A stretch of DNA of 64,000 bases, taken from positions 64,001-128,000 of the forward strand of contig CAVXXK010000004.1 of assembly GCA_963765675.1 (NCBI GenBank), read 5' to 3'. The first letter of the stretch is position 1. Every line of letters begins with the position of its first letter. A model generated the notes under the pieces. The model was not told the origin of the DNA, did no database searches, and worked only from the letters and a program-made list of their open reading frames with translations. Shown here one piece after another: positions 1 through 64,000 of this stretch. A program made the position numbers and the translations under genes. The DNA is from an uncultured delta proteobacterium. Lineage in GTDB: Bacteria > Desulfobacterota > Binatia > Binatales > Binataceae.

Positions 1-858
1 GACTACTGGCTGCCCGTCGATCTTTACGTCGGCGGTGCAGAGCACGCCGTCATGCACCTTCTATACGCGCGGATGTGGACCAAGGTGATGTTCGACGCGG
101 AGCTGATCTCGTTCCAGGAGCCTTTTCCCAAGCTGCGCAACCAGGGCGTGGTGTGGGCCGCCGACGGCCAGCGGATGTCCAAATCGAAGGGCAACGTCGT
201 CACGCCCGATGCGATGATCGAAAAGTACGGCGCGGACGCGCTCCGGCTCTGGGAGCTGTTCATGGGGCCGTTCGACGAGGACACCAAGTGGAACGAGAGC
301 GGTGTGGCCGGCACCGAGCGCTTTCTGATCCGCGTGTGGTCGTGGGTACGGCGCTACGTCGAGGCCGGATGTCCTCAGGGCGCTCCTTCGGACGAGACCT
401 TTCATCGCGCGCACAAGACGCTCGGAATTGTAACCGAACATCTCGAGCAGATGCGCTTCAACACCGGGCTCGCCGCGTTGATGGAGCATCTCAACTATGT
501 TGCGAAGCTCGAACCCGAGCAGATGAATCGATTCGTCGTCGAGTCGTTCGTCGTTATGCTCGCGCCGATGGCGCCGTACATCGGCGAGGAGCTATGGCGC
601 GCGCTCGGGCATGAGGATTCGGTGCATCGCGAGCGCTGGCCGGTGTTCGATCCCGCGCTCGCTCGCGAAGAGACGGTGACCGTCGTGGTGCAGGTCAACG
701 GAAAGGTGCGCGAGCGGCTGCAAGTCGCTGCGGGAGCGCGAGAAGACGAAGTAAAGGCGCTCGCGCTGCAAAGCGAAGCGGTAACAAAGCATCTGGGCGG
801 CAAACCTCCGCGCAAGTTCATCTTCATCAAGGACAAGATGCTAAGCATCGTCGCGTGA
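1..858 (+). CDS. leuS: Leucine--tRNA ligase, C-terminal part (5' truncated by window)
   Basis: Frame open from base 1: DYWLPVDLYVGGAEHAVMHLLYAR; KMSKS-like RMSKSKGN; C-terminal VQVNGKVR motif typical of bacterial LeuRS. Confidence 0.97.
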   Translation, partial: DYWLPVDLYVGGAEHAVMHLLYARMWTKVMFDAELISFQEPFPKLRNQGVVWAADGQRMSKSKGNVVTPDAMIEKYGADALRLWELFMGPFDEDTKWNESGVAGTERFLIRVWSWVRRYVEAGCPQGAPSDETFHRAHKTLGIVTEHLEQMRFNTGLAALMEHLNYVAKLEPEQMNRFVVESFVVMLAPMAPYIGEELWRALGHEDSVHRERWPVFDPALAREETVTVVVQVNGKVRERLQVAAGAREDEVKALALQSEAVTKHLGGKPPRKFIFIKDKMLSIVA

Positions 859-898
859 GCGATTTCAGGGCGGCGCGCTAGCGACGCGCGATTAGAAG

Positions 899-991
899 AG
901 CAGAGCAGCACCCTCACCCGCGCGTCACGATGCTTGCGAAAAAGAATTGCAAGCATCGCGCCGCGCCACCCTCTCCCGGTGGGAGAGGGTA
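899..991 (+). repeat. REP-like palindromic element (CCCTCACCC...CCCTCTCCC/GGGAGAGGG family) with an inserted hairpin
   Basis: AGCAGAGCAGCACCCTCACCC-[insert]-CCCTCTCCCGGTGGGAGAGGG; related copies at 38401, 42434, 47373, 47485. Confidence 0.85.
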
Positions 992-1088
992 TCAGAGGCG
1001 GGCGCGTATTCAGGGAACTTGAAGACATACAAGTTGCGTGCGATGCTTCCGCCGGCGGACACCTTTTCTACATTCAGGAGCGATCTAC

Positions 1089-1859
1089 ATGGCTGAGGAA
1101 GTTCTTAAGATAACGCGTCAGGCGAATTATGCGGTTCTGACCTTGAATCGTCCGGAGAAGCGCAATGCGCTTAATCAGCCGCTGATCGAGGCGCTCAACG
1201 CAGCGCTCGCCCAGTTCGAAAACGACAAGGAAATCCGCGCGCTGCTCCTGCGCGGCGAGGGCTCGAGCTTCTGCGCGGGAATCGATCTGAAAGAAGTTGA
1301 CGAGGCCGAGGGCGGACACAATCCGACCTCGCTCGAATTTGTCTTCGGCCGCCTCGAGCGCTTCCCGGTCCCGACGATCGCCGCGGTGCACGGTGCGGCT
1401 CTTGCCGGAGGGCTCGAGCTGGCGCTGCATTGCGATCTGCGGATCGCGAGCGCCAACGCCAGGCTCGGCATGACGCTCGGGCGCGTCGGCCTTATGGTGC
1501 CGTACGATTTCACGCGCAAGCTGATCGAGATTTGCGGCTCGGCGAATACCGCGTGGATCCTCTACACCGCCGAGCTTATCGAGGCGGAACGCGCACGGCA
1601 CATGGCGATGGTCCACGAAGTGGTGCCCGACGCGAAGCTGGGCGAAGTCACGACCGCGCTGGCCGAGAAGATTGCCGACAATGCTCCGCTGTCGCTGCGC
1701 GCGATGAAATCGACGGTGCGCCGGTGCATGACCGAAACCTTCGACGCGTGGCACGACGACCTCAATCGCCTGGCGCGCGATGTTCGCCAGAGCAAGGACG
1801 CCAAGGAAGGGGTGCGCGCGTTCCTGGAGAAGCGCAAACCCGCGTGGAAAGCTGAGTAG
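1089..1859 (+). CDS. Enoyl-CoA hydratase/isomerase (crotonase family)
   Basis: LNRPEKRNAL, FCAGIDL, GGLELALHCDLR, EGVRAFLEKRKP motifs; CAGGAG RBS before ATG 1089. Confidence 0.93.
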   Translation: MAEEVLKITRQANYAVLTLNRPEKRNALNQPLIEALNAALAQFENDKEIRALLLRGEGSSFCAGIDLKEVDEAEGGHNPTSLEFVFGRLERFPVPTIAAVHGAALAGGLELALHCDLRIASANARLGMTLGRVGLMVPYDFTRKLIEICGSANTAWILYTAELIEAERARHMAMVHEVVPDAKLGEVTTALAEKIADNAPLSLRAMKSTVRRCMTETFDAWHDDLNRLARDVRQSKDAKEGVRAFLEKRKPAWKAE

Positions 1860-1868
1860 AGGGCAGGC

Positions 1869-2912
1869 TCAGCGGCGGCGTCCGAGTGCTTCCCTGATCG
1901 CGGCGGTGTTCGCGAGCAAGGTGCTCGGCAGGTTCAAGGTTCCGGCGACGTTCGAGTACGGATACATCCGCGCATTGATATGCGCATGGAGCGGCAGCCC
2001 CTCGCCCTGGTGAATCTCGTAGTCGAGCGGCAGCGGACCCATCAGCGCGAGAATCCGGTAGATCGCGCCCGAGAACTCGCGCAGTTCCTCGGTGGACAAT
2101 TCCGGAAGCTGCGCGTCGCGAAATTGATGCATCACGACGTCGTAGCTGCGCGGAAACGCGCCGATCGGACTCGCGTAGCTGATGATATTGCCGCGATTCT
2201 CGATCGTCAGGCCGAGGCGGTCCATCAGGTTGATAATCTCCTCGAACAGCCCGGGCGTTTCGCGCTCCGCGCGCGCCTCCGCCGCGACCGCCGGAAACGG
2301 CTCCGGCGATCCCAGGATCTGCTGATGCAAATGCGGTTGCGAGGCGCCTGACTCGCGTCCCTGGTTCTTGCGGATCACGACCGCGCGCACCGCGCGATTC
2401 TCCCGCGCCAGGCGCATCACGCGCACGTCGGCTTGCAGCAGATGAAAGAAATGCTCCTCGCCGAGCGCGCCGGTAAAGGTCAATTCGCTGCGCGTGTGCG
2501 GATTGTCATTGTCGATAAAATGGCGCGGATCCTCGACCACGATATACGATTCGTTGCGATTTCCGGTCAGCTCGGCCGGGATGCGCGGAAAAAGATTGTT
2601 GAACACGCGCACCACCCATCCGTCGCCGCCGCGCGCCGCGGCTCCGCTCCATTCAGCCATCTCCGCCGGCGTCACGCGGAAAATCTCGCCGGTAGTGAGC
2701 GCCTCGTTGCCCGGACAGAAGGGACAATTGGCGGTTGCGCGGCTGACCTGCTCGGCGCTAAGCGGCGCAGCGTGAGCCACGCTGCCGGCGTCGCGGCCGA
2801 GGGTGAACGCGAAGCTCTTCGCGCGCACGTCAACAACGTAGGAGATGACCCCGGTCACAGGATTGCGGATCCAGACCAGCGCACCGTCACGCGTTTCATG
2901 TTCTATCGGCAT
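1869..2912 (-). CDS. Galactose-1-phosphate uridylyltransferase-like (GalT/HIT superfamily) nucleotidyltransferase
   Basis: CPFCPGNE zinc motif, VRVFNNLFP, and GASQPHLHQQ (HxHxQ) catalytic motif. Confidence 0.8.
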   Translation of the reverse strand: MPIEHETRDGALVWIRNPVTGVISYVVDVRAKSFAFTLGRDAGSVAHAAPLSAEQVSRATANCPFCPGNEALTTGEIFRVTPAEMAEWSGAAARGGDGWVVRVFNNLFPRIPAELTGNRNESYIVVEDPRHFIDNDNPHTRSELTFTGALGEEHFFHLLQADVRVMRLARENRAVRAVVIRKNQGRESGASQPHLHQQILGSPEPFPAVAAEARAERETPGLFEEIINLMDRLGLTIENRGNIISYASPIGAFPRSYDVVMHQFRDAQLPELSTEELREFSGAIYRILALMGPLPLDYEIHQGEGLPLHAHINARMYPYSNVAGTLNLPSTLLANTAAIREALGRRR

Positions 2913-3104
2913 CGCATTCCATCGGTATCGGTTGAAATATCGGTTAAATCATCAGCGGCGCGCCTTTTCAACGCATGGGCTCCTGTGAGGAAACGTTTTG
3001 CAACGCTCGCGCTCAAACTTGACTCTCCGGAAACGCTCCGTTATCCAAATAGATAGGACGGGGGCTCGGGACGTCCCGGGCGCGAAATCGGGGTGGCATT
3101 CGGG

Positions 3105-3143
3105 GTCTGGCGATCCGCGCCTGCGGACACCAGGCTTTTTTTT
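3105..3143 (+). terminator. Intrinsic terminator-like hairpin in the leader of the aminotransferase-serA operon
   Basis: GTCTGG-CGA-TCCGC-GCCT-GCGGA-CA-CCAGGC hairpin followed by 8 T, about 80 nt upstream of the start codon. Confidence 0.6.
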
Positions 3144-3220
3144 GCTGGACCGCGCGTGAGCCGGATCGATGCCACGCGCGCCCTCCGACGGTCTTGCCCG
3201 CGTCCGGTCGAGAAATAGTT

Positions 3221-4372
3221 GTGACACCATCAAAGAAATATCTGTTCACGCCCGGCCCCGTCTCCGTGCCGCCCGAAGTGCTGCTCGAGATGGCGCAGCC
3301 GATCATCCATCATCGTACGCCCGCGTTCAGCGCGACGCTGGACCAGGCTCGCGAGCGGCTGAAGCCGCTGTTCGGGACCGCGCAAGAGCCGATCCTCCTG
3401 TCGTCGTCGGGGACCGGCGCGATGGAGGCGTCGGTAATCAATCTGCTCGCGCCAGGCGACCATGCGATTTACGTCAATGGCGGCAAATTCGGCGAGCGCT
3501 GGGGCAAGATCCTTGCGGCGTTCGGGATGATCCCGCACGAGATCAAAGTCGAATGGGGCCGCGCCGTGCGTCCCGAGCAGGTTGACGACGCGCTGAAGGC
3601 GCATCCGGAATCCAAGGCAGTGCTGGTACAGGCGAGCGAGACCTCGACCTGCGCGATTCATCCAATCGGCGCGATCGGCGAAGTGACCCGGCGGCGCGGC
3701 GCGATGCTGATCGTCGACGGGATCACGTCGGTCGGCGTGTTCGAGCAGAAGATGGACGAATGGGGCGTCGACGCGTTCATCACCGGAAGCCAGAAGGCGA
3801 TAATGCTGCCGCCGGGACTCGGGATCGTCGTGCTGTCGGAGCGCGGAATCGACGCGGCGAAAAAAAACCAGACGCCGAAATTTTATTTCGATCTTCCAAA
3901 GGAACTGAAGGCGCAACGCGATGAGCATACCACCGCGTTCACGCCGGCGGTCGGCCTCATCTTCGGACTCAACAAGTCGATGGAGCTGCTGCACGCGGAG
4001 ACTCTGCCGCGAGTGTTCGCGCGCCACGCCGCGATGGCGCTCGCGACGCGCGAGGCGGGGCTCGCGCTGGGGCTCAAGCTTATCGCGCCTGACAGTCCCG
4101 CTCCTGGAGTCACCGGGCTAATCGTCCCCGACGGCTTCGATAGCGGCAAGCTGGTGAAATACATGCGCGACGTGCTCGGCGTCGCAGTGCAGGGCGGGCA
4201 GGATCAGATGAAAGGCAAGCTGGTGCGAATCGGGCATATGGGTCATCTGACGCCGTTCGATATGCTGATCGCGATAAGCGCGCTCGAAGCTGGACTCGCA
4301 AATCTTGGCTACGAATTCCGGACCGGCGCGGGCGTCGCGGCGGTCCAATCACGAATCGCACGGAGCATCTGA
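3221..4372 (+). CDS. Class V PLP aminotransferase (alanine-glyoxylate/serine-pyruvate family), probably acting as phosphoserine aminotransferase
   Basis: LFTPGP, HHRT, SSGTGAMEA, GSQKA (PLP lysine), RIGHMG motifs; directly upstream of serA. Confidence 0.9.
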   Translation: MTPSKKYLFTPGPVSVPPEVLLEMAQPIIHHRTPAFSATLDQARERLKPLFGTAQEPILLSSSGTGAMEASVINLLAPGDHAIYVNGGKFGERWGKILAAFGMIPHEIKVEWGRAVRPEQVDDALKAHPESKAVLVQASETSTCAIHPIGAIGEVTRRRGAMLIVDGITSVGVFEQKMDEWGVDAFITGSQKAIMLPPGLGIVVLSERGIDAAKKNQTPKFYFDLPKELKAQRDEHTTAFTPAVGLIFGLNKSMELLHAETLPRVFARHAAMALATREAGLALGLKLIAPDSPAPGVTGLIVPDGFDSGKLVKYMRDVLGVAVQGGQDQMKGKLVRIGHMGHLTPFDMLIAISALEAGLANLGYEFRTGAGVAAVQSRIARSI

Positions 4373-4379
4373 AGCGAAC

Positions 4380-5975
4380 ATGGCGGAAAGCTTCCGCGTC
4401 CTGCTTAGCGATACGCTGGCACCTCAGGGAATCGAGGTTCTCAAGCGCTATCCTCAACTCAAATTCGACATCAAGACGGGGCTTAAGTCCGCCGAGCTGG
4501 CCGCGATTATCGGCGACTACGACGCGCTGCTGATTCGCAGCGGGACCAAAGTCACCAAGGAAATAATCGACCACGCGACGCGGTTGCGCGTCATCGGGCG
4601 CGCGGGCGTCGGCGTCGATAATGTCGATATTCCGCCGGCGACGCGGCGCGGAATCGTGGTGATGAACAGTCCGCTCGGCAACAGCGTCACGACCGCCGAG
4701 CACGCGATCTCGATGATGATGGCGATGGCGCGGCATATTCCGGCCGCCAACGCCTCGCTGCGCGCGGGGAAATGGGAACGCACGAAATTCACCGGTGCTG
4801 AGATTTGCAACAAGACGCTTGGCGTCGTCGGACTCGGAAATATCGGACGGATCGTCGCCGACCGCGGCGCCGGCCTCAAGATGAAAGTTATCGGCTACGA
4901 CCCGATCCTCACCGCCGATGCCGCCGCGCGCCTTGGGATCGAGCTCGTCAGCCTGGACGAGCTGTTCACCCGCGCCGATTTTATCACCGTGCACACGCCG
5001 CTGACCGACGACACGCGCGGGCTCGTCGATGCGGCAGCGTTCGCGAAGATGAAAAAGGGCGTGCGCGTGATCAATTGCGCGCGCGGCGGGATTATCGACG
5101 AACAGGCGCTCGCCGACGCGATTACATCCGGCAAAGTCGCGGGCGCCGCGCTCGACGTGTTCGTCGAGGAGCCTCCGCCGCGCGAGCATCCGCTGCTTAA
5201 GCTCGACGCAGTGATCGCGACGCCGCATCTCGGCGCCGCCACCGACGAAGCGCAAGTCCAGGTCTCGGTCGATATCGCGCAGCAGGTCGCGGATTTCCTG
5301 ATCGACGGCACGATTCGCAACGCGGTGAATATTCCCGCGGTCACACCCAAGGAGCTCGAAATTCTCGGGCCTCATCTTATGCTCGGCGAAAAGCTCGGAC
5401 GCCTGGTCGCGCAATTGATCACGGATGCGCCGACCGGCGTGACCGTGGCGTTCGGCGGCGAGGCCGCGAATCTCAAACCCGACGCGATCACCGCCGCGGT
5501 CCTCAAGGGGTTGATGACCGGATTTCTCGACGAGGAACTGAACGTCGTCAACGCGCCGTATATCGCCACCGAGCGCGGCATCCGAATCGCGGAAACGCGC
5601 TCGCGCGAAGTCACCGATTATCTCAACACCCTGTCCGTGACGGTGCGCACCGACGCGGGCGAGCACGACGTATCGGGCGCGGTGCTGGGGAATCGCGCGA
5701 TGCGCCTGACGCGGATCGACGGCTACCGTGTCGAAGCGGTTCCCGAAGGCTACTTCCTGATGCTGCATAATCGCGACGTTCCCGGAGTGGTCGGCGCGGT
5801 TGGCACGCTCTTGGGAGAATCGGGAATCAATATTGCCGGACTGGAGCTCGGACGCGACCGCGTCGGCGGAACCGCGCTCAGCCTGATCGAAGTTGATGGC
5901 GCCGTGCCGGCCGCGGTGCTCGAAAAACTCAAGACGGTCGCAGCCATCACGTCGGCGACGCTGCTTAAGCTCTGA
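4380..5975 (+). CDS. serA: D-3-phosphoglycerate dehydrogenase (with ASB and ACT domains)
   Basis: RAGVGVDN, GLGNIG, NCARGG, TPHLGA motifs; C-terminal NRDVPGVVG ACT domain. Confidence 0.96.
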   Translation: MAESFRVLLSDTLAPQGIEVLKRYPQLKFDIKTGLKSAELAAIIGDYDALLIRSGTKVTKEIIDHATRLRVIGRAGVGVDNVDIPPATRRGIVVMNSPLGNSVTTAEHAISMMMAMARHIPAANASLRAGKWERTKFTGAEICNKTLGVVGLGNIGRIVADRGAGLKMKVIGYDPILTADAAARLGIELVSLDELFTRADFITVHTPLTDDTRGLVDAAAFAKMKKGVRVINCARGGIIDEQALADAITSGKVAGAALDVFVEEPPPREHPLLKLDAVIATPHLGAATDEAQVQVSVDIAQQVADFLIDGTIRNAVNIPAVTPKELEILGPHLMLGEKLGRLVAQLITDAPTGVTVAFGGEAANLKPDAITAAVLKGLMTGFLDEELNVVNAPYIATERGIRIAETRSREVTDYLNTLSVTVRTDAGEHDVSGAVLGNRAMRLTRIDGYRVEAVPEGYFLMLHNRDVPGVVGAVGTLLGESGINIAGLELGRDRVGGTALSLIEVDGAVPAAVLEKLKTVAAITSATLLKL

Positions 5976-6050
5976 AGGGACGAATCAATCGCGACTGGCG
6001 CATCTCTCGTAAGGATGCGCGGCGCGCGCGCGTGCGCGCGGGGGAATTCG

Positions 6051-7343
6051 ATGAACACAGTAGCCGTAGTCGGCACGCAATGGGGCGACGAGGGCAAGGG
6101 CAAGATTATCGATCTGCTCGCCCGCGACGCCGATATCGTCGTCCGCTTCCAGGGCGGCAACAACGCGGCGCACACGATCGTCGTCGACGGCGAGAAGTTC
6201 ATCCTGCGCCTGGTGCCCGCGGGCGCGCTGCATCCGGGCAAGACCTGCGTGATCGGTAACGGCGCGGTGGTCGATCCGGTGGCGCTGCTCGGCGAGATCG
6301 ACGATCTGAAAAAACGCCGCGGCTTCGACGGCAAGAACCTGAAGCTCAGCTACGAAGCGCACATGGTGATGCCGTATCATCGCGCGATCGACCGCGCACG
6401 CGAGATCCGCGCCGGCAAACGCGCGATCGGCACCACAGGATTCGGCATCGGTCCGACCTACGAAGACAAGATGGCGCGCGTGGGGCTGCGCTTCGACGAT
6501 CTGCTCAACTTCAAGCTCTTCGCCGACCGCTTGCGCCGCAACGTCACCGAGAAGAACGCGTATCTGAAGGCGGTGCTGAAGGCCAAGCCCGTTAACGGCG
6601 CGCAGATTCTCGAAGTGATGAAGCGCGAGCGCCGCCGTCTGCTGCCCTATCTGTGCGACACCGGTGAGTACCTGGCATCGGCGATCTCGGCGGGCAAGCG
6701 CGTTCTGTTCGAAGGCGCGCACGGCACGATGCTCGATATCGATCATGGCACATACCCCTACGTGACCTCGTCGAACTGCGTTGCGAGCGGCGCATTCGCC
6801 GGCACGGGGCTCGGACCCGGCGCGCTCGACGCCGTGCTCGGAATCAGCAAGGGCTACACGACACGCGTCGGCGCGGGACCGTTCCCGACCGAGATTTCAG
6901 GCTACCTCGCCGACTCGCTGCGCGAAGAGGGCGGCGAATTCGGCAGCGCCACCGGCAGGCCGCGGCGCATCGGATGGTACGACGCGGTGCTCGGACGGCT
7001 CTCCGCCCGGGTCAACGGGCTGTGGGGATTGGCGGTCACCAAGCTCGACGTGCTGACGGGAATCGATCCGCTAAAAATCTGCGTCGGCTATACCTACAAG
7101 GGCAAGCGCTACGAGACGGTCCCGCTGGGACGGCATTCGATCGAAGTAGCGAAGCCGATCTTCGAAGAGCTCCCCGGATGGAACGAGCATATTGCCAGCG
7201 TGCGGCAACTCTCCGAGCTGCCGGCTACCACGCGGCGCTATATCGATCGAATTGCGGAGCTGGTTGGCGTGCAGATCGCGATGGTCGGAGTCGGCGCCGA
7301 TCGCGAAGCGACGATTGTGCTGAAGAATCCATTCACAGAATAA
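6051..7343 (+). CDS. purA: Adenylosuccinate synthetase
   Basis: QWGDEGKGK, IGTTGFGIGP, GTYPYVTSS, TGRPRRIGW motifs. Confidence 0.98.
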   Translation: MNTVAVVGTQWGDEGKGKIIDLLARDADIVVRFQGGNNAAHTIVVDGEKFILRLVPAGALHPGKTCVIGNGAVVDPVALLGEIDDLKKRRGFDGKNLKLSYEAHMVMPYHRAIDRAREIRAGKRAIGTTGFGIGPTYEDKMARVGLRFDDLLNFKLFADRLRRNVTEKNAYLKAVLKAKPVNGAQILEVMKRERRRLLPYLCDTGEYLASAISAGKRVLFEGAHGTMLDIDHGTYPYVTSSNCVASGAFAGTGLGPGALDAVLGISKGYTTRVGAGPFPTEISGYLADSLREEGGEFGSATGRPRRIGWYDAVLGRLSARVNGLWGLAVTKLDVLTGIDPLKICVGYTYKGKRYETVPLGRHSIEVAKPIFEELPGWNEHIASVRQLSELPATTRRYIDRIAELVGVQIAMVGVGADREATIVLKNPFTE

Positions 7344-7383
7344 TCTTTCGCACTCTCGCTTCCGCCCCACCAATGTCTGTCGG

Positions 7384-8082
7384 TTAGGGCAAATCGAACA
7401 GCAGCACTTCCGATTGCTCGGATGCTGCGAGCTTAAGCGCCGATTCGTTTTCGATCGCCGCGCCGTCGCCCGCCGTGAGCGCCGCGTCATTTGCTTTGAT
7501 TGCGCCGCGCGCGACGTGGAGCCAACCCTTGCGCTTGCCGTCCAGCGGATGCGCGATCGGCTCGCCTGCGTTCAGAACTCCGTCATACAGCCGCGCGTCC
7601 TGATGAATCGTGACCGATCCGTCCGCGCCGTCGGGCGACGCGACGAGGCGCATCCTGCCGCGGCGCTCGGCTTCGGCGAAGTTGCGCTGCTCGTAGCCGG
7701 GAGCGAGACCGCGCCGATCGGGAAGCAACCACATTTGCAGAAGATGCACCGGCTCCGCCTTCGACGCGTTGAACTCGCTGTGCGTGACTCCCGTCCCTGC
7801 CGTCATGCGCTGCGCGTCGCCGGGACGGATGACGGAGCCGTTGCCCATGCTATCGCGATGCTCGAGCGCGCCGGACAGCACCCAGGTCACGATCTCCATG
7901 TTGTTGTGCGGATGAGTCGGGAAGCCGCCGCGCGCTGCAACGAGGTCGTCGTTGATCACGCGCAGCACGGAGAATCCCATCGCCGCCGGATCGTAATAAT
8001 CTCCGAACGAAAAGGTGTGCCAGCTATCGAGCCAGTCGAGCAGCGTATGGCCGCGGTTATTAGCTTTCCGAATGGTGAGCAT
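7384..8082 (-). CDS. Pirin family protein (YhhW-like)
   Basis: HTFSFGDYYDP, GFPTHPHNNMEIVT, MTAGTGVTHSEFN motifs. Confidence 0.94.
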   Translation of the reverse strand: MLTIRKANNRGHTLLDWLDSWHTFSFGDYYDPAAMGFSVLRVINDDLVAARGGFPTHPHNNMEIVTWVLSGALEHRDSMGNGSVIRPGDAQRMTAGTGVTHSEFNASKAEPVHLLQMWLLPDRRGLAPGYEQRNFAEAERRGRMRLVASPDGADGSVTIHQDARLYDGVLNAGEPIAHPLDGKRKGWLHVARGAIKANDAALTAGDGAAIENESALKLAASEQSEVLLFDLP

Positions 8083-8088
8083 CGCGCC

Positions 8089-9288
8089 CTACCCCGCGCA
8101 TACCGCCGCGAGGCTTGAGATCGCAGTGCCGCGCCGCGCCTGGCGCACGTCGTTGCGATCGAAACCGTTGGTGCAGTATCCGATCGAAATTCCCGTCGCC
8201 GGATCAGCCCATCCGATTTGTCCGCCCGCGCCGCCGTGGCCGAATGCGAGCGCAGAGTTGGTCCTGCCGAAGCCGCGATAATTTGCGCGTCCGTCTCCGC
8301 CCGCGATCACCACTCCGAGCGCGCGATTTACCGGCACGCCGAAGATCGGATCCTTGTAGTCGCCCGAGCGCACGCGCAGCGCATCCTTCAGCGCTTCCGG
8401 CTTCCAGATGGGCGCGCCCTTGGTATCGCGATTATGCAACAGGCCCTGGTAGAAGAGCGCTAGATCGCCCGCCGTCATGATTCCGCCGCCGCCCGGCACG
8501 CCCGCCTCGCGGACATTGGCGCGGTTGAATCCAAGAATCGCCTCCTCGGTGACTTCCGTCTCTGGCATCTCCGGCAGTCCAAGCTTCTTGCGCTCCGCGT
8601 CGGTCATCGCTTCACCGACATAGCAAAGCTCGGCAACGCGGTTGTGGGATTCACGCGGCAGCCCGACACGCATCTCCGGTATTCCGAGCGGCAGCGCAAT
8701 CCGCTCGCGCACGAATTCGCGAAAGTCTTTGCCGGTACGCCGCTCGATTATTTCCGCGATCACCCAGAAACCGGAAGTCGGATGGTATTCGAACTTGCTG
8801 CCCACGGGCCATTCGAGCCGCCACTTCGCGAAACGCTCGACCCGCTTCTTGCGATCGAGCCATTCGTCCTGCGGATACGGAGCGTTCGGAAAGCCGCCGA
8901 CGTGGAGCAGCACCTGCTCGACGGTGATCGCTTCTTTGCCGTTGCTCGCGAACTCGGGGATGATCGCCGAAACGCGGTCTGCAGGATTCAGTTTGCCCTC
9001 GCCGATAAGAATCCATGCGGCGGCGGACATGATCGCCTTGGTGCAGGAGAAAATCGTGAAGAGCGTGTCGTTGGTAGCGGGCTTGTCCACTCCGCCCTGA
9101 ACCGCGTGCCCGAATGTGCGCATCGCGCCGATTTTTCCGTTGCGCGCGATCGCGATCTGTACGGAGGGCAGTAGCCCTTCCTTTATTTCGCGCTGTGCGC
9201 GCTCGAACAGAGCATCGACCTTCGCGTTATCGAGTCCCGCATCGCGCGGACTATCGGCAATCAGATTCTTGGACGGCATCGGCGGCAT
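8089..9288 (-). CDS. Serine hydrolase, beta-lactamase class C/esterase family
   Basis: FSCTK (SxxK), FEYH, AFGHGGAGG motifs; no signal peptide. Confidence 0.9.
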   Translation of the reverse strand: MPPMPSKNLIADSPRDAGLDNAKVDALFERAQREIKEGLLPSVQIAIARNGKIGAMRTFGHAVQGGVDKPATNDTLFTIFSCTKAIMSAAAWILIGEGKLNPADRVSAIIPEFASNGKEAITVEQVLLHVGGFPNAPYPQDEWLDRKKRVERFAKWRLEWPVGSKFEYHPTSGFWVIAEIIERRTGKDFREFVRERIALPLGIPEMRVGLPRESHNRVAELCYVGEAMTDAERKKLGLPEMPETEVTEEAILGFNRANVREAGVPGGGGIMTAGDLALFYQGLLHNRDTKGAPIWKPEALKDALRVRSGDYKDPIFGVPVNRALGVVIAGGDGRANYRGFGRTNSALAFGHGGAGGQIGWADPATGISIGYCTNGFDRNDVRQARRGTAISSLAAVCAG

Positions 9289-9355
9289 CTCCCGTATGTG
9301 GATTTACGCCGATCAATAACACATTCGCGGTCGCGCGCGTGAGCGCGTGGAGACC

Positions 9356-10393
9356 TTACGCGACGCGGCGCATGAGTTCGAGGATGTCGTAGCCTGTAAT
9401 GTCGCGGCTCTTGGCGGACCATTCGCGCAGCTCTGCGTCGCTCACCAGACCGGCTTGGGCGCCTTTTGCGAGATCCATCAGCGCGATCTTGATCGTTGCT
9501 TCGTCGATCATCTCGCCGGTTTTGGGATCCGCCATCGAGCCGCCACCCTTCTCGTGATAGAGCTTGATCACGCGGCGTGCATCCTCGACCTGCTCGGCAG
9601 TCGGCGTGAAGCAGGCATTGGCGATTTCGGCCTGCTGCGGATGAATCACCCACGTACCGTCCATCCCGAGGTTCGCCGCGCCCACGTTCTTCGCACGCAG
9701 CTCGTCCTTCAGTTGCGCGATACGCTCGGGTGCGTCGGTGTTCTTCCACAGGCGCAGAAAAACGTTGTCCACCGCGTGGAGACCGGCGGCCTTCGCGGCG
9801 ACCACAACCGCCTGCTTGGAATACAAAAAGTTGATGTTCTGATTCTCGACGATATCGCGAATTCCCAGGTTCGCCGCGAAATCCGCGATCCCGAAAACCA
9901 ACCCCGCCATCCGATCCGACGCCATCGCGATGTCGTAGGCGTGGACCAGCGCGTGCGGCGTTTCGATCAGTGACTCGATCTGCACGCGATACTTCCATCC
10001 GCCACGCTTTTCCAGATCGTCGAGCAGCTTCGCGACCTGCTTGATCTCCTCGGGGCCGCGGGTCTTGGGCAGCATGATGCCGTGGAAGCGGTTCGGAGCA
10101 CCGAGCATGATCGCTTCCATGTCCTCTTTGAAAAACTTCGAGTGGATATTGTTCGGGCGGACCGTCACCACCTTCTTTCCGAAATCGAGCGTGGTCAGCG
10201 CCTCGACCATTACGGCACGGCTCTTGGGCCCTTTGAACTCATAGGGGCAGGCGTCCTCGAAATCCGCCATCACATGATCGACCGGAGACTTAACCGGATC
10301 GGCCGCGTTCTGATGCAGCTTCATACTGTGGCCGGGATAGGTCATCTCGGTGCGCGGGATGACGAAACGGGTGCCGTTGTCCAATACGTACAT
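9356..10393 (-). CDS. CitE/HpcH-family CoA-ester lyase, probably malyl-CoA/beta-methylmalyl-CoA lyase
   Basis: DFEDA, LIETP, FGIADF, VIHPQQ, MIDEAT motifs; clustered with ccr, an acyl-CoA dehydrogenase and MaoC hydratases. Confidence 0.82.
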   Translation of the reverse strand: MYVLDNGTRFVIPRTEMTYPGHSMKLHQNAADPVKSPVDHVMADFEDACPYEFKGPKSRAVMVEALTTLDFGKKVVTVRPNNIHSKFFKEDMEAIMLGAPNRFHGIMLPKTRGPEEIKQVAKLLDDLEKRGGWKYRVQIESLIETPHALVHAYDIAMASDRMAGLVFGIADFAANLGIRDIVENQNINFLYSKQAVVVAAKAAGLHAVDNVFLRLWKNTDAPERIAQLKDELRAKNVGAANLGMDGTWVIHPQQAEIANACFTPTAEQVEDARRVIKLYHEKGGGSMADPKTGEMIDEATIKIALMDLAKGAQAGLVSDAELREWSAKSRDITGYDILELMRRVA

Positions 10394-10443
10394 GTAATTC
10401 CACTCCTGCGGGAAATCCGTGCGCGCGAATACTCAGTCGCGCT

Positions 10444-10929
10444 TCAGGCATTCTTTAGATAGTGCGACTTCTTTTTAACCAGTACCGTGCGATCGATCTC
10501 GACCACCACCGTGCCGTCAGGCTTGAAACCTTCGAGCTTGAACTTCACCAGCCCGGCATTGGGACGATCGGAGTCGCGTTTTTCGAGCACGGTCGAACGC
10601 GCGTAGATTGTGTCGCCGTGGAAAACAGGATTGGTATGCTTCCCGTTATCCATCTCAACTTCGGCGATCGCGTTCTCGCTGGTATCCTCAGACGCGAGCC
10701 CTACCGTGAATGCGAGCACGACGCCGCCGTACACTACGCGCCGCCCGTTGTAGAAGGTCTTCGGATCCTTGTCGACCATGTTCTGGTTGAAGTGCAGCTC
10801 GGCCGTGTTCATGACCATCGAGGTGAAAATATGATTGTCCGCCTCGGTGATAGTGCGGCCGCGCTGATGCTCCAGCGTGTCGCCCACGACGAAGTCTTCG
10901 TAGTAGCTATTGTCGCCGGTGATACTCAT
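10444..10929 (-). CDS. MaoC-family (hotdog fold) dehydratase
   Basis: YYEDFVVGD, GRTITEADN, PVFHGDTIYA motifs. Confidence 0.9.
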   Translation of the reverse strand: MSITGDNSYYEDFVVGDTLEHQRGRTITEADNHIFTSMVMNTAELHFNQNMVDKDPKTFYNGRRVVYGGVVLAFTVGLASEDTSENAIAEVEMDNGKHTNPVFHGDTIYARSTVLEKRDSDRPNAGLVKFKLEGFKPDGTVVVEIDRTVLVKKKSHYLKNA

Positions 10930-10938
10930 TGCGATTAC

Positions 10939-12106
10939 CTAGTTCTGCTCCATGATACGCCGGCCGATGACCTCGTACTGGATTTCGCTGGTGCCCTCGA
11001 AGATCGACAGCACCCGCGCGTCGCGCCAGAAGCGCTGCGCCTCGAACTCCATCGAGTAGCCATAGCCGCCATGCACCTGCATCGCCTCGCGCGTCACGCG
11101 CTCGGCCATCTCGGCGGCAAATGCCTTGGCGAGGCCGGCCTCGTAATCGCATCGCTTCCCGGTATCTTTCTGCGACGCGGCGAAGTAGCAAAGCTGGCGA
11201 CCGGCTTCGATCTCGACCGCCATGTGCGCGAGCTTGTGCCGAATGACCTGGAAGTCTCCGATCGGCTGCCCGAACTGCGTGCGCTGCTTCGCGTATTTGA
11301 CCGCGGTCTCGAACGCGGCCTGCGCCACGCCGACGCCGCGCGCCGCGGTCTGGATCCGCGCAGCCTCGTAACTGGCCATCAGTTGATAGAATCCGCGCCC
11401 CTCCTGCCCGCCGATGAGATTTGCCGCCGGCGCGTATGCGTCATCGAACTGCAGCGCGTAGCGAGCGCATACCGTGGTAGCCGATCGTTGGAATCGGCGA
11501 GCCGGTTAGCTGCGGAGGCGCGAAGTTATCGCCCGGCTCCTTCTCGTAGAGGATCAGCGAGAGTCCCTTGTGACGCTTGGTCAGGTCAGGATCGGTGCGA
11601 GTCATTACGGTCAGCATGTGTGCGCGATTTGCGAACGTGCACCACATCTTCGAGCCTTTGATCAGATAGCCGTCGCCCTCTTTGACCGCGCGGGTTTTGA
11701 ACGACGCGGTGTCGCTACCCGAATCAGGCTCGGTGAAAGCGGCAGCCGTGAGAATTTCGCCGCGCGCAATTTTCGGCAGGAAGCGCTTTTTCTGATCGGG
11801 CGTGCCGTTGGCGCTGATCAGCGTGCCGGTGATGATGTTGCGAGTCATCACCGAGCCGACCGAAAGCCATCCGCGCGAGAGTTCCTCGGTGACTATCGCC
11901 ATCGAGATGTAATCGAGTCCGAGTCCGCCGTCGTCGACCGGAAAAATGACGCCGAAGTAGCCGAGCTCGGCCATCTTCTTCAGGATGTGCTCGGGGATTT
12001 CCTTGTTCTCGCGATCGAGGTCGTTCGCGATCGGCTTGACCTCGGCATCGACGAATTCGCGCACCGAGCGGCGAATCTCTTCATGTTCGGGCGTAACCAG
12101 CGCCAT
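10939..12106 (-). CDS. Acyl-CoA dehydrogenase, probably (2S)-methylsuccinyl-CoA dehydrogenase; interrupted by one extra base at ~11461
   Basis: ORFs 11441-12106 and 10939-11379 join as ...GYHGMRS/YALQFDDAYAPAANLIGGQEGRGFYQLMASYEAARIQTAARGVG...; FTEPDSGSD and IFEGTSEIQ motifs. Confidence 0.88.
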
Positions 12107-12115
12107 CGTTGTAAC

Positions 12116-12589
12116 CTACTCTGCCTTGACGTTGCGCTTGCGAATCAAAACCGGACGCTCGTACTCGAGCACCTTTTCGCCGCGCTGGTTGTATCCTGTG
12201 GTGCGAAACTTCACGATTCCGCGATCGGGACGCGAGCTGTCGCGCTTGGAGACCACCAGCGACTCCGAGGTGAGAGTATCACCCGGATAGACCGTCGCGA
12301 GATACTTCATCCCTTCGTAGCCGAGATGCGCGATCGCGCGTTCGCTCAGGTCCTCGACCGAGAGTCCGAACACGACGTTCATCACCAGCAGATGATTTAC
12401 GACCACGCCCTTGTAGCCCAGGGACTTGGCATACTCGGCGTTGAAGTAGATAGGGTTGGCATTCATCGTGACCGACGAAAAGAAAGAATTGTCGCCGTCT
12501 GTGATCGTGCGGCCCCAATGATGCTTGTACAGATGACCGACTTCGAAATCCTCGAAGTAGTGTCCGTGCTCGATTTTGCGCACCGCCAT
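12116..12589 (-). CDS. MaoC-family (hotdog fold) dehydratase
   Basis: YFEDFEVG, GRTITDGDN, NPIYFNAEYA, VYPGDTL motifs. Confidence 0.9.
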   Translation of the reverse strand: MAVRKIEHGHYFEDFEVGHLYKHHWGRTITDGDNSFFSSVTMNANPIYFNAEYAKSLGYKGVVVNHLLVMNVVFGLSVEDLSERAIAHLGYEGMKYLATVYPGDTLTSESLVVSKRDSSRPDRGIVKFRTTGYNQRGEKVLEYERPVLIRKRNVKAE

Positions 12590-12915
12590 ATGGGTCTGGC
12601 TTTTGGCTCCCTCAAATTCTGTCGTACGCTATATTTTCCGCGCGCGCGGGCCTGTATGCGGATGGCCACGCCGGGCTTTGACCTGCCTGACCGAGCGTGG
12701 CGCGTTGGTTTTTTTTATGGAATTGCGCCCTACGCGTCAACCGATATGATCGAGGCTGGGCGCACCCCCGCCTAACGAGTGTACGGCTACCGGTTGTCAA
12801 AGGCGCGCCAAACATATACGTATTCTGTTCGCCCCCATGACTTCGGATCTCCTTCTGGGGTTGGACTCGCAAACCGAAAGGACGGGCCGACACGCAGACG
12901 GTAAACTTAAGGGAT

Positions 12916-14169
12916 ATGAGCCACAAGGAAATTTACGAAATCGGCGAAGTGCCACCGCTCGGACACATTCCGTCGCACATGTACGCGCAGGTGATTCGCG
13001 CGGATCGCTTCGGGCATCCGAAGCACGCGTTCAAGATCGAAAAAATCGCGGTGCCCGAGCTGCGCCCCGACGAGGTGCTGGTCTACGTGATGGCGGCCGG
13101 CATCAATCGCAATAACGTGTGGGCCGCGCTGGGCAGCCCGATCGACGTGATCGCGGCGCGCAACAAATCCAAGTACGACCATCACGATTTCCATGTCGGC
13201 GGCAGCGACGCCTCGGGAATCGTGTACGCACTCGGCAAGGACGTTAAGAGCGTCAAGCTCGGCGACCGCGTAGTGATTCATTGCGGCACCTGGGATCGCG
13301 ATTGCCCCGCGGTGCGCAACAACGAAGATCCGATGTACGATCCGTCGTACAAAATCTGGGGCTACGAAACCAACTTCGGCAGCTTCGCGCAGTTCACGCG
13401 CGTGCAGGCGCATCAGTGCATGCTCAAGGCGCCTCACCTGACGTGGGAGGAAGCCGCGGCGCCGACGCTGGTCGGCGCGACGACCTACCGCATGCTGATG
13501 GGATGGCAGCCCAACGTCGTGCACAAAAACGACGTCGTGCTGATCTGGGGCGCGTCGGGCGGCCTTGGCTCAATGGCGATACAGATCGTCAAGGCCGAGG
13601 GCGGCATCCCGGTCGGCGTCGTCGGCAGCGACAAGAAGTTCGACTTTTGCATGAAGCTCGGCGCCAAGGGATGCATCAACCGCAAAAAGTTTTCCCATTG
13701 GGGCATGATGCCGCATTGGACCGACACCGCCGCGTACAACAAATGGGCCTCCGAGTGCCGCAGCTTCGGCAAGGCGATTTGGGATATCGTCGGCGAGCGC
13801 AGAAATCCGAAAATCGTCTTCGAGCATCCGGGTGAAGACACGGTCCCGACCTCGATCTTCGTCTGCGACACCGGCGGGATGGTGGTAATTTGCGCGGGCA
13901 CGACCGGCTACAACGCGGTCGCCGATTTGCGCTACCTCTGGATGCGCCAGAAGCGGCTCCAGGGATCGCATTTCGCCAACGACGAGCAGTCGTACGCGTT
14001 CAATCAGCTCGTGATCGATCGCAAGATCGATCCGTGCCTCGCCCAGACTTTCAAGTTCGAAGATATCGGCCATAGCCATCAGTTGATGCACGAGAATGAG
14101 GCGCCCGAGGGCAACATGGCCGCGCTGGTCGGCGCTCCGCGCACGGGCTTGAAGGATCTCGATCTCTAG
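12916..14169 (+). CDS. ccr: Crotonyl-CoA carboxylase/reductase
   Basis: [57 protein letters not shown]; CO2-binding Asn/Glu/His positions present. Confidence 0.95.
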
Positions 14170-14220
14170 CAGCGCCCCGATGTTCGCGCGGTGCGTCGTC
14201 GCGATAGACTTAAGACCGCG

Positions 14221-17118
14221 ATGACGCCCGCGACCAAAGCGCTCGAACGCAAGCTCGCCTCGTCCATCGAGGGCGACGTGCGCTTCGATATCGGCACGCT
14301 CGCCGCCTACTCGACCGACGCGTCGAACTACCGCCAGATTCCAATCGGCGTGATCGTCCCGCGCCACAACGGCGATATCGGCGCCGCGCTCACAATCGCG
14401 CGCGAGAACAGGATACCGATCCTCGCGCGCGGAGGCGGCACCAGCCTCGGCGGGCAGGCCGCCAACGCGGCACTGGTGCTGGATTTTTCGAAGTACATGA
14501 ACCGAATCATCGCGATCGACGCCGCGCGCGGACGCGCCGTCGTCGAGCCCGGCGTCGTGCAGAGCGACCTGAATGCCGCGCTCGCGCCGCACGGCTTGTT
14601 CTTCGCACCCGATCCCTCGACCAAGGATCGATGCACGATCGGCGGGATGATCGGCAATAACTCCTGCGGCGCGCACTCCGCCGCGTACGGCAAGACCGTC
14701 GATAATCTCGAAGCGCTCGACGCGATTCTCTACGACGGCACCGAATTGAAACTCCGGGGCGCGATGGACGACGCCGCAATCGCCTCGACGCTCGCGGGCG
14801 GCGATCGCACAGCGGCGCTCGTCCGCGCGATGCTCGCGATACGCGATCGCAACGCCGATTCGGTTCGTGCGCACTATCCGCAAATCCCGCGCCGCGTTTC
14901 CGGCTACAACCTCGACGAGCTTCTGCCCGAGCGCGGCTTCAACCTCGCGCGCGCAATCGTCGGCTCCGAGGGCACTTGCGCAATCACGACCGCCGCCACG
15001 CTGCGCGTCGTGCCGCGTCCCAAAAATGTCGCGGTGCTGGTGCTCGGTTTCGACGACGTGTTCACCGCCGCCGACCAGATGCCGTGGATGCTGGCGCATC
15101 GGCCCGAGGCGCTCGAAGGCTTCGATCAGAATCTGCCCGATTTCGCGCGCCAGAAGAAAATGCCGGGGGTAAAGTTCCTGCCCGACGGACGCGCCTTCCT
15201 GGTCGTCGAGCTCGGCGGAGGATCGGCGGACGAAGCGCGCGGCCGCGCCGAGAGCATGCTCGCCGAGGCGCGCCGAATCGCCACGTCAACCGGCGCGGCG
15301 CTTCTGACCGACGCCGGCGAGCAATCGGCCGTGTGGAAAATCCGCGAGTCCGGCCTCGGCTCGAGCGCCTATATCGCCGGCCGTCCTCGCACTTGGCCCG
15401 GCGCGGAAGACGCGGCCGTCGCACCGGCGAAGCTCGGTGAGTACCTGCGCCGCTTCGACGCGATGCTCCAGAAGCACCGGCTTATCGCCGCGACCTACTA
15501 CGGCCATTTCGGCGAAGGATGCGTTCACGCGCGAATCAGCTTCGACCTCGCGAGCGACGCCGGCGTGCGCGTGTTCCGCGCCGCAATGGAAGATCTCGCC
15601 ACGATCGTCGCCGAACTCGGCGGCTCGCTCTCCGGCGAGCATGGCGACGGAATTGCGCGCTCCGAACTTCTGCCGGCGATGTATCCGCGCGATCTGATCG
15701 ACGCCTTCCGCGACTTCAAGCACGCGTTCGATCCCGACTCGCGGATGAATCCCGGTGTGATCGTCGATCCGCATCCGCTCGATTCGCATCTCAAGCAGGG
15801 CGCTGGATGGAACCCGCGCGCCGTCGCGACGCACTTCGACTTCGCGAGTGAAGGCGGCCTCGCCGGCGCGGCGCTCAAGTGCGTCGGAATCGGAAAATGC
15901 CGCAAGACCGACGCCGGCGCGATGTGCCCGTCGTATATGGCGACGCGCGAGGAGAAGCATTCGACGCGCGGTCGCGCGCGAATAATTCTCGAGGCGCTGG
16001 CAGGCGACACTCTCCCCGGCGGCTTCACCGACCCCGCGCTCAAAGAGGCCCTCGACCTGTGCCTCGCGTGCAAAGCATGCAAGGGCGAGTGCCCGTCGTC
16101 GATCGATATGGCAGCGTATCGCGCGGAATTTTTTTCGCACTACTACGCCGAGCATCGCCGCCCGCTCGCCGCACATTTTTTTGGACGGATGCACGAGTTC
16201 GCGCGCATCGCGGAGATCGCTCCGCACCTCGTCAACGCGCTCGCGAACGCACCCGTAACCGGAGCGCTCGCGCGCCGCGCGCTGGGAATCCATCGCGGGC
16301 GCGAGCTGCCGCGCTTCGCGCCGAGCACCTTCCGATCGTGGTTCGCGTCGCGCCGACCTGCAAAAGCTTCAGCCGCTGATGCGCGCGAGGTGATTCTGTT
16401 CCCAGACACCTTCAACAATTTCTTCGAACCCAATGTCGCGATCGCCGCGGTCGAGGTCCTCGAACGCGCCGGCTTTCGCGTCTCGATTCCCGCACGCGAC
16501 GTATGCTGCGGGCGCCCGCTCTACGACCAGGGGATGCTCGATCGCGCCAAGCGCTATCTCGCGCGCGTGCTCGACGTTCTCGCGCCGGCGGCCGCGCGCG
16601 GCACTCCAGTTATCGGCCTTGAACCGAGCTGTATCCTGACATTTCGCGACGAGCTGCCGTCGATGTTTCCGAGTGACGCGCGCGCCGCCGCGCTAGCCGA
16701 GCGCTCGATGCTTCTAGCCGAATTTCTGGCACGCGAGGCTCCCAACTTCGTGCCGCCAGCGCTCGGCGCAACCGCCCTACTGCACGGACACTGCCATCAG
16801 CAGGCGCTCGCGGGAGTCGGCGCAGAGACCTCGATTCTCGCGCGGGTGGGCGGCCTCAAGCTCAATGTCCTCGACGCAGGATGCTGCGGGATGGCGGGTG
16901 CTTTCGGCTACAGCGCCGAACACTATTCCGTGTCGCGCGCGGCCGGAGAGCGCGTGCTCGCCCCGACGATTCGCGATAGCCCCAACGCCGCGATCATCAT
17001 CGCCGACGGCTTTTCGTGCCGCACGCAGATTCGCCATCTGTGTCCCGGACGCCGCCCGATGCATCTGGCCGAGGTGCTTAATCTCTCCGCCTCTACCGGC
17101 GCCGCTCGCAGCGCTTAA
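14221..17118 (+). CDS. FAD-linked oxidase with 4Fe-4S and CCG domains (YdiJ / D-2-hydroxyacid dehydrogenase-like)
   Basis: RGGGTSLGGQ, GGMIGNNSCG, SGEHGDG, CVGIGKC...CP, CLACKACKGECP, CCGRP, CCGMAG motifs. Confidence 0.92.
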   Translation: MTPATKALERKLASSIEGDVRFDIGTLAAYSTDASNYRQIPIGVIVPRHNGDIGAALTIARENRIPILARGGGTSLGGQAANAALVLDFSKYMNRIIAIDAARGRAVVEPGVVQSDLNAALAPHGLFFAPDPSTKDRCTIGGMIGNNSCGAHSAAYGKTVDNLEALDAILYDGTELKLRGAMDDAAIASTLAGGDRTAALVRAMLAIRDRNADSVRAHYPQIPRRVSGYNLDELLPERGFNLARAIVGSEGTCAITTAATLRVVPRPKNVAVLVLGFDDVFTAADQMPWMLAHRPEALEGFDQNLPDFARQKKMPGVKFLPDGRAFLVVELGGGSADEARGRAESMLAEARRIATSTGAALLTDAGEQSAVWKIRESGLGSSAYIAGRPRTWPGAEDAAVAPAKLGEYLRRFDAMLQKHRLIAATYYGHFGEGCVHARISFDLASDAGVRVFRAAMEDLATIVAELGGSLSGEHGDGIARSELLPAMYPRDLIDAFRDFKHAFDPDSRMNPGVIVDPHPLDSHLKQGAGWNPRAVATHFDFASEGGLAGAALKCVGIGKCRKTDAGAMCPSYMATREEKHSTRGRARIILEALAGDTLPGGFTDPALKEALDLCLACKACKGECPSSIDMAAYRAEFFSHYYAEHRRPLAAHFFGRMHEFARIAEIAPHLVNALANAPVTGALARRALGIHRGRELPRFAPSTFRSWFASRRPAKASAADAREVILFPDTFNNFFEPNVAIAAVEVLERAGFRVSIPARDVCCGRPLYDQGMLDRAKRYLARVLDVLAPAAARGTPVIGLEPSCILTFRDELPSMFPSDARAAALAERSMLLAEFLAREAPNFVPPALGATALLHGHCHQQALAGVGAETSILARVGGLKLNVLDAGCCGMAGAFGYSAEHYSVSRAAGERVLAPTIRDSPNAAIIIADGFSCRTQIRHLCPGRRPMHLAEVLNLSASTGAARSA

Positions 17119-17191
17119 TTGAACGATCGTTTATTGGTTTCAGATCGGCCGCGGCGTGCGCTAGATTCGAGGCGCTGGAGAAATACTCATC

Positions 17192-18229
17192 ATGATGAAG
17201 CTTGGAATCACGATCCCGTTCGATCCGTTTTCGAATACCCATTTCAAGGACCTTGTACGGACCGCCGACCGCTGTGGTTACACCGAGGCGTGGTCGTACG
17301 AATCATTCTCGACCGACGCATTCTCGCCGATCACCGCCGCCGCGATGCTTTCGGACAAGATGCATTTTGGCAGCGCAATCGTACCCGTGTTTAGCCGGCC
17401 TCCGGCGCTGATCGCGATGTCCGCGATCACCACGCAACTGCTCTCCGGCGGGCGCTTCGTGCTGGGTCTCGGCATCTCGACGCCGAATATCATGGAGAAC
17501 TGGATGAACGTGCCGTTTCGCAAGCCGGTCACGATGATCCGGGAGACGGTCGAGGCGCTGCGAGCGATCTTTCGCGGCGAGAAAGTCACAATGGCCGGCA
17601 AGATGATCAAACTGAACGGCTTCCGGCTCGATATTCCGTTCGACAATCCGCCGCCGATCTATATCGGAGCACAAGGCGCGCAGATGCTACGGATCGCGGG
17701 CGAAATCGGCGACGGCGTGATCGTCAATTTCATCACACCCGAAACTCTGCCCCCGATGCTCGACGAGACGCGCAACGCGATGCGTACGGCCGGCAAGGAT
17801 CCCGCAAAGCTCGACGTCGCATGCCGGATCATCTGCGCCGTCGATGAAGACGAAGCGACCGTTCGCGCGATGTTCCGGCGCGCGCTCACCGCCTACGTCA
17901 CCGTTCCGCAATACAACAAGTTCTTCAAGGAGATCGGTTACGAGAAAGAGGCGGGAATCGCATTCGACGCGTGGGCAGCCGGCGATCGTAAGAAGGCGCT
18001 CGAATCGATTCCGGACGGGATGGTCGAAAAGATTTTTGTCTTCGGCACGCCGGAGAAATGTGCGAAGCGACTGCGCGATTATGAACGCGCGGGAATAACC
18101 GCGAGCGCGCTCCAGTTCTCGTCGTTCGCAAAATCTCCCGACGAGCGCCGGGCAAACGTGCTGCGTGCGATCGAGCGCCTGGGCGACGCCTGGCGTAAGT
18201 CGGCCTGGTCGATCAGCATTCCACGCTGA
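17192..18229 (+). CDS. LLM-class flavin (possibly F420)-dependent oxidoreductase
   Basis: LSGGRFVLGLG, PIYIGAQG, AGEIGDG motifs. Confidence 0.88.
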   Translation: MMKLGITIPFDPFSNTHFKDLVRTADRCGYTEAWSYESFSTDAFSPITAAAMLSDKMHFGSAIVPVFSRPPALIAMSAITTQLLSGGRFVLGLGISTPNIMENWMNVPFRKPVTMIRETVEALRAIFRGEKVTMAGKMIKLNGFRLDIPFDNPPPIYIGAQGAQMLRIAGEIGDGVIVNFITPETLPPMLDETRNAMRTAGKDPAKLDVACRIICAVDEDEATVRAMFRRALTAYVTVPQYNKFFKEIGYEKEAGIAFDAWAAGDRKKALESIPDGMVEKIFVFGTPEKCAKRLRDYERAGITASALQFSSFAKSPDERRANVLRAIERLGDAWRKSAWSISIPR

Positions 18230-18264
18230 AAAAAGAAGCGCCCGGCTGGGAGGGAGCCGGGCGC
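18229..18264 (-). terminator. Intrinsic terminator
   Basis: GCGCCCGGCT/AGCCGGGCGC stem followed on the minus strand by TTCTTTTTT; lies between convergent genes. Confidence 0.75.
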
Positions 18265-18321
18265 CGGGACCGGAGTTTAGGCGCTGGCGCACGCCTTAAG
18301 TCTCCGGGATTGCTTTCGCGC

Positions 18322-19168
18322 TTAGTGGATAAAGTTGCCGAGCAGCGGCAGCGCTGACATAAGACCGCCCTGCTGTCCGTAGTACGGGTTCGCTCCGTAA
18401 CCGTTGTAGCCATTGTTCCCGTCGTAGCCGCCGTATCCGTTGTAGCCGCCATTGCCGCCCATGCCCATCAACGCCGCGAGCGGGCTCGCCTGCTGATAGC
18501 CCTCGTACCCGTAACCGCCGCGCCCCATCGCATATCCGCCGCCGGCGATCCCGAGCTTCGAGTTCACGTCGCCCAGTTTCTTGTTCACCTCTGAGAGCTG
18601 CTCATGCAGGTATGGATATTCGAGGAAGTTGGACCCCGAGTTGAGCTGCCGCTCGAGACTGGCCTTCTGCGCAAGCAATCGACCGCGATACGCCATCAGC
18701 GCCGGCCTGCCGTAGCCGGATTGGCCATAGCGTATGCGGACTGGCCATATCCGTAACCCGGCTCCGCGTATGCGGATGGATAACCGCCGACTCGCAGTTG
18801 TTCGCGATCGGCATCGGAGCGGCGTAGTTGTCGTATCCGTAGTACGGGCTGTAGCCGTTGTAATAGCCGCGCGGCTGATACGCGTATTGATTCAGGCGGT
18901 TGTCAGCGCGCACCCGCGCCGCGTTGCGCTCCCAGTTGCCGTGATGCTGGAAGGCCAAATTGCGGCCATTTTCGCGCGCCTGGAAGTTACGCACCGGATT
19001 GCGCTGCGCCATCGCGCGCGCGGTATTGAACCGTGGAGCGACCGGTGAATTGCGCGAGGCCGCGGCGCGCGCTTCGGCGTCGCGACGGGTTTTAGCATTG
19101 GCGGCGATAGGCGCTGCCATTATTGAGATTGCGATCAGAGCTGCGAAAAATCGCGATTTGGATTTCAC
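18322..19168 (-). CDS. Secreted Gly/Tyr-rich low-complexity protein; two apparent single-base deletions near 18790 and 18730
   Basis: GGAGGA RBS and GTG start; signal peptide KSKSRFFAALIAISIMAAPIAANA; restoring two G bases links both ORFs through GGYPSAYAEPGYGYGQSAYGYGQSGYGRPALMAYR. Confidence 0.65.
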
Positions 19169-19370
19169 TTTCGTCTTCCTCCGCCATTTATAAGAGAGCA
19201 TCAACGATGCCATCGGGCAGCAAACAAAAACTGTCCATTCCTCCTGCGACTTTCGCTGTCGCCTGTTCGTCGGCCTCGACCGAGTCGGTCCTCGTGGCCC
19301 GAAAGGGGTTTAACGATTGGTCATTATCGGTTTTCATTGCGTTTCGTTCACATTCGGCCGCCAGACAAAC

Positions 19371-19400
19371 AGGGCGCCCGTGCATCACGGACGCCCCTGC
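19371..19400 (-). terminator. Intrinsic terminator-like hairpin
   Basis: GGGCGCCCGTG-CAT-CACGGACGCCC stem, followed by TGTTTGT on the minus strand, downstream of the gene ending at 19424. Confidence 0.55.
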
Positions 19401-19423
19401 TCGCGCTTCACAAACGGTCGGAC

Positions 19424-19675
19424 TTAATAACGATAGTAGACCGGTGGCACATATCCGTTGCGATACGCGTAGGGCTGACTGAGCTCCCAGCGATGCCGTG
19501 CGAGATACGGATGCTCCCGCAGGAACCAGTAGCGTTGCGCCGGACCCATTGTCTCGAAGCGCTGGGCCAACTCGGCGCGGCGCCAGGCAGGTCGCGGATG
19601 AGCGGAGGCAACGGCGGGTGCCGCGAACATCGCGAATCCAAACAGTGCCGCCAGAATAGTCATCTTGGTTTTCAT
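19424..19675 (-). CDS. Small secreted Arg/Tyr-rich hypothetical protein
   Basis: AGGAGG RBS; signal peptide MKTKMTILAALFGFAMFAAPAVASA. Confidence 0.72.
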   Translation of the reverse strand: MKTKMTILAALFGFAMFAAPAVASAHPRPAWRRAELAQRFETMGPAQRYWFLREHPYLARHRWELSQPYAYRNGYVPPVYYRY

Positions 19676-19790
19676 GATTTCCAACCTCCTGCCTGTTAGA
19701 CGCCGCAGGTCGAAAAATCGTGACAAGAATTTCGTTACGTGATGGTAATGAACGGACGGTAAGGAGAGAATCTGATTTCGTAAACGCGAT

Positions 19791-20069
19791 CTAGACGAAA
19801 GTGCGCCGCGCGATGTAATACATCGCGGCGCCTACGCCCGCGTATACCGCGATTCCCTCAAGCAGGCTCACTCCACTGGTCACCAGGAACAGCCCGAGCA
19901 CCAGAGCGGTCGCCACTATCGCGACCACCTGCTCAATGCGCCGCTCGCGCTTCTGCACGCGCGCGACGTGCGCGGTAATCTGCGCGCCGCAATTGGGGCA
20001 TACACCGCCGCGCTTGACGATCAGGTCGGCCTCGCATTCGGGACATTCAATTTTAGTACGCAGCGGCAT
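19791..20069 (-). CDS. Small membrane protein with N-terminal zinc ribbon
   Basis: CPEC...CPNC followed by two hydrophobic helices. Confidence 0.72.
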   Translation of the reverse strand: MPLRTKIECPECEADLIVKRGGVCPNCGAQITAHVARVQKRERRIEQVVAIVATALVLGLFLVTSGVSLLEGIAVYAGVGAAMYYIARRTFV

Positions 20070-20213
20070 CGCGGACTTACGACCCTAGGCGCGGCTGCAG
20101 CCAGGTGCAACATCGCAGCCCTTCCCTTGCGGGCCACCGGCAAACGCTACTACATTCGCGGGCGAGTCGCCGAATGCCTGCACTTATTCGTCGCAGTCTC
20201 CAGGAGCTAGACG

Positions 20214-20747
20214 ATGACCTCAGCCGCACATCTTGCCCCGCTCGCGGACAATCCCGAAGTCATCGCAGCTCTGGCTGACATCCTGATCGAAGTGGTGGCA
20301 AATGGCGGCTCGGTCCACTTCATGCACCCGCTGGCGCGGAGCGTCGCGGCGGACTTCTGGAAAGATTCGCTTGATCGCGCGGCGTCAGGCGGACGCGTGG
20401 TGCTGGGCGCATGGGAAGGCGATAATCTGATCGGCACGGTGACGCTGGACCTCGCGATGCCGCCGAACCAACCGCATCGCGCCGAGATCGGCAAACTGAT
20501 GACGCGCGTCAGCCATCGCGGCCGCGGTGTCGCGCGAAGCCTGATGCTCGAGGCCGAGCGCATCGCCGTCGAGCGCGGCCGCACGCTCCTGGTCCTCGAC
20601 ACCGCCGACGACGGCGGCGCGGCTGGACTATACGAGCGCATCGGCTATCACCGAGTCGGCCTCATTCCCGGCTATGCACTGAAACCTCACGGCGGCCTCA
20701 CCGGCACAATCATCTACTTCAAACCGATCGGTACTGCCGCGATGTAG
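20214..20747 (+). CDS. GNAT acetyltransferase
   Basis: PNQPHRAEIGKL, HRGRGVA, LLVLDT, LYERIGY motifs; CAGGAG RBS. Confidence 0.92.
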   Translation: MTSAAHLAPLADNPEVIAALADILIEVVANGGSVHFMHPLARSVAADFWKDSLDRAASGGRVVLGAWEGDNLIGTVTLDLAMPPNQPHRAEIGKLMTRVSHRGRGVARSLMLEAERIAVERGRTLLVLDTADDGGAAGLYERIGYHRVGLIPGYALKPHGGLTGTIIYFKPIGTAAM

Positions 20748-20807
20748 GTCATTGCGCGCCTGGATCCCGCGCAAGGCATCCGGCGCATGAGGCCATTGCA
20801 TGAAAAA

Positions 20808-20845
20808 CGCAAAGGCGGTCCCTTACAGGACCGCCCTGCTTTGTT
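20808..20845. terminator. Probable bidirectional terminator
   Basis: GGCGGTCC-CTTACA-GGACCGCC stem flanked by A-rich and T-rich tracts between convergent genes. Confidence 0.6.
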
Positions 20846-20892
20846 CCGCGTCGCCGTTGCGACGCGGGATTATCGAACCTCGTTCGCGCCCG

Positions 20893-21510
20893 TCAGGCGC
20901 GGGCTTTGCGTAGCTTCGAGGCCGGCGCGCTGTGCGACGCGTGGACGCGATGCACGCGCTTATGGTGATTCGACGCCGCCGTCTGGACCGCTTTGGGAGC
21001 CAGTTTGGCTACCGGCGTAGGCGCCACGGTCGCAGCCTGCGGCAACTCGGCCATCACCGGCGCGGGATTCGCCAGCGCGTACGCCGCTTCGGCCTCGAGC
21101 GCCAGGCGCCGGCGCTCAATGGCGACGATCTTCTTCTCTTTCCACTTGCGCAGCCCGATCCGCATGTACTCAGGATTGATATCGAGCATGTCGCAGACAT
21201 TGTCGAACGAGAAGACCCAGCGCTTGTCCTCGTGGCCGATCCATTCGTCGGCTTCGCGGAACAGCCGTTGGCCCTTGTTCGTGGCCGAGTCGATGCACTT
21301 CATGAAGCACTCGATCGCGTCTTCGAGCACGCTCAGGATGAGCCGCTTTTCGCCCTCGAGCAGATGCTTTTTGCGCATCGCCTCGAAATACTGGATCGGC
21401 AACAGCGTGTCGGGTTCGAACAGCCCCGGCAGCTTTTCGTCAAGTGTCTCCTTCTCCTGCATCTTCTCTCCCTTGTCCGTCCTCAAGCCTTCACTTGCTG
21501 CTTCCACCAC
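20893..21510 (-). CDS. Hypothetical protein (helical core, Ala/Pro/His-rich tail), co-oriented after iscX
   Basis: GAGGAGG RBS; core EKRLILSVLEDAIECF...LFREADEW...FSFDNVCDMLDINPEYMR; function not recognised. Confidence 0.75.
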   Translation of the reverse strand: MVEAASEGLRTDKGEKMQEKETLDEKLPGLFEPDTLLPIQYFEAMRKKHLLEGEKRLILSVLEDAIECFMKCIDSATNKGQRLFREADEWIGHEDKRWVFSFDNVCDMLDINPEYMRIGLRKWKEKKIVAIERRRLALEAEAAYALANPAPVMAELPQAATVAPTPVAKLAPKAVQTAASNHHKRVHRVHASHSAPASKLRKARA

Positions 21511-21556
21511 CCCACACCTCCTCGATTTATTCAGACGCTCGTCCCCGCGCGTCTAT

Positions 21557-21781
21557 TCACTCGTCTTCGTTCTGTTCCTGGTAAATTTCGTTCCACGCCA
21601 TCTGGATTGCTTCCAGCTTCGCTTCAGTCGATCCCTGCGGATCGTCGCCGAATTCGTCCAGATCAATTACCCATTGCCGTAGATCTACGAACCGCGCGTC
21701 GAGCGGATTCAGCCCCGGATGATTCTCGGCGAGCACTTCGGCCAGTTCTTCGGCCTGATCCCATTTCAGTTCCATCGCCAT
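21557..21781 (-). CDS. iscX: Fe-S cluster assembly protein IscX
   Basis: LKW...LAENHP...RFVDLRQWV.DLDEFGDDP...E.KLEAIQMAW; end of the isc operon. Confidence 0.93.
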   Translation of the reverse strand: MAMELKWDQAEELAEVLAENHPGLNPLDARFVDLRQWVIDLDEFGDDPQGSTEAKLEAIQMAWNEIYQEQNEDE

Positions 21782-21798
21782 GTCTTCATCCTCCGCGG

Positions 21799-23662
21799 CT
21801 ACGACATCTGCTCGACTGACTTCTTCTCGAGCGCCAGCTTGATCGCTGCGTCCATGATCCGGCCCGCGAACGGCGTGCTTAGCTCGTTCAACTCTTCGAC
21901 CAGATTTGAGATGAGCTCGCGATCCTGTCCGATACGCGCCGCCTCCAGCTTCTCCGCCACCGCCGCCAACCGCGCGCGCTCTCCGGCATCGATCAGATGC
22001 GAATACTCACCGAGCTGTTTTCCAAGTGCCGCCAGGATTTGCTCGGCGTCGTTGCGAGCCACGATCAAGAGCCGCTGCTCCAGATCCTGCTCGCCGAGAT
22101 CGATCGCCTCCTCGAGCATCCGTTCGATCTCCTCGTCGTTCAGACCGTACGAGGGCTTGACGTCAACCGAATGCTCGCGGCCAGTGCGCTCGTCGCGGGC
22201 GCTGACATTTAGTATCCCGTTTGCATCGATGAGGAAAGTGACGGCGATACGGGGTAAACCGGCAGGCTGTGGATCAATTGGTCCGAGCTTGAACCGCGCA
22301 AGGCTGCGGCAGTCGGCCGCAAGCTCGCGCTCGCCCTGCACCACGTGGACATCGACGTGCGTTTGATTGTCCACCGCGGTGGTGAACATCTCGGTCACGC
22401 TGGTCGGAATTGTGGTGTTGCGATGAATCAGCCGCTCCATCACGCCGCCCATCGTCTCGATTCCGAGCGACAGCGGCACCACGTCGAGCAGCAGCATGTC
22501 GCCCTGCTTGCCCATCAGGACGCTGGCCTGGATCGCTGCGCCGAGCGCGACAACTTCATCGGGATCGATCGAGCACAGCGGCTCGCGGCCGAAGAGATCG
22601 CGCACCCGCTCGCGCACGATCGGCATCCGCGTCGATCCTCCGACCAGAACGATCGCATTGATGTCGGCGGCCGAAAGCTTCGCGTCCTTGAGCGCCATCT
22701 TGCAGCGCTCGAGCGTGCGCGCGACCAGAGGCTCCGCGATTTTTTCGAGCTCGGAGCGCGTGAGAGTCTTCTTGACGCGATTCCCCCGCAGATCGAGCGT
22801 GATCTCTGTGGTCCGACGCGTCGGTCAGGCGCTGTTTCGCCGCCTCGGCGGCGCTGCGCGCGCTGTTCCATACGTGGCGGTCGCGAATAACTTCATCGGG
22901 CAGCCCGGCCAGCATCCATTCGACGATCGCGCGGTCGATATCGTCGCCGCCGAGATGCGTATCGCCGTTGGTGGCAAGGACCTCGAAGATTCCCTGCTTG
23001 ATGCTCAAAATCGAAATGTCGAAAGTGCCGCCACCAAAGTCGTAAACCGCGACGTTGCCCTCCGCGAGCTTGCCGAGTCCGTAGGCGAGCGACGCCGCGG
23101 TGGGTTCGTTTACCAGCCGCACGACTTCCAGACCCGCCAAGCGCCCCGCGTCCTTGGTCGCCTGGCGCTGCCCGTCGTTGAAGTACGCGGGCACGGTGAT
23201 AACCACACGATCGACCGTCTCGCCAGTCGCGCGTTCGGCGCGTTCCTTTAGCGCGCGCAGGATCTCGGCCGAGATTTGCGGAGGGGTGAGCGTGCGTTTG
23301 CCGACCTGGAAGCGAACTACCGGACCCGACAGATCGGCGAACGCATAGCGTGCGCGATCCTCCGGCGCGACGTCGGCGCCGCCCAAGCCCATGTAGCGTT
23401 TGACCGAGCGGATAACCGCGCCGTACTCGCCGCCGGAAAACCCGACCGCGCTGACCGTTCCGTCTTTCTCGGTAGTGAAGTGCGGCTCGAGCTCGATCGC
23501 GTGCGCTCCCGTATGCACCGCGCCGTCGGGCGCGATCGCGACGACCGAGGGCAACAGCGCCGCGCCGGATGCGGGATCGGCGATCACGCGCGGCTCGCCG
23601 CCTACCATCCGCGCGATCAGGCTATTGGTGGTGCCGAGATCGATTCCAAGTATTTGCGCCAT
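21799..23662 (-). CDS. hscA: Fe-S assembly Hsp70 chaperone HscA; frameshift at ~22814
   Basis: [23 protein letters not shown] in the 5' ORF; [21 protein letters not shown] in the 3' ORF; one-base offset at [16 protein letters not shown]; follows hscB. Confidence 0.92.
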
Positions 23663-23666
23663 CGCT

Positions 23667-24314
23667 TCAGGCCGCCTTCAAATTCCCGAGACCGAAATCG
23701 ACATCGCGCAGAAGCGTGTGCAGATAGGCAATATTCGAGAGAATCAGTTTAAGCTCAGTGGCCAATTCTTTTGCGTTCGAGCGGCCGAGATCCCACAGCA
23801 CGAAATTTCCGCGCAATGCGATCTGGTAGTCATTCATGACATTCATTAGCGCCGCGCGCCGCGCCTCGAGGTCGTCGGCCAGCACCTGAGCGCGGGCAGG
23901 GTCGCTGCGGACCGCCTCACGCAGGGTCGCGAGCTGCTCCTGGACATCGAATACAGTCTCGGCGATTTCCGGCGGCACCTGCTTGTTGTCGTCGGAGAGC
24001 TTCTCGCCGCGCATTTCGAGCCAGTAGAGTCCGCGCGTGACCGGCTCGCGCAAGGTGCGGTAGCTGCGGGTCAGAAGCGCGGTCGAGCGCAGGCTCGCGT
24101 CGCGCGCGCGCACGGGGGCCTGCGCGAATCGGTCGGGATGAATCTGGCGGCTCAGATCGTGATAAACGCGTTCAAGCGCACCCGGCTCGATCGCGAGCTT
24201 TTTGGGCAGCCCGAGCGCAGCGAAGCAGTCGAGTTCAACGCCGAGCGGCGTCGAACAGCTTTCGCAAATCAGCCGGGGCTCTTGCCGCCGTCCGCATGAC
24301 GGGCATTCGATCAT
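23667..24314 (-). CDS. hscB: Co-chaperone HscB (J-domain, N-terminal CxxC-CxxC)
   Basis: CPSC...CESC and HPDRF J-domain motif; position in isc operon. Confidence 0.9.
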
Positions 24315-24338
24315 CGTTACGCCGCCGCATCCCCTCGT

Positions 24339-24656
24339 TCATACCACGAACGACTCGCCACATCCGCAACTTCGTTTGGCGTTTGGATTGACCACCCGAA
24401 AACCCGAGGCCATCAGCTCCTCGGCGTAGTCGAGCTCGGAACCGTTGAGATAGAGAAAACTCTTCTTGTCCACGATCAGTTTGGCGCCGTCGCGCTCGAA
24501 AATCTTGTCGCGCTCTTTGGCCGCGTCGATTTCCATCCGGTACGACAGCCCCGAGCATCCGCCGCCGACAACTTTTACGCGCAGTCCGGCCTCGGCGCCC
24601 TTGTCGGCGACCAGAGTCTTGATCTTGTGGACCGCGTTTTCAGACAGCGAAATCAT
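24339..24656 (-). CDS. iscA: A-type Fe-S carrier IscA
   Basis: GGGCSGLSY and CGCGESF motifs. Confidence 0.93.
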   Translation of the reverse strand: MISLSENAVHKIKTLVADKGAEAGLRVKVVGGGCSGLSYRMEIDAAKERDKIFERDGAKLIVDKKSFLYLNGSELDYAEELMASGFRVVNPNAKRSCGCGESFVV

Positions 24657-24674
24657 CGTGCGAAACCTCAGCCG

Positions 24675-25091
24675 TCAGCCCTGATTCGCCTTTTCTGCCG
24701 GCGCTTCGGCGTGGCCCTTGCGCTTCTTCCAATCGGTGATTGCTGCCTTGATCGCGTCTTCAGCCAGCACCGAACAATGAATCTTGACCGGAGGCAGATT
24801 GAGTTCTTTCACGATGACGGTGTTCTTGATCGCCATCGCTTCGTCGATCTTCTTGCCCTTGACCAGCTCGGTCACGTAGCTCGAACTCGCGATCGCGCTG
24901 CCGCATCCGAAGGTCTTGAACTTCGCGTCTTCGATTACGCCGTCGTCGCTGATCTTGAGCTGCAGCTTCATCACGTCGCCGCACTCGGGCGCGCCGACCA
25001 CGCCAGTGCCGACACTCAGGTCGTCCTTGGCGAAGCTGCCGACATTGCGCGGATTGTTATAGTGATCGAGAACCTTGTCTGAATATGCCAT
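24675..25091 (-). CDS. iscU: Fe-S scaffold IscU
   Basis: YSDKVLDHY.NPRNVG, GAPECGDVM, FGCGSAIASS, LPPVKIHCS. Confidence 0.98.
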   Translation of the reverse strand: MAYSDKVLDHYNNPRNVGSFAKDDLSVGTGVVGAPECGDVMKLQLKISDDGVIEDAKFKTFGCGSAIASSSYVTELVKGKKIDEAMAIKNTVIVKELNLPPVKIHCSVLAEDAIKAAITDWKKRKGHAEAPAEKANQG

Positions 25092-25109
25092 GATTTTTCT
25101 CCGCGCTGC

Positions 25110-26339
25110 TTACGATTTCCACTGCACTGACTTGAGATCGATTCCGTCTTTCGCCATCTCGTACAGCGGCGACATCTCGCGCAGCCGCTTGACCTCTTTG
25201 CTCACCCGGTCCGACACGTAATCGACTTCGTCGGCAGTGTTGAAGCGGCCGATTCCAAACCGGATCGAGCTATGCGCCAGCTCCTCGTTGATTCCGAGCG
25301 CGCGAATCACGTACGAGGGCTCCAGCGTCGCCGAGGTGCAGGCCGAGCCCGAGCTCACCGCGATATCGCTGATTCCCATCAGCAGCGACTCACCCTCGAC
25401 GTACGCGAAGCTGATGTTGAGATTACCCGGCAGCCGCTCGGTCGGATGCCCATTCAGATAGACTTCGTCCAGCCGCTCAAAGATGCCCGCCTGGAGCCGG
25501 TTTCGGAGTCCGGTCAGGCGGACGGCCTCGTCGGCCATCTCCTTGCCAGAGATTTCGCACGCCGCGCCGAACCCGACGATTCCGGTGACGTTGAGCGTGC
25601 CCGAGCGCATCCCGCGCTCATGCCCTCCGCCGTCGATAATCGGGCTAAGCCGCACGCGCGGTCCTTTCGAGCGGACGTAGAGCGCGCCGACTCCCTTGGG
25701 GCCGTAAATTTTATGCCCGCTCATCGCGAGCAGGTCGATCCCGTCTTTTTCCACGTCCACCGGAATCTTGCCGACCGCCTGCACCGCGTCGCAATGAAAC
25801 ACGATGCCTTTTTCTTTGGCGATCTTGCCGATCTCGCGCACCGGATGAATCGTGCCGATCTCGTTGTTGGCGTACATGATCGAGATGAGCACAGTCTTGT
25901 CGGTGATCGCGCGGCGCACCGCGTCGGGATCGACCATTCCGTATTTGTCTACCGGAAGGTAGGTCACCGTCGCTTTGCCCTGGCGCTCGAGCGCGCGGCA
26001 ACTGTCGAGCACCGCCTTGTGCTCAGTGACGCAGGTGATGATGTGGTTGCCCTTATCCTTGTAGAACTCGAGCACGCCCTTGATCGCCAGATTGTCGGAC
26101 TCGGTCGCGCCGCTAGTGAAGATAATTTCCTTCGACTTCGCGCCGACGAGGGTCGCAATCTGCTCGCGCGCCTTAAAGACGCCCTCTTCCGCTTCCCAGC
26201 CGAAGCTGTGGTTGCGGCTGGCAGCGTTGCCGAACTTCTCGGTGAAATACGGCAGCATCGCGTCCAGCACCCTGCGATCGCACGGCGTGGTCGCGTGATT
26301 GTCCATGTATATGGGAGTCTTAACCATCAGCCCCGCCAT
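25110..26339 (-). CDS. iscS: Cysteine desulfurase IscS
   Basis: [37 protein letters not shown]. Confidence 0.98.
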
Positions 26340-26385
26340 CGAGGATGCTCTATCGGATTCGCGTCTCGCGAAATCGGTGATCCAA

Positions 26386-26410
26386 TTAGTGGACCTGCTG
26401 AGTCCACTAT
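26386..26410. promoter_or_regulatory. IscR/Rrf2 type-1-like operator overlapping the -10 element
   Basis: TAGTGGAC-N7-GTCCACTA inverted repeat; minus strand ATAGTGGACTCAGCAGGTCCACTAA resembles ATASYYGACTRwwwYAGTCRRSTAT. Confidence 0.7.
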
Positions 26411-26434
26411 AAGCATCGCGAGAGCTTCGGTCAA
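26406..26434 (-). promoter_or_regulatory. Sigma70-type promoter of the isc operon
   Basis: TTGACC-17 bp-TATAGT on the minus strand, about 65 bp upstream of iscS. Confidence 0.7.
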
Positions 26435-26453
26435 CCGTCGCACCGCCTCACCA

Positions 26454-26478
26454 ATACCCGACCCACTGAGTCTAGATA
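26454..26478. promoter_or_regulatory. Second IscR/Rrf2-like operator
   Basis: ATACCCGACCCACTGAGTCTAGATA fits the type-1 pattern (ATA..GAC-N7-GTC); lies just downstream of a TTGACA at 26496-26501 on the minus strand. Confidence 0.6.
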
Positions 26479-26548
26479 AGATAAATGCGTTGATCTGTCA
26501 AGGTAAATAGCACCTATCCAAGAGGTCAGCGCAGGGCACGGCATCGGC

Positions 26549-26587
26549 AAGGGACTGCGGCGCGTCGTCTGACGGCCGCAGTCCCTT
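26549..26587. terminator. Stem-loop downstream of the beta-helix gene
   Basis: 13-bp stem AAGGGACTGCGGC/GCCGCAGTCCCTT. Confidence 0.55.
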
Positions 26588-26625
26588 AACCGGCCCGGAA
26601 GGCTTTCGGACGCGTTCTCCAGCGC

Positions 26626-27975
26626 CTAGCTCCGATGCCTATGTCTATGCCCGGAAGGCGTCGGTGTCGGATTCGGCGTTGGTGTCAGGGTTGGCGTCGG
26701 GGTGGACGTTTGAGTCGCAGTTGCCGTAGGAAGTGGAGTCGGGGTCCCGGACGCATTCCCGATTGGAGTTGCGGTGGGGGAGGCAGCGCCATAGGCATAT
26801 GCCCCTATATCAACCGAGCTGGTCAATCTTGCAGCGCCCGTGATATCGAGCGCCGGGATGCCATAGGCGACTGATCCGGCGCTAATCGCGGGGCTGTCAG
26901 CCTGCAGGCGCATGTTGGATGGCGGACTCACAAGGTCGGGATTCGATGAGCCGGACCCTCCGTACAACAGGTTCGATACCGCCACGTTGGCCGGACCTGA
27001 ACTGCCTCCATCGAGGTAGGCCGAATTGCTCGAATCGGACGTCGGGTCGAACCAGAGGATGTTGTTCACGGTGGTCACGCCGCCCGTATATTCCAGAGAT
27101 ACCTCACCGCGCCACGTGTACGGCCCTGAGAGCTGCTGATCCTTGAAGCAGGTATTATTTCGCACCAGGATCGGCGCGCCGCCATTGGAGTAAACCTTGA
27201 CGCAGGCGCCTGCGTTGCCATAGCCGACATTGTTCTCAATCAGCGACGACGCGGCAAATCCGGAATCGGAAAACGAATCGAGTATTATTCCATTGCCATC
27301 AGATCCGCCCGGAGGATTGGAATTGTCGTAGACGAAATTCGCGCCGATATAGACATGCGTTCCAGCGCCGCTATCGAGTTGAGTCGGTTCGTAAACCGAT
27401 ATGCCGGAACCATCGGAGCTCCAGGTTACAGCGTTATTATGGACCAGGCTTCCCACGATCGTCAGATAGTCGCCGTTGTTCAATTGAACGCCGCTTCCGA
27501 TCGCATTCTCGACTTCGTCATCATTCACGTACCAATGGCTTCCCCCGCCCGAGGTCACGATTCCAATCTCTCCGCCGTTGGTCTGAACGTGCTCGATCGC
27601 GACGTAGGATTGTGAATTGATATTGATCGCGAAGGAACCGTCGCTCGGTGGCAAAATTTCTGCGCGAGCAGTCGCGATACCGCGAATTGTGAGCCACTTG
27701 GCGGCGGTTCCCGAATTCGACAGCGTTACCGCTTCAGCATAAGGACCGGCATCCTCGATACATACTGTCCCGCCGCTCGAGCCTAAAGAATTGACGGAAT
27801 GCTGAATCGTACGGAACGGCGAGGATTGCGTACCCGGCGAACCATCGGAGCCCGTCAACGCCGCGTAATAGCTGCAAGAGGCAATCACCGGTGTCACTTG
27901 CGCATTCGCATCCGCGACACCCACAGCCAAAACCCCGACCACGATCAACGCCGCAACAAAAGCTTTTGAATCCAT
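26626..27975 (-). CDS. Secreted right-handed parallel beta-helix (pectin lyase-like) protein with Pro/Thr-rich C-terminal tail
   Basis: Signal peptide MDSKAFVAALIVVGVLAVGVADANA; GSDGSPGTQSSPFRTIQ, DGNGIILD, LQADSPAISAG...DIGAY motifs; (TP)n tail. Confidence 0.8.
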   Translation of the reverse strand: MDSKAFVAALIVVGVLAVGVADANAQVTPVIASCSYYAALTGSDGSPGTQSSPFRTIQHSVNSLGSSGGTVCIEDAGPYAEAVTLSNSGTAAKWLTIRGIATARAEILPPSDGSFAININSQSYVAIEHVQTNGGEIGIVTSGGGSHWYVNDDEVENAIGSGVQLNNGDYLTIVGSLVHNNAVTWSSDGSGISVYEPTQLDSGAGTHVYIGANFVYDNSNPPGGSDGNGIILDSFSDSGFAASSLIENNVGYGNAGACVKVYSNGGAPILVRNNTCFKDQQLSGPYTWRGEVSLEYTGGVTTVNNILWFDPTSDSSNSAYLDGGSSGPANVAVSNLLYGGSGSSNPDLVSPPSNMRLQADSPAISAGSVAYGIPALDITGAARLTSSVDIGAYAYGAASPTATPIGNASGTPTPLPTATATQTSTPTPTLTPTPNPTPTPSGHRHRHRS

Positions 27976-28612
27976 TTCTCCTACCCCCGCGTCACCGCGC
28001 GCATACACGAGCGCAAAGGCGCCCGTCGCGATCATCCTGGCGTACACGCCGATCAAATCGCCGACGGAGCAGCCGAAACGCGTTCACGAGTTAGTATTTC
28101 GAGCGAGTAGGTATTGAAGATCGCCCGCGAGTCGCAGCGCACGATAGAGAGGTGAGCGATCGAAGTCAAGTATAAAAAGCGGATTTAGTGGAACTGAGTA
28201 ATATATTTTTTCTGCCACCCGCAAACGTGCAATAGTCAGTCTCATCTCGCACTAAATGACTAATCGCCGCAGGAATATCTCGCGGTAACGCGGAGCGGGA
28301 AAATGTCGCCGAAATATTGGCCACGTCCCCCGCCGTGGGCGAGGAAATCCCGGCATTGCCCGCGATCGCAGAACATCCTTTCATGTAGTTGTAGGCAAGA
28401 AACCGTTCAGTTCGGCGTCATTCCGTATCCGCAATAGCGCACCGCAAGCAACTGTTGCACGATAAGCCGAAGATGGTCACACCGACGTGCCCAGAGACGA
28501 ACATATCGCGGGCAGATATTGCCGTGTCCGAACCGATCGGCCGCACAGGTGCGGCGATCGGTGACCCATCGGAAGAAATTGAAAAAAATCGCTCGGAGAG
28601 AAAGCCGCGGAA

Positions 28613-29107
28613 TCACTCCGGACGCGGCTTCAGAAACATCATGCGCTCCTCGCGCCACGCGGAAAAACCCAGGCGATGCCACGCCTCGGCGCCGAGCCAG
28701 TTGCGATGCAGCACGCTCAATGTGATCCGGTCGATTCCCTTGGCGCGAAACCAGTCGAAGGCCTCCGCGAGCATCGGTTTCATCAGGCCGCGTCCGCGGT
28801 AGCTCTCTTCCAGAAAAGCCTGGCTGATATAACCGATCTCTGCCGGACGCTCGCCCTCGTGACGGCGGCGCAGCCTCACCCACAGATGACCCGCGAGATG
28901 GCCGTCGCCCGCGTCGGCAACCCAGACTGCATGATGCTCCCGTGCCAGAACGGCGCGCATCCATTCGGGCGCCTGGCGAATCGAGTCCCAATCAAACCGT
29001 GCGCGTTCGTCCAGCGCTTCTTCATACGCCGCAAGTCCTGCGACGAGTCGCGCCAGTTCGGGAATGTCAGACTCGCGAGCGGGACGAATTTCGGGCTGCT
29101 TCATCAT
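28613..29107 (-). CDS. GNAT acetyltransferase
   Basis: IRPARESD, YRGRGL, ITLSV...N...WHRLGF. Confidence 0.87.
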   Translation of the reverse strand: MMKQPEIRPARESDIPELARLVAGLAAYEEALDERARFDWDSIRQAPEWMRAVLAREHHAVWVADAGDGHLAGHLWVRLRRRHEGERPAEIGYISQAFLEESYRGRGLMKPMLAEAFDWFRAKGIDRITLSVLHRNWLGAEAWHRLGFSAWREERMMFLKPRPE

Positions 29108-29757
29108 GACTCTCCCTGCATCAGCGCCAACACGCGCGGCAACGCCCTTATATCAGGCAGGATACTGGCGGCGGCGTCAAACGCGCCGCCGCGGGTTAAC
29201 TCATTGGGCGCGATAATGCAGCGCAGACCGGCGGCCAACGCCGCGGTAAGCCCGCGCTCCGAATCCTCGACCGCGATGCAACGCTCCGGCGCGAGCTTCA
29301 AGCGCCTCATCGCCGTCAGATAGGGCTCGGGACTTGGCTTCGATTTTTCGTAGTCCTCACGCGCAATCACGGTCTCGAAAAGGGACAGAATTCCGCTTTG
29401 GCGATGCCCCAGATCCAGATGCGTGCGCAGCGAGCTGGTCACGATTGCCATCCGATAACGCGGCGCCAGCATCCGCACCGTCTCGGCTGCTCCTGCGATA
29501 AGAAGATTCGCGCGCCGTAGCTCTTCGGCGTAGAGAGCGTCGCGCTCTTTACGCAGCGCGGCGATCTCGGCAGTGCTCCATCCTCGCGACAACAGGCCGT
29601 CGAACAGGTTGCGGCCGCTGCGGAGCACGTGGTCGATATACAGCTCACGCGTGACGATGATCTCCGCGCGCGCCAGCGTGTCACGGGTCGCGGCGAAGAA
29701 AAGGCTCTCGGTGTCGACCAGAACCCCGTCGTTGTCCCACAGAATCGCTTCGATCAT
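29104..29757 (-). CDS. HAD-IA family phosphatase
   Basis: WDNDGVLVDTE, IVTSS, KPSPEPY, VEDSERG. Confidence 0.92.
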   Translation of the reverse strand: MIEAILWDNDGVLVDTESLFFAATRDTLARAEIIVTRELYIDHVLRSGRNLFDGLLSRGWSTAEIAALRKERDALYAEELRRANLLIAGAAETVRMLAPRYRMAIVTSSLRTHLDLGHRQSGILSLFETVIAREDYEKSKPSPEPYLTAMRRLKLAPERCIAVEDSERGLTAALAAGLRCIIAPNELTRGGAFDAAASILPDIRALPRVLALMQGES

Positions 29758-29811
29758 CGCATACGATTGTAGTCGGTACCGGCAGCGGCAGGAAAACCGT
29801 GCGGCGCCTGG

Positions 29812-30123
29812 TCAGAAGGGACCGCGATTGGCCGCGTCGAAGAAGATCTCGTGCATCCTGCGCTCGCTACGGATCGATTTTAGTGCCGCTTCGCGCGTCA
29901 TCTCGAACTCGCGCTCGATCCACGGCGCCAGCCGCGCGAGGATCGCCGGGGGATCATCGCCCGTCGCGAGTTCTTGAGCGACCGCGCATTTGAGGGCGAC
30001 CCGCTCGATTCCGTTTGCGCTCTCGAGCGCGAGCGTCAGCACGATCGCGCCTTTTGAGCGCACGGCCGGCGCGGCCTCGATGAGCCGGTACGGTCCGCGG
30101 CCGGTCTTCAACGCAATTTCCAC
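29812..30123 (-). CDS. Hypothetical protein
   Basis: 103-aa ORF filling the gap between secF and the HAD gene, co-oriented with both. Confidence 0.6.
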   Translation of the reverse strand: MEIALKTGRGPYRLIEAAPAVRSKGAIVLTLALESANGIERVALKCAVAQELATGDDPPAILARLAPWIEREFEMTREAALKSIRSERRMHEIFFDAANRGPF

Positions 30124-30171
30124 CTGGCGATTTCTCGGCGCGATGTTCGCCGGACGCGCCGCCCGCTCGCC

Positions 30172-31107
30172 TTAAGCTGCGCGAGAAGACAACGAACCCA
30201 CGCGATGATGCCCCTCCCAGAAGAGCACGACCGGGCCCGCGATATAGATCGAGGAATAGGTGCCGGTGATAAACCCGACCAGCAGCGTGAATGCCGAAGG
30301 ACGCAGAATCGGCCCTCCGAACGCGAGCAGCGCGATCAACACCACAATCGCGGTGCCCGAGGTGAGCAGAGTGCGCGACAGCGTCTCGTTGATCGCGCGA
30401 TTCATGATCGTCGCGATCGGCTCGCGCCGGCGCTTGGCCGCGTCCTCGCGAATCCGGTCCGACACGATTACGGTGTCATGCACCGAATAGCCGATAACCG
30501 TGAGCAGCGCCGCCAGTGTAGTCAGATCGAATTGGAACTGACTGATCACCAGCGCGAGCGACACGACCAGGACGTCATGCACCAGCGCGATAACCGCGCC
30601 GGCCCCGAAGCTCCAACTCGTATGGCGAAACTGGAAGGCGATAAATACGCCCATGAAAATAGTCGCGAACACCACCGCCAGGAACCCGCGCCGGCGCAGA
30701 TCGCCTCCGACCTTGGCGCCCACGCTCTCTACGCGCACCACCTTGGCGACGTTGGGCCCGTAGGTCTTCGAGAGCTGGCCCTCGAGCTTCGGACCAAGGC
30801 TTCCGATATTGGCGACTTTCTCAAACCGCAGCAGGTAGGTATGCCCCGCCGACGCGCCGAAATCCTGCACGGTTATCTCGCCGAATCCCATCGGCCTGAG
30901 CGAGTCACGAATCGTGTTGGCGGTGGTGGCCTTGTCGAACTGCACCTGCACCACGCTGCCGCCCACGAAATCGACGCCGTAGTTGAGTCCGACGAAGATC
31001 AACATCAGCACGGCCGCGATATTGATCGCGGTCGAAAGAATTACGAAGAAATGGCGTTTCCCGACGAAATCGAGATTGATATCGGGACGGATCAGTTGAA
31101 AGGACAT
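30172..31107 (-). CDS. secF: Protein translocase subunit SecF
   Basis: GLNYGVDFVGG, VESVGAKVG, ALVHD, IGYSVHDTVIVSDRIRE, TLSRTLLTS, GTYSSIYIA. Confidence 0.96.
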   Translation of the reverse strand: MSFQLIRPDINLDFVGKRHFFVILSTAINIAAVLMLIFVGLNYGVDFVGGSVVQVQFDKATTANTIRDSLRPMGFGEITVQDFGASAGHTYLLRFEKVANIGSLGPKLEGQLSKTYGPNVAKVVRVESVGAKVGGDLRRRGFLAVVFATIFMGVFIAFQFRHTSWSFGAGAVIALVHDVLVVSLALVISQFQFDLTTLAALLTVIGYSVHDTVIVSDRIREDAAKRRREPIATIMNRAINETLSRTLLTSGTAIVVLIALLAFGGPILRPSAFTLLVGFITGTYSSIYIAGPVVLFWEGHHRVGSLSSRAA

Positions 31108-31151
31108 CGCAGTTGTTTAGCTGTTCCCTTGCTCGTGAACAACACCCACAC

Positions 31152-31577
31152 TCAGCTCGCCGCAGCGCGCTTCTTACGCGCACGCGAGGGGCGCGCGGGC
31201 CGGACAGGAGTTGCGGCGGCTTCTTTGGCGGCATGCGCAGCGGCCTGAGCCTGGAGCTTGCTGCATGCGCCGCAGAGGTTGTTCAGATTTGCGGGATCCT
31301 CGGTCAGGCCGTCGTCGAGCGAATGGCACACCTTCATGCATCCGGAGCAGATGAAGTAGATGCCCTCGATAGTCTTGTTGATTCGCTCGCGATTGAGGAT
31401 TCGTCCGCGCAGCTTTTCGATCCGGATCCCGAGGAGCTCGGCGTATTGGCGCTTGATCTTGCGCCGGCCGGCTTCGTCCTTGGGAAGATCGGCATCTTCC
31501 TCGGCTTCGTCGGCGGATTCGGAGAAGCTCGCGTACTTATCGCGCTTCGAGGTTTTTCGTTTACGCGCTCTGCCCAT
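31152..31577 (-). CDS. Hypothetical basic protein with a CxxC...CxxC zinc site
   Basis: GAGGA RBS; CSGC...CGAC; Lys/Arg-rich termini. Confidence 0.7.
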   Translation of the reverse strand: MGRARKRKTSKRDKYASFSESADEAEEDADLPKDEAGRRKIKRQYAELLGIRIEKLRGRILNRERINKTIEGIYFICSGCMKVCHSLDDGLTEDPANLNNLCGACSKLQAQAAAHAAKEAAATPVRPARPSRARKKRAAAS

Positions 31578-31587
31578 CGTCAAGTCC

Positions 31588-31758
31588 TCAGCGGGTCTTG
31601 CCGATGTATCCGCAAGCCTTTTCGCATACGAGGTAGAAGCCCTTGCGGCCGTAGCCCGCGAACTTGGTCACCTTGCTCTCGGCGCCGCAGTTGGGACACA
31701 GATGCTTGTGCTGGGCCTCGCCACTTTTTTCCGCGGTCTTTGCTTTCTTTTCAGCCAT
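31588..31758 (-). CDS. 56-aa zinc-ribbon microprotein (below the ORF-track cutoff)
   Basis: MAEKKAKTAEKSGEAQHKHLCPNCGAESKVTKFAGYGRKGFYLVCEKACGYIGKTR; GAGGA upstream; its stop TGA overlaps the RBS of the next gene. Confidence 0.75.
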   Translation of the reverse strand: MAEKKAKTAEKSGEAQHKHLCPNCGAESKVTKFAGYGRKGFYLVCEKACGYIGKTR

Positions 31759-32013
31759 AGCGAATTTGAGCCGTCCTCAGGATTGATTGCCTGCCCCGCG
31801 AAACGCGGAGGCGACGAAACACCACATTGTACACGAAAGCCCCGTTTCGAGAAATCCAGCCTCGTCCCATACGTTGAGGCGCTGCGATCGTGAGAACGCC
31901 CCGATTCCAAAGCGCCGCGTTCCCATTCGTCATTTCGAGCCTTGGGCGAGAAATCCCGAGGCGGTCATGCTCCGAGCTACACCGGATGCAACCTCTTCGC
32001 GCTCTATAACCCT

Positions 32014-32850
32014 TCATTCGGGCAGCTTCATCGACTCGTCGATCATCCGCTCGAAGTCCTCGGGGCTTAGCGCCGCGAGTTCTCGCGCGTCACCGCCGAC
32101 GAGGTACCGCTCTTGCGGATTCTCCGCCGATGCCGCGTCGACGATCACCCGCGCGACATCGTTCGCGTCGCCAAGCGCGAGCTCTGCGCCAGTCTTTATC
32201 CGATGCTCGATAATCCGCGCGTAGAGCGGATCGCGCGTCAGGCCCTTGACCCCCTGCCGCAAACGCTTGGGATAATGCATGTTCGCGCCGGCCCGCGTCT
32301 TGAAATTCCCCGGCTCGATAAGCACGACGCGGATCCCGAACGGCCGCAGCTCGTAGCGAAGACCGTTGCTGATCGCCTCGAGCGCGAACTTGCTCGCCGA
32401 GTAGACCGCCATGAACGGAAACGTGCGCACTCCCGAGATCGAGCTGACCATAACGATCGTCCCCGACCGCTGCGCTCTCATCGCGGGGAGCACCGCGCGC
32501 GTAACCTGCACGGCACCGAAAAAATTAGTCTCGAAGACGTGCCGGATATCGTTGTCGTCGTAATCCTCGACCGGTCCAGCACTGCCGAAGCCCGCGTTGT
32601 TCACGAGAATATCGATCCGGCCCTCGCGCTCGAGGATCTGCGCAATGGCATCCTTGACCGAAGCGGTGTCGGTCACATCGAGCTGGACAGTCTCGATCGT
32701 GAGCTGCTCCGCCTGCGCCTCGGCGCGCAGATAGCCAGCGTTTTCGAGCGTGCGCATCGAGGCGTACACGCGATGCCCCCGGCGAGCGAACTCAAGCGCG
32801 CTGAGCTTGCCGATCCCAGAACTGCATCCTGTGATCAGCGCGATTCCCAT
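32014..32850 (-). CDS. SDR family oxidoreductase
   Basis: TGCSSGIG, NNAG, YSASK; AGGAGG RBS. Confidence 0.93.
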   Translation of the reverse strand: MGIALITGCSSGIGKLSALEFARRGHRVYASMRTLENAGYLRAEAQAEQLTIETVQLDVTDTASVKDAIAQILEREGRIDILVNNAGFGSAGPVEDYDDNDIRHVFETNFFGAVQVTRAVLPAMRAQRSGTIVMVSSISGVRTFPFMAVYSASKFALEAISNGLRYELRPFGIRVVLIEPGNFKTRAGANMHYPKRLRQGVKGLTRDPLYARIIEHRIKTGAELALGDANDVARVIVDAASAENPQERYLVGGDARELAALSPEDFERMIDESMKLPE

Positions 32851-32932
32851 AGGTCCTCCTGTCTCGAACGCTTTATCGTGACCATGCCCGAATGCACGCC
32901 ACGCGCGCGGGAATGACACATCAGAAACACCG

Positions 32933-33760
32933 TCACTTCTGCGCGGGATAGGCGTAATGCCCATCGGACGCCGCCCCTCCAAAGACACCGGCGTCGCCGG
33001 TCAAATCGACGACGTCGATCACGCTAGCCTCGACCGGGACGCCTTCGAAAGAATCGGGAATGCGGCTCTTTACGTAGGCGAGCTCTTTGACTCCCTTGTC
33101 CGTCCCGTCATCGACGGTCACATCCAGCGCCGAGGTTTGTCCCTCCATATCTATTCCGACTCCTTCGATCACCGCGGTATCGCCCGACGGGAACCAATTC
33201 GGCTCGGCGGCCAGGAAATCGATTCGCGCAGCCATCGCTCGCACTACGTCAAGGTCTGGTCGCGAATCGCTATCCTTGATCGGAGGGCATCCGGCCGGCA
33301 GCGGCGGATTCGGCGCCCTGTTTAACCCGCGAACGCGCAGCATGTAAGGCAGGAATCTGTCGTACGGTTTGCTCTCGGTAACTTCGGTCGGCACGTTCTC
33401 GATTGTCTTCGGCACGCTGCTTCGGACGAACCCGACGTCGCCGGAGTTATCCGCCACCAAATCGAGCGTGGCAACCGGTTTGGACAAATCGATATCGACC
33501 GCGAGCACCCGGTCTTTGACGTGATAAGCGTCGAGCGAGCTTGCCAGATCTGGTTGTGCGCTGAGTGCGGCGACGGCGTCCGGACCCGGCTTGTCCTTAG
33601 CGCCCGACCACGCGGCAGGACATCGTGGTTGAGATGGCGACGCGGCCGCGACGGGCGCCGCGTCCTGCGCCGTCGCGAGGCCCGCAAAGCGCACGATTAT
33701 CGCCGCAATCGTCAGTGATCCAATAAGACGAAGCAGAGCGACGATATTCTGTCGGCTCAT
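32933..33760 (-). CDS. Secreted hypothetical protein with two tandem homologous domains
   Basis: N-terminal signal-like segment; repeats ending VPKTIENVPTEV and IPDSFEGVPVEA. Confidence 0.65.
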   Translation of the reverse strand: MSRQNIVALLRLIGSLTIAAIIVRFAGLATAQDAAPVAAASPSQPRCPAAWSGAKDKPGPDAVAALSAQPDLASSLDAYHVKDRVLAVDIDLSKPVATLDLVADNSGDVGFVRSSVPKTIENVPTEVTESKPYDRFLPYMLRVRGLNRAPNPPLPAGCPPIKDSDSRPDLDVVRAMAARIDFLAAEPNWFPSGDTAVIEGVGIDMEGQTSALDVTVDDGTDKGVKELAYVKSRIPDSFEGVPVEASVIDVVDLTGDAGVFGGAASDGHYAYPAQK

Positions 33761-33934
33761 ATGACGTCCCCTTTGACTGATTGTCATCGCTGTCCCCGCC
33801 CAATATCAAGCGTCGCTTCTCGGATGATTTGTCCGAGGCGAAACGAACCCACCGAAAGGCTAGGCTGACAGCGCCTGCCGTGATGCCCGCTACCATTGCA
33901 CGAGCGCATCGCTGCGCATATGCGTTAATTCATC

Positions 33935-34813
33935 TTGGATTCACAACTCAAAGCCGGCGACGCTGTGATCTTTATCGACCGCAAAGGGCGCCGCTACCTG
34001 AAGACGCTGCACGCAGGCAAGAAAATTCTGATTCGCGGAGAGCTTGCCGCGGACACGATTTTCGGCATCGACGAAGGCTCGCGAGTGAAATTCTCAACCG
34101 GCGAGACCTTTGTCGTCCTGCGCCCGACCTACGCCGATCTGATTCCCCTGCTGCCGCGCGCCGCGCAGGTCATCTATCCGAAAGACACCGGGCCGCTGCT
34201 CATCTGGGGCGACGTATTTCCCGGCGCGACTGTCGTCGAAGGCGGCACCGGCGCCGGCGCATTGACTATCGCGCTCCTGCGCGCGGTCGGGCCTGCGGGC
34301 CGGGTCATCTCGTATGAAATTCGCGAGGATTTCGCGGCCATCGCGCGGCGCAACGTCGCCGCCTACTTCGGCGATGCTCCCAACTGGACGCTCAAGCTGC
34401 GCGATCTGTACGACGGCTTCGACGAGACCGGCGTCGATCGGATGTTCCTCGATCTGCCCGAGCCGAGCCGCGCGCTGGAAGTCGCGGCGCGCGCGTTGCG
34501 CCCCGGCGGCGTGCTCGTCTGCTACGTTCCGACGGCGCTACAGATCAAAGACACCGTTGACGCGATTCAGGCGCGCGCTGACTTCGGCGAAGTCGAGACC
34601 TTCGAGACGCTGCTGCGCCATTGGCAGGTCAAAGGGATGAGCGTGCGACCGTTTTTCCGGATGGTCGCGCACTCGGCCTTCATCATTGTCGCCCGCCGCC
34701 TCGCCGATATCTCCGCCGGCGCCGAAGTAGAATCGATCACGCCGGCCGAGGCTACGGCCGACTCCGATTACGATTCTTCCGATTCGGACGGAGATCCCGA
34801 TCCCCTGGAATAA
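33935..34813 (+). CDS. trmI: tRNA (adenine(58)-N1)-methyltransferase
   Basis: PRAAQVIYPKD, VEGGTGAGALT, YEIREDFA, LDLPEP, MVAHSAF. Confidence 0.92.
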   Translation: MDSQLKAGDAVIFIDRKGRRYLKTLHAGKKILIRGELAADTIFGIDEGSRVKFSTGETFVVLRPTYADLIPLLPRAAQVIYPKDTGPLLIWGDVFPGATVVEGGTGAGALTIALLRAVGPAGRVISYEIREDFAAIARRNVAAYFGDAPNWTLKLRDLYDGFDETGVDRMFLDLPEPSRALEVAARALRPGGVLVCYVPTALQIKDTVDAIQARADFGEVETFETLLRHWQVKGMSVRPFFRMVAHSAFIIVARRLADISAGAEVESITPAEATADSDYDSSDSDGDPDPLE

Positions 34814-34838
34814 AATCGATTAGCCAGTTGGCTCAGGT

Positions 34839-35882
34839 ATGAATGATCCGCCCAAAATCAAATCTCCGGCGAACCGACTGACGCGGCGAGAATTCGTCGG
34901 CATGAGCGGCGCCGCGATCATCATCGCGGGTATCGGCGGAATGGATAGACTCGTTCGCGCAAACGCTGCTGCGGCGGCGAAATTCGGTGGTCCAACTCCA
35001 AATTCGAAATTCTACATCACTACATACTCCAGCACGCCGCCGGTCGATCCTGCCGCATGGCGGCTCAGTATCAAGGGGTTAGTAGCAAATCCCTTCGAGC
35101 TTTCGTACGCGCAGATCAAATCGCTGCCTCAGATCGACGAAACTCTCACGCTCGAATGTATCGGCAACCCTCCCGACGGCAGCCTGATCAGCAACGCCCG
35201 ATGGCGCGGCGTGCGGCTGCGCCCGCTCCTGGAGCGCGCGCGCGTCAATCGGCGCGCGGTCTGGGTTGTGATGCGCGCGGCCGACGGCTACTACACCGGT
35301 CTTCCGGTTGACGAACTGCTGCGCGACGAGAACTTCCTGCCCTGGATGATGAACGGCGTGCCGCTGCCACCCGATCATGGGTTTCCGGTGCGAATCTTCA
35401 TTCCGGGGAAGTATGGGATGAAGCAGCCGAAATGGATTACCGAGCTCGAGTTCGTCGATCATCCTGAGACTGGCTATTGGGAAGCGCGCCGATGGAGCAA
35501 TACCGCGTGGCGCAAGGTCAATTCGGGATTTTTCTCGCCACACGTCGAAGGAGGGATGCTTTCCCTGTTCGATCGCAGTGCGAAAGTGTCCGGCCCGGCC
35601 GATATCTACGGATGGGCGCTCGCGGGACCGTCAGGAATCAAGCGTGTGCAAGCTTCGATTGACAATGGCGTCTCGTGGCGCGACGCCGTGTTGGTAAGTA
35701 ATCACTCGCCGTATGTATGGACCGTCTGGAAATACCACTTGGCGCCCGCTCCGGGCAAATACATAGTGAGTATCCGTGCGATAGACGGTAACGGAGTCGC
35801 ACAACCGCCGACCGATCCTCAGACCGGTAGCGGAATGTCCGGCCAAGCCCGCATGTCCATAGAAGTGACCGCTCCAGGATAG
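34839..35882 (+). CDS. Tat-exported molybdopterin oxidoreductase (sulfite oxidase family)
   Basis: TRREF twin-arginine signal; TLECIGN Mo-ligand Cys; MNGVPLPPDHGFPVR, GMKQPKW; C-terminal dimerisation domain. Confidence 0.9.
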   Translation: MNDPPKIKSPANRLTRREFVGMSGAAIIIAGIGGMDRLVRANAAAAAKFGGPTPNSKFYITTYSSTPPVDPAAWRLSIKGLVANPFELSYAQIKSLPQIDETLTLECIGNPPDGSLISNARWRGVRLRPLLERARVNRRAVWVVMRAADGYYTGLPVDELLRDENFLPWMMNGVPLPPDHGFPVRIFIPGKYGMKQPKWITELEFVDHPETGYWEARRWSNTAWRKVNSGFFSPHVEGGMLSLFDRSAKVSGPADIYGWALAGPSGIKRVQASIDNGVSWRDAVLVSNHSPYVWTVWKYHLAPAPGKYIVSIRAIDGNGVAQPPTDPQTGSGMSGQARMSIEVTAPG

Positions 35883-35927
35883 CTTTGTCCTGACCAGGAC
35901 CGGCGGGACGCCGGCCCTGTTCAATTA

Positions 35928-38366
35928 TCAATGAAACAGTCTATGAAAGAATCCTCTGATTCCGCCGGGCGATGGACTCGCGCTTGGGATCGGCTGGATC
36001 GCTCCAGGAGCGTCGGGGCGGCTGGGAGGATTTGGTGTGCCGCCGAGCGCCGCGGGTAACGAGGCGAGGACTCCTGCGCCGCCACATGCCGTGGTGGTCG
36101 GAGCGGTGCCGATCAGAAACGGCAGCGCGATCGCGCGCGGACACGCAGGGGTCGCAAGGCCGCCGCTTTGCGGATCGATCGTGGCCATCACGATTCCCGA
36201 GGGCTCGGCGAAATCCGGTGAATCGTCCGGCACCGCGTGAGTCATGAAATTCACCCATGCCGGCAGAGCGGCGCTGGCGCCCGGCATCCCGAGACTCTGC
36301 GGCTCGTCGAAGCCGACCCAGACGCCGCACACGAGGTCGGGCGTGTACCCGATGAAATATCCGTCATGATAATCCTGGGTGGTGCCGGTCTTGCCCGCCG
36401 CGGGAAATTTCAGTCCCATCCTCCGCGCTGACGCGCCGGTGCCGTAACGCAACACCTGTTCGAGCGCGCCGGTAATCAGATACGCGACCGAAGGATTGAT
36501 GACGCGATTCTCGTCGTCCTCATGATGAAAGATCACGTGCCCCGCCGCATCGACGACCGCCTGAACCGCGTACGGCGGATCCTGCGCGCCCGAATTCGCA
36601 AACACCTGGTATGCGCCGACCAGTTCGAGCAGCGTGGTTTCGTCCGCGCCGATCGAGATCGGCAGCACCGCCGGCAGCTCTTCGTGGATTCCCAGCTCGT
36701 GCGCGGTCTGCACGATGCGCGCGGGACCGAGCTGGTTGCCGACCCACGCCGTCGGCACGTTGAGCGACTCGAACAGCGCCTGCGCGACCGTGACCTGCCC
36801 CTGGTAGGTGCGCTCGTAGTTGACGGGCGTCCAGCTTCCGAAGGTCATGGGGCGATCGGGCAGGACGGTCGCCAGCGTCATCGCGGGAGAGAACGGCGCA
36901 CGCGAGGGATCGAGCGCGGCCAGATAGACAATCGGCTTGAACGCCGAGCCGGGCTGGCGCTGGGCCATCGCGGCGCGGTTGAACTGGCTCGACGAATAAT
37001 CGCGTCCGCCGACCATCGCGCGAATCGCGCCATCCGACGCGTCGAGCACGACCATCGAGCTTTCGAGCTGTTTGGTCTTGTCGGCGCGCCGCAGCCGGCT
37101 GTGCGATTTCTCGAGCTGCGCCAGGTTTTGCTCGATCGCCTCCTGCGCATACGCTTGCATCTCGGGGTCTAGCGTCGTGTAAACCTTGAGCCCTTGGAGA
37201 TGCCCGTTAAGCCCCGGAATCTTGTCGACGAAACTTGTTACATAGTCGGTAAAGTATGGCGCGCGGCGCAGTCCGGGCGGCTTGGTCACGTCGATCGGCT
37301 CCGCGAGCGCGCGCTGGTACGCGGCCGCGTCGATCACGCCCGCATTTTTCATCACGCCGAGGACGATATTGCGTCGCGCGAGGCAGTTCTCCGGATGCCG
37401 CCGCGGATCGTAGAGACTCGGCGCCTGAATCATTCCGATCAGGGTCGCGGCCTCGGCCGGCGTGACCTCGCGCAGGTCGCGATTGAACAAATATCGCGCG
37501 GCCTGCGACAGGCCCTCGATCGGCGTGCCGTCGTACGAGCCCATCGGAACGTCATTGATATAGCGTTCGAGGATTTCGCGCTTGCCCAGCCGCATCTCGA
37601 GCACGATCGCGACCGCGAGCTCGCGGAACTTGCGGCTGAAGCTGCGCTCATGCCGATCCATAAAAGTGCGCGCGAGCTGCTGCGTCAGCGTGCTTGCGCC
37701 CTGCGCCAAATGATGCGACCTGAGATCGACCAACGCGGCTTCGATCACGCGAATCGGATCGATCCCCGGATGGTAGTAGAACCATCGGTCCTCGGTCGCG
37801 ATCAGGCCGTTCACCAGGTACGGCGGCAACGCGCCCAGCGCGACCTCGACGCGCTCGGCCGGAGCGCCCGGCAACAGCCGCCCGATCACCTCGGGCTCGA
37901 GCGCGACCGAGCGCTGGGACACGCCGAACGAATCGATCACGTTCGAGACGCGAATACCGCTGAGCGCGACGCGCACGATCGCGCCGGGATAGTCAGTTCC
38001 CGCGACAGTGAACGAGCGCGTGTAGATCGTGATCAGGCCCGGCGCGCGCGAGTACTCGCCGGGTGACGCAGGAGACGCGGTCTGCGTGTAGCTCAGATGA
38101 CTCAGGCGATCGATAAGGCCGGTGCGGACGATATCGTCGCCGGGACGAATCATCGCGGGTGCGGAATAGATTGCGCTGCTGAGCGCCTCGCGGCGCTGTT
38201 CGATCATCGCGGAGATTTCGCCGTAGAGTTGCGCGAGGTAGAACCCGGTGGCGAAGGTGATGAGCAGGAACGCCGCGCCGGCGATGGTCCGCACGCGCCA
38301 TCCGGCGATCCGCCATTCGCGCTTCTTGCGGCTCTTCCCGCCCCGCCTGTCATCAACCTTGGCCAC
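35928..38366 (-). CDS. mrcB: Bifunctional penicillin-binding protein PBP1b-type (transglycosylase/transpeptidase)
   Basis: N-terminal TM and UB2H-like region; EDRWFYYHPG, GASTLTQQL, RQPGSAFKP, SLN, GKTGTT. Confidence 0.88.
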   Translation of the reverse strand: MAKVDDRRGGKSRKKREWRIAGWRVRTIAGAAFLLITFATGFYLAQLYGEISAMIEQRREALSSAIYSAPAMIRPGDDIVRTGLIDRLSHLSYTQTASPASPGEYSRAPGLITIYTRSFTVAGTDYPGAIVRVALSGIRVSNVIDSFGVSQRSVALEPEVIGRLLPGAPAERVEVALGALPPYLVNGLIATEDRWFYYHPGIDPIRVIEAALVDLRSHHLAQGASTLTQQLARTFMDRHERSFSRKFRELAVAIVLEMRLGKREILERYINDVPMGSYDGTPIEGLSQAARYLFNRDLREVTPAEAATLIGMIQAPSLYDPRRHPENCLARRNIVLGVMKNAGVIDAAAYQRALAEPIDVTKPPGLRRAPYFTDYVTSFVDKIPGLNGHLQGLKVYTTLDPEMQAYAQEAIEQNLAQLEKSHSRLRRADKTKQLESSMVVLDASDGAIRAMVGGRDYSSSQFNRAAMAQRQPGSAFKPIVYLAALDPSRAPFSPAMTLATVLPDRPMTFGSWTPVNYERTYQGQVTVAQALFESLNVPTAWVGNQLGPARIVQTAHELGIHEELPAVLPISIGADETTLLELVGAYQVFANSGAQDPPYAVQAVVDAAGHVIFHHEDDENRVINPSVAYLITGALEQVLRYGTGASARRMGLKFPAAGKTGTTQDYHDGYFIGYTPDLVCGVWVGFDEPQSLGMPGASAALPAWVNFMTHAVPDDSPDFAEPSGIVMATIDPQSGGLATPACPRAIALPFLIGTAPTTTACGGAGVLASLPAALGGTPNPPSRPDAPGAIQPIPSASPSPGGIRGFFHRLFH

Positions 38367-38400
38367 AACCACCTCGCGTTTCCCACCCGACGCTAGCGAA

Positions 38401-38486
38401 TACCCTCTCCCTCCGGGAGAGGGCAACACGGCGCGGCGATTGCTTTATTCAGCAATCGCCGTGACGCGTGGGTGAGGGTGCTGCTC
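38401..38486 (-). repeat. REP-like palindromic element with an inserted hairpin
   Basis: CCCTCTCCCTCCGGGAGAGGG-[insert]-GTGGGTGAGGGTGCTGCTC; reverse-complement homologue of 899-991. Confidence 0.85.
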
Positions 38487-38525
38487 CGCTCTCTGCTCTG
38501 GCGCTCGCGCAACGAGAACAGGGCA

Positions 38526-39509
38526 TCAAAATGAGTACCTATTCCCCACCGCCGATTGACTGACTACTCCTTCGCCAAACTCATTCGCGAGCGCCCGCAG
38601 CGCGCGCCATCCGCTGCAATGCGCCGGGATTATTTGCGCGCACCCGAACTGCCGCAGACCCGCGACCGTATCGGGAATCAGTTTCTCCATCGCTGCGCCG
38701 CCAAGATGCAGGCCGCCGAACGCCGCGTAGATAGGAACGGCGGGAAACTGCTTTCGTACGTCGAGTAGCACGTTGACGATTCCCGCGTGCGAGCAAGCGC
38801 TGAAAACGACCATTCCCTTCCCGCCCACATGAACAGCAAGATAACGCTCATCCATTATCAGCGGATCGGCACGCCACGGTTCATTGATGCTATCGCGGCA
38901 CAGATGATCGGCGCGCCCCTTTTCGAAGCTCGTGATGCGCGGAATCTCACCGCTCAGGTAGAAGAATTCGTCCAGCAACAGTCGCGGAGCGCTATTGTTG
39001 ACGACTTCGACGCCATGCGCCGAGAGCTGCTGTAGCGAGGGGACCTTTTGAAAGGGCGCGACCTCGCCGGTGCTCAGCCGCGCGCCACGCTCCACGAACA
39101 TCCCTGGATTCACGTGGCAGGCGACGCTGCGCGTCCTGCGGCCATTTACAATCTCGTCGATCGCCGGCAGCACGCCTCCCATGTGATCCCAATGGCCATG
39201 CGAAATCGCGACGGCTTCGACCTGGCGGAGCGACACGCCGAGGTTTCGCGCGTTGGCGAGCAGCACCGCGCCGTCCGGACCCGCATCGAAGAGCAGCTTG
39301 TGGCGTTTGCCGCCGACTTCCGCAGTCAGCAGCAGCCCGAGACCAAGCTGAGCGCAGCAGAGCGTCGAGCCCGAAAGCTCGGAAGCCCCAGCAGCTACGA
39401 CATTATTGAACTCGGGCGAGCAGTAATGAGGCTTGGTCGAATAGCTATCGGTAAGATTGTCCGCGAGAACATCGACGACGAGCTTTTCAACGGTTTGAAT
39501 GTTGTTCAT
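38526..39509 (-). CDS. MBL-fold metallohydrolase
   Basis: LLFDAG, SHGHWDHMGG (HxHxDH), CSHAGIVN, GGLHL, PAHCSG. Confidence 0.88.
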   Translation of the reverse strand: MNNIQTVEKLVVDVLADNLTDSYSTKPHYCSPEFNNVVAAGASELSGSTLCCAQLGLGLLLTAEVGGKRHKLLFDAGPDGAVLLANARNLGVSLRQVEAVAISHGHWDHMGGVLPAIDEIVNGRRTRSVACHVNPGMFVERGARLSTGEVAPFQKVPSLQQLSAHGVEVVNNSAPRLLLDEFFYLSGEIPRITSFEKGRADHLCRDSINEPWRADPLIMDERYLAVHVGGKGMVVFSACSHAGIVNVLLDVRKQFPAVPIYAAFGGLHLGGAAMEKLIPDTVAGLRQFGCAQIIPAHCSGWRALRALANEFGEGVVSQSAVGNRYSF

Positions 39510-39559
39510 CGGAAGCAGCATCGCGATCATACCGGAATCGCGCGCCAGTTCCGAAGCAC

Positions 39560-40046
39560 CTACTGTTTGTAGCCGAATCGGCGGAGCATCGCGTGGCGAT
39601 CCTTTCTGATCCGCCTCGCTCTCGACGCCTTTGGGCGGCTCGCCGTCGATCACTCCTACGACGCCGCGCGCGCCCGCTTCTTCGGCAATGATGATCCGCA
39701 CCGGGTTGGCGCTCGCGCAGAAGATCGTGCAGACCTCGGCGACCGATTTGATCGGATTCAGCACGTTCACCGGAAACGCGTTGCCGAGCATCACGACGAA
39801 GACGTGTCCCGCGCCGATCGCGCGCGCCGCCTCGGTCGCCGCGCGCTCGAGGGCCTCGTCAGTGCCGGTGTGCCGCACGAGGCGGGGACCAGAAGCCTCG
39901 TTGAACGCGACACCAAAGCGAATTTGCGGGACCGCCTGCACCAGCGCCTCGAACAGATCCTCGACCGTCTTGATAAAATGCGACTGCCCGACAATCACGT
40001 TGACGTCCTCGGAAGGCTTGGCGATCGGTATCGACTTCAGTTCCAT
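39560..40046 (-). CDS. Adenosine-specific kinase family protein (DUF355); one extra base at ~39603
   Basis: NVIVGQSHFIKTVEDL, FNEASGPRLVR, FPVNVLN, GVVGVIDG; corrected C-terminus DQKDRHAMLRRFGYKQ*. Confidence 0.85.
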
Positions 40047-40130
40047 GACAGCGCCCTCTCGCAAACGCGGTAGAGATTTGGAGATGATACGAAAGCGGAC
40101 GGCGCGCGCAAAGGCGCTCCCGCACTCGCA

Positions 40131-40688
40131 ATGCCGACCGCGAAAAAGCCGCCGTCCACCGAACGCAAGCTGCCCGCATTTTTCTACCGGATGCCGCCGC
40201 TGGCGCAGCGCGCCTACCTGCGCAGCGATGAGATCGGCAAGTTCGATTTCGAGCCGACCGCCTCCGCGCTCGACGCCGTCGCCGCCCTGGGGCGCGCGCT
40301 CGAATCGGGCGGATCGGTCGCCATTGCGGAAGCCACTCGCGCCGTCGCGATCGAGGTCTGCCGGATGGCCGCCGTGATGCCGCTCGCGGTCGAGGTGCGC
40401 AGCGTCCGTCCGCGAAATCAGCGCGGCGAATTGCACGGCCTGTTCTATCCCTTCGACGCGCGTTCGCGCACGCCCGCGCATATCGTCCTGTGGATGCGCA
40501 CCGCGCAGCGCCACGACGTCGTCCGGCCGCGCACCTTCGTGCGCACCCTGATGCATGAGCTGGTGCACTATCTCGATTACGCGCTGCTGCGCCTGGGCGA
40601 TTCGTATCACACGATGGGCTTCTTCCGGCGCGAGTCGTTCCTGGTGCGGATGCTGCTGCCGCCGGACCCCGGCGATCCGCCATCTTGA
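40131..40688 (+). CDS. HExxH-containing putative zinc metalloprotein (SprT/zincin-like)
   Basis: TLMHELVHYLD...H..GF motif. Confidence 0.7.
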   Translation: MPTAKKPPSTERKLPAFFYRMPPLAQRAYLRSDEIGKFDFEPTASALDAVAALGRALESGGSVAIAEATRAVAIEVCRMAAVMPLAVEVRSVRPRNQRGELHGLFYPFDARSRTPAHIVLWMRTAQRHDVVRPRTFVRTLMHELVHYLDYALLRLGDSYHTMGFFRRESFLVRMLLPPDPGDPPS

Positions 40689-40767
40689 TGACCCGGCCCG
40701 CGATCCGCTACCTAATGACCACGCCGCAAGTAACAGGACGACTTGATAGAACGGCACGCGGGGGACA

Positions 40768-41238
40768 ATGGCATCAGCGATGGGATTCTTCTCGAAGTTC
40801 AGATCATCCGGATCAGCGGAAAAACGCGTGGCTGACGAATTGGCCGGCCTCGCAGGGCGCAAAGAGGAGCTGATCGCGCGGCTTGGAAGGCACGCCGCAC
40901 GATGCACCTATCCGTCGATGGCGGCGGACCTGAAAACACTGGCGGAAAAGGAAGCGGCGCATTTCAAAATCCTGCGCAACATCCTTTCCGATCGCGAGAT
41001 GTGGCCGCGCCCGCCCGAGGATCAGCAGCGCGAGGGCTCGAACGACTGGGAGCGGCTGGGCGGCGACCTGGCGATGCTCTCGGCGATCGCGGCGGGGCTA
41101 CGGCTGTGCGCGATGCATTGGGAGGCGATCGATCAGGAGATCGCCGACACGCTCGGCACGATGGCGACCGAGGACGTCGATCACGAAAGCGATCTGCGCC
41201 AGCTCGCCCTGAAGTGCGACCCGCAAGCGTTCGACTAG
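40768..41238 (+). CDS. Ferritin-like four-helix bundle protein
   Basis: Two ExxH-like motifs (EAAH; EDVDHE) in helical repeats. Confidence 0.55.
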   Translation: MASAMGFFSKFRSSGSAEKRVADELAGLAGRKEELIARLGRHAARCTYPSMAADLKTLAEKEAAHFKILRNILSDREMWPRPPEDQQREGSNDWERLGGDLAMLSAIAAGLRLCAMHWEAIDQEIADTLGTMATEDVDHESDLRQLALKCDPQAFD

Positions 41239-41304
41239 AGCGAACGCCCGCAGGATCTTCGCGCGGTCAGCCGCAGGCCATTCCATCTGGCTGCTAGCGC
41301 GACT

Positions 41305-41481
41305 GGCGAGATTCCTCGCGGCATCTGCCGCGAGACTTGACCTGCACAAGACGATACCCGTCGCCTGCTCGCGCTCGGAATGACACAAATCTTTCGCACA
41401 GTGTCATTCCGAGCGCGCGAGCCGGGCATCACGCGGTCGTAGGATGAAGTGGCATTGCGCGAATCGCGAGGAATCTCGCCC
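41305..41481. repeat. Inverted pair of TGTCATTCCGAGCG...CGAGGAATCTCGCC palindromic elements
   Basis: GGCGAGATTCCTCGCG...GCGCTCGGAATGACA / TGTCATTCCGAGCGC...CGCGAGGAATCTCGCC; second pair at 48868-49075. Confidence 0.85.
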
Positions 41482-41534
41482 TGTGCATCGGCATACGTTG
41501 CCGATTAATACGAGCAAACCGCGCGCCGCGACGC

Positions 41535-42311
41535 TCACTCCGCCATCCGCGGGGAGGTTCCGCCGTCGATTACCAACAGCGACCCGGTCATGTAGCTCGA
41601 CGCATCGGACGCGAGGAAGATGCACGGGAAGGCAATCTCCTCGACCGTGCCGAAACGTCCGAGGGCGCGCGATCTCGCGACCGCCTGTTTCACTTTCGGA
41701 TTCGGCCACACCCGCGGCGCGGCGCCTACCGTGTCGATCGGACCGGGCGCGATACAGTTGACCCGGATTCCCTTGTCGCCCCATTCGCTCGCGTGCGAGA
41801 TCGTCAGAGTGATCACGCCGGCCTTGGCCGCAGAATAGGGCAGCATGTGCGCGGAGCCCTCGATTCCAGCGGTCGAAGAGATATTGATGATCGAGCCGGG
41901 AGATTTCTGCGCGATAAACTGGCGCGCCGCCGCCTTCGAGCAGAAGAACGCACCGTCGAGGTTGATCCCGACCACCGCGCGCCATCCGTTGGGCTTAAGA
42001 TCGAGCGTCGAGCTCGCGATACTCGCGCCGTGATTGTTGATCAGCACGTCGAGGCGTCCGAAATGCTTGACCGCCGCCGCGACCATCGCGTCGCACTGCT
42101 CGGGTTCGCGCACGTCGCATTGCGCCATCTCGCACTTGCCGCCGGCTTTGCGAATCTCGTCGCGCACCTTCTCGAGGTTCTCGACCTTGCGGCTCGCGAT
42201 CAGCACCGGCGCGCCGCGGCTCGCGAATTCTTTGGCGATCGATTCGCCGATTCCCGTTCCGCCGCCGGTGACGATGGTGACTTTCCCTTCGACGCTGAAT
42301 GGATCTTTCAA
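41535..42311 (-). CDS. SDR family oxidoreductase (2,4-dienoyl-CoA reductase-like)
   Basis: TGGGTGIG, YSAAK, RVNCIAPG; AGGAGG RBS before TTG 42311. Confidence 0.9.
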   Translation of the reverse strand: MKDPFSVEGKVTIVTGGGTGIGESIAKEFASRGAPVLIASRKVENLEKVRDEIRKAGGKCEMAQCDVREPEQCDAMVAAAVKHFGRLDVLINNHGASIASSTLDLKPNGWRAVVGINLDGAFFCSKAAARQFIAQKSPGSIINISSTAGIEGSAHMLPYSAAKAGVITLTISHASEWGDKGIRVNCIAPGPIDTVGAAPRVWPNPKVKQAVARSRALGRFGTVEEIAFPCIFLASDASSYMTGSLLVIDGGTSPRMAE

Positions 42312-42433
42312 TTTCGTGTTCCTCCTGAAGCTGGTCGAGCCGCGCCATCCCGCGCGAGTGCCAGCATTGGCGATCCAAAATTTATCGCACGCCACAATCC
42401 AGATAGCGAGAGCGCAGTTCTCGCTTCATCCTA

Positions 42434-42480
42434 TACCCTCTCCCTCCGGGAGAGGGCGTGGGTGAGGGTGCTGCTCTGCT
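42434..42480 (-). repeat. REP-like element, minimal form without insert
   Basis: CCCTCTCCCTCCGGGAGAGGGCGTGGGTGAGGGTGCTGCTCTGCT. Confidence 0.85.
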
Positions 42481-42537
42481 GTCGCGTGCACGGCAGCTTC
42501 TCGCTCGAAGCGGGCGACGGCCGGCGGGACGACGGCC

Positions 42538-43446
42538 CTACTGCGATCGATCGGGCCCCTGCCCCGCTACCCAACCCGCGCGGCCCGGCAGCTCGATGCG
42601 CACGATCTCGCAGATCGGCAGCTCGGTGCGATTGAGCCGCGACGCGACCTCCCGCATCGCGACGAACTTCGCGCCGCGCTCCTTGAGCGCGCGCAGCATC
42701 ACGCAAAAGCTCTCGAGATGCCCCATCCCTTCGGTCTCGGCGTGAACCGTATGCACATTCAGCGCGTCGGACGTGAACTGTTCGAGGTAGTAACGCATCA
42801 CCGCCGCGTCGTCGGAGAGCCCGGGGCGACCCATTACTTCATCGAGCGTCGGCAGCGTAGTCGGGATCTCCGGCGTCGCGAGGATCTTGTCGCCGATCGC
42901 GCATCGAAATGGATAACGCCCGCGCGTGTCGCTGCGGTACTCGAGATTCTCCGCTTCGAGCGCGAGCGAGGCGGCGTCGTTGGTGCGCCATCCCGGCGCC
43001 GCGAATCCCTTCGCAGACTCGCCCATGATTGCGCGGAACGCCTCGAACGCGTCGTGCAGTTCCGCCCGCACCCCGATGTCTCCGATCGCGTCGATCCGAT
43101 CCTGCCATCGCACATGGTCGTAGCCATGCACGCCGACCTCGAAGCCGCGCGCGCGCAGATCGCGCATTACGGCAGGATATGCGAGCGCGATCGGACGCGC
43201 GGGAAGAATTGTCCCGGAAAGAACCGTTCGCAGGCCGTACATCGAGACCGCTTTGGTCCGGAACATCTTTTTCAGGAAACCGCGATTCTTGAGCACGCGC
43301 ACGATCGCGCGCCCAGAGTTGTCCGGTCCCATCGAGATGTAAAAACTCGCCGCGATTCCTTCGCGCTCGAGCATCGCGGCCATCCGCGGCACGCCCTGCC
43401 CCAGGCCCTGATGCGTATCTACGTCGATCTTGAGCGCCACTTCCAT
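42538..43446 (-). CDS. arnD: 4-deoxy-4-formamido-L-arabinose-phosphoundecaprenol deformylase
   Basis: LKIDVDT..G...GVP, MGPDNSGRA, HGYDHVRWQD, PTTLPTLDE, VHTVHAETEG; arn gene context. Confidence 0.88.
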   Translation of the reverse strand: MEVALKIDVDTHQGLGQGVPRMAAMLEREGIAASFYISMGPDNSGRAIVRVLKNRGFLKKMFRTKAVSMYGLRTVLSGTILPARPIALAYPAVMRDLRARGFEVGVHGYDHVRWQDRIDAIGDIGVRAELHDAFEAFRAIMGESAKGFAAPGWRTNDAASLALEAENLEYRSDTRGRYPFRCAIGDKILATPEIPTTLPTLDEVMGRPGLSDDAAVMRYYLEQFTSDALNVHTVHAETEGMGHLESFCVMLRALKERGAKFVAMREVASRLNRTELPICEIVRIELPGRAGWVAGQGPDRSQ

Positions 43447-43476
43447 CGCACAATCCGAATCCCGATCAGCCGCGCA

Positions 43477-44460
43477 TCAACTGGCGACGCCTGGCGCGTC
43501 CGAGCGCAATACGACCGATCCTTCGAGCAAATTCGCGGCGGCAACATTTCGCGCCGCGCCTTCCGTGCCGCCTTCGAACTGCGCACGGAGGACGAGCACG
43601 CTGCCCTCGCCCGCCGCGACTTCGAGCGCGCCGCCGGCGTCCTCGCCGATTATCTCGCCGGGCTCGCCGCGCGATCCGTTCTCGTTTGCGATTCGCGCGC
43701 TCCAGATGAACAGCTTGCGATCGCCAAGGTAGCAGAATGCACCGGGATAGGGATGCGTCACTGCGCGGACGAGATTCGTGACTCGGCGCGCCGGCCATCG
43801 CCAGTCGATCCTTCCGTCTTCCGGCCGCCTCCGCCCGAAGTAACTTCCGGCGGCGAGGTCCTGCGGCGTTCGCGGCGCGGTTCCCGCAACGATCTGCGGA
43901 TGATATTCGCGCACGATCGCGGCGCCCACCGGCACCAGCTTGCGATAGAGCGTGAGCGCCGTGTCGGCGTCGTCAATCGCGACGGTTTTCTGCGCGACGA
44001 TATCGCCCGCGTCGGCGCGCGCGACCATGTGATGCAGCGTCACGCCCGCTTCGCGCTCGCCGTTGGCAAGCATCCAGTTGACGGGGGCGCGTCCGCGGTA
44101 ACGCGGCAGCGGCGAAGGATGCAGATTGTACGCGCCCATCGGCGCGAGCGCGAGCACGTCTTCCGCGATCAGATGCCTAAAGGAAAACGAGTAGATGATC
44201 GCCGGGCGCATCGCCGCGATCTTCGCGGTCCATTCGGCGTCGATCTTGTCGGGATAGTGCACCGCGATATTGTGCCGCGCCGCCAGCTCCGCGCACGAGC
44301 GCCACCAGATTTCCTCGTGAGGATCGTCGCGATGAGAAAACAGCGCCGCAATCGGCGCCCCGAGCTCGATCAGCTCCGCCAGGCACGCGTACCCCATCTC
44401 GTGGTAAGCGAACACGACGCACACGGCGTCCTTGACCGCGAGATCGGAGCGCGCACTCAC
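43477..44460 (-). CDS. UDP-L-Ara4N formyltransferase (stand-alone ArnA N-terminal domain)
   Basis: VVFAYHEMG, YNLHPSPLPRYRGRAPVNW, SYFGRRRPEDGRIDW, NLVRAVTHPYPGAF; no dehydrogenase domain. Confidence 0.88.
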   Translation of the reverse strand: MSARSDLAVKDAVCVVFAYHEMGYACLAELIELGAPIAALFSHRDDPHEEIWWRSCAELAARHNIAVHYPDKIDAEWTAKIAAMRPAIIYSFSFRHLIAEDVLALAPMGAYNLHPSPLPRYRGRAPVNWMLANGEREAGVTLHHMVARADAGDIVAQKTVAIDDADTALTLYRKLVPVGAAIVREYHPQIVAGTAPRTPQDLAAGSYFGRRRPEDGRIDWRWPARRVTNLVRAVTHPYPGAFCYLGDRKLFIWSARIANENGSRGEPGEIIGEDAGGALEVAAGEGSVLVLRAQFEGGTEGAARNVAAANLLEGSVVLRSDAPGVAS

Positions 44461-44463
44461 AAC

Positions 44464-45511
44464 TTATCCGCGATCTTGGCGCGCGTTGTCCTGGTGGCCG
44501 TCCTGGCGATCGGCATGTTCATCACGATCACCATGCACGCCGCGCACGATGTAAGTCGGACGGCGGCGCACCTCGATATAAATTCTGCCCACGTATTCGC
44601 CGATCAGGCCGAACGCAAGGAACTGGAAGCCGACGAACAGAAACAGGATCGCGAACAGCGACCACAACGCGCCTTCCTGCTGCGGTCCGAAGATCAACCG
44701 ATGCAGAATCAGAACCGCAACCAGGATTGCATCGAGCACGAAAATTCCGATTCCCGCGAAGCTCAGCGCCTGGATCGGCAACAGCGAGAATCCGGTGATC
44801 AGGTTGAGGCTCAGCGTCGCGAGCCGCAGAAGATTGTATTTCGATTTGCCCTCGGCGCGCTCGGCGTGCGCCACGCGGATTTCCGTCACCCGCTTGGCGA
44901 ACGAGTTCGCCAGCGCCGGCACGAACGCCGCCTTCTCATCGCAATCGACTACCGTATCGACGATATGCCGCCGGTACGCGCGCAGCATGCATCCGTAATC
45001 ATGCATCGGCACGCCGACGATCACCGAGGTCAGGCGGTTGTGCATCCGTGACGCGTACTTGCGCCAGCTCTCGTCCTGCCGTTCCTCGCGCCATCCGCCG
45101 ACCACGTCGTTGCCCGCGTCGATCGCGGCGAGCAACCGCGGAATCTCTTCGGGCGGATTTTGCAGGTCCGCATCGAGCGTCACGATCACTTCGCCCCGCA
45201 CTTGCCTGAACCCCGCGAGGATCGCGGCATGCTGCCCGAAGTTGCGCGCCAGCTCCACCACGCGCACACGGCCCGCCTGCGCCGCGGCGATCTCGCGCAG
45301 GATCACCAGCGAATCATCGATCGATCCGTCGTCGATAAATACCGCTTCCCACGGTCGCGAAAGCCCCTCGAGCACCGGCAACAGGCGCGTCCAAAGACGC
45401 GCCCAGGTTGCCCGACTCGTTGAACACCGGGATCACAATCGAGACCATCCCGGCCTGCGGCGCTCTCCGCGCGGGAGTGTCGCGAAACGAACTTATTTGG
45501 CTTGCGGCCAC
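44464..45511 (-). CDS. arnC: Undecaprenyl-phosphate L-Ara4FN transferase (GT2); one extra base at ~45398
   Basis: VSIVIPVFNE in the 5' piece; DDGS, RNFGQHAA, DADLQNPPEEIP, DYGCMLRAYRR, GEYVGRIY in the 3' piece. Confidence 0.87.
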
Positions 45512-45558
45512 TAAACGGCCATTGTGGCAAACGCACGCCCGAGGTTAAAGACACCAAC

Positions 45559-45625
45559 CGGCCGCCAAGACACGAAGGCACAAAGAAGAAATCTTCTGCT
45601 TAGTGTCTTCGTGTCTTAGTGGCCG
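45559..45625. repeat. Long imperfect palindrome made of AAGACAC-type units
   Basis: CGGCCGCCAAGACACGAAGGCACAAAG...CTTAGTGTCTTCGTGTCTTAGTGGCCG; degenerate relative at ~57716-57827. Confidence 0.7.
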
Positions 45626-45689
45626 CTTGAACTCTTAGTGCTCGCTTGAGGTTGACGACGCGACGCTGCGCCTTAACACTGCAAGGATC

Positions 45690-47402
45690 ATGATACCGCG
45701 TTCCCGAGCAGGTCGAATCGCGCTTGCCGCGATCGTTGCCGCGATTCTCTACCTGCCCGGACTCGGGCGTCCCGCACTATGGGAACCGGACGAGGGGCGT
45801 TACGCCGAGATCGCGCGCGAGATGGCGATTTCCGGCGACCTCGTGACGCCGCGCGATGACTATATCCGCTATTTCGAGAAGCCTCCGCTGGTTTATTGGG
45901 CGGAAGCCGGAGCGATCCGGATTCTCGGTCCGACTGAGTTCGCCGTGCGGCTTCCCGCCGCGCTTTTCACCGTCGGCGAGGTCGCACTCGCTTGCGCGAT
46001 CGGCGACGCGATGTTTGGCGCGGCTGCGGGACTTCTCGCCGCGCTGGCGCTCGCACTGTCACCGCTGGTGTTCGCATTCGCGCGCTTTGCGACGCTCGAT
46101 CCGGCGCTCGCATTTTTCTTGACCGCCGCGATCGGCGCATTTCTCGCCGCCTCGCGCGCGCCCGATTTCGGCTCCGGCGCCGGGCGGTACTGGATGTGGC
46201 TCGCGGCCGCGATGCTCGCACTCGGCACGCTCAGCAAAGGTCCGGTCGCGCTCGTGCTGGGCGGCGCGATCGCGCTGGTCTGGATGCTGGTCGAGCACCG
46301 CGCGCGCGAGCTGCGGCGCATCCCGTTCGTCTCCTGCGCGATCATCTATCTCGCGATCGTGATGCCGTGGTTCATCCTGGCCGAGCATCGCAACCCCGGC
46401 TTTCTTGAATTCTTTTTCATCCACGAGCACATCGAACGCTTCACCAGCTCGCAGGAGCACGGATGGGGTCCGTGGTTCTTCATTCCGGTCGTCATCGGCG
46501 GCGCGTGGCCATGGATATTTTTCGCGCCGCTCGGATGGATTGAGATCAGCCGCTCGAAAGAGAACCCGCTCCGCTCGCGATCGAATCTGCTCGTCATCTG
46601 GTTCGCGGCGATCGTGATGTTCTTTTCGATTCCGCGCTCGAAGCTCGGCTCGTATATCCTGCCCGCGCTTCCGCCGCTGGCGATTCTCGCCGGCTATGGT
46701 CTCACGCGTATCTCTCAAATCTCCCGCGACCGGGCAGTCGCGTGGATGCGACCCTTCGCGATCGTGAATATCTGCGCCGCCCTCGCCGCCTCCATCGGCT
46801 TCTACTTCGAGGCGCATCGGCTGCCGCGTGGCCTCGCGCTCGATGGCGCGATGATCGCCGCCGTACTCGCGGCGGGCGCGATTGCGGCGTACCTCCTCGC
46901 CCGCAATGCCGCCCGAGCTGCATTGGCAATCGTACCGATGGCGCTCGCGATGCTGCTGACGATCGGAATCGCCGAGCGCGCTCGCACCGCCGCGGCTCCA
47001 GTTGTCAGCTACCGCGAACTCGCACGAGGGATCGCGCCCTATCTGGCCCCCGGATGCGTCCTCGGCTCGTATCATCATTATGTGCAGGCGTTGCCCTTCT
47101 ATACCGGGACGCGCGAGATGCCGGTGCAGTACTGGGGCGAGCTCGGCGAATTCGCCGACCCGTCCGAACAGCACAACGAATTTATCGGCACGGCGACGCG
47201 GCTCAAAGAAATGTGGACGCATTCACAATGCTTCGTGCTGATCGCGAACGAAAAAGACCTGCCCGAAATTCTGAAAACTCTGCCGAATCCGAAACCGACG
47301 GTGATCGCCTGCGAAGGCAAAAAACTCGCCCTCTTCAACGGACCTCCATCGCATCCCTCGCCCGCGTCTGGTCCCTCGCCCTGTAAGGGAGAGGCCAGGT
47401 GA
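45690..47402 (+). CDS. arnT: ArnT-like L-Ara4N transferase (GT39/GT83)
   Basis: LWEPDEGRYAEIAREM, YFEKPPL.YW, LSKGP, SKLGSYILP; multiple TM helices; divergent from arnC. Confidence 0.85.
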   Translation: MIPRSRAGRIALAAIVAAILYLPGLGRPALWEPDEGRYAEIAREMAISGDLVTPRDDYIRYFEKPPLVYWAEAGAIRILGPTEFAVRLPAALFTVGEVALACAIGDAMFGAAAGLLAALALALSPLVFAFARFATLDPALAFFLTAAIGAFLAASRAPDFGSGAGRYWMWLAAAMLALGTLSKGPVALVLGGAIALVWMLVEHRARELRRIPFVSCAIIYLAIVMPWFILAEHRNPGFLEFFFIHEHIERFTSSQEHGWGPWFFIPVVIGGAWPWIFFAPLGWIEISRSKENPLRSRSNLLVIWFAAIVMFFSIPRSKLGSYILPALPPLAILAGYGLTRISQISRDRAVAWMRPFAIVNICAALAASIGFYFEAHRLPRGLALDGAMIAAVLAAGAIAAYLLARNAARAALAIVPMALAMLLTIGIAERARTAAAPVVSYRELARGIAPYLAPGCVLGSYHHYVQALPFYTGTREMPVQYWGELGEFADPSEQHNEFIGTATRLKEMWTHSQCFVLIANEKDLPEILKTLPNPKPTVIACEGKKLALFNGPPSHPSPASGPSPCKGEAR

Positions 47403-47520
47403 GGGTCCTTTAGTATTGAGTCGCGCTAATGCGCGACCATAATTCTTTTGAATCGCGCGTCGCTGTCGCGTCGCGCTGAAAAATGACCCTCACCTTACCT
47501 CTCCCATACTGGGCGAGGGA
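47373..47520. repeat. Inverted pair of REP-like elements
   Basis: CCCTCGCCCTGTAAGGGAGAGGCCAGGTGAGGGT (overlaps the arnT stop) and ACCCTCACCTTACCTCTCCCATACTGGGCGAGGG. Confidence 0.75.
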
Positions 47521-47624
47521 TCAGACAAGGGGCGCGGAACCGACCACCGGGGGGCACTTGGAATCCCTGCGGGCGGTCTGTAGTTATTTGGCTGGCAGAA
47601 ACGCTGGGGCCCAGGGAATCGAAC

Positions 47625-48107
47625 ATGAAGTATCCGCTGACCCTCCTGATCTTCGCCGCAATCGCCGTCGCGGCTGCGTCCTGCGCTCCGGTCGCGCAGG
47701 ATCAGGCGCAGTCCGCATATGCCGCGGGGCGCTACGATGAAGCCGCCAATGATATCCAGGCCGCACTCGGACACGATCCCGACAGCCAGACCCTCAAGCA
47801 GCTCGCCGCGCAGATCTTCACCCAGCGCGGAGTCAAGGAATATCAAGCCGGCCAGATGATCGCGGCGGCCGACGATTTCCAGCGCGCGATCAACTACTAC
47901 CCGACCTACTCGATGGCCTACGACTACATGGGGATGCTCTCGTTTCAGCAGCATAATTGGCAGGACGCGATCAAATACGGCAGCGCAGGCGCCGGCTACG
48001 CCGGCACGCCTGAACCTGACTACGTGAAGTCGGCGCGCCAGAATCTTCTCAAAGTCCAGTCCGGCGGTTTCGCGCCCTATGTCGGCGCACGCAGGACAAA
48101 CCAGTGA
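47625..48107 (+). CDS. TPR lipoprotein (PilW/PilF-like context)
   Basis: Signal peptide ending AAAS-C (lipobox-like); TPR-like helices; upstream of rodZ. Confidence 0.75.
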   Translation: MKYPLTLLIFAAIAVAAASCAPVAQDQAQSAYAAGRYDEAANDIQAALGHDPDSQTLKQLAAQIFTQRGVKEYQAGQMIAAADDFQRAINYYPTYSMAYDYMGMLSFQQHNWQDAIKYGSAGAGYAGTPEPDYVKSARQNLLKVQSGGFAPYVGARRTNQ

Positions 48108-48157
48108 CGGGCAAAGCGTGGCCTGGAAACGGCAGTACGATGTGGATGAGCAGGTGA

Positions 48158-48808
48158 GTGGTGGCTGACGAGAAACCCGAATCTTCCGCAAAGCCGTTCG
48201 GGCCGGCCGCCGCCGACGCGACCCTCGGCCAATACCTGACCGAGGCGCGCAAGAGCCGCGGCTTCACTCCTGAGCAAGTCGTTGCCGAAACCCGGATCCC
48301 CGCGCACTACGTCCGCGCGATCGAAAGCGACGACTACGCGACCGTCTCCGATGAGCTATACCTGCTGCCGTTCCTGCGCCGCTACGCGACCTATGTCGGC
48401 CTCGACCCGGAAGAAGTCGCCTCGCGTTTCGTGCGCGACGTGCAGCGTGCCGAGAACAATCCTTCCGCGCGGATCGCCGAGCCGATTTCGATGGTCACCA
48501 GCACGCGCGAGCGCAAGCCGCCGCGCGGCCGCCCGGTCGCGACCGCCTTGTTGATTGCGGCGCTGGTGATCCTCGCCATCGCGGTCTATCTGCGCCGCGA
48601 CACGCTCATCAGCAGCGCGCGCGGCATGGCCGGCGGCAGCACCGCGTCGCCGCTCGCGTCGCCGGCCGCTTCCGCCCCGGGCGCAGACGCCGATAACACT
48701 CCGCAAGCGCAGTCGTCGGGAATTCCATTCAAGACCGTGATCACGCCGCAGTCGCCCGCCGCTGCCGTCCCGTCCCCCGAAGCACCCGCGCAATCAGACG
48801 ACAACTAG
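48158..48808 (+). CDS. rodZ: RodZ-like protein (HTH + TM, short periplasmic tail)
   Basis: LGQYLTEARKSRG...TRIPAHYVRAIE...FLRRYATYVGLD, then one TM helix. Confidence 0.75.
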   Translation: MVADEKPESSAKPFGPAAADATLGQYLTEARKSRGFTPEQVVAETRIPAHYVRAIESDDYATVSDELYLLPFLRRYATYVGLDPEEVASRFVRDVQRAENNPSARIAEPISMVTSTRERKPPRGRPVATALLIAALVILAIAVYLRRDTLISSARGMAGGSTASPLASPAASAPGADADNTPQAQSSGIPFKTVITPQSPAAAVPSPEAPAQSDDN

Positions 48809-48867
48809 CATCCGCTCTCTCAGGAGAGCTTTGCATAACCAATCAGAGTAGTGCGTGCCGGTGCGTG

Positions 48868-49075
48868 AGGGCGAGATTCCTCGCGATCCCCGCCGCTCCA
48901 AGTGATGCGCACGTCGCCATCTGCATTGCCTATGCGCGCTCGGAATGACAATTTGTCCTGGTTTTGTGTCATTCCGAGCGCGATCGGACAAGGTGTTATC
49001 GGTTCGTTTGCTCCATGCTGCGCGGCAGATGCCGCGAGAGCCTGTCCTGAGCAGGGCCGAAGGAAATCTCGCCCT
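48868..49075. repeat. Inverted pair of TGTCATTCCGAGCG palindromic elements
   Basis: Same termini as 41305-41481 with different internal sequence. Confidence 0.85.
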
Positions 49076-49121
49076 TTCGCATAGGCGCACTCCTTCCGAG
49101 TGGTTACGCGAAGCTCTACTT

Positions 49122-49775
49122 TCAGTGCAGGATCGAATTCGCGATCTCTTCCGCCACCAGCTTCTTCGCCGTGCGGATATCGTCGCCCGGATGCGCCACC
49201 GCTACCACCTTGAGCTCGCTCTGCGATCCTGAAACGGTCGCGCGCGCGATAATTGCGGTGTCGTAAATCTTGTTCGCGGGCAGGCCGTTATACGTCTCCG
49301 GGTTGCTCTGAATCCCGTTCTTGAAAGTCTGGTACTGGCGAAACTGCGCCGTCGTCGGATCGTCCGGCGCCATATTCTGGCGCTCCGCTTCGATCGCGTA
49401 CGGATCCGGCGTGGTGTCGCCAGCATTGCCGACCGCCGGAACCTCGGCGCCCAGATCCTTGAGCATCCCGGCCACCGACGGATCGCCCGGCGAAACATCC
49501 TGCAGCGAAACCCCGGGCGATAGCACGTGCACGCTGAGCGTCACCGTCACGACCACCGGCGCGCCGTTGCCCCGATGCGTGCTCAGATCGCCGCTCAGCA
49601 CGTTCTGCACAGTCGAGTCGGTGCAGATCGCCATCACCGGCGCGCCCCGCGCGATATCCAGCCGCCCGAGCGTCTTCACGTCCGCCGCGATTGCGCGAGC
49701 TCCGCCGCTCGCCACAGTCGCCGCTATCGCAAACAGGATCGACGCACCGGCTTTGCCTATCGACCGCTTCATCAC
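49122..49775 (-). CDS. Secreted hypothetical protein
   Basis: Signal peptide MKRSIGKAGASILFAIAATVASGGARAIAA; follows the upstream gene after 9 bp. Confidence 0.7.
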   Translation of the reverse strand: MMKRSIGKAGASILFAIAATVASGGARAIAADVKTLGRLDIARGAPVMAICTDSTVQNVLSGDLSTHRGNGAPVVVTVTLSVHVLSPGVSLQDVSPGDPSVAGMLKDLGAEVPAVGNAGDTTPDPYAIEAERQNMAPDDPTTAQFRQYQTFKNGIQSNPETYNGLPANKIYDTAIIARATVSGSQSELKVVAVAHPGDDIRTAKKLVAEEIANSILH

Positions 49776-49784
49776 CGCCCTTCC

Positions 49785-50846
49785 CTATCGGTAAGCCCGC
49801 GCCGCTTCGATCGGCCAAATCGCGATCACTTCGTCGCCGCGCACCACGTAATATTCGCTGTGCAGATTGATCGTCGTATCGCCGTGGCTCGGAATCAGCT
49901 CGAGCTTCATCCCCGCCGCAAGCTCGCTGTGTCCGGCCGCCACATGTCCGTGCTCCTCCGACAATCGCTCGACTTTGATCGGCAGAAATTTTCCCCGCGG
50001 CGGACCAAATTCATTGGTCAGCGCTTTCATCCCGGCGTCGGTAATCGCGCGCTCGCCGCGCCGCGAAATCACCGTCGTCAAAAGACTCAGCGCCGGCTGC
50101 CCGAGGTCCGGCCGCACGAACCGGTAGGTGCCGTCCATGAAAACATACGAGCCCGCCTGCACCTCCGTGACTTCCGGCCACGAGCCCGCGATGTCGTAAG
50201 TGCCGGTCCCTCCCGCGCTCACGATCTCCGGCGCAAGTCCCGCCGCGCGCAGCGCCGCAACGTGCCGGCTCAGCACAGTCAACGCCTCGCGCGCCGTGGC
50301 CTCGCGTTTTTCGCGATCGGCAATCAGCACCGCGTGCCCTTCGTATCCCATGACTCCGCGATAGCGCAGCGGTCCGCGCGTGATCCGCCGCGCGAGCGCG
50401 ATCGTTTCTTCGGGAGACTCGGCGCCGCATCGATGCATCCCCGTGTCGACTTCGATTATCACGTCGGCGCCGCGGCCCGCGCGCTCGGCGCCCTGCTCGA
50501 GCTCGCGGACGTTGAATTCGCTCTCGACCGTCGCGATGATTTCCACCTGCCGCGCGACTGCGAAAAAGCGATCGATCTTTTGCGCTCCCGCGATCTGATT
50601 CGCGAGCAGAATCGGCCCGAGGCCCGCGCGTGCCAGCACCTCGGCCTCGCCGACCTTCGCCACCGTGATTCCGATCGCGCCCGCGGCAAGCTGGCGCCGC
50701 GCTATTTCAGGCGTCTTGGGAGTCTTGAAGTGCGGCCGGAGTTTCTGCGGACGCGCGCGAAAATATTCCGCCATCGCGGCGATATTCGCCTCGGCTACGT
50801 CGAGGTCGAGGATCAGCGCGGGCGTGTCGATCTCGTTTTTACGCAT
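49785..50846 (-). CDS. DSD1-family PLP enzyme (D-threonine aldolase / D-serine dehydratase-like)
   Basis: TPALILD, LRPHFKT, GMHRCG, GYEGH, GGTGT, GSYVFMD, LSEEHG. Confidence 0.9.
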   Translation of the reverse strand: MRKNEIDTPALILDLDVAEANIAAMAEYFRARPQKLRPHFKTPKTPEIARRQLAAGAIGITVAKVGEAEVLARAGLGPILLANQIAGAQKIDRFFAVARQVEIIATVESEFNVRELEQGAERAGRGADVIIEVDTGMHRCGAESPEETIALARRITRGPLRYRGVMGYEGHAVLIADREKREATAREALTVLSRHVAALRAAGLAPEIVSAGGTGTYDIAGSWPEVTEVQAGSYVFMDGTYRFVRPDLGQPALSLLTTVISRRGERAITDAGMKALTNEFGPPRGKFLPIKVERLSEEHGHVAAGHSELAAGMKLELIPSHGDTTINLHSEYYVVRGDEVIAIWPIEAARAYR

Positions 50847-50891
50847 CGCACCTGATCCTATCATCTGGCGCGCGAGGTTTTGATCGCCGCG

Positions 50892-51386
50892 CTACGGCAG
50901 CTTCTGATCGAGGATCTCTTTCGCCCGCGCCGCGCGCCATGCAACCAGGCGCTCAGCCAGCTCGCGATCCCCAAGCGCGATTATCTGCGCCGCGTAAAGT
51001 CCGGCGTTGGCCGCTCCCGGTTTGCCGATCGCCATCGTGGCAACAGGCACGCCTTTGGGCATCTGCGCGATCGCGAGCAGCGCATCGATTCCGTTGAGCG
51101 CCCATCCCGGCATCGGCACTCCGATCACCGGCAGAATCGTTTTCGCCGCCAGCACCCCGGGCAGCGCCGCCGCTCCGCCCGCCGCGCCGATCAGCACGCA
51201 GATTCCGCGTCCCGCCGCCGCGCCCGCATACTCGAGCGTCTGCTCGGGCGTGCGATGCGCCGACAGCACCCGAACCTCATGCGGTACTTTAAGTTCTGTC
51301 ATGACCTCGGCCGCCGCCGCCATGAATTCCCAGTCGCTTTTGCTGCCCAGCACCACGCCGACCAGCGCTGATTGCCCCGATGCCAT
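50892..51386 (-). CDS. purE: N5-carboxyaminoimidazole ribonucleotide mutase
   Basis: GSKSD, SAHRTP, LPVIGVP, QMPKGVPVAT. Confidence 0.97.
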   Translation of the reverse strand: MASGQSALVGVVLGSKSDWEFMAAAAEVMTELKVPHEVRVLSAHRTPEQTLEYAGAAAGRGICVLIGAAGGAAALPGVLAAKTILPVIGVPMPGWALNGIDALLAIAQMPKGVPVATMAIGKPGAANAGLYAAQIIALGDRELAERLVAWRAARAKEILDQKLP

Positions 51387-51525
51387 CTCTTATAAGGCTC
51401 CCTCGTCAACTTCGGATGCCACGAGGCTCGCCGCCCGCCGCGCAGTTGTCAAGCCCGCGGCCGCCGCGATTGCCGCGAACTCGGCGGATAGGACATCGCG
51501 GCCGATTCCGGCAAAATGTCCGATC

Positions 51526-52977
51526 ATGGCGACTCCGATTCCGCCGAATCATTGCGCCTTCACCCTGGGCGAGGCCGCCGCCGCGGTCGGCGGAGTCCTG
51601 CGCGGCGCCGACCCGGAGCGCCGTGCTTCGAGCGTCAGCATCGACACCCGCTCGCTCGAACCGGGCGCGATCTTCGTCGCGCTGCGCGGCGAGGCCGACG
51701 GCCATGCATATCTTGCGCGTGCCGCCGAGCGCGGCGCCGCCGCCACGATCGTCGAAACCGGCCGCGCGATAGATGCGCTCGCCTCGATCGAGGTCACTGA
51801 CACACTCGACGCGCTCGGCCGCCTCGCACGCGCTCATCTCGCGCGCATCCGCGCCGCACAGAATCTCCCGGTCGTCACGATCGGCGGCGCCGCCGGAAAG
51901 ACCACCACCAAGGAGCTCACCGCCGCAGCGGCCCGCGTCATCTTCGGTGCAACGCTGGCTACGCCCGGCAATCTCAATAATCTGATCGGCGTTCCGATGA
52001 CGATATTCATGCTCACGACCGAGCATCGCGCCGCGGTCCTCGAATGCGGCACCAACACGCGCGGCGAGATCGCGCGGCTCGGCGCGATTGTCCAGCCCGA
52101 CGCGGCCGCGGTGCTGAACGTCGCGATCGAACATAGCGAGGGGTTGGGCACGCTCGAGGAGATCGCCGACGAGGAAGCTTCGATATTCGCCGCCACGCGC
52201 CGCACCGCTGTCATTCCCGCGGACGACGCGATTCTACTAAAGAGGCTTCCAGCAGAGTTGCGCGCGATTTCGTTCGGCGTGGCGCGCGGCGCCGACGTAC
52301 GCGTGGTGAACCGCGCGGCGCTGAGCGATGGCCGAGCCCGAATCACGCTCCAACTGAATCCCGCCCTGCTCACCACCGGCGCGAATCCAATCCTGAACGC
52401 AGAGATTCATATGCTCGGCGCCGCCGCCGCACTTAACTGCGCCGCCGCTTTGGCCGCGGTCGCGGCAATCAGTCCCACGCCGATCACCGCCGATCAGCTT
52501 GAAGCGATTGGCGCGGTGTTCGCCGCCGCAAAACCGATCGCGCGTAGGATGGTGCCGCTTGAAATCGGCGGAGCGCTGGTCCTCGACGACAGCTACAACG
52601 CCCAGCCGCCCTCGATGCGCATCGCGATCGAAACCGCGCGCGAGATCGCCGCCGCACGTGGCGCGCGCCTGGTGCTCGCGCTCGGAGATATGCTCGAGCT
52701 CGGGGCACTCGCGCCCGCTTCGCACGACGCGGCGCTTCGCCACGCCGCCGACTCCGGCGCGGCGGTCATCGTCGCGGTCGGACCCGAGATGCGCGCCGCG
52801 CTGGCGCGTCTAACCTCGAGCGGATGCGATCTACTCGACGCCGCCGATAGCGACGATGCCGCTCGAATTGTGCGCGGTGTCCTCCGCTCCGGCGACGTGC
52901 TGCTGGTCAAGGGCTCGCTGGGAATGGCGATGGACCGCGTGGTCGATGCGCTCCGACGGGATCGCACCGACCCTTGA
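51526..52977 (+). CDS. murF: UDP-MurNAc-tripeptide--D-Ala-D-Ala ligase
   Basis: IDTR, GKTTTKE, GNLNNLIGVP, DDSYNA.P.SM, LGDMLELG, LVKGS. Confidence 0.95.
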   Translation: MATPIPPNHCAFTLGEAAAAVGGVLRGADPERRASSVSIDTRSLEPGAIFVALRGEADGHAYLARAAERGAAATIVETGRAIDALASIEVTDTLDALGRLARAHLARIRAAQNLPVVTIGGAAGKTTTKELTAAAARVIFGATLATPGNLNNLIGVPMTIFMLTTEHRAAVLECGTNTRGEIARLGAIVQPDAAAVLNVAIEHSEGLGTLEEIADEEASIFAATRRTAVIPADDAILLKRLPAELRAISFGVARGADVRVVNRAALSDGRARITLQLNPALLTTGANPILNAEIHMLGAAAALNCAAALAAVAAISPTPITADQLEAIGAVFAAAKPIARRMVPLEIGGALVLDDSYNAQPPSMRIAIETAREIAAARGARLVLALGDMLELGALAPASHDAALRHAADSGAAVIVAVGPEMRAALARLTSSGCDLLDAADSDDAARIVRGVLRSGDVLLVKGSLGMAMDRVVDALRRDRTDP

Positions 52978-53010
52978 GTTCCGCTACTCATGCGGCGCGA
53001 GTCTCGTTCT

Positions 53011-55698
53011 CTACTGCCCGATCGCGGTGACGTTGCAGGTCTCCGCCATCATCGAGGCGTTCGCCGGCAGCGTCAGCACCGACGCTGTCGCCGTCGGATT
53101 GTAGCTCCCGCAACTCGCGAGCAGATTGGGTGCCGCAGAAAACGCGGTCGGAAACGTGAAGGTCTGTGCGCTGCCGGTCTCCTGGTATGCATTCAAATAG
53201 CAAGTCGCCGTCTTGAGCGTCCCCTGCATCGACATCGAGCAGGACGCCGTGCCGGAAGTGCCTGACAGCGAGGTCAAGGTCGGCGCGGAATTGAATACTG
53301 TCGCCTGATTCGGCTCCGTCGAGACGATCGGCGGAACGCTCTGGCCGGCTACTGTGCAGTTGATGCAGTTGAACTCGGGGATCGCACCTCCGTTCACAGA
53401 TTCAATCGGAATAAGACCCGGCGTTGCCGGAAGCGTGCCACGAGAGTTTCCATGGTTGCTCAGCGGCTGACCAAACTGCGAAGTGATGAACGTGGACCCG
53501 TTAGCTTGAGGATTAGTCAATGCGATATTGAAGCTGGTGGTCGTCGAGTCCGGCTCAAAGAACATGTTCAGATAAGTCGCGGCACCGCCATTGGCTATGA
53601 TCGCTCCCCACGGTCCGCTTCCGGAAGCGACTCGCCAATCGGATATGTTCATTAGGCCATAATACGGAGTAGCATATAGGAACATCTGCGCTGATTCTTC
53701 CTGGCCACCTTCTGTCTTTCCATAGGTTCCAATTGAGCCGATCTTATAGAGTATCCCTGGGGCTTCGGCGCTGGTATTCATCATTACGAACGAGCCGATA
53801 TTGTCGAAGTCAAAGCAATAGTCTCGTAAGAGGCACCCCGTGTTGTAAAAAACCTCATTGTAGGTTTCTTGCGAATTGGAATAGACACAGATCTGGCCAC
53901 CGATGCCGTTGGGCGCCGAGCATTGAAGGTCGTCGAAGATCGCGTTTTCGTCGTTAGACAGTCCGCCCAGATTCACACAGGTGCCGACCTCCCCACATTC
54001 CACGTGACGGACTCTGAGCGCGGTGGGCGTTGTCGGAACCGTCGCATTGCTGGCCGGAGCCCCCGGACCGGCATTCGACTGCGATGGGCTACTGGTCGGA
54101 TAGTTATTCTCATCGATCATGGTTCCCGGAGTGTTGCCTACTTGTCCCTCGACCCCGAGATTCTCGATCGTCGTATTGGCGGCATAGTTCATATTGAACA
54201 TGAGGCCGCCCGGAGGTCCGTCCCACCTGAGCTGCGTGTTTGAAACCCCTCCGTTCGGAGCGCGCGACGCACCGGTAATTCCGGCCTGTGCGGTTCCCCA
54301 AAAACTCACTGCCTGCGACATATCGTAGTGCGTCGCGCACGCCGGTAGATAAACCTGACTGTAGTTCGGGGCCGTCCCGGTAAACAGATACGATGCGTTC
54401 ACTGCGGCTTGTATCGCCGGTGAATTGTCATGTCGCATCGTCGTCCCACCGGAGATGGTCTGCGATGGCGCTACCGACAACGTAACATTGCTCCCGCTGA
54501 TCGCCGTGATCTTCGCATCGAGGTCTGACGCTACCGCGCTGGTGCTGGCCTGCTCATCGATCCCATATGGAAACCCATTGTCCCGGTATTGGTAGCTAGT
54601 ATACGGTGCGCGCGTTTGATTGAGCCCGACGATCGCATAGATACTCGATGGAGTGCAGGAAGCGCCGGTACAGCGCCGGATAATCGTCCCGGCCGTGTTC
54701 GCGTCGACCGACCAGGTCACGATGATGCCCGTCATCACCGAGAGCGTTGCCGGCCCGGTCGAGTCGCAAACCGGCGCACTCGCCGCCGAGCGCATTCCAT
54801 TTAAGCCCGAGCCGATCCCCGTCTGACCGATATTCTGAACGCTGTAGCAATAAGTTGTTGAACACGACGGGTTCGAGTTGTTCGGCGTCCCGTCATCGGT
54901 CATGCAGTTGCCGTTCGCTGTGACGGTCGAGCCGGGGATCGGATAATCGGCCTGGACGTACGGAAAAAAGTTGTAGATATAACCGTCATCAGTGACGCTC
55001 GAAATGGTCGGAGTTGTGATAGTGTTCGATGCTCCCGCGGCGTCGAGTTTGACGTACTGGCCGACCTTGAAATCGCTCGATCCGATCCCGCCGCAAACGA
55101 CCGTAGTGGAGCTGGCCGTCGTCGTGCAGCTTACCGTCGAGTCCGAGCAGACCACGCCGTATGCCGGATTAGTCAGATCGAGAACGCCCGCGATATTGAA
55201 TCCGTTGAGCGCCGCCGGCGTGCCGGTTCCGCTCGCAGCATTGACGCCGCTGGTGATTACCGGAGTCTTTCCACCTTCGACTGTGTTGACCGTGCTCGCG
55301 CTCGAGACTCCCGTCACGTCGCCGCCCATCGAAAGACTGCTCGCGCTGGAGGCGCAACTCCACCCGCCGTTCTGGCCCAAAGCCCATGCGCCCGAACCAC
55401 CGCCGGTGCAAGGACTGACCTTCTGGCAATCGACACAGTAAAACATCGTGCCGTCCTGCTCCGCAGGCAGATTCGCAAAACTCAGACTCACGAAGCTGGG
55501 TGAGATCGGCTGTGCACCCGAGAATCGATCGTTGATCGCCTCGCGAAACAACAGCCCCGCATTGGTGCCCGAGAAGTCCGGGATCGGCTGATAAGCGCCC
55601 GACGGCGGAAGATTCTGCGCCACTGTGCCCGCGGGAGCGGCTGCGATCGCCAAACCGAATATCATCGTGGCCGCCAACGCACGAAGTATCTGCTTCAT
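53011..55698 (-). CDS. Large Cys-rich tailspike/fibre-like protein with a Sec signal peptide
   Basis: MKQILRALAATMIFGLAIAAAPAGTVA-Q; DNSPAIQAAVNA...VYLPA beta-helix entry motif; C-terminal TFTFPTAFSAAP; last gene of the tail operon. Confidence 0.7.
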   Translation of the reverse strand: MKQILRALAATMIFGLAIAAAPAGTVAQNLPPSGAYQPIPDFSGTNAGLLFREAINDRFSGAQPISPSFVSLSFANLPAEQDGTMFYCVDCQKVSPCTGGGSGAWALGQNGGWSCASSASSLSMGGDVTGVSSASTVNTVEGGKTPVITSGVNAASGTGTPAALNGFNIAGVLDLTNPAYGVVCSDSTVSCTTTASSTTVVCGGIGSSDFKVGQYVKLDAAGASNTITTPTISSVTDDGYIYNFFPYVQADYPIPGSTVTANGNCMTDDGTPNNSNPSCSTTYCYSVQNIGQTGIGSGLNGMRSAASAPVCDSTGPATLSVMTGIIVTWSVDANTAGTIIRRCTGASCTPSSIYAIVGLNQTRAPYTSYQYRDNGFPYGIDEQASTSAVASDLDAKITAISGSNVTLSVAPSQTISGGTTMRHDNSPAIQAAVNASYLFTGTAPNYSQVYLPACATHYDMSQAVSFWGTAQAGITGASRAPNGGVSNTQLRWDGPPGGLMFNMNYAANTTIENLGVEGQVGNTPGTMIDENNYPTSSPSQSNAGPGAPASNATVPTTPTALRVRHVECGEVGTCVNLGGLSNDENAIFDDLQCSAPNGIGGQICVYSNSQETYNEVFYNTGCLLRDYCFDFDNIGSFVMMNTSAEAPGILYKIGSIGTYGKTEGGQEESAQMFLYATPYYGLMNISDWRVASGSGPWGAIIANGGAATYLNMFFEPDSTTTSFNIALTNPQANGSTFITSQFGQPLSNHGNSRGTLPATPGLIPIESVNGGAIPEFNCINCTVAGQSVPPIVSTEPNQATVFNSAPTLTSLSGTSGTASCSMSMQGTLKTATCYLNAYQETGSAQTFTFPTAFSAAPNLLASCGSYNPTATASVLTLPANASMMAETCNVTAIGQ

Positions 55699-55714
55699 CA
55701 GTATTCTCACTTGC

Positions 55715-56284
55715 TCAGAACCCTATCGCCAGCCACGAAAAGCCATTGCTCCGTTCGCCGGTGGGGCCAAGCGAAGTGCCGCCCGGAACATCCAGCACGA
55801 AGGTGGCTCCGGTGCGGCTGTATGTCACGACGCTGGCCACCGTGTTGAACCCGCTGGTGCTCGCGTAGACGTTGGTCGCGAGCGGCGGGAGCAATATCGC
55901 ATTGGGAAAGGTTATCGGCCAGGTGACGTTGAACTCTTCGTCGTTTGGAATCTTTTGATCGCTCAGCGGGAAATATCCCCACTGAATAAGCGCCGCGACC
56001 GCGCCCCGGCTGATATCCGTGATCGGGATCGTCAGATAGCCATTGGCCCGAAGAGAACCCGTGAAGCCAGCCATGAACGACTGCAGAATCCCGATGTTCG
56101 CAATGTTGGTGTTCTGGCGTCCGTACAGATAGGCAGTCCGGTTCGCCAGCTGCTGATGAGGCTGATTACTCAGTCCAATTCCGCTGAAGCTGGCGCCTGA
56201 AGCGGCGCCTTCAACTGAATCCGTCGCCTGGATTTCGTAAATTTCATTAGCGGTAAATTCCGGACTGTCTATTAGCGTGGCCAT
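55715..56284 (-). CDS. Short tail fibre protein (baseplate-anchoring N-terminus, gp53-like C-terminus)
   Basis: IYEIQATDSVEG...NQPHQQLANRTAYL; NGYLTIP...IQWG...TWPITFPN...WLAIGF. Confidence 0.8.
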   Translation of the reverse strand: MATLIDSPEFTANEIYEIQATDSVEGAASGASFSGIGLSNQPHQQLANRTAYLYGRQNTNIANIGILQSFMAGFTGSLRANGYLTIPITDISRGAVAALIQWGYFPLSDQKIPNDEEFNVTWPITFPNAILLPPLATNVYASTSGFNTVASVVTYSRTGATFVLDVPGGTSLGPTGERSNGFSWLAIGF

Positions 56285-56360
56285 GTATGTCCTCTTGTCG
56301 TGACGCCCGCTCTTCCACTGCGCCGGGATCGCGCATCGTTCGAATCTTTCGCCGAACTCC

Positions 56361-56825
56361 TCAGAAAGTCAGTGTCCAGGTTCCCGCAAGCGACATCCCG
56401 GCGGTGAATACTATCGGGCTCAGAGTTTTGCGCGCGAGAATCGGCGTGGGCGCGTTGCCCCCCGGAACTCCAACTCCGGTATGATTCGCGAACAGTGCGA
56501 TCTCCTGGATCGTGATCCCCTGCGCGCCGGTATCCGCCGTAGTCAGGCTCCAGTTAAACGTGACGCTTCCGTTACCGTCCTCCGAATGAGCGTCGACCGG
56601 TTTGTAATACGCCGGTGCGGTAAGTCCGAGATCATTCACCGTTGGCGCATTCGAGCCCGTGCCGAAACCCACCACCGAGCAGAACTCGCCGGTCGTGTCC
56701 CCGCCGAGCAGCGCCGCCAAAGCAGGCAGTCCGGCGTTCACGAACAGGTTTCGCCCCTGATCCTGGTAAATCAATTCGCCGCGCCCGAACACCCGCACCA
56801 TCACCGTTCCGCAAGGCCTATTCAT
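56361..56825 (-). CDS. Phage tail/baseplate-associated protein
   Basis: RNLFVNAG...GFGTGS..P...IQEIALFA...WTLTF pattern; between gpI and the fibre gene; GGAGG RBS. Confidence 0.7.
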   Translation of the reverse strand: MNRPCGTVMVRVFGRGELIYQDQGRNLFVNAGLPALAALLGGDTTGEFCSVVGFGTGSNAPTVNDLGLTAPAYYKPVDAHSEDGNGSVTFNWSLTTADTGAQGITIQEIALFANHTGVGVPGGNAPTPILARKTLSPIVFTAGMSLAGTWTLTF

Positions 56826-56826
56826 T

Positions 56827-57693
56827 TCAACCTCCATTGAGCGTTGCGACGCCGTTTACGATTAGCGCGGGATCAGCGACAACCGGTTCATTCGCGCCGT
56901 AGGTGATTCCGCTATGCACGTAGTGTGCGTTGTATATTGGCGCGATCGGACCGTAGCCGTCAGTGTAGGACGGCGTGGTGATCGCGACGAAAAGTTGCGC
57001 GTCGGACGGCTGCGGTGCCGCGTCGATTTGATATTCGGCGATACCGCCAAGGGTAATGCTGTCATCCGGCGTCGGCGCGGCGTCTCGAACCGGCGCGATT
57101 ACAAACCACAGCGAATCCAGCCACGCGCGCGCGGGCTGAAAAAAATTGATCGCCGCAATTGCGCTTTGCGCCGAACCCGCGGGCACCGGCGCGTCCGTGC
57201 CAAGACTTATCAGAACCCGGAATACCGCCCATCCCTCGGAACTCGGATATGCGGTTCCGCCCCAGCTCGCCTCACCTTCTTGAATTATTACATCGGTCCA
57301 TCCAAGTGACGACAACGCCTGCTTGATCGCCGCCGGTGTTCCACGCTCGCGATGCAGCGCGATAGCTAGCTTCAACAGTTCGCGTTCCGTCGCCGCATTC
57401 GGTGCGACTTCGCCGGCCGCCGAGTCAGGACCGGACAGCGTATCGATATCGGTAAGCGAATCGATATCGGTCAGCGTATCTATACTCAGTCCGACCGGAG
57501 CTGCGAGCTGCCATAGCGGCGACAGAATATCGAACTGCCACGCAAGAAAGACCAGCGCGCCGTCCACTACCGAATCGATTCGATAGATCAACAGCGGCGT
57601 CAGATCGAGCGCCGACAGACGCTCAATCAGCACGAGCAATGCCTGAGTCCGAGTGTCGTTGATCGACGGTGATGCGGATAACTCAGCCATCAT
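56827..57693 (-). CDS. Baseplate wedge protein, P2 gpI-like
   Basis: LVFLAWQF, RELLKLAIALHRERGTPAAIKQAL, WAVFRV, FQPARAWL. Confidence 0.88.
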   Translation of the reverse strand: MMAELSASPSINDTRTQALLVLIERLSALDLTPLLIYRIDSVVDGALVFLAWQFDILSPLWQLAAPVGLSIDTLTDIDSLTDIDTLSGPDSAAGEVAPNAATERELLKLAIALHRERGTPAAIKQALSSLGWTDVIIQEGEASWGGTAYPSSEGWAVFRVLISLGTDAPVPAGSAQSAIAAINFFQPARAWLDSLWFVIAPVRDAAPTPDDSITLGGIAEYQIDAAPQPSDAQLFVAITTPSYTDGYGPIAPIYNAHYVHSGITYGANEPVVADPALIVNGVATLNGG

Positions 57694-57837
57694 GCGCTCC
57701 GGATAAAGAGGAACACCAGGACATAAGGGAAGCCAAAGACATTAAGACACCAGACGAATGGATCATAGCCGCGCGCCGCGCGCCCCTGTGATCCTTTTCT
57801 TGGCGCGCTCGTGCCTTCATGTTTTGGATCACTTCCC

Positions 57838-59007
57838 TCACGAATGTTCAGTCGATGTGGCGGACGTCAACGATATTGCGGTGCAGTTCGCCCATTGTCC
57901 CGCTGCTAACTGAGTATATGCAGGCTCTGTGAGCGTAATTTCGTAAACGCCCGCTACCGAAAGCGCCGCGACCACCTGGCTCGGCACGATATCGCGCTGA
58001 ATCTTCGCGGCGAGTCCCAGCGCGTATTGCACCGCGGCGTTGTTCACGGCGGTCATGGTCGTATTCGGATCAGCGTCCGAGTACAGCGTCACAGTCGCGG
58101 TAATCTGGTAATCGATTTCGGTTACCGCGAGCACGTTGACCGTGTCAGTCAACGGACGTACCGCATCGGCGCTGAGTGTGGCGGAAACCTTCTCGAGCAG
58201 CGGCGCTCCCGCAACTCCGGCAGCGTTTGGCGCGCTTTGCGGCTGGACGGTTATCGGCCCGGTGAGGATATATACATTGACCTGCCCCGGCGCCGGACTG
58301 ATCACCAACGCGTCGACGATTGACGGATCGACTCCCAATGCAAAAAATCTGTACGCTCCTGCTGGACCTGCCACGCTGAACTGGTTCGGCGCCGCCTGGA
58401 TACGCGAGCGCAGATGGTCATCGGTTTCCGGCGACGAGCCGCCCGCGGTGACTGTGGTATTGCTGACACTTGCAATTGTCGCGCTCGGACTGAGTAGTGC
58501 GTTGACTTGACCCACCAGGTAGCCATTCGCGCCCGATCCCGGTTGGACCGCCGACGCGCCCACCGTGCCCGAAAGCGCGCCCGCGGGAATAACCAGCGCC
58601 GCGGTTGTCGCGAATGAGTATTGCCCATCGCTGGTACCGGCGAGCGTACCCTCGGCGATCGTGATCGCGACCGTCAGCACGCTTGAGAGCGTGAATTCGA
58701 GCGTCGTTGTCGCGCTCTGGGCGGCAAGCCGGGCCACACCCACGAGCTGGCCCAAATAGTCGATCATCGGAAATATCGCGAAGGCAAGAAGGTTTTGTTG
58801 CGCGGCGTACTGAATTGCGTTGCGGACCAGGGATTCGCGGTACGCATAGAGGTTGATCAGAAGACGCTCAACCTGGGCGGGCTGCAAAGTGCGGTCGGCG
58901 GCCGCCTCAAACTCCGCGATCATATCGGCAAGCACGAGATTCGGATCGAGCCCGTCCGAATCATCGACGAATACCGGGGGCGGAAGCGACGGGATTCCTG
59001 CTGCCAT
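57838..59007 (-). CDS. Baseplate J/gp47 family protein
   Basis: QQNLLAFA...DYLG, GGSSPETDDHLRSRI, FSVAGPAGAYRF, VRPLTDTV. Confidence 0.93.
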   Translation of the reverse strand: MAAGIPSLPPPVFVDDSDGLDPNLVLADMIAEFEAAADRTLQPAQVERLLINLYAYRESLVRNAIQYAAQQNLLAFAIFPMIDYLGQLVGVARLAAQSATTTLEFTLSSVLTVAITIAEGTLAGTSDGQYSFATTAALVIPAGALSGTVGASAVQPGSGANGYLVGQVNALLSPSATIASVSNTTVTAGGSSPETDDHLRSRIQAAPNQFSVAGPAGAYRFFALGVDPSIVDALVISPAPGQVNVYILTGPITVQPQSAPNAAGVAGAPLLEKVSATLSADAVRPLTDTVNVLAVTEIDYQITATVTLYSDADPNTTMTAVNNAAVQYALGLAAKIQRDIVPSQVVAALSVAGVYEITLTEPAYTQLAAGQWANCTAISLTSATSTEHS

Positions 59008-59026
59008 CAGTATATATCCTTGCCGT

Positions 59027-59455
59027 TCACTGCGCCGACGCGCCAAGCGAGACGGTAGTGGTCGTAGTAGTGTTTGATCCTGTGCTGGGCGCCCCGGACA
59101 GGTTGAGTTGCCACGTGACGCTCACTTCCAAATGCGCCCCCGACTGAGTAGTCGTATCGAGCACTGGAACCGCGGTGACATTTACCAGCGTGATGCGCGG
59201 TTCCCACAGGCTCAGCGCGGCGGTCACCTCTCGAACGATCGCGGGCAGCGACTGGGACATCGGATGATCGATGTAGCGCCAGATATCGCAGCCGAATGTG
59301 GGTCGCAGCGGATCGCTGCCGAGCGGCGTGGTGAGGATGATGGCAACGCACTGGTCGACATCGGCGACGCCTTGCACCACTTGCCCGATCGCGCCGAGCT
59401 TGAGCGACCAATCCGCCGACGTGATATCGGCGAGTGTGACTGCGCCCGCGCTCAT
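59027..59455 (-). CDS. Baseplate wedge protein GpW/gp25
   Basis: QCVAIILTTPLGSDPLRPTFG...WEPRI. Confidence 0.93.
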   Translation of the reverse strand: MSAGAVTLADITSADWSLKLGAIGQVVQGVADVDQCVAIILTTPLGSDPLRPTFGCDIWRYIDHPMSQSLPAIVREVTAALSLWEPRITLVNVTAVPVLDTTTQSGAHLEVSVTWQLNLSGAPSTGSNTTTTTTVSLGASAQ

Positions 59456-59456
59456 C

Positions 59457-60083
59457 CTACTCCGCCTCCACGATCAGGCTCGCGCTGGTGATCGACCCAA
59501 GCCCCGCGGGACAAGTTACCTGGTCGCCCAGGCGCGCGACGCCTTTCAACTGCCCTGCTCCGAGGCGAATCTGCGCCAGCGAGGTTAACTGCGCGTTCCC
59601 CTCCGCGTCGATCGCGATCGAGGCGGCGCCCGCGCCGATCGTCAAGGTGGCGCCGGTCGGCAACGCAATCGTGAGCGCGTGCGCGCCGCCGTCGTACTTG
59701 ATCGATGCACCGTCGCCAAACTGAAGACTCAGTACGTGCGCCGCGCGATCGTACTCAAACGAGGCGCCGTCCTTAAACCCGAGATGCCACTTGTCGGCGC
59801 TGCTGACTGGCGTCGTGTCGGCCGATGAATAGATCGCGCCGAGGACCGCGCCCGCCTCGTCGTGCGCGTCCATCAGGCAGACAACTTGCTCGCCGAGGTC
59901 TGGAATCCAGTAAGCCTTGTCGTTCTGACTCTTGGGCACGACGATTGGCAGCCACCAACTCCGCATCTGATCATAGTCGGCGAACGTGACCCGCACGCGA
60001 GCGAGCGCCGTGTCCTGCTCCTGCACAATCCCGACCCGGAACAAACCGGGTGCCGTCGCGCGGCGATCCTCATGATGCAACAT
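59457..60083 (-). CDS. Baseplate spike protein GpV
   Basis: RVRVTF.D..SWWL, PDLGEQV, VLGAIYS, FKDGASFEYD; ends VARLGDQVTCP. Confidence 0.92.
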   Translation of the reverse strand: MLHHEDRRATAPGLFRVGIVQEQDTALARVRVTFADYDQMRSWWLPIVVPKSQNDKAYWIPDLGEQVVCLMDAHDEAGAVLGAIYSSADTTPVSSADKWHLGFKDGASFEYDRAAHVLSLQFGDGASIKYDGGAHALTIALPTGATLTIGAGAASIAIDAEGNAQLTSLAQIRLGAGQLKGVARLGDQVTCPAGLGSITSASLIVEAE

Positions 60084-60091
60084 CGCCTACC

Positions 60092-61099
60092 TCACACGCT
60101 GCGCAGCGCTTCGAGTTCGGTCGTGTAGCCTCGCTCGCGACTGATCAAATGCCGCGCGGTTTCGATCAGATAAATCCCGTCGAGCATTCCCCATCCTGAA
60201 AGCAGCACGTTGCATCCCGCTGAGAGCGCAGGATTCCCGGGACCGGCCAGCCGCGCGCTGAAGAACGACTGGTTATTGCGATTCAGCGCGGCGCTCGCGC
60301 GCAGTCCCGCCTGCGCCGCATTCTCGCATCGCGCGATTATCTTGAGCGTGTCGCCGGTCGGCGCTGCGGTAACTGCCGATGCGCTCTGCGCGATGAGTTG
60401 TTTGCCGGAGGGATCGAAATATGCTGCTGACGCCGCCGAATATATTCGCCGAGTGCGGTTGCGAAACTCGAAGCGCTCGAGGCCGCTGCGTACGATCGTC
60501 GCGATCGGCAGCGACGCCTGCAGTATTGCGTGCGCGTAAAATACCATTTGCGATCCGCGAATCGTGAAGTCGTAGCCAAATTCGTCTGCAAGCCGCCACA
60601 GGAATTCGAGATCGGTTTCGTCGCGTTGGGTCACGCGCGCGAATGCTACGTCCTCGACCTCGGGCGCGCTCACCAACCCAAGTCCATACTTGCCCGCGAT
60701 CGTCGCGGCGATCGCGAGCAGCGTCTGCCCCTCGTACGCGGCACTGTTGCGCGTGCGCATCGCGGGAGTCACATACGCCGCCAGGCATCGCAGCCGAAAT
60801 ACGTCGGGCGGCCCCGACAATTGCAGATCATCGACCTGAAACGCTCCGCACTCGAGGAGCTGACCGCCACTGTATCCGAGCAAGGCCTCGATACCGTCGC
60901 CGAGCGCCGGATACCACGGCCCCTGCCAGCGCTGCGCGTGATCTTCCACCTCAACGCACAGTTCGCCGGACCTCGCGCCGAGCCGATCGACATAACTGAT
61001 CGCTCGCACCATCGCGGAAATCTCACCCGAGATATTCACTCCCGCGTAATTGAGTATCCACTGAGGCGAACGGACTGAGTATGAAATAGCTGCGCTCAT
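60092..61099 (-). CDS. Baseplate hub protein, P2 gpD / late control D family
   Basis: ISYVD...SGEL.VEVED, LGY...CGAFQVD, TQRDETDLEFL.RLA.EFGY, GNPAL.AG, GYTTELE; ATGA overlap with gpX. Confidence 0.92.
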   Translation of the reverse strand: MSAAISYSVRSPQWILNYAGVNISGEISAMVRAISYVDRLGARSGELCVEVEDHAQRWQGPWYPALGDGIEALLGYSGGQLLECGAFQVDDLQLSGPPDVFRLRCLAAYVTPAMRTRNSAAYEGQTLLAIAATIAGKYGLGLVSAPEVEDVAFARVTQRDETDLEFLWRLADEFGYDFTIRGSQMVFYAHAILQASLPIATIVRSGLERFEFRNRTRRIYSAASAAYFDPSGKQLIAQSASAVTAAPTGDTLKIIARCENAAQAGLRASAALNRNNQSFFSARLAGPGNPALSAGCNVLLSGWGMLDGIYLIETARHLISRERGYTTELEALRSV

Positions 61100-61350
61100 G
61101 ACATGGTACCCGCCGCGCTCGAGGACGACGCGGTCTTCCATGGCGGCAGATCAGTGTTGTGCGAGTTGCTCGCACTTAGAACTGGAACCTGGATCACTAT
61201 TCCGGCCTCGAACACCGGTTCAATCGCCACCAGCGGATTAGCCATGATGATCGGATTGAAGCGCGTCGCGTCGCCATAAAACCTCCACGCGAGCAGGTCC
61301 CAGCGTTCGCCCGCGCGCGTGACATGCGCGATATACTGCGTCGCCGTCAT
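61096..61350 (-). CDS. Tail protein X (LysM-like)
   Basis: HVTRAGERWDLLAWRFYG...ANP...LPPW. Confidence 0.9.
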   Translation of the reverse strand: MTATQYIAHVTRAGERWDLLAWRFYGDATRFNPIIMANPLVAIEPVFEAGIVIQVPVLSASNSHNTDLPPWKTASSSSAAGTMS

Positions 61351-61935
61351 CGCGCCACGCTCCGCGTGATTGCCGCGGTCGAGATGTCACCCGGCTGCTG
61401 GATCGGAGGTGGCCGGCGCCGAAGGCGGCGGATTTCCGAGCAGAGCGCTAAGCCCGATCGGTGATAGCGACGCGGCTGGCGCGCTCGCGGTGCTTGAGCT
61501 GGATAGGAGGCCCAGCGGCGCGAAGTTGAGCAGGCCTGCAGCTCCTGGATCGAGCAGCGAATCGAGCGGCCACTGCTTGAGCCCGAGCCGCAGGCGAAGC
61601 GCGATCGGAGCGCCGCCTGCGTCGAGCTGCGCCGCGCGCGTCGTGATCGTCTCGATCACAAAGTAGCCGCGCAGAGTTCCGTTGCCGAGCACCAGCGGCA
61701 TCGCCTGATGAGTCTCGGCGGCAGCGCGCAGGGCAACCGCCTGAAGTTCGGGATTTGCGAGTGAGGCGTGCAGCAACAGGTCGAACGACAGCCGCTCGAG
61801 GCTGTCTCCCGTCCACTGGAGCCGCGGCTGCGCTTCGATTACCCGCTGCTCGGCGTAAACATAGCCGCGCTCGGACTCGATCCCCTCCGGCGAGCCGACC
61901 ACCTCAAACTGGATTGTGCCGAGTTCAGCAAACAC
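61347..61935 (-). CDS. Tube initiator GpU family protein; probable 1-base indel near 61400 (as written it stops at 61387)
   Basis: MFAELGTIQF, YAEQRVIEAQPRLQWTG, PLVLGNG...GYFVI; the alternative frame PGDISTAAITRSVAR* ends in an ATGA overlap with gpX. Confidence 0.85.
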
Positions 61936-61967
61936 TGTACTTTCTCCGAATAGCCACAATGCACTCG

Positions 61968-62258
61968 TCAGTCGGCGCGCGCGGCCGCTCCGCCGCCCTG
62001 ATTGTCGCGCCGGACCGAGGTGGCCGCTTCCACCCGCATCGGACGGCCCGCGAGCTCGGCGCCGTTGAGATCTTCAATCGCCGCCGCGGCGTCCTCGACC
62101 CGCGCCATTTCGACGAAACCGAATCCCCGCGAGCGCCCGTCGAAACGATCGCGCACGACCTCCGCGCGCTCGACGATACCTACTTTCGCGAACGCTTCGC
62201 GCAGCTCGTCGTCGCTCAGCCGAAAACTCAGATTGCCAACAAATAATCGCCCACTCAT
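61968..62258 (-). CDS. RRM (RNP-1) RNA-binding protein in the tape-measure position
   Basis: RNP2 LFVGNL and RNP1 RGFGFVEM; AAAGGA RBS; short Gly/Arg tail. Confidence 0.95.
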   Translation of the reverse strand: MSGRLFVGNLSFRLSDDELREAFAKVGIVERAEVVRDRFDGRSRGFGFVEMARVEDAAAAIEDLNGAELAGRPMRVEAATSVRRDNQGGGAAARAD

Positions 62259-62285
62259 CTGGCTACGTCCTTTTTCGATTCGCGG

Positions 62286-62459
62286 TCATTCTACGTCCAG
62301 TTCCGCCTCCCCTCCGCCGCCGGCGATTGCGCGCCGATAATCGCGGACCGCGCGGGTCCAGTATTCGAGTTCCGCAAAATCCATCGCCCGCAGTTCGGCT
62401 AGCGGAAATCCGAATCGGACAAGTCCCGCGAATCCGGCGGCGGAGGGAGCTGAAAATTT
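62286..62459 (-). CDS. -1 frameshift extension of the tail assembly chaperone (gpE'/lambda gpT analogue)
   Basis: Slippery A-AAT-TTT at 62459-62453; -1 frame reads SAPSAAGFAGLVRFGFPLAELRAMDFAELEYWTRAVRDYRRA. Confidence 0.75.
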   Translation of the reverse strand, partial: KFSAPSAAGFAGLVRFGFPLAELRAMDFAELEYWTRAVRDYRRAIAGGGGEAELDVE

Positions 62460-62752
62460 TCGCCGATCACCTCGGCCTGCAATGCCAGCACGTCGGCCAG
62501 CTCCATCGCGAGCACGTCTTCGTAAACGATCTTCCGTCCCGCGATCTCTGCCAGCTCTGCGACCAGCGCAAACACCACCGCGTTCGGATCGTCGCCGCCC
62601 GCCGCACGCTGCGCCCGCATCAGATCGCGCCCGTAGCCCTTGCGCACGATAGCCTGCTTGCCGGAGGGCAGCTCGAACGCGTGCGACTCGCCGCCGGCCG
62701 CGTCGCCACTCATTCCGATTACAACACCGTTCACTCGCATTTCTTCGGCCAT
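62399..62752 (-). CDS. Tail assembly chaperone (gpE/gp41-like)
   Basis: Directly after the tube gene; GRDLMRAQR...EDVLAMELADVLALQ pattern. Confidence 0.82.
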   Translation of the reverse strand: MAEEMRVNGVVIGMSGDAAGGESHAFELPSGKQAIVRKGYGRDLMRAQRAAGGDDPNAVVFALVAELAEIAGRKIVYEDVLAMELADVLALQAEVIGENFQLPPPPDSRDLSDSDFR

Positions 62753-62791
62753 CGCTCACCTCGCTTGTCGTTGGCGGCCCTGTCGAGCGCC

Positions 62792-63310
62792 TCAGCCGCC
62801 CAGGTTGCTGCGGAAATCGGAAAGCTGATCGACTCCGCCGACCACGTAAAGGTTTGCGAACACGTCGTAAAGATAAATCTGTACGCCCGCGACGTAGAGT
62901 TCCGCGTGATAAATACTCACTGCGGAAGTCGTCTCGACCATCTGATGCTGCTTGAATGCAGGCGCGCCGGCGTCCTTGAACACTCCCGTCATCAGGTAGA
63001 CGACAGGCAATTCGGCGCTGCGCCCCTGGCTCGTATACTGTTCCAGGTTGCCGCGCGTCTGGAACGAATGCGCGGTAAACGGGCTCGCGGCGAAGGTCAG
63101 CGCCTCGGCGTCAAACGACGCCCACTTGATCTTCGACTCGAGCTTGGCCACTCCTGCCCACAACTCCGCGGTACCGGCCATCCCGAGGCCCTTGTAGTCG
63201 ATCATCTTGTGCTTGGGATGCGCAATCTGGATTTCCTCAGCGCGGCCGAGCAGACCGACGCCGTCGATATAGATATTCGCATTAGTCAGTGAATTGATCT
63301 GGATATTCAT
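62792..63310 (-). CDS. Major tail tube protein (P2 FII-like)
   Basis: LTNANIYIDG..LLGRAEEI..., YKGLGMAG, YDVFAN.Y.VGGVDQL..FR.NLG. Confidence 0.93.
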   Translation of the reverse strand: MNIQINSLTNANIYIDGVGLLGRAEEIQIAHPKHKMIDYKGLGMAGTAELWAGVAKLESKIKWASFDAEALTFAASPFTAHSFQTRGNLEQYTSQGRSAELPVVYLMTGVFKDAGAPAFKQHQMVETTSAVSIYHAELYVAGVQIYLYDVFANLYVVGGVDQLSDFRSNLGG

Positions 63311-63322
63311 CCGCCGATACTC

Positions 63323-64000
63323 CTACGCGGTCGCGGAGGCGGTCGTGGTTTGCGGGCTGGTCTGACCGAGCTGCGACAGCAGGGTCGAGTCGATATAGCT
63401 CTGGAACGTGAGCCGCTCGGCCGGCGGCGGCGGCATCACGTCGATGTCGAAGACCAACTGCCCGGCGGCGACCTGGTTCGCGGGATTCTCCGCGGGATCG
63501 TAACTGGCCGAGCCCGCGACCAGCGCGCCGCGCTGGATCAGGCTGCGGATGAAGGCGTTGACGCTCGCGAGGATCGCCGTGATCAGCGCGTTCGAGATCG
63601 GCTGGTCGATAAACTGGAGCATCGAGAGCTGAATCGACTCCTCGATCACGTCCATCGTGCGCCGCACGTTGATAAAATTGTCCGGCGCGATGTCGGTCGG
63701 ATACGCCGCCGAGCGATTACCCCATACCCGCAGCCCGGTTCCGTACGCGTTGAACACGGTGACGATCCCTTGCGCGTTCAGGTTGTTCGAGTCCGATAGC
63801 GGATCGAGAATCGAAGAGTAGATGCTTACGTCGGGCCCCAGAATTCCCTCGACCTCGGTATTGGAAGGCGACCACCAATAGCCATTCGAAAGGTCCTTGG
63901 CCGCGATCGCGCCCGCCACCCATTGCGAATACGGTCCGACCGATGTTCCGGAATACGGCGTGGGAATCGGCGTACCGGCGGAAGTCAGCGTCACTCCCGT
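63323..64000 (-). CDS. Contractile tail sheath protein, C-terminal part (truncated by window)
   Basis: GYWWSPSN, LNAQGIVTV, GLRVWGNRS, FINVRRT.D.I, PPPPAERLTF. Confidence 0.96.
   Translation of the reverse strand, partial: TGVTLTSAGTPIPTPYSGTSVGPYSQWVAGAIAAKDLSNGYWWSPSNTEVEGILGPDVSIYSSILDPLSDSNNLNAQGIVTVFNAYGTGLRVWGNRSAAYPTDIAPDNFINVRRTMDVIEESIQLSMLQFIDQPISNALITAILASVNAFIRSLIQRGALVAGSASYDPAENPANQVAAGQLVFDIDVMPPPPAERLTFQSYIDSTLLSQLGQTSPQTTTASATA

What the first reader, a model, noticed from the sequence alone, without database searches (positions are those of the whole stretch)
61935..62752. Contractile tail operon in which an RRM RNA-binding protein replaces the tape-measure gene
Seen: the minus-strand order is sheath, tube, chaperone E, frameshift extension E', a 96-aa RRM protein (LFVGNL/RGFGFVEM), then U, X, D, V, W, J, I and fibres. 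Only 27 bp separate the E' stop from the RRM start and 32 bp separate the RRM stop from the gpU start, and both starts have an RBS. There is no room for a tape-measure remnant. Established: in P2-type tails and R-type pyocins the long tape-measure gene lies between the chaperone and gpU, sets tail length and is the client of E/E'. RRM proteins are not standard tail components. Inference: this is a domesticated, tape-measure-less contractile system. The RRM could (a) bind an RNA or ssDNA used as length ruler or cargo, (b) control the operon post-transcriptionally, including the E/E' frameshift ratio, or (c) mark a T6SS-like design where length is set by cell geometry.
Basis: partly seen in the sequence, partly recalled or inferred. 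Interest (0 to 1): 0.92.

Follow-up and report, generated by a model that had tools for sequence, protein, structure and literature searches.

The report
Tail operon with conserved RRM gene
A phage-derived particle gene cluster inherited by a family of soil bacteria keeps an RNA-binding (RRM) gene inside its tail operon, but its tape-measure gene is not missing: it has moved next to the DNA-packaging genes.

Summary
On the minus strand the order is sheath, tube, chaperone E, -1 frame extension E', a 96-aa RRM protein, then gpU, X, D, V, W, J, I and fibres. The gaps are 27 and 32 bp, and no tape measure (TMP) lies between E' and gpU.

The headline reading does not hold. In relatives (Candidatus Binataceae) the usual order is E-E'-RRM-TMP-gpU: 90 of 124 assessable loci. 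24 have the RRM without a TMP there, and 10 have a TMP without the RRM. So the RRM is an old operon member, not a replacement.

The TMPs share a C-terminal motif. A profile of that motif hits this genome once, in an ORF between gp27 and the large terminase, about 17 kb upstream and outside the window. Every searched genome lacking the in-place TMP carries it there, apart from one that ends at a contig edge. In this genome that gene has a 1-nt deletion, which may be an assembly error.

The 31.5-kb element has Mu-like head genes and a P2-like tail, with no transposase or integrase found. It lies beside murF in at least four genera and is under purifying selection (RRM dN/dS 0.05-0.11). The RRM's role is unknown; a post-transcriptional role is my inference.

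The parts
63323..64000 (-). Tail sheath gene, 3' part. The full gene is 512 aa and runs beyond the window end (L002 1324-2862).
   Evidence: PF04984/PF17482 and phrog_23 8e-61
62792..63310 (-). Tail tube (P2 FII type), 172 aa
   Evidence: PF04985 2.3e-38. 80-99% identical in 78 of the 80 GTDB and IMG/VR loci ranked highest.
62399..62752 (-). Tail assembly chaperone, gpE-like, 117 aa
   Evidence: phrog_21320 4e-22. Phage_TAC_7 E 0.0012, below the Pfam cut-off. Position and frameshift partner support the call.
62453..62459 (-). Slippery heptamer A_AAT_TTT for the -1 shift from E into E'
   Evidence: Read. AAATTT(T) at this place in 16 of 21 relatives' loci; the E' frame is offset -1 in 21 of 21.
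62286..62459 (-). E' extension (-1 frame), about 57 codons to the stop at 62288-62286
   Evidence: Conserved as protein in relatives (tblastn 57-98% identity), found in 17 of the 19 relatives' loci and in 16 of the 20 loci.
61968..62258 (-). Single-domain RRM protein, 96 aa, with RNP2 LFVGNL and RNP1 RGFGFVEM
   Evidence: PF00076 1.2e-22. No PHROG match. Present between tube/E' and TMP/gpU in 114 of 124 assessable loci. dN/dS 0.05-0.11.
61387..61935 (-). gpU-like tail/hub protein. The GTG start at 61935 is set by homology; the ORF finder gives a TTG at 61959.
   Evidence: PF06995 3.9e-25, phrog_788 1.4e-36. Relatives start at MFA.LGEI.
61096..61350 (-). gpX-like (LysM-type) tail protein
   Evidence: PF05489 1.1e-12
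60092..61141 (-). gpD-like baseplate hub
   Evidence: phrog_52 5.7e-78. PF05954 is below its cut-off.
59457..60083 (-). gpV-like spike (OB domain)
   Evidence: PF04717 1.5e-7, phrog_9992
59027..59455 (-). gpW/gp25-like wedge
   Evidence: PF04965 1.8e-15
57838..59046 (-). Baseplate J
   Evidence: PF04865 5.1e-51
56827..57693 (-). Tail protein I (P2 type)
   Evidence: PF09684 7.8e-13
53011..56837 (-). Distal fibre region with three ORFs (158, 189 and 899 aa). It ends 34 bp from murF.
   Evidence: The 189-aa ORF matches PF21882, gp53-like fibre C-end. The 158- and 899-aa ORFs have no Pfam family. GC falls to 0.55-0.60 here.

Best explanation
The operon is the tail module of a roughly 31.5-kb phage-derived element, G000:C4:117011-148526. 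It starts at window position 53011 and runs past the window end.

What the element contains:
- Mu-like head and packaging genes: gp27, TerL, Mu portal, protease I, major head T, gp36 and gp37.
- A P2-like contractile tail.
- A GH108 endolysin, a Mor-type late activator and a divergent S24/HTH repressor.
- No transposase, integrase or replication genes were detected.
It is inherited vertically in Candidatus Binataceae.

Gene order and the tape measure:
- The ancestral tail gene order is tube-E-E'-RRM-TMP-gpU.
- In the clade that holds this genome, the short tape-measure gene was cut out of that place. It was re-inserted between gp27 and TerL, about 17 kb upstream on the same strand (L002 16817-17837).
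- That gene is about 345 aa, Ala/Arg-rich, with pI about 11.5. Only its C-terminal 55 residues are well conserved.
- Its chaperone E/E' stayed behind and must act in trans.
- So tail length is still set by a tape measure, and the RRM does not replace it.
- In this assembly the relocated gene is broken by a 1-nt deletion. This is either a recent lesion or an assembly error.

The RRM protein:
- It is a long-standing accessory gene of this operon with canonical RNA-binding motifs. It is co-transcribed and co-translated with the low-copy tail-initiation genes.
- My committed reading is an inference, at about 0.35. The RRM acts post-transcriptionally on the element's own late mRNAs. Most likely it tunes translation or stability of the downstream hub genes (gpU-X-D), beside which it stays in all three gene orders seen.
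For: SHOWN - the TMP is in place in relatives.
- 326-476-aa ORFs lie between the RRM (or E') and gpU in 11 relatives.
- G028 has a 638-aa ORF at that place that matches phrog_28 (tape measure) at 1.3e-27.

SHOWN - a shared C-terminal motif.
- All of these ORFs end in a common motif of about 55 aa.
- The motif also ends a 674-aa canonical TMP (phrog_28, 1.2e-44) of another prophage in G005.

SHOWN - the TMP is relocated in this clade.
- A profile built only from the 12 in-place TMP ends hits the six-frame translation of G000 once below E 0.1, at C4:142816-143229 (E 8e-10). The hit ends at the TerL start.
- The same profile hits continuous ORFs at the same place in G009 (359 codons) and G032 (395 codons).

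SHOWN - a clean partition across the 61 genomes searched.
- The motif ORF abuts TerL in G000, G001, G002, G004, G005, G006, G007, G008, G009, G010, G025 and G032. It lies about 1 kb from TerL in G013. These genomes, with G003 (contig ends at TerL, no match), are the 14 with an E'-RRM-gpU junction lacking a TMP.
- The motif ORF lies at gpU in 13 genomes: it abuts gpU in G012, G019, G021, G022, G023, G024, G026, G027, G030, G034, G035 and G036, and in G028 a 322-aa ORF (about 1 kb) lies between it and gpU.
- gp27 abuts TerL in 2 of 3 in-place genomes checked.

SHOWN - length is conserved while sequence is not.
- The relocated genes are 344-353 aa in six same-genus genomes.
- Their N-terminal parts are only 50-60% identical to G000's in the three genus genomes where that part could be aligned (G009, G005, G002).

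SHOWN - a second, independent relocation.
- In L094/L174 the order is MCP-E-E'-TMP-gp36...tube-RRM-gpU.

SHOWN - the RRM is old and conserved.
- It is present at this place in 114 of 124 assessable loci.
- RRM dN/dS is 0.05-0.11, against 0.01-0.08 for the tube.
- Element RRMs are split from the two main chromosomal RRM groups by a 99/97 branch.

SHOWN - domestication.
- The murF-side and ABC-transporter-side flanks are conserved.
- murF lies 6-18 kb from gpU on the same contig in G000, G001, G004, G005, G009, G010, G013 and G023, and also in G032.

Counts that include G010 and G027 rest partly on genomes flagged unpublished.

INFERRED: co-transcription, from the 27- and 32-bp gaps and the absence of promoter- or terminator-like sites. 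The RRM's function is also inferred.
Against: - The short TMP-like proteins match no Pfam or PHROG tape-measure family themselves. The motif matches no solved structure. Their identity rests on the motif, on position in relatives, on length and on mutual exclusivity.
- The AF2 model is poor (mean pLDDT 51). It shows only long helices and disorder.
- In G000 itself the relocated gene is in two frames. As assembled, this genome may make no intact tape measure.
- G014 and G020 have the tube directly followed by gpU, and no motif ORF was found near the element with this query. Truly TMP-less or decayed variants may therefore exist in the family.
- The element is not at murF in G014, and apparently not in G012. 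It has moved or been rearranged at some time.
- For the RRM function there is no direct evidence. No RNA family was found, no conserved motif lies upstream of the RRM gene, and no RNA data exist.
Confidence: 0.72

Rival explanations
1. First reader's reading. This is a tape-measure-less contractile system in which the RRM protein takes the tape measure's place, with or without an RNA or ssDNA ruler. Alternatively, length is set as in a T6SS.
For: No TMP lies between E' and gpU in this genome or in 13 relatives. No PF10145 or phrog_28 match was found in the whole genome. As assembled, the relocated TMP of G000 is frameshifted.
Against: - A TMP-motif gene is co-conserved next to TerL in exactly the genomes that lack it at gpU.
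- The RRM coexists with an in-place TMP in 90 of 124 assessable loci.
- The relocated gene is intact in G009, G005, G002, G004, G006, G010, G032, G008 and G013.
- Head genes are present, so this is not a T6SS-like machine.
Confidence: 0.03
2. This is a one-off deletion or insertion in a decaying prophage. The TMP was lost and a host RRM gene landed in the gap in this genome only.
For: G000's TMP copy carries a 1-nt deletion. The element lacks early genes.
Against: - The junction is identical in order in 14 genomes, counting G000, and in 24 of 124 assessable loci.
- Tail genes and the RRM show dN/dS of 0.01-0.16 within the genus.
- The RRM lineage is distinct from the chromosomal paralogues, with at most 50% identity and a 99/97 branch.
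Confidence: 0.02
3. The RRM protein is an assembly or structural partner. It would handle the unusually basic, Arg-rich, disordered tape measure, directly or through bound RNA. Or it would be loaded into the tail and ejected as cargo.
For: - The ancestral position is between the chaperone E' and the TMP.
- Loci with the RRM have TMP bodies of median pI 11.6 and 13.5% Arg (86 loci). The 10 loci without it have 6% Arg and more hydrophobic residues.
- No RRM homologue was found in 50,697 GenBank phage genomes, so this is a lineage-specific addition.
Against: - The 10 RRM-less loci look like a few close kin (similar TMP lengths and compositions; I built no tree), so the correlation is not independent.
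- After both TMP relocations the RRM stayed with gpU and did not travel with the TMP or with E/E'.
- The RNP1 and RNP2 motifs are canonical. That points to RNA binding rather than peptide binding.
Confidence: 0.17
4. The RRM is a moron. It would be a host-type RNA chaperone carried for the benefit of the host cell and expressed independently of particle production, with no role in the element's own cycle.
For: - It descends from the same family as the chromosomal small RRM proteins. There are 10 paralogue hits in G000, the best 50% identical.
- Other cargo genes sit inside the element: an ABC ATPase and a 961-aa NHL protein.
Against: - It is embedded with 27- and 32-bp gaps between essential tail genes, and no promoter- or terminator-like site was found.
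- It holds this position through three gene orders.
- The simple sigma-70 scan may not fit this phylum, so this evidence is weak.
Confidence: 0.2
5. The element is an active temperate phage family that integrates site-specifically beside murF, rather than a domesticated, non-mobile element.
For: - IMG/VR holds 119 contigs that encode the tube protein.
- The element lies elsewhere in G014 and probably in G012.
- A repressor, Mor and a lysis gene are present.
Against: - No integrase, transposase or replication gene was detected between the conserved flanks. The PF02914 search found nothing, but its control did not ring either.
- Identity of element genes falls in step with kinship class: 85-99% in most of the genus and 45-87% in other genera.
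- There is one copy per genome in 28 of 29 genomes with a gpU match.
- In G005 the element is split between two contigs, each half next to its usual host flank.
- IMG/VR contigs are computational prophage calls, not particles.
Confidence: 0.15

Closest known systems
P2-type and Mu-type contractile tail modules (P2 FI-FII-E-E+E'-T-U-D; R-type pyocins). The gene order is recalled from general knowledge; the families were tested here.
   Same: Sheath, tube, E/E' chaperone with a -1 frameshift, gpU, X, D, V, W, J and I are all present in the canonical order. Most relatives keep the TMP between the chaperone and gpU.
   Different: - An RRM gene lies between E' and the TMP/gpU.
- The TMP is short (about 345 aa, against 815 aa recalled for P2 gpT), Ala/Arg-rich and hypervariable except for its C-end.
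- In this clade the TMP is encoded between gp27 and TerL rather than in the tail module.
Mu-like prophages (Mu gp27, gp28 TerL, gp29 portal, I, T, gp36, gp37, Mor)
   Same: Head, packaging and late-regulation genes match the Mu families PF11985, PF06074, PF10123, PF10124, PF07030, PF09646 and PF08765.
   Different: - No transposase A/B or other early region was detected between the repressor and Mor.
- The chromosomal position beside murF is fixed in several genera.
- The tail hub is P2-like (U, X, D).
Gene transfer agents and defective prophages kept by the host (RcGTA, PBSX; recalled, not tested)
   Same: It is a head-plus-tail particle cluster without replication or integration functions. 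It is inherited vertically, under purifying selection, and carries a lysis gene and a repressor/activator switch.
   Different: Packaging of host DNA, particle production and transfer are untested. The lineage (Mu-like head with a contractile tail, in Binatota) differs from the named examples. No paper on it was found.
Small single-RRM RNA-binding proteins of bacteria (for example cyanobacterial Rbp proteins; recalled)
   Same: One RRM_1 domain with canonical RNP1 and RNP2 motifs. It is 44-50% identical to chromosomal paralogues of the same genome.
   Different: - It has no Gly/Arg-rich tail and is mildly acidic, with median pI 5.6 against 9.0 for the chromosomal ones.
- It forms its own lineage.
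- It is encoded inside a phage-type tail operon. No homologue was found in 50,697 GenBank phages.
Type VI secretion systems (contractile and tape-measure-less; recalled)
   Same: Sheath, tube, gp25-like and VgrG/V-like OB-fold parts are shared across contractile systems.
   Different: This element has capsid, portal and terminase genes and a tape-measure gene. The T6SS-like reading is excluded.

Membership tests
P2/Mu-type contractile phage tail module | Sheath and tube genes | tested here: met
   PF04984, PF17482 and PF04985
P2/Mu-type contractile phage tail module | Tail assembly chaperone pair made by a -1 programmed frameshift | tested here: met
   The -1 frame extension is conserved as protein in most relatives' loci (17 of 19, 16 of 20) and offset -1 in 21 of 21 loci examined. 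The slippery AAATTT(T) is present in 16 of those 21. Frameshifting itself was not observed.
P2/Mu-type contractile phage tail module | Tape-measure gene between the chaperone and gpU | tested here: not met
   Only the RRM gene and gaps of 27 and 32 bp lie there. The feature is met in 100 of 124 assessable relatives' loci. Here the gene lies between gp27 and TerL.
P2/Mu-type contractile phage tail module | Baseplate hub and wedge set (U, X, D, V, W, J, I) | tested here: met
   PF06995, PF05489, phrog_52, PF04717, PF04965, PF04865 and PF09684
Tape measure protein (for the gp27-TerL ORF) | Sequence membership in a described TMP family | tested here: not met
   The short forms give no Pfam or PHROG hit. 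PF10145 and phrog_28 give no hit in G000.
Tape measure protein (for the gp27-TerL ORF) | Homology to proteins that occupy the TMP position and to canonical TMPs | tested here: met
   A C-end profile built from 12 in-place TMPs hits it at 8e-10. The same motif ends two phrog_28 TMPs.
Tape measure protein (for the gp27-TerL ORF) | Extended, helical, non-globular protein whose length sets tail length | tested here: inconclusive
   The AF2 model has mean pLDDT 51 and shows long helices plus disorder. Length is conserved at 344-353 aa in the genus despite 50-60% identity. Tail length cannot be measured here.
RRM_1 (PF00076) RNA-binding domain | Domain match over the curated cut-off, with RNP1 and RNP2 motifs | tested here: met
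   80 bits against a 20.7-bit cut-off. LFVGNL and RGFGFVEM are kept in the element RRMs of relatives.
RRM_1 (PF00076) RNA-binding domain | Binds RNA | not testable with these tools
   No RNA runs hold the locus. No Rfam family was found nearby.
Domesticated prophage / GTA-like element | Lacks its own replication, integration or transposition genes | tested here: inconclusive
   None was found among the ORFs scanned between the host flanks. Several small ORFs have no family. The PF02914 control did not ring.
Domesticated prophage / GTA-like element | Vertical inheritance at a fixed locus under purifying selection | tested here: met
   The element lies beside murF in nine genomes of at least four genera. 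It is not there in G014 or G012. dN/dS is 0.01-0.3 for structural genes.
Domesticated prophage / GTA-like element | Particles package host DNA and transfer it | not testable with these tools
   Needs cultures or particle sequencing.
Tailocin (R-type pyocin) | Tail genes without head and packaging genes | tested here: not met
   Portal, TerL, protease and major head genes are present and conserved.

The most novel reading that the evidence does not exclude
Binataceae carry a family-wide, host-owned, Mu-headed contractile particle (GTA-like). An RRM RNA-binding protein has become an obligatory part of its tail-initiation machinery. One possibility is that the RRM, with bound RNA, handles an unusually basic, protamine-like tape measure. 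Another is that it is delivered with the tape measure into recipient cells. Either would be the first ribonucleoprotein step in phage-tail assembly or delivery.
Probability: 0.1. Interest if true: 0.85.

Novelty: new variant of a known kind. Interest (0 to 1): 0.5.

Why it matters
- It removes a false lead: this contractile tail is not ruler-less.
- Tape-measure genes can leave the tail module and still be kept. This happened at least twice in this lineage, once alone and once together with its chaperones. Scans that call a tail 'TMP-less' from local synteny, or from Pfam/PHROG hits alone, will therefore be wrong for such elements.
- The scan also turned up a conserved, apparently host-owned particle cluster in Binatota, a little-studied soil phylum. 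It is a candidate gene transfer agent or defective-phage weapon.
- The cluster holds a strongly conserved RRM gene inside a tail operon. That gene has no counterpart in 50,697 deposited phage genomes, so it is a concrete target for asking what an RNA-binding protein does in particle production.

Tried and rejected
- **Reads.** The look-up of sequencing runs listed 16 DNA runs. None held half of the sampled words, and no RNA holder was listed. Read laying on L074 with X1-X4 gave only short, low-depth Logan contigs of relatives. No listed piece bridged the RRM-gpU junction by 31 letters on both sides. Cover at the TMP frameshift was 0-2.3. So the reads could test neither the junction nor the 1-nt deletion.
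- **Canonical TMP families** in the whole genome: PF10145 and phrog_28 gave no match. This did not show absence of a TMP, because the short form escapes both.
- **Mu transposase** PF02914: no match, but the control genomes gave none either, so it is uninformative.
- **Solved structures** with the TMP C-end profile: only chance-level hits, E 0.04 or worse.
- **Pfam** on six TMP forms at E up to 1: nothing relevant.
- **AF2 model** of the G009 TMP: mean pLDDT 51, too poor for a fold search, so none was run.
- **Rfam** on L074 and L053: no family.
- **Sigma-70 and terminator scan** of 61000-64000: no sites.
- **Alignment upstream of the RRM start** across the three gene orders: no conserved motif.
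- **RRM charge**: mildly acidic, nothing decisive.
- **RRM homologues in low-GC IMG/VR contigs** lie next to glycosyltransferases, not tail genes. Ten neighbour proteins from four contigs were scanned. They were rejected as parallels.
- **Literature.** Four searches (terms Binatia+prophage, RNA recognition motif+tape measure+phage, tape measure+relocated+prophage+contractile, Binatota+phage). I saw listings and abstract starts only and read no paper. None concerned this element. Supplements were not consulted.


Full report
**1. The observation**

The minus strand of 53011-64000 carries a complete P2-type contractile tail module. Family searches confirm each gene:
- sheath (PF04984/PF17482, phrog_23);
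- tube (PF04985, 2e-38);
- an E-like chaperone (phrog_21320, 4e-22; Pfam TAC_7 below its cut-off);
- a 96-aa RRM_1 protein (PF00076, 1.2e-22);
- gpU (PF06995), gpX (PF05489), gpD (phrog_52), V (PF04717), W (PF04965), J (PF04865), I (PF09684) and a gp53-like fibre piece.

27 bp lie between the E' stop (62288-62286) and the RRM ATG (62258). 32 bp lie between the RRM stop (61970-61968) and the gpU GTG (61935). Purine-rich RBS-like words precede both starts.

The E' frame is real. Its translation is conserved in most relatives' loci (17 of 19, 16 of 20). It is offset by -1 in 21 of 21 loci examined. A slippery A_AAT_TTT at 62459-62453 is kept as AAATTT(T) in 16 of those 21. Nothing else lies between E' and gpU.

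**2. What the operon belongs to**

The window is G000:C4:64001-128000. Upstream of the sheath, beyond the window end, lie:
- gp37, gp36, the Mu-type major head protein T and protease I;
- a block of cargo or unknown genes: an ABC ATPase, a 961-aa NHL-repeat protein, two unknown ORFs and a methyltransferase;
- the Mu portal, a large terminase (phrog_2) and gp27;
- small late genes, a GH108 endolysin and a Mor-type activator;
- divergently, an HTH/S24 repressor.

Host ABC-transporter genes follow. At the other end the last fibre gene stops 34 bp from murF. The element therefore spans C4:117011-148526.

No transposase, integrase or replication gene was found among the ORFs scanned. The PF02914 genome search found nothing, but its control did not ring, so that search says little.

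Record titles of close relatives name the group: Candidatus Binataceae / Binatus MAGs from soil and peat.

**3. It is conserved, not a one-off**

- A gpU homologue is found in 29 of 61 related genomes, counting G000. That is 10 of 10 others of the genus and 28 of 36 others of the family. It is nearly always single-copy.
- The order tube-E-E'-RRM-U-X-D, with no room for a TMP, recurs in 14 genomes counting G000. The others are G001-G010, G013, G025 and G032.
- Head and tail genes are conserved throughout. The major head protein is 57-99% identical in 18 of the 20 loci (76-99% in 16 of them); the other two loci do not reach it.
- The murF-side and transporter-side flanks are the same in G009, G005 and G032.
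- murF lies 6-18 kb from gpU on the same contig in G000, G001, G004, G005, G009, G010, G013 and G023. It is 176 kb away in G014 and on another contig in G012.
- Pairwise dN/dS against six relatives:

| Gene | dN/dS |
|---|---|
| tube | 0.01-0.08 |
| RRM | 0.05-0.11 |
| gpU | 0.12-0.29 |
| TerL | 0.02-0.23 |

This is a vertically inherited element under purifying selection. 'Domesticated' is a fair word, although self-transmission has not been excluded. G010 and G027 are flagged unpublished. They enter these counts, but no claim depends on them alone.

**4. Where the tape measure is**

In the more distant relatives the gap between the RRM (or E') and gpU holds one ORF of 326-476 aa. In G028 the ORF is 638 aa.

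The G028 protein is a canonical tape measure (phrog_28, 1.3e-27). All of these ORFs end in the same motif of about 55 residues: a short strand-like INSSPT-type stretch, then a helix that ends in RTEF or a close variant. The same motif ends a 674-aa phrog_28 tape measure (1.2e-44) of an unrelated prophage in G005.

I built a profile from the 12 in-place ends only and searched the six-frame translation of the whole G000 genome. It gave one hit below E 0.1, at C4:142816-143229, minus strand (E 8e-10). The hit ends exactly at the start of TerL. The same profile finds continuous ORFs of 359 and 395 codons, stop to stop, at the same place in G009 and G032.

Genome-wide searches with the motif alignment and with TerL partition the family cleanly:
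- The motif ORF abuts TerL in G000, G001, G002, G004, G005, G006, G007, G008, G009, G010, G025 and G032.
- It lies about 1 kb from TerL in G013.
- In G003 the contig ends at TerL, and no match was found.
- It lies at gpU in 13 genomes: it abuts gpU in G012, G019, G021, G022, G023, G024, G026, G027, G030, G034, G035 and G036, and in G028 a 322-aa ORF (about 1 kb) separates it from gpU.

The first group is exactly the group whose E'-RRM-gpU junction lacks a TMP. Conversely, gp27 abuts TerL in two of three in-place genomes checked (G012 and G036). G030 has 750 bp of something else there.

The relocated and in-place forms are alike in length and make-up:
- Relocated genes are 344-353 aa in six genus genomes. 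In-place genes have a median of 345 aa over 86 RRM-bearing loci.
- Both are about 24% Ala and 14% Arg, with pI about 11.5.
- Their N-terminal three quarters evolve fast: 50-60% identity within the genus, dN/dS 0.47-0.60. The C-end is better kept, at dN/dS 0.27-0.46.

Conserved length with free sequence is what a ruler would show.

I conclude that the tape-measure gene was translocated about 17 kb within the element. It is not lost.

The weak points of this conclusion:
- The short forms match no described TMP family.
- The motif matches no solved structure.
- The AF2 model is poor (mean pLDDT 51, long helices and disorder).

**5. The copy in this genome**

Compared with G009, G005 and G002, G000 lacks one base near L002:17237. 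The gene therefore reads in two frames: an N-part of 327 codons from the ATG at L002:17838, and a C-part in L002:16817-17230.

It is the only broken copy among the genus genomes with full cover. Two observations make an assembly error as likely as a real lesion:
- G009, a similar few-contig MAG, shows split matches in gpD, sheath and gp37.
- Four other MAG loci, whose contig names suggest long-read assemblies (my guess from the names alone), have broken in-place TMPs.

The public runs could not settle this.

**6. The RRM gene**

I examined 160 loci that encode the tube protein: 80 IMG/VR contigs and 80 GTDB species representatives. 36 do not reach gpU. Of the 124 that do:

| Arrangement between tube and gpU | Loci |
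|---|---|
| RRM and TMP | 90 |
| RRM, no TMP | 24 |
| TMP, no RRM | 10 |
| neither | 0 |

These loci are kin, and some may be the same organism twice.

A third gene order exists in L094/L174: MCP-E-E'-TMP-gp36-gp37-sheath-tube-RRM-gpU. The chaperones and the tape measure moved together, and the RRM again stayed next to gpU. So the TMP has been relocated at least twice, while RRM-gpU adjacency is stable.

Other facts about the RRM:
- Element RRMs keep RNP2 and RNP1.
- They lack the Gly/Arg tail of the chromosomal paralogues and are mildly acidic.
- A 99/97-supported branch separates them from the two main chromosomal RRM groups. Four long-branch paralogues fall among them, but a single clade is not rejected (p-AU 0.50).
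- No homologue exists in 50,697 GenBank phage genomes at E 1e-5.
- In IMG/VR the non-Binataceae RRM hits that I looked at sit beside glycosyltransferases, not tail genes.

**7. How it most likely works**

Shown:
- The gene is conserved, under constraint and RNA-binding by sequence.
- It lies between low-copy tail-initiation genes, with no room or signal for separate transcription.

Inferred:
- It is made with the late tail transcript and acts on RNA.
- My preferred role, at about 0.35, is post-transcriptional tuning of the element's late messages, most likely of the hub genes just downstream.

Rivals are a structural or chaperone role with the protamine-like tape measure (about 0.17) and a host-benefit moron (about 0.2).

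For the structural rival, RRM-bearing loci have Arg-rich TMP bodies (13.5% Arg) and the 10 RRM-less loci do not (6%). Those 10 look like a few close kin (no tree was built), and the RRM did not travel with the TMP.

Control of the E/E' frameshift is not favoured. Two RRM-less loci examined (L037, L039) keep the slippery site.

No RNA partner was found.

**8. Comparison and verdict**

The tail works like a P2/Mu tail and meets every membership feature tested, except the place of the tape-measure gene. The head and regulation genes are Mu-like, without the early region.

As a whole the element resembles gene transfer agents and PBSX-type defective prophages, a comparison I make from memory. Its function as such is untested. 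It is not a tailocin, because head genes are present, and it is not T6SS-like.

No paper on it was found (listings only).

What remains new is a conserved RRM gene in a tail operon, a short basic tape measure that has changed place twice, and a family-wide host-kept particle cluster in Binatota. I rate it a new variant of a known kind, with interest 0.5.

Noticed in passing
L094 1-12516 (IMG/VR) and L174 (GTDB representative, Ca. Binataceae): A third gene order: MCP-E-E'-TMP (424 codons)-gp36-gp37-sheath-tube-RRM-gpU. The chaperones and the tape measure moved as one block upstream of gp36, and the RRM stayed at gpU. L208 also has tube-RRM-gpU, with E and TMP not in the locus.
   Followed up: partly
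L045 (G014:C1:913000-932999) and L040 (G020:C11:1-20000): In these two genomes the tube is followed by gpU after 110 and about 400 bp, with no E, RRM or TMP. The TMP-end profile or alignment found only a 670-690-codon ORF at a distant locus. These may be decayed or truly TMP-less variants, or the genes lie elsewhere in diverged form.
   Followed up: partly
G005: L050/L056/L057 (contig C1) and L062 (contig C2): In this 6-contig genome the element is split. The murF-fibre-tail-head-NHL part is on C1. The portal-TerL-TMP-gp27-lysis-Mor-repressor-ABC transporter part is on C2. Each half lies next to its usual host flank and both look intact.
   Followed up: partly
L002 7127-13593 (G000:C4:133126-139592, beyond the window end): About 6 kb of cargo lies between protease I and the portal: an ABC-type ATPase (PF00005), a 961-aa NHL-repeat protein with a C-terminal Ig-like/ASH domain, two unknown ORFs (311 and 332 aa) and a methyltransferase. 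The NHL protein and the unknown ORFs are conserved at this place in G009 and G032, and the NHL protein in G005.
   Followed up: partly
window 53011-55710 (-): The last, 899-aa fibre-region ORF has no Pfam family. It sits in a GC trough (0.55-0.60, against about 0.63-0.68 around it). That is consistent with an exchanged receptor-binding module.
   Followed up: no
L002 1324-3725 (sheath and gp37 genes) and the same genes in relatives: tblastn shows a shared segment of about 70 aa between the C-terminal part of gp37 (residues about 190-272; phrog_807, Ig-like domain) and an insertion in the sheath (residues about 100-180). It is seen reciprocally in most relatives.
   Followed up: no
L049 (G009:C2:487000-506999): gpD, sheath and gp37 each give two adjoining tblastn pieces in G009. 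That suggests frameshifts in a 4-contig MAG and bears on how far single-base indels in these assemblies can be trusted.
   Followed up: no
L167, L168, L171, L204 (GTDB representatives): The in-place TMP is open for only 84-140 codons before the motif, within a gap of normal size. These are broken copies or assembly indels, like the G000 copy.
   Followed up: no
L122-L126, L133, L136, L213, L214, L216, L221: The 10 loci with a TMP but no RRM have less Arg-rich TMP bodies than the 86 RRM-bearing loci: median 6% Arg against 13.5%, and 30% hydrophobic residues against 20%. They look like a few close kin, by similar TMP lengths and compositions; I built no tree.
   Followed up: partly
L256 (G032:C5:897702-900965): G032 has a second RRM-like frame with an internal TAG (45% identical to the element RRM). 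It lies 164 kb from the element, with no other element gene beside it. A weak TMP-end hit lies 4 kb away.
   Followed up: partly
L313, L305, L306, L320 (IMG/VR, GC 0.32-0.35): RRM genes in low-GC viral contigs lie beside glycosyltransferase genes, not tail genes. They may be host cargo or mis-set prophage borders.
   Followed up: partly
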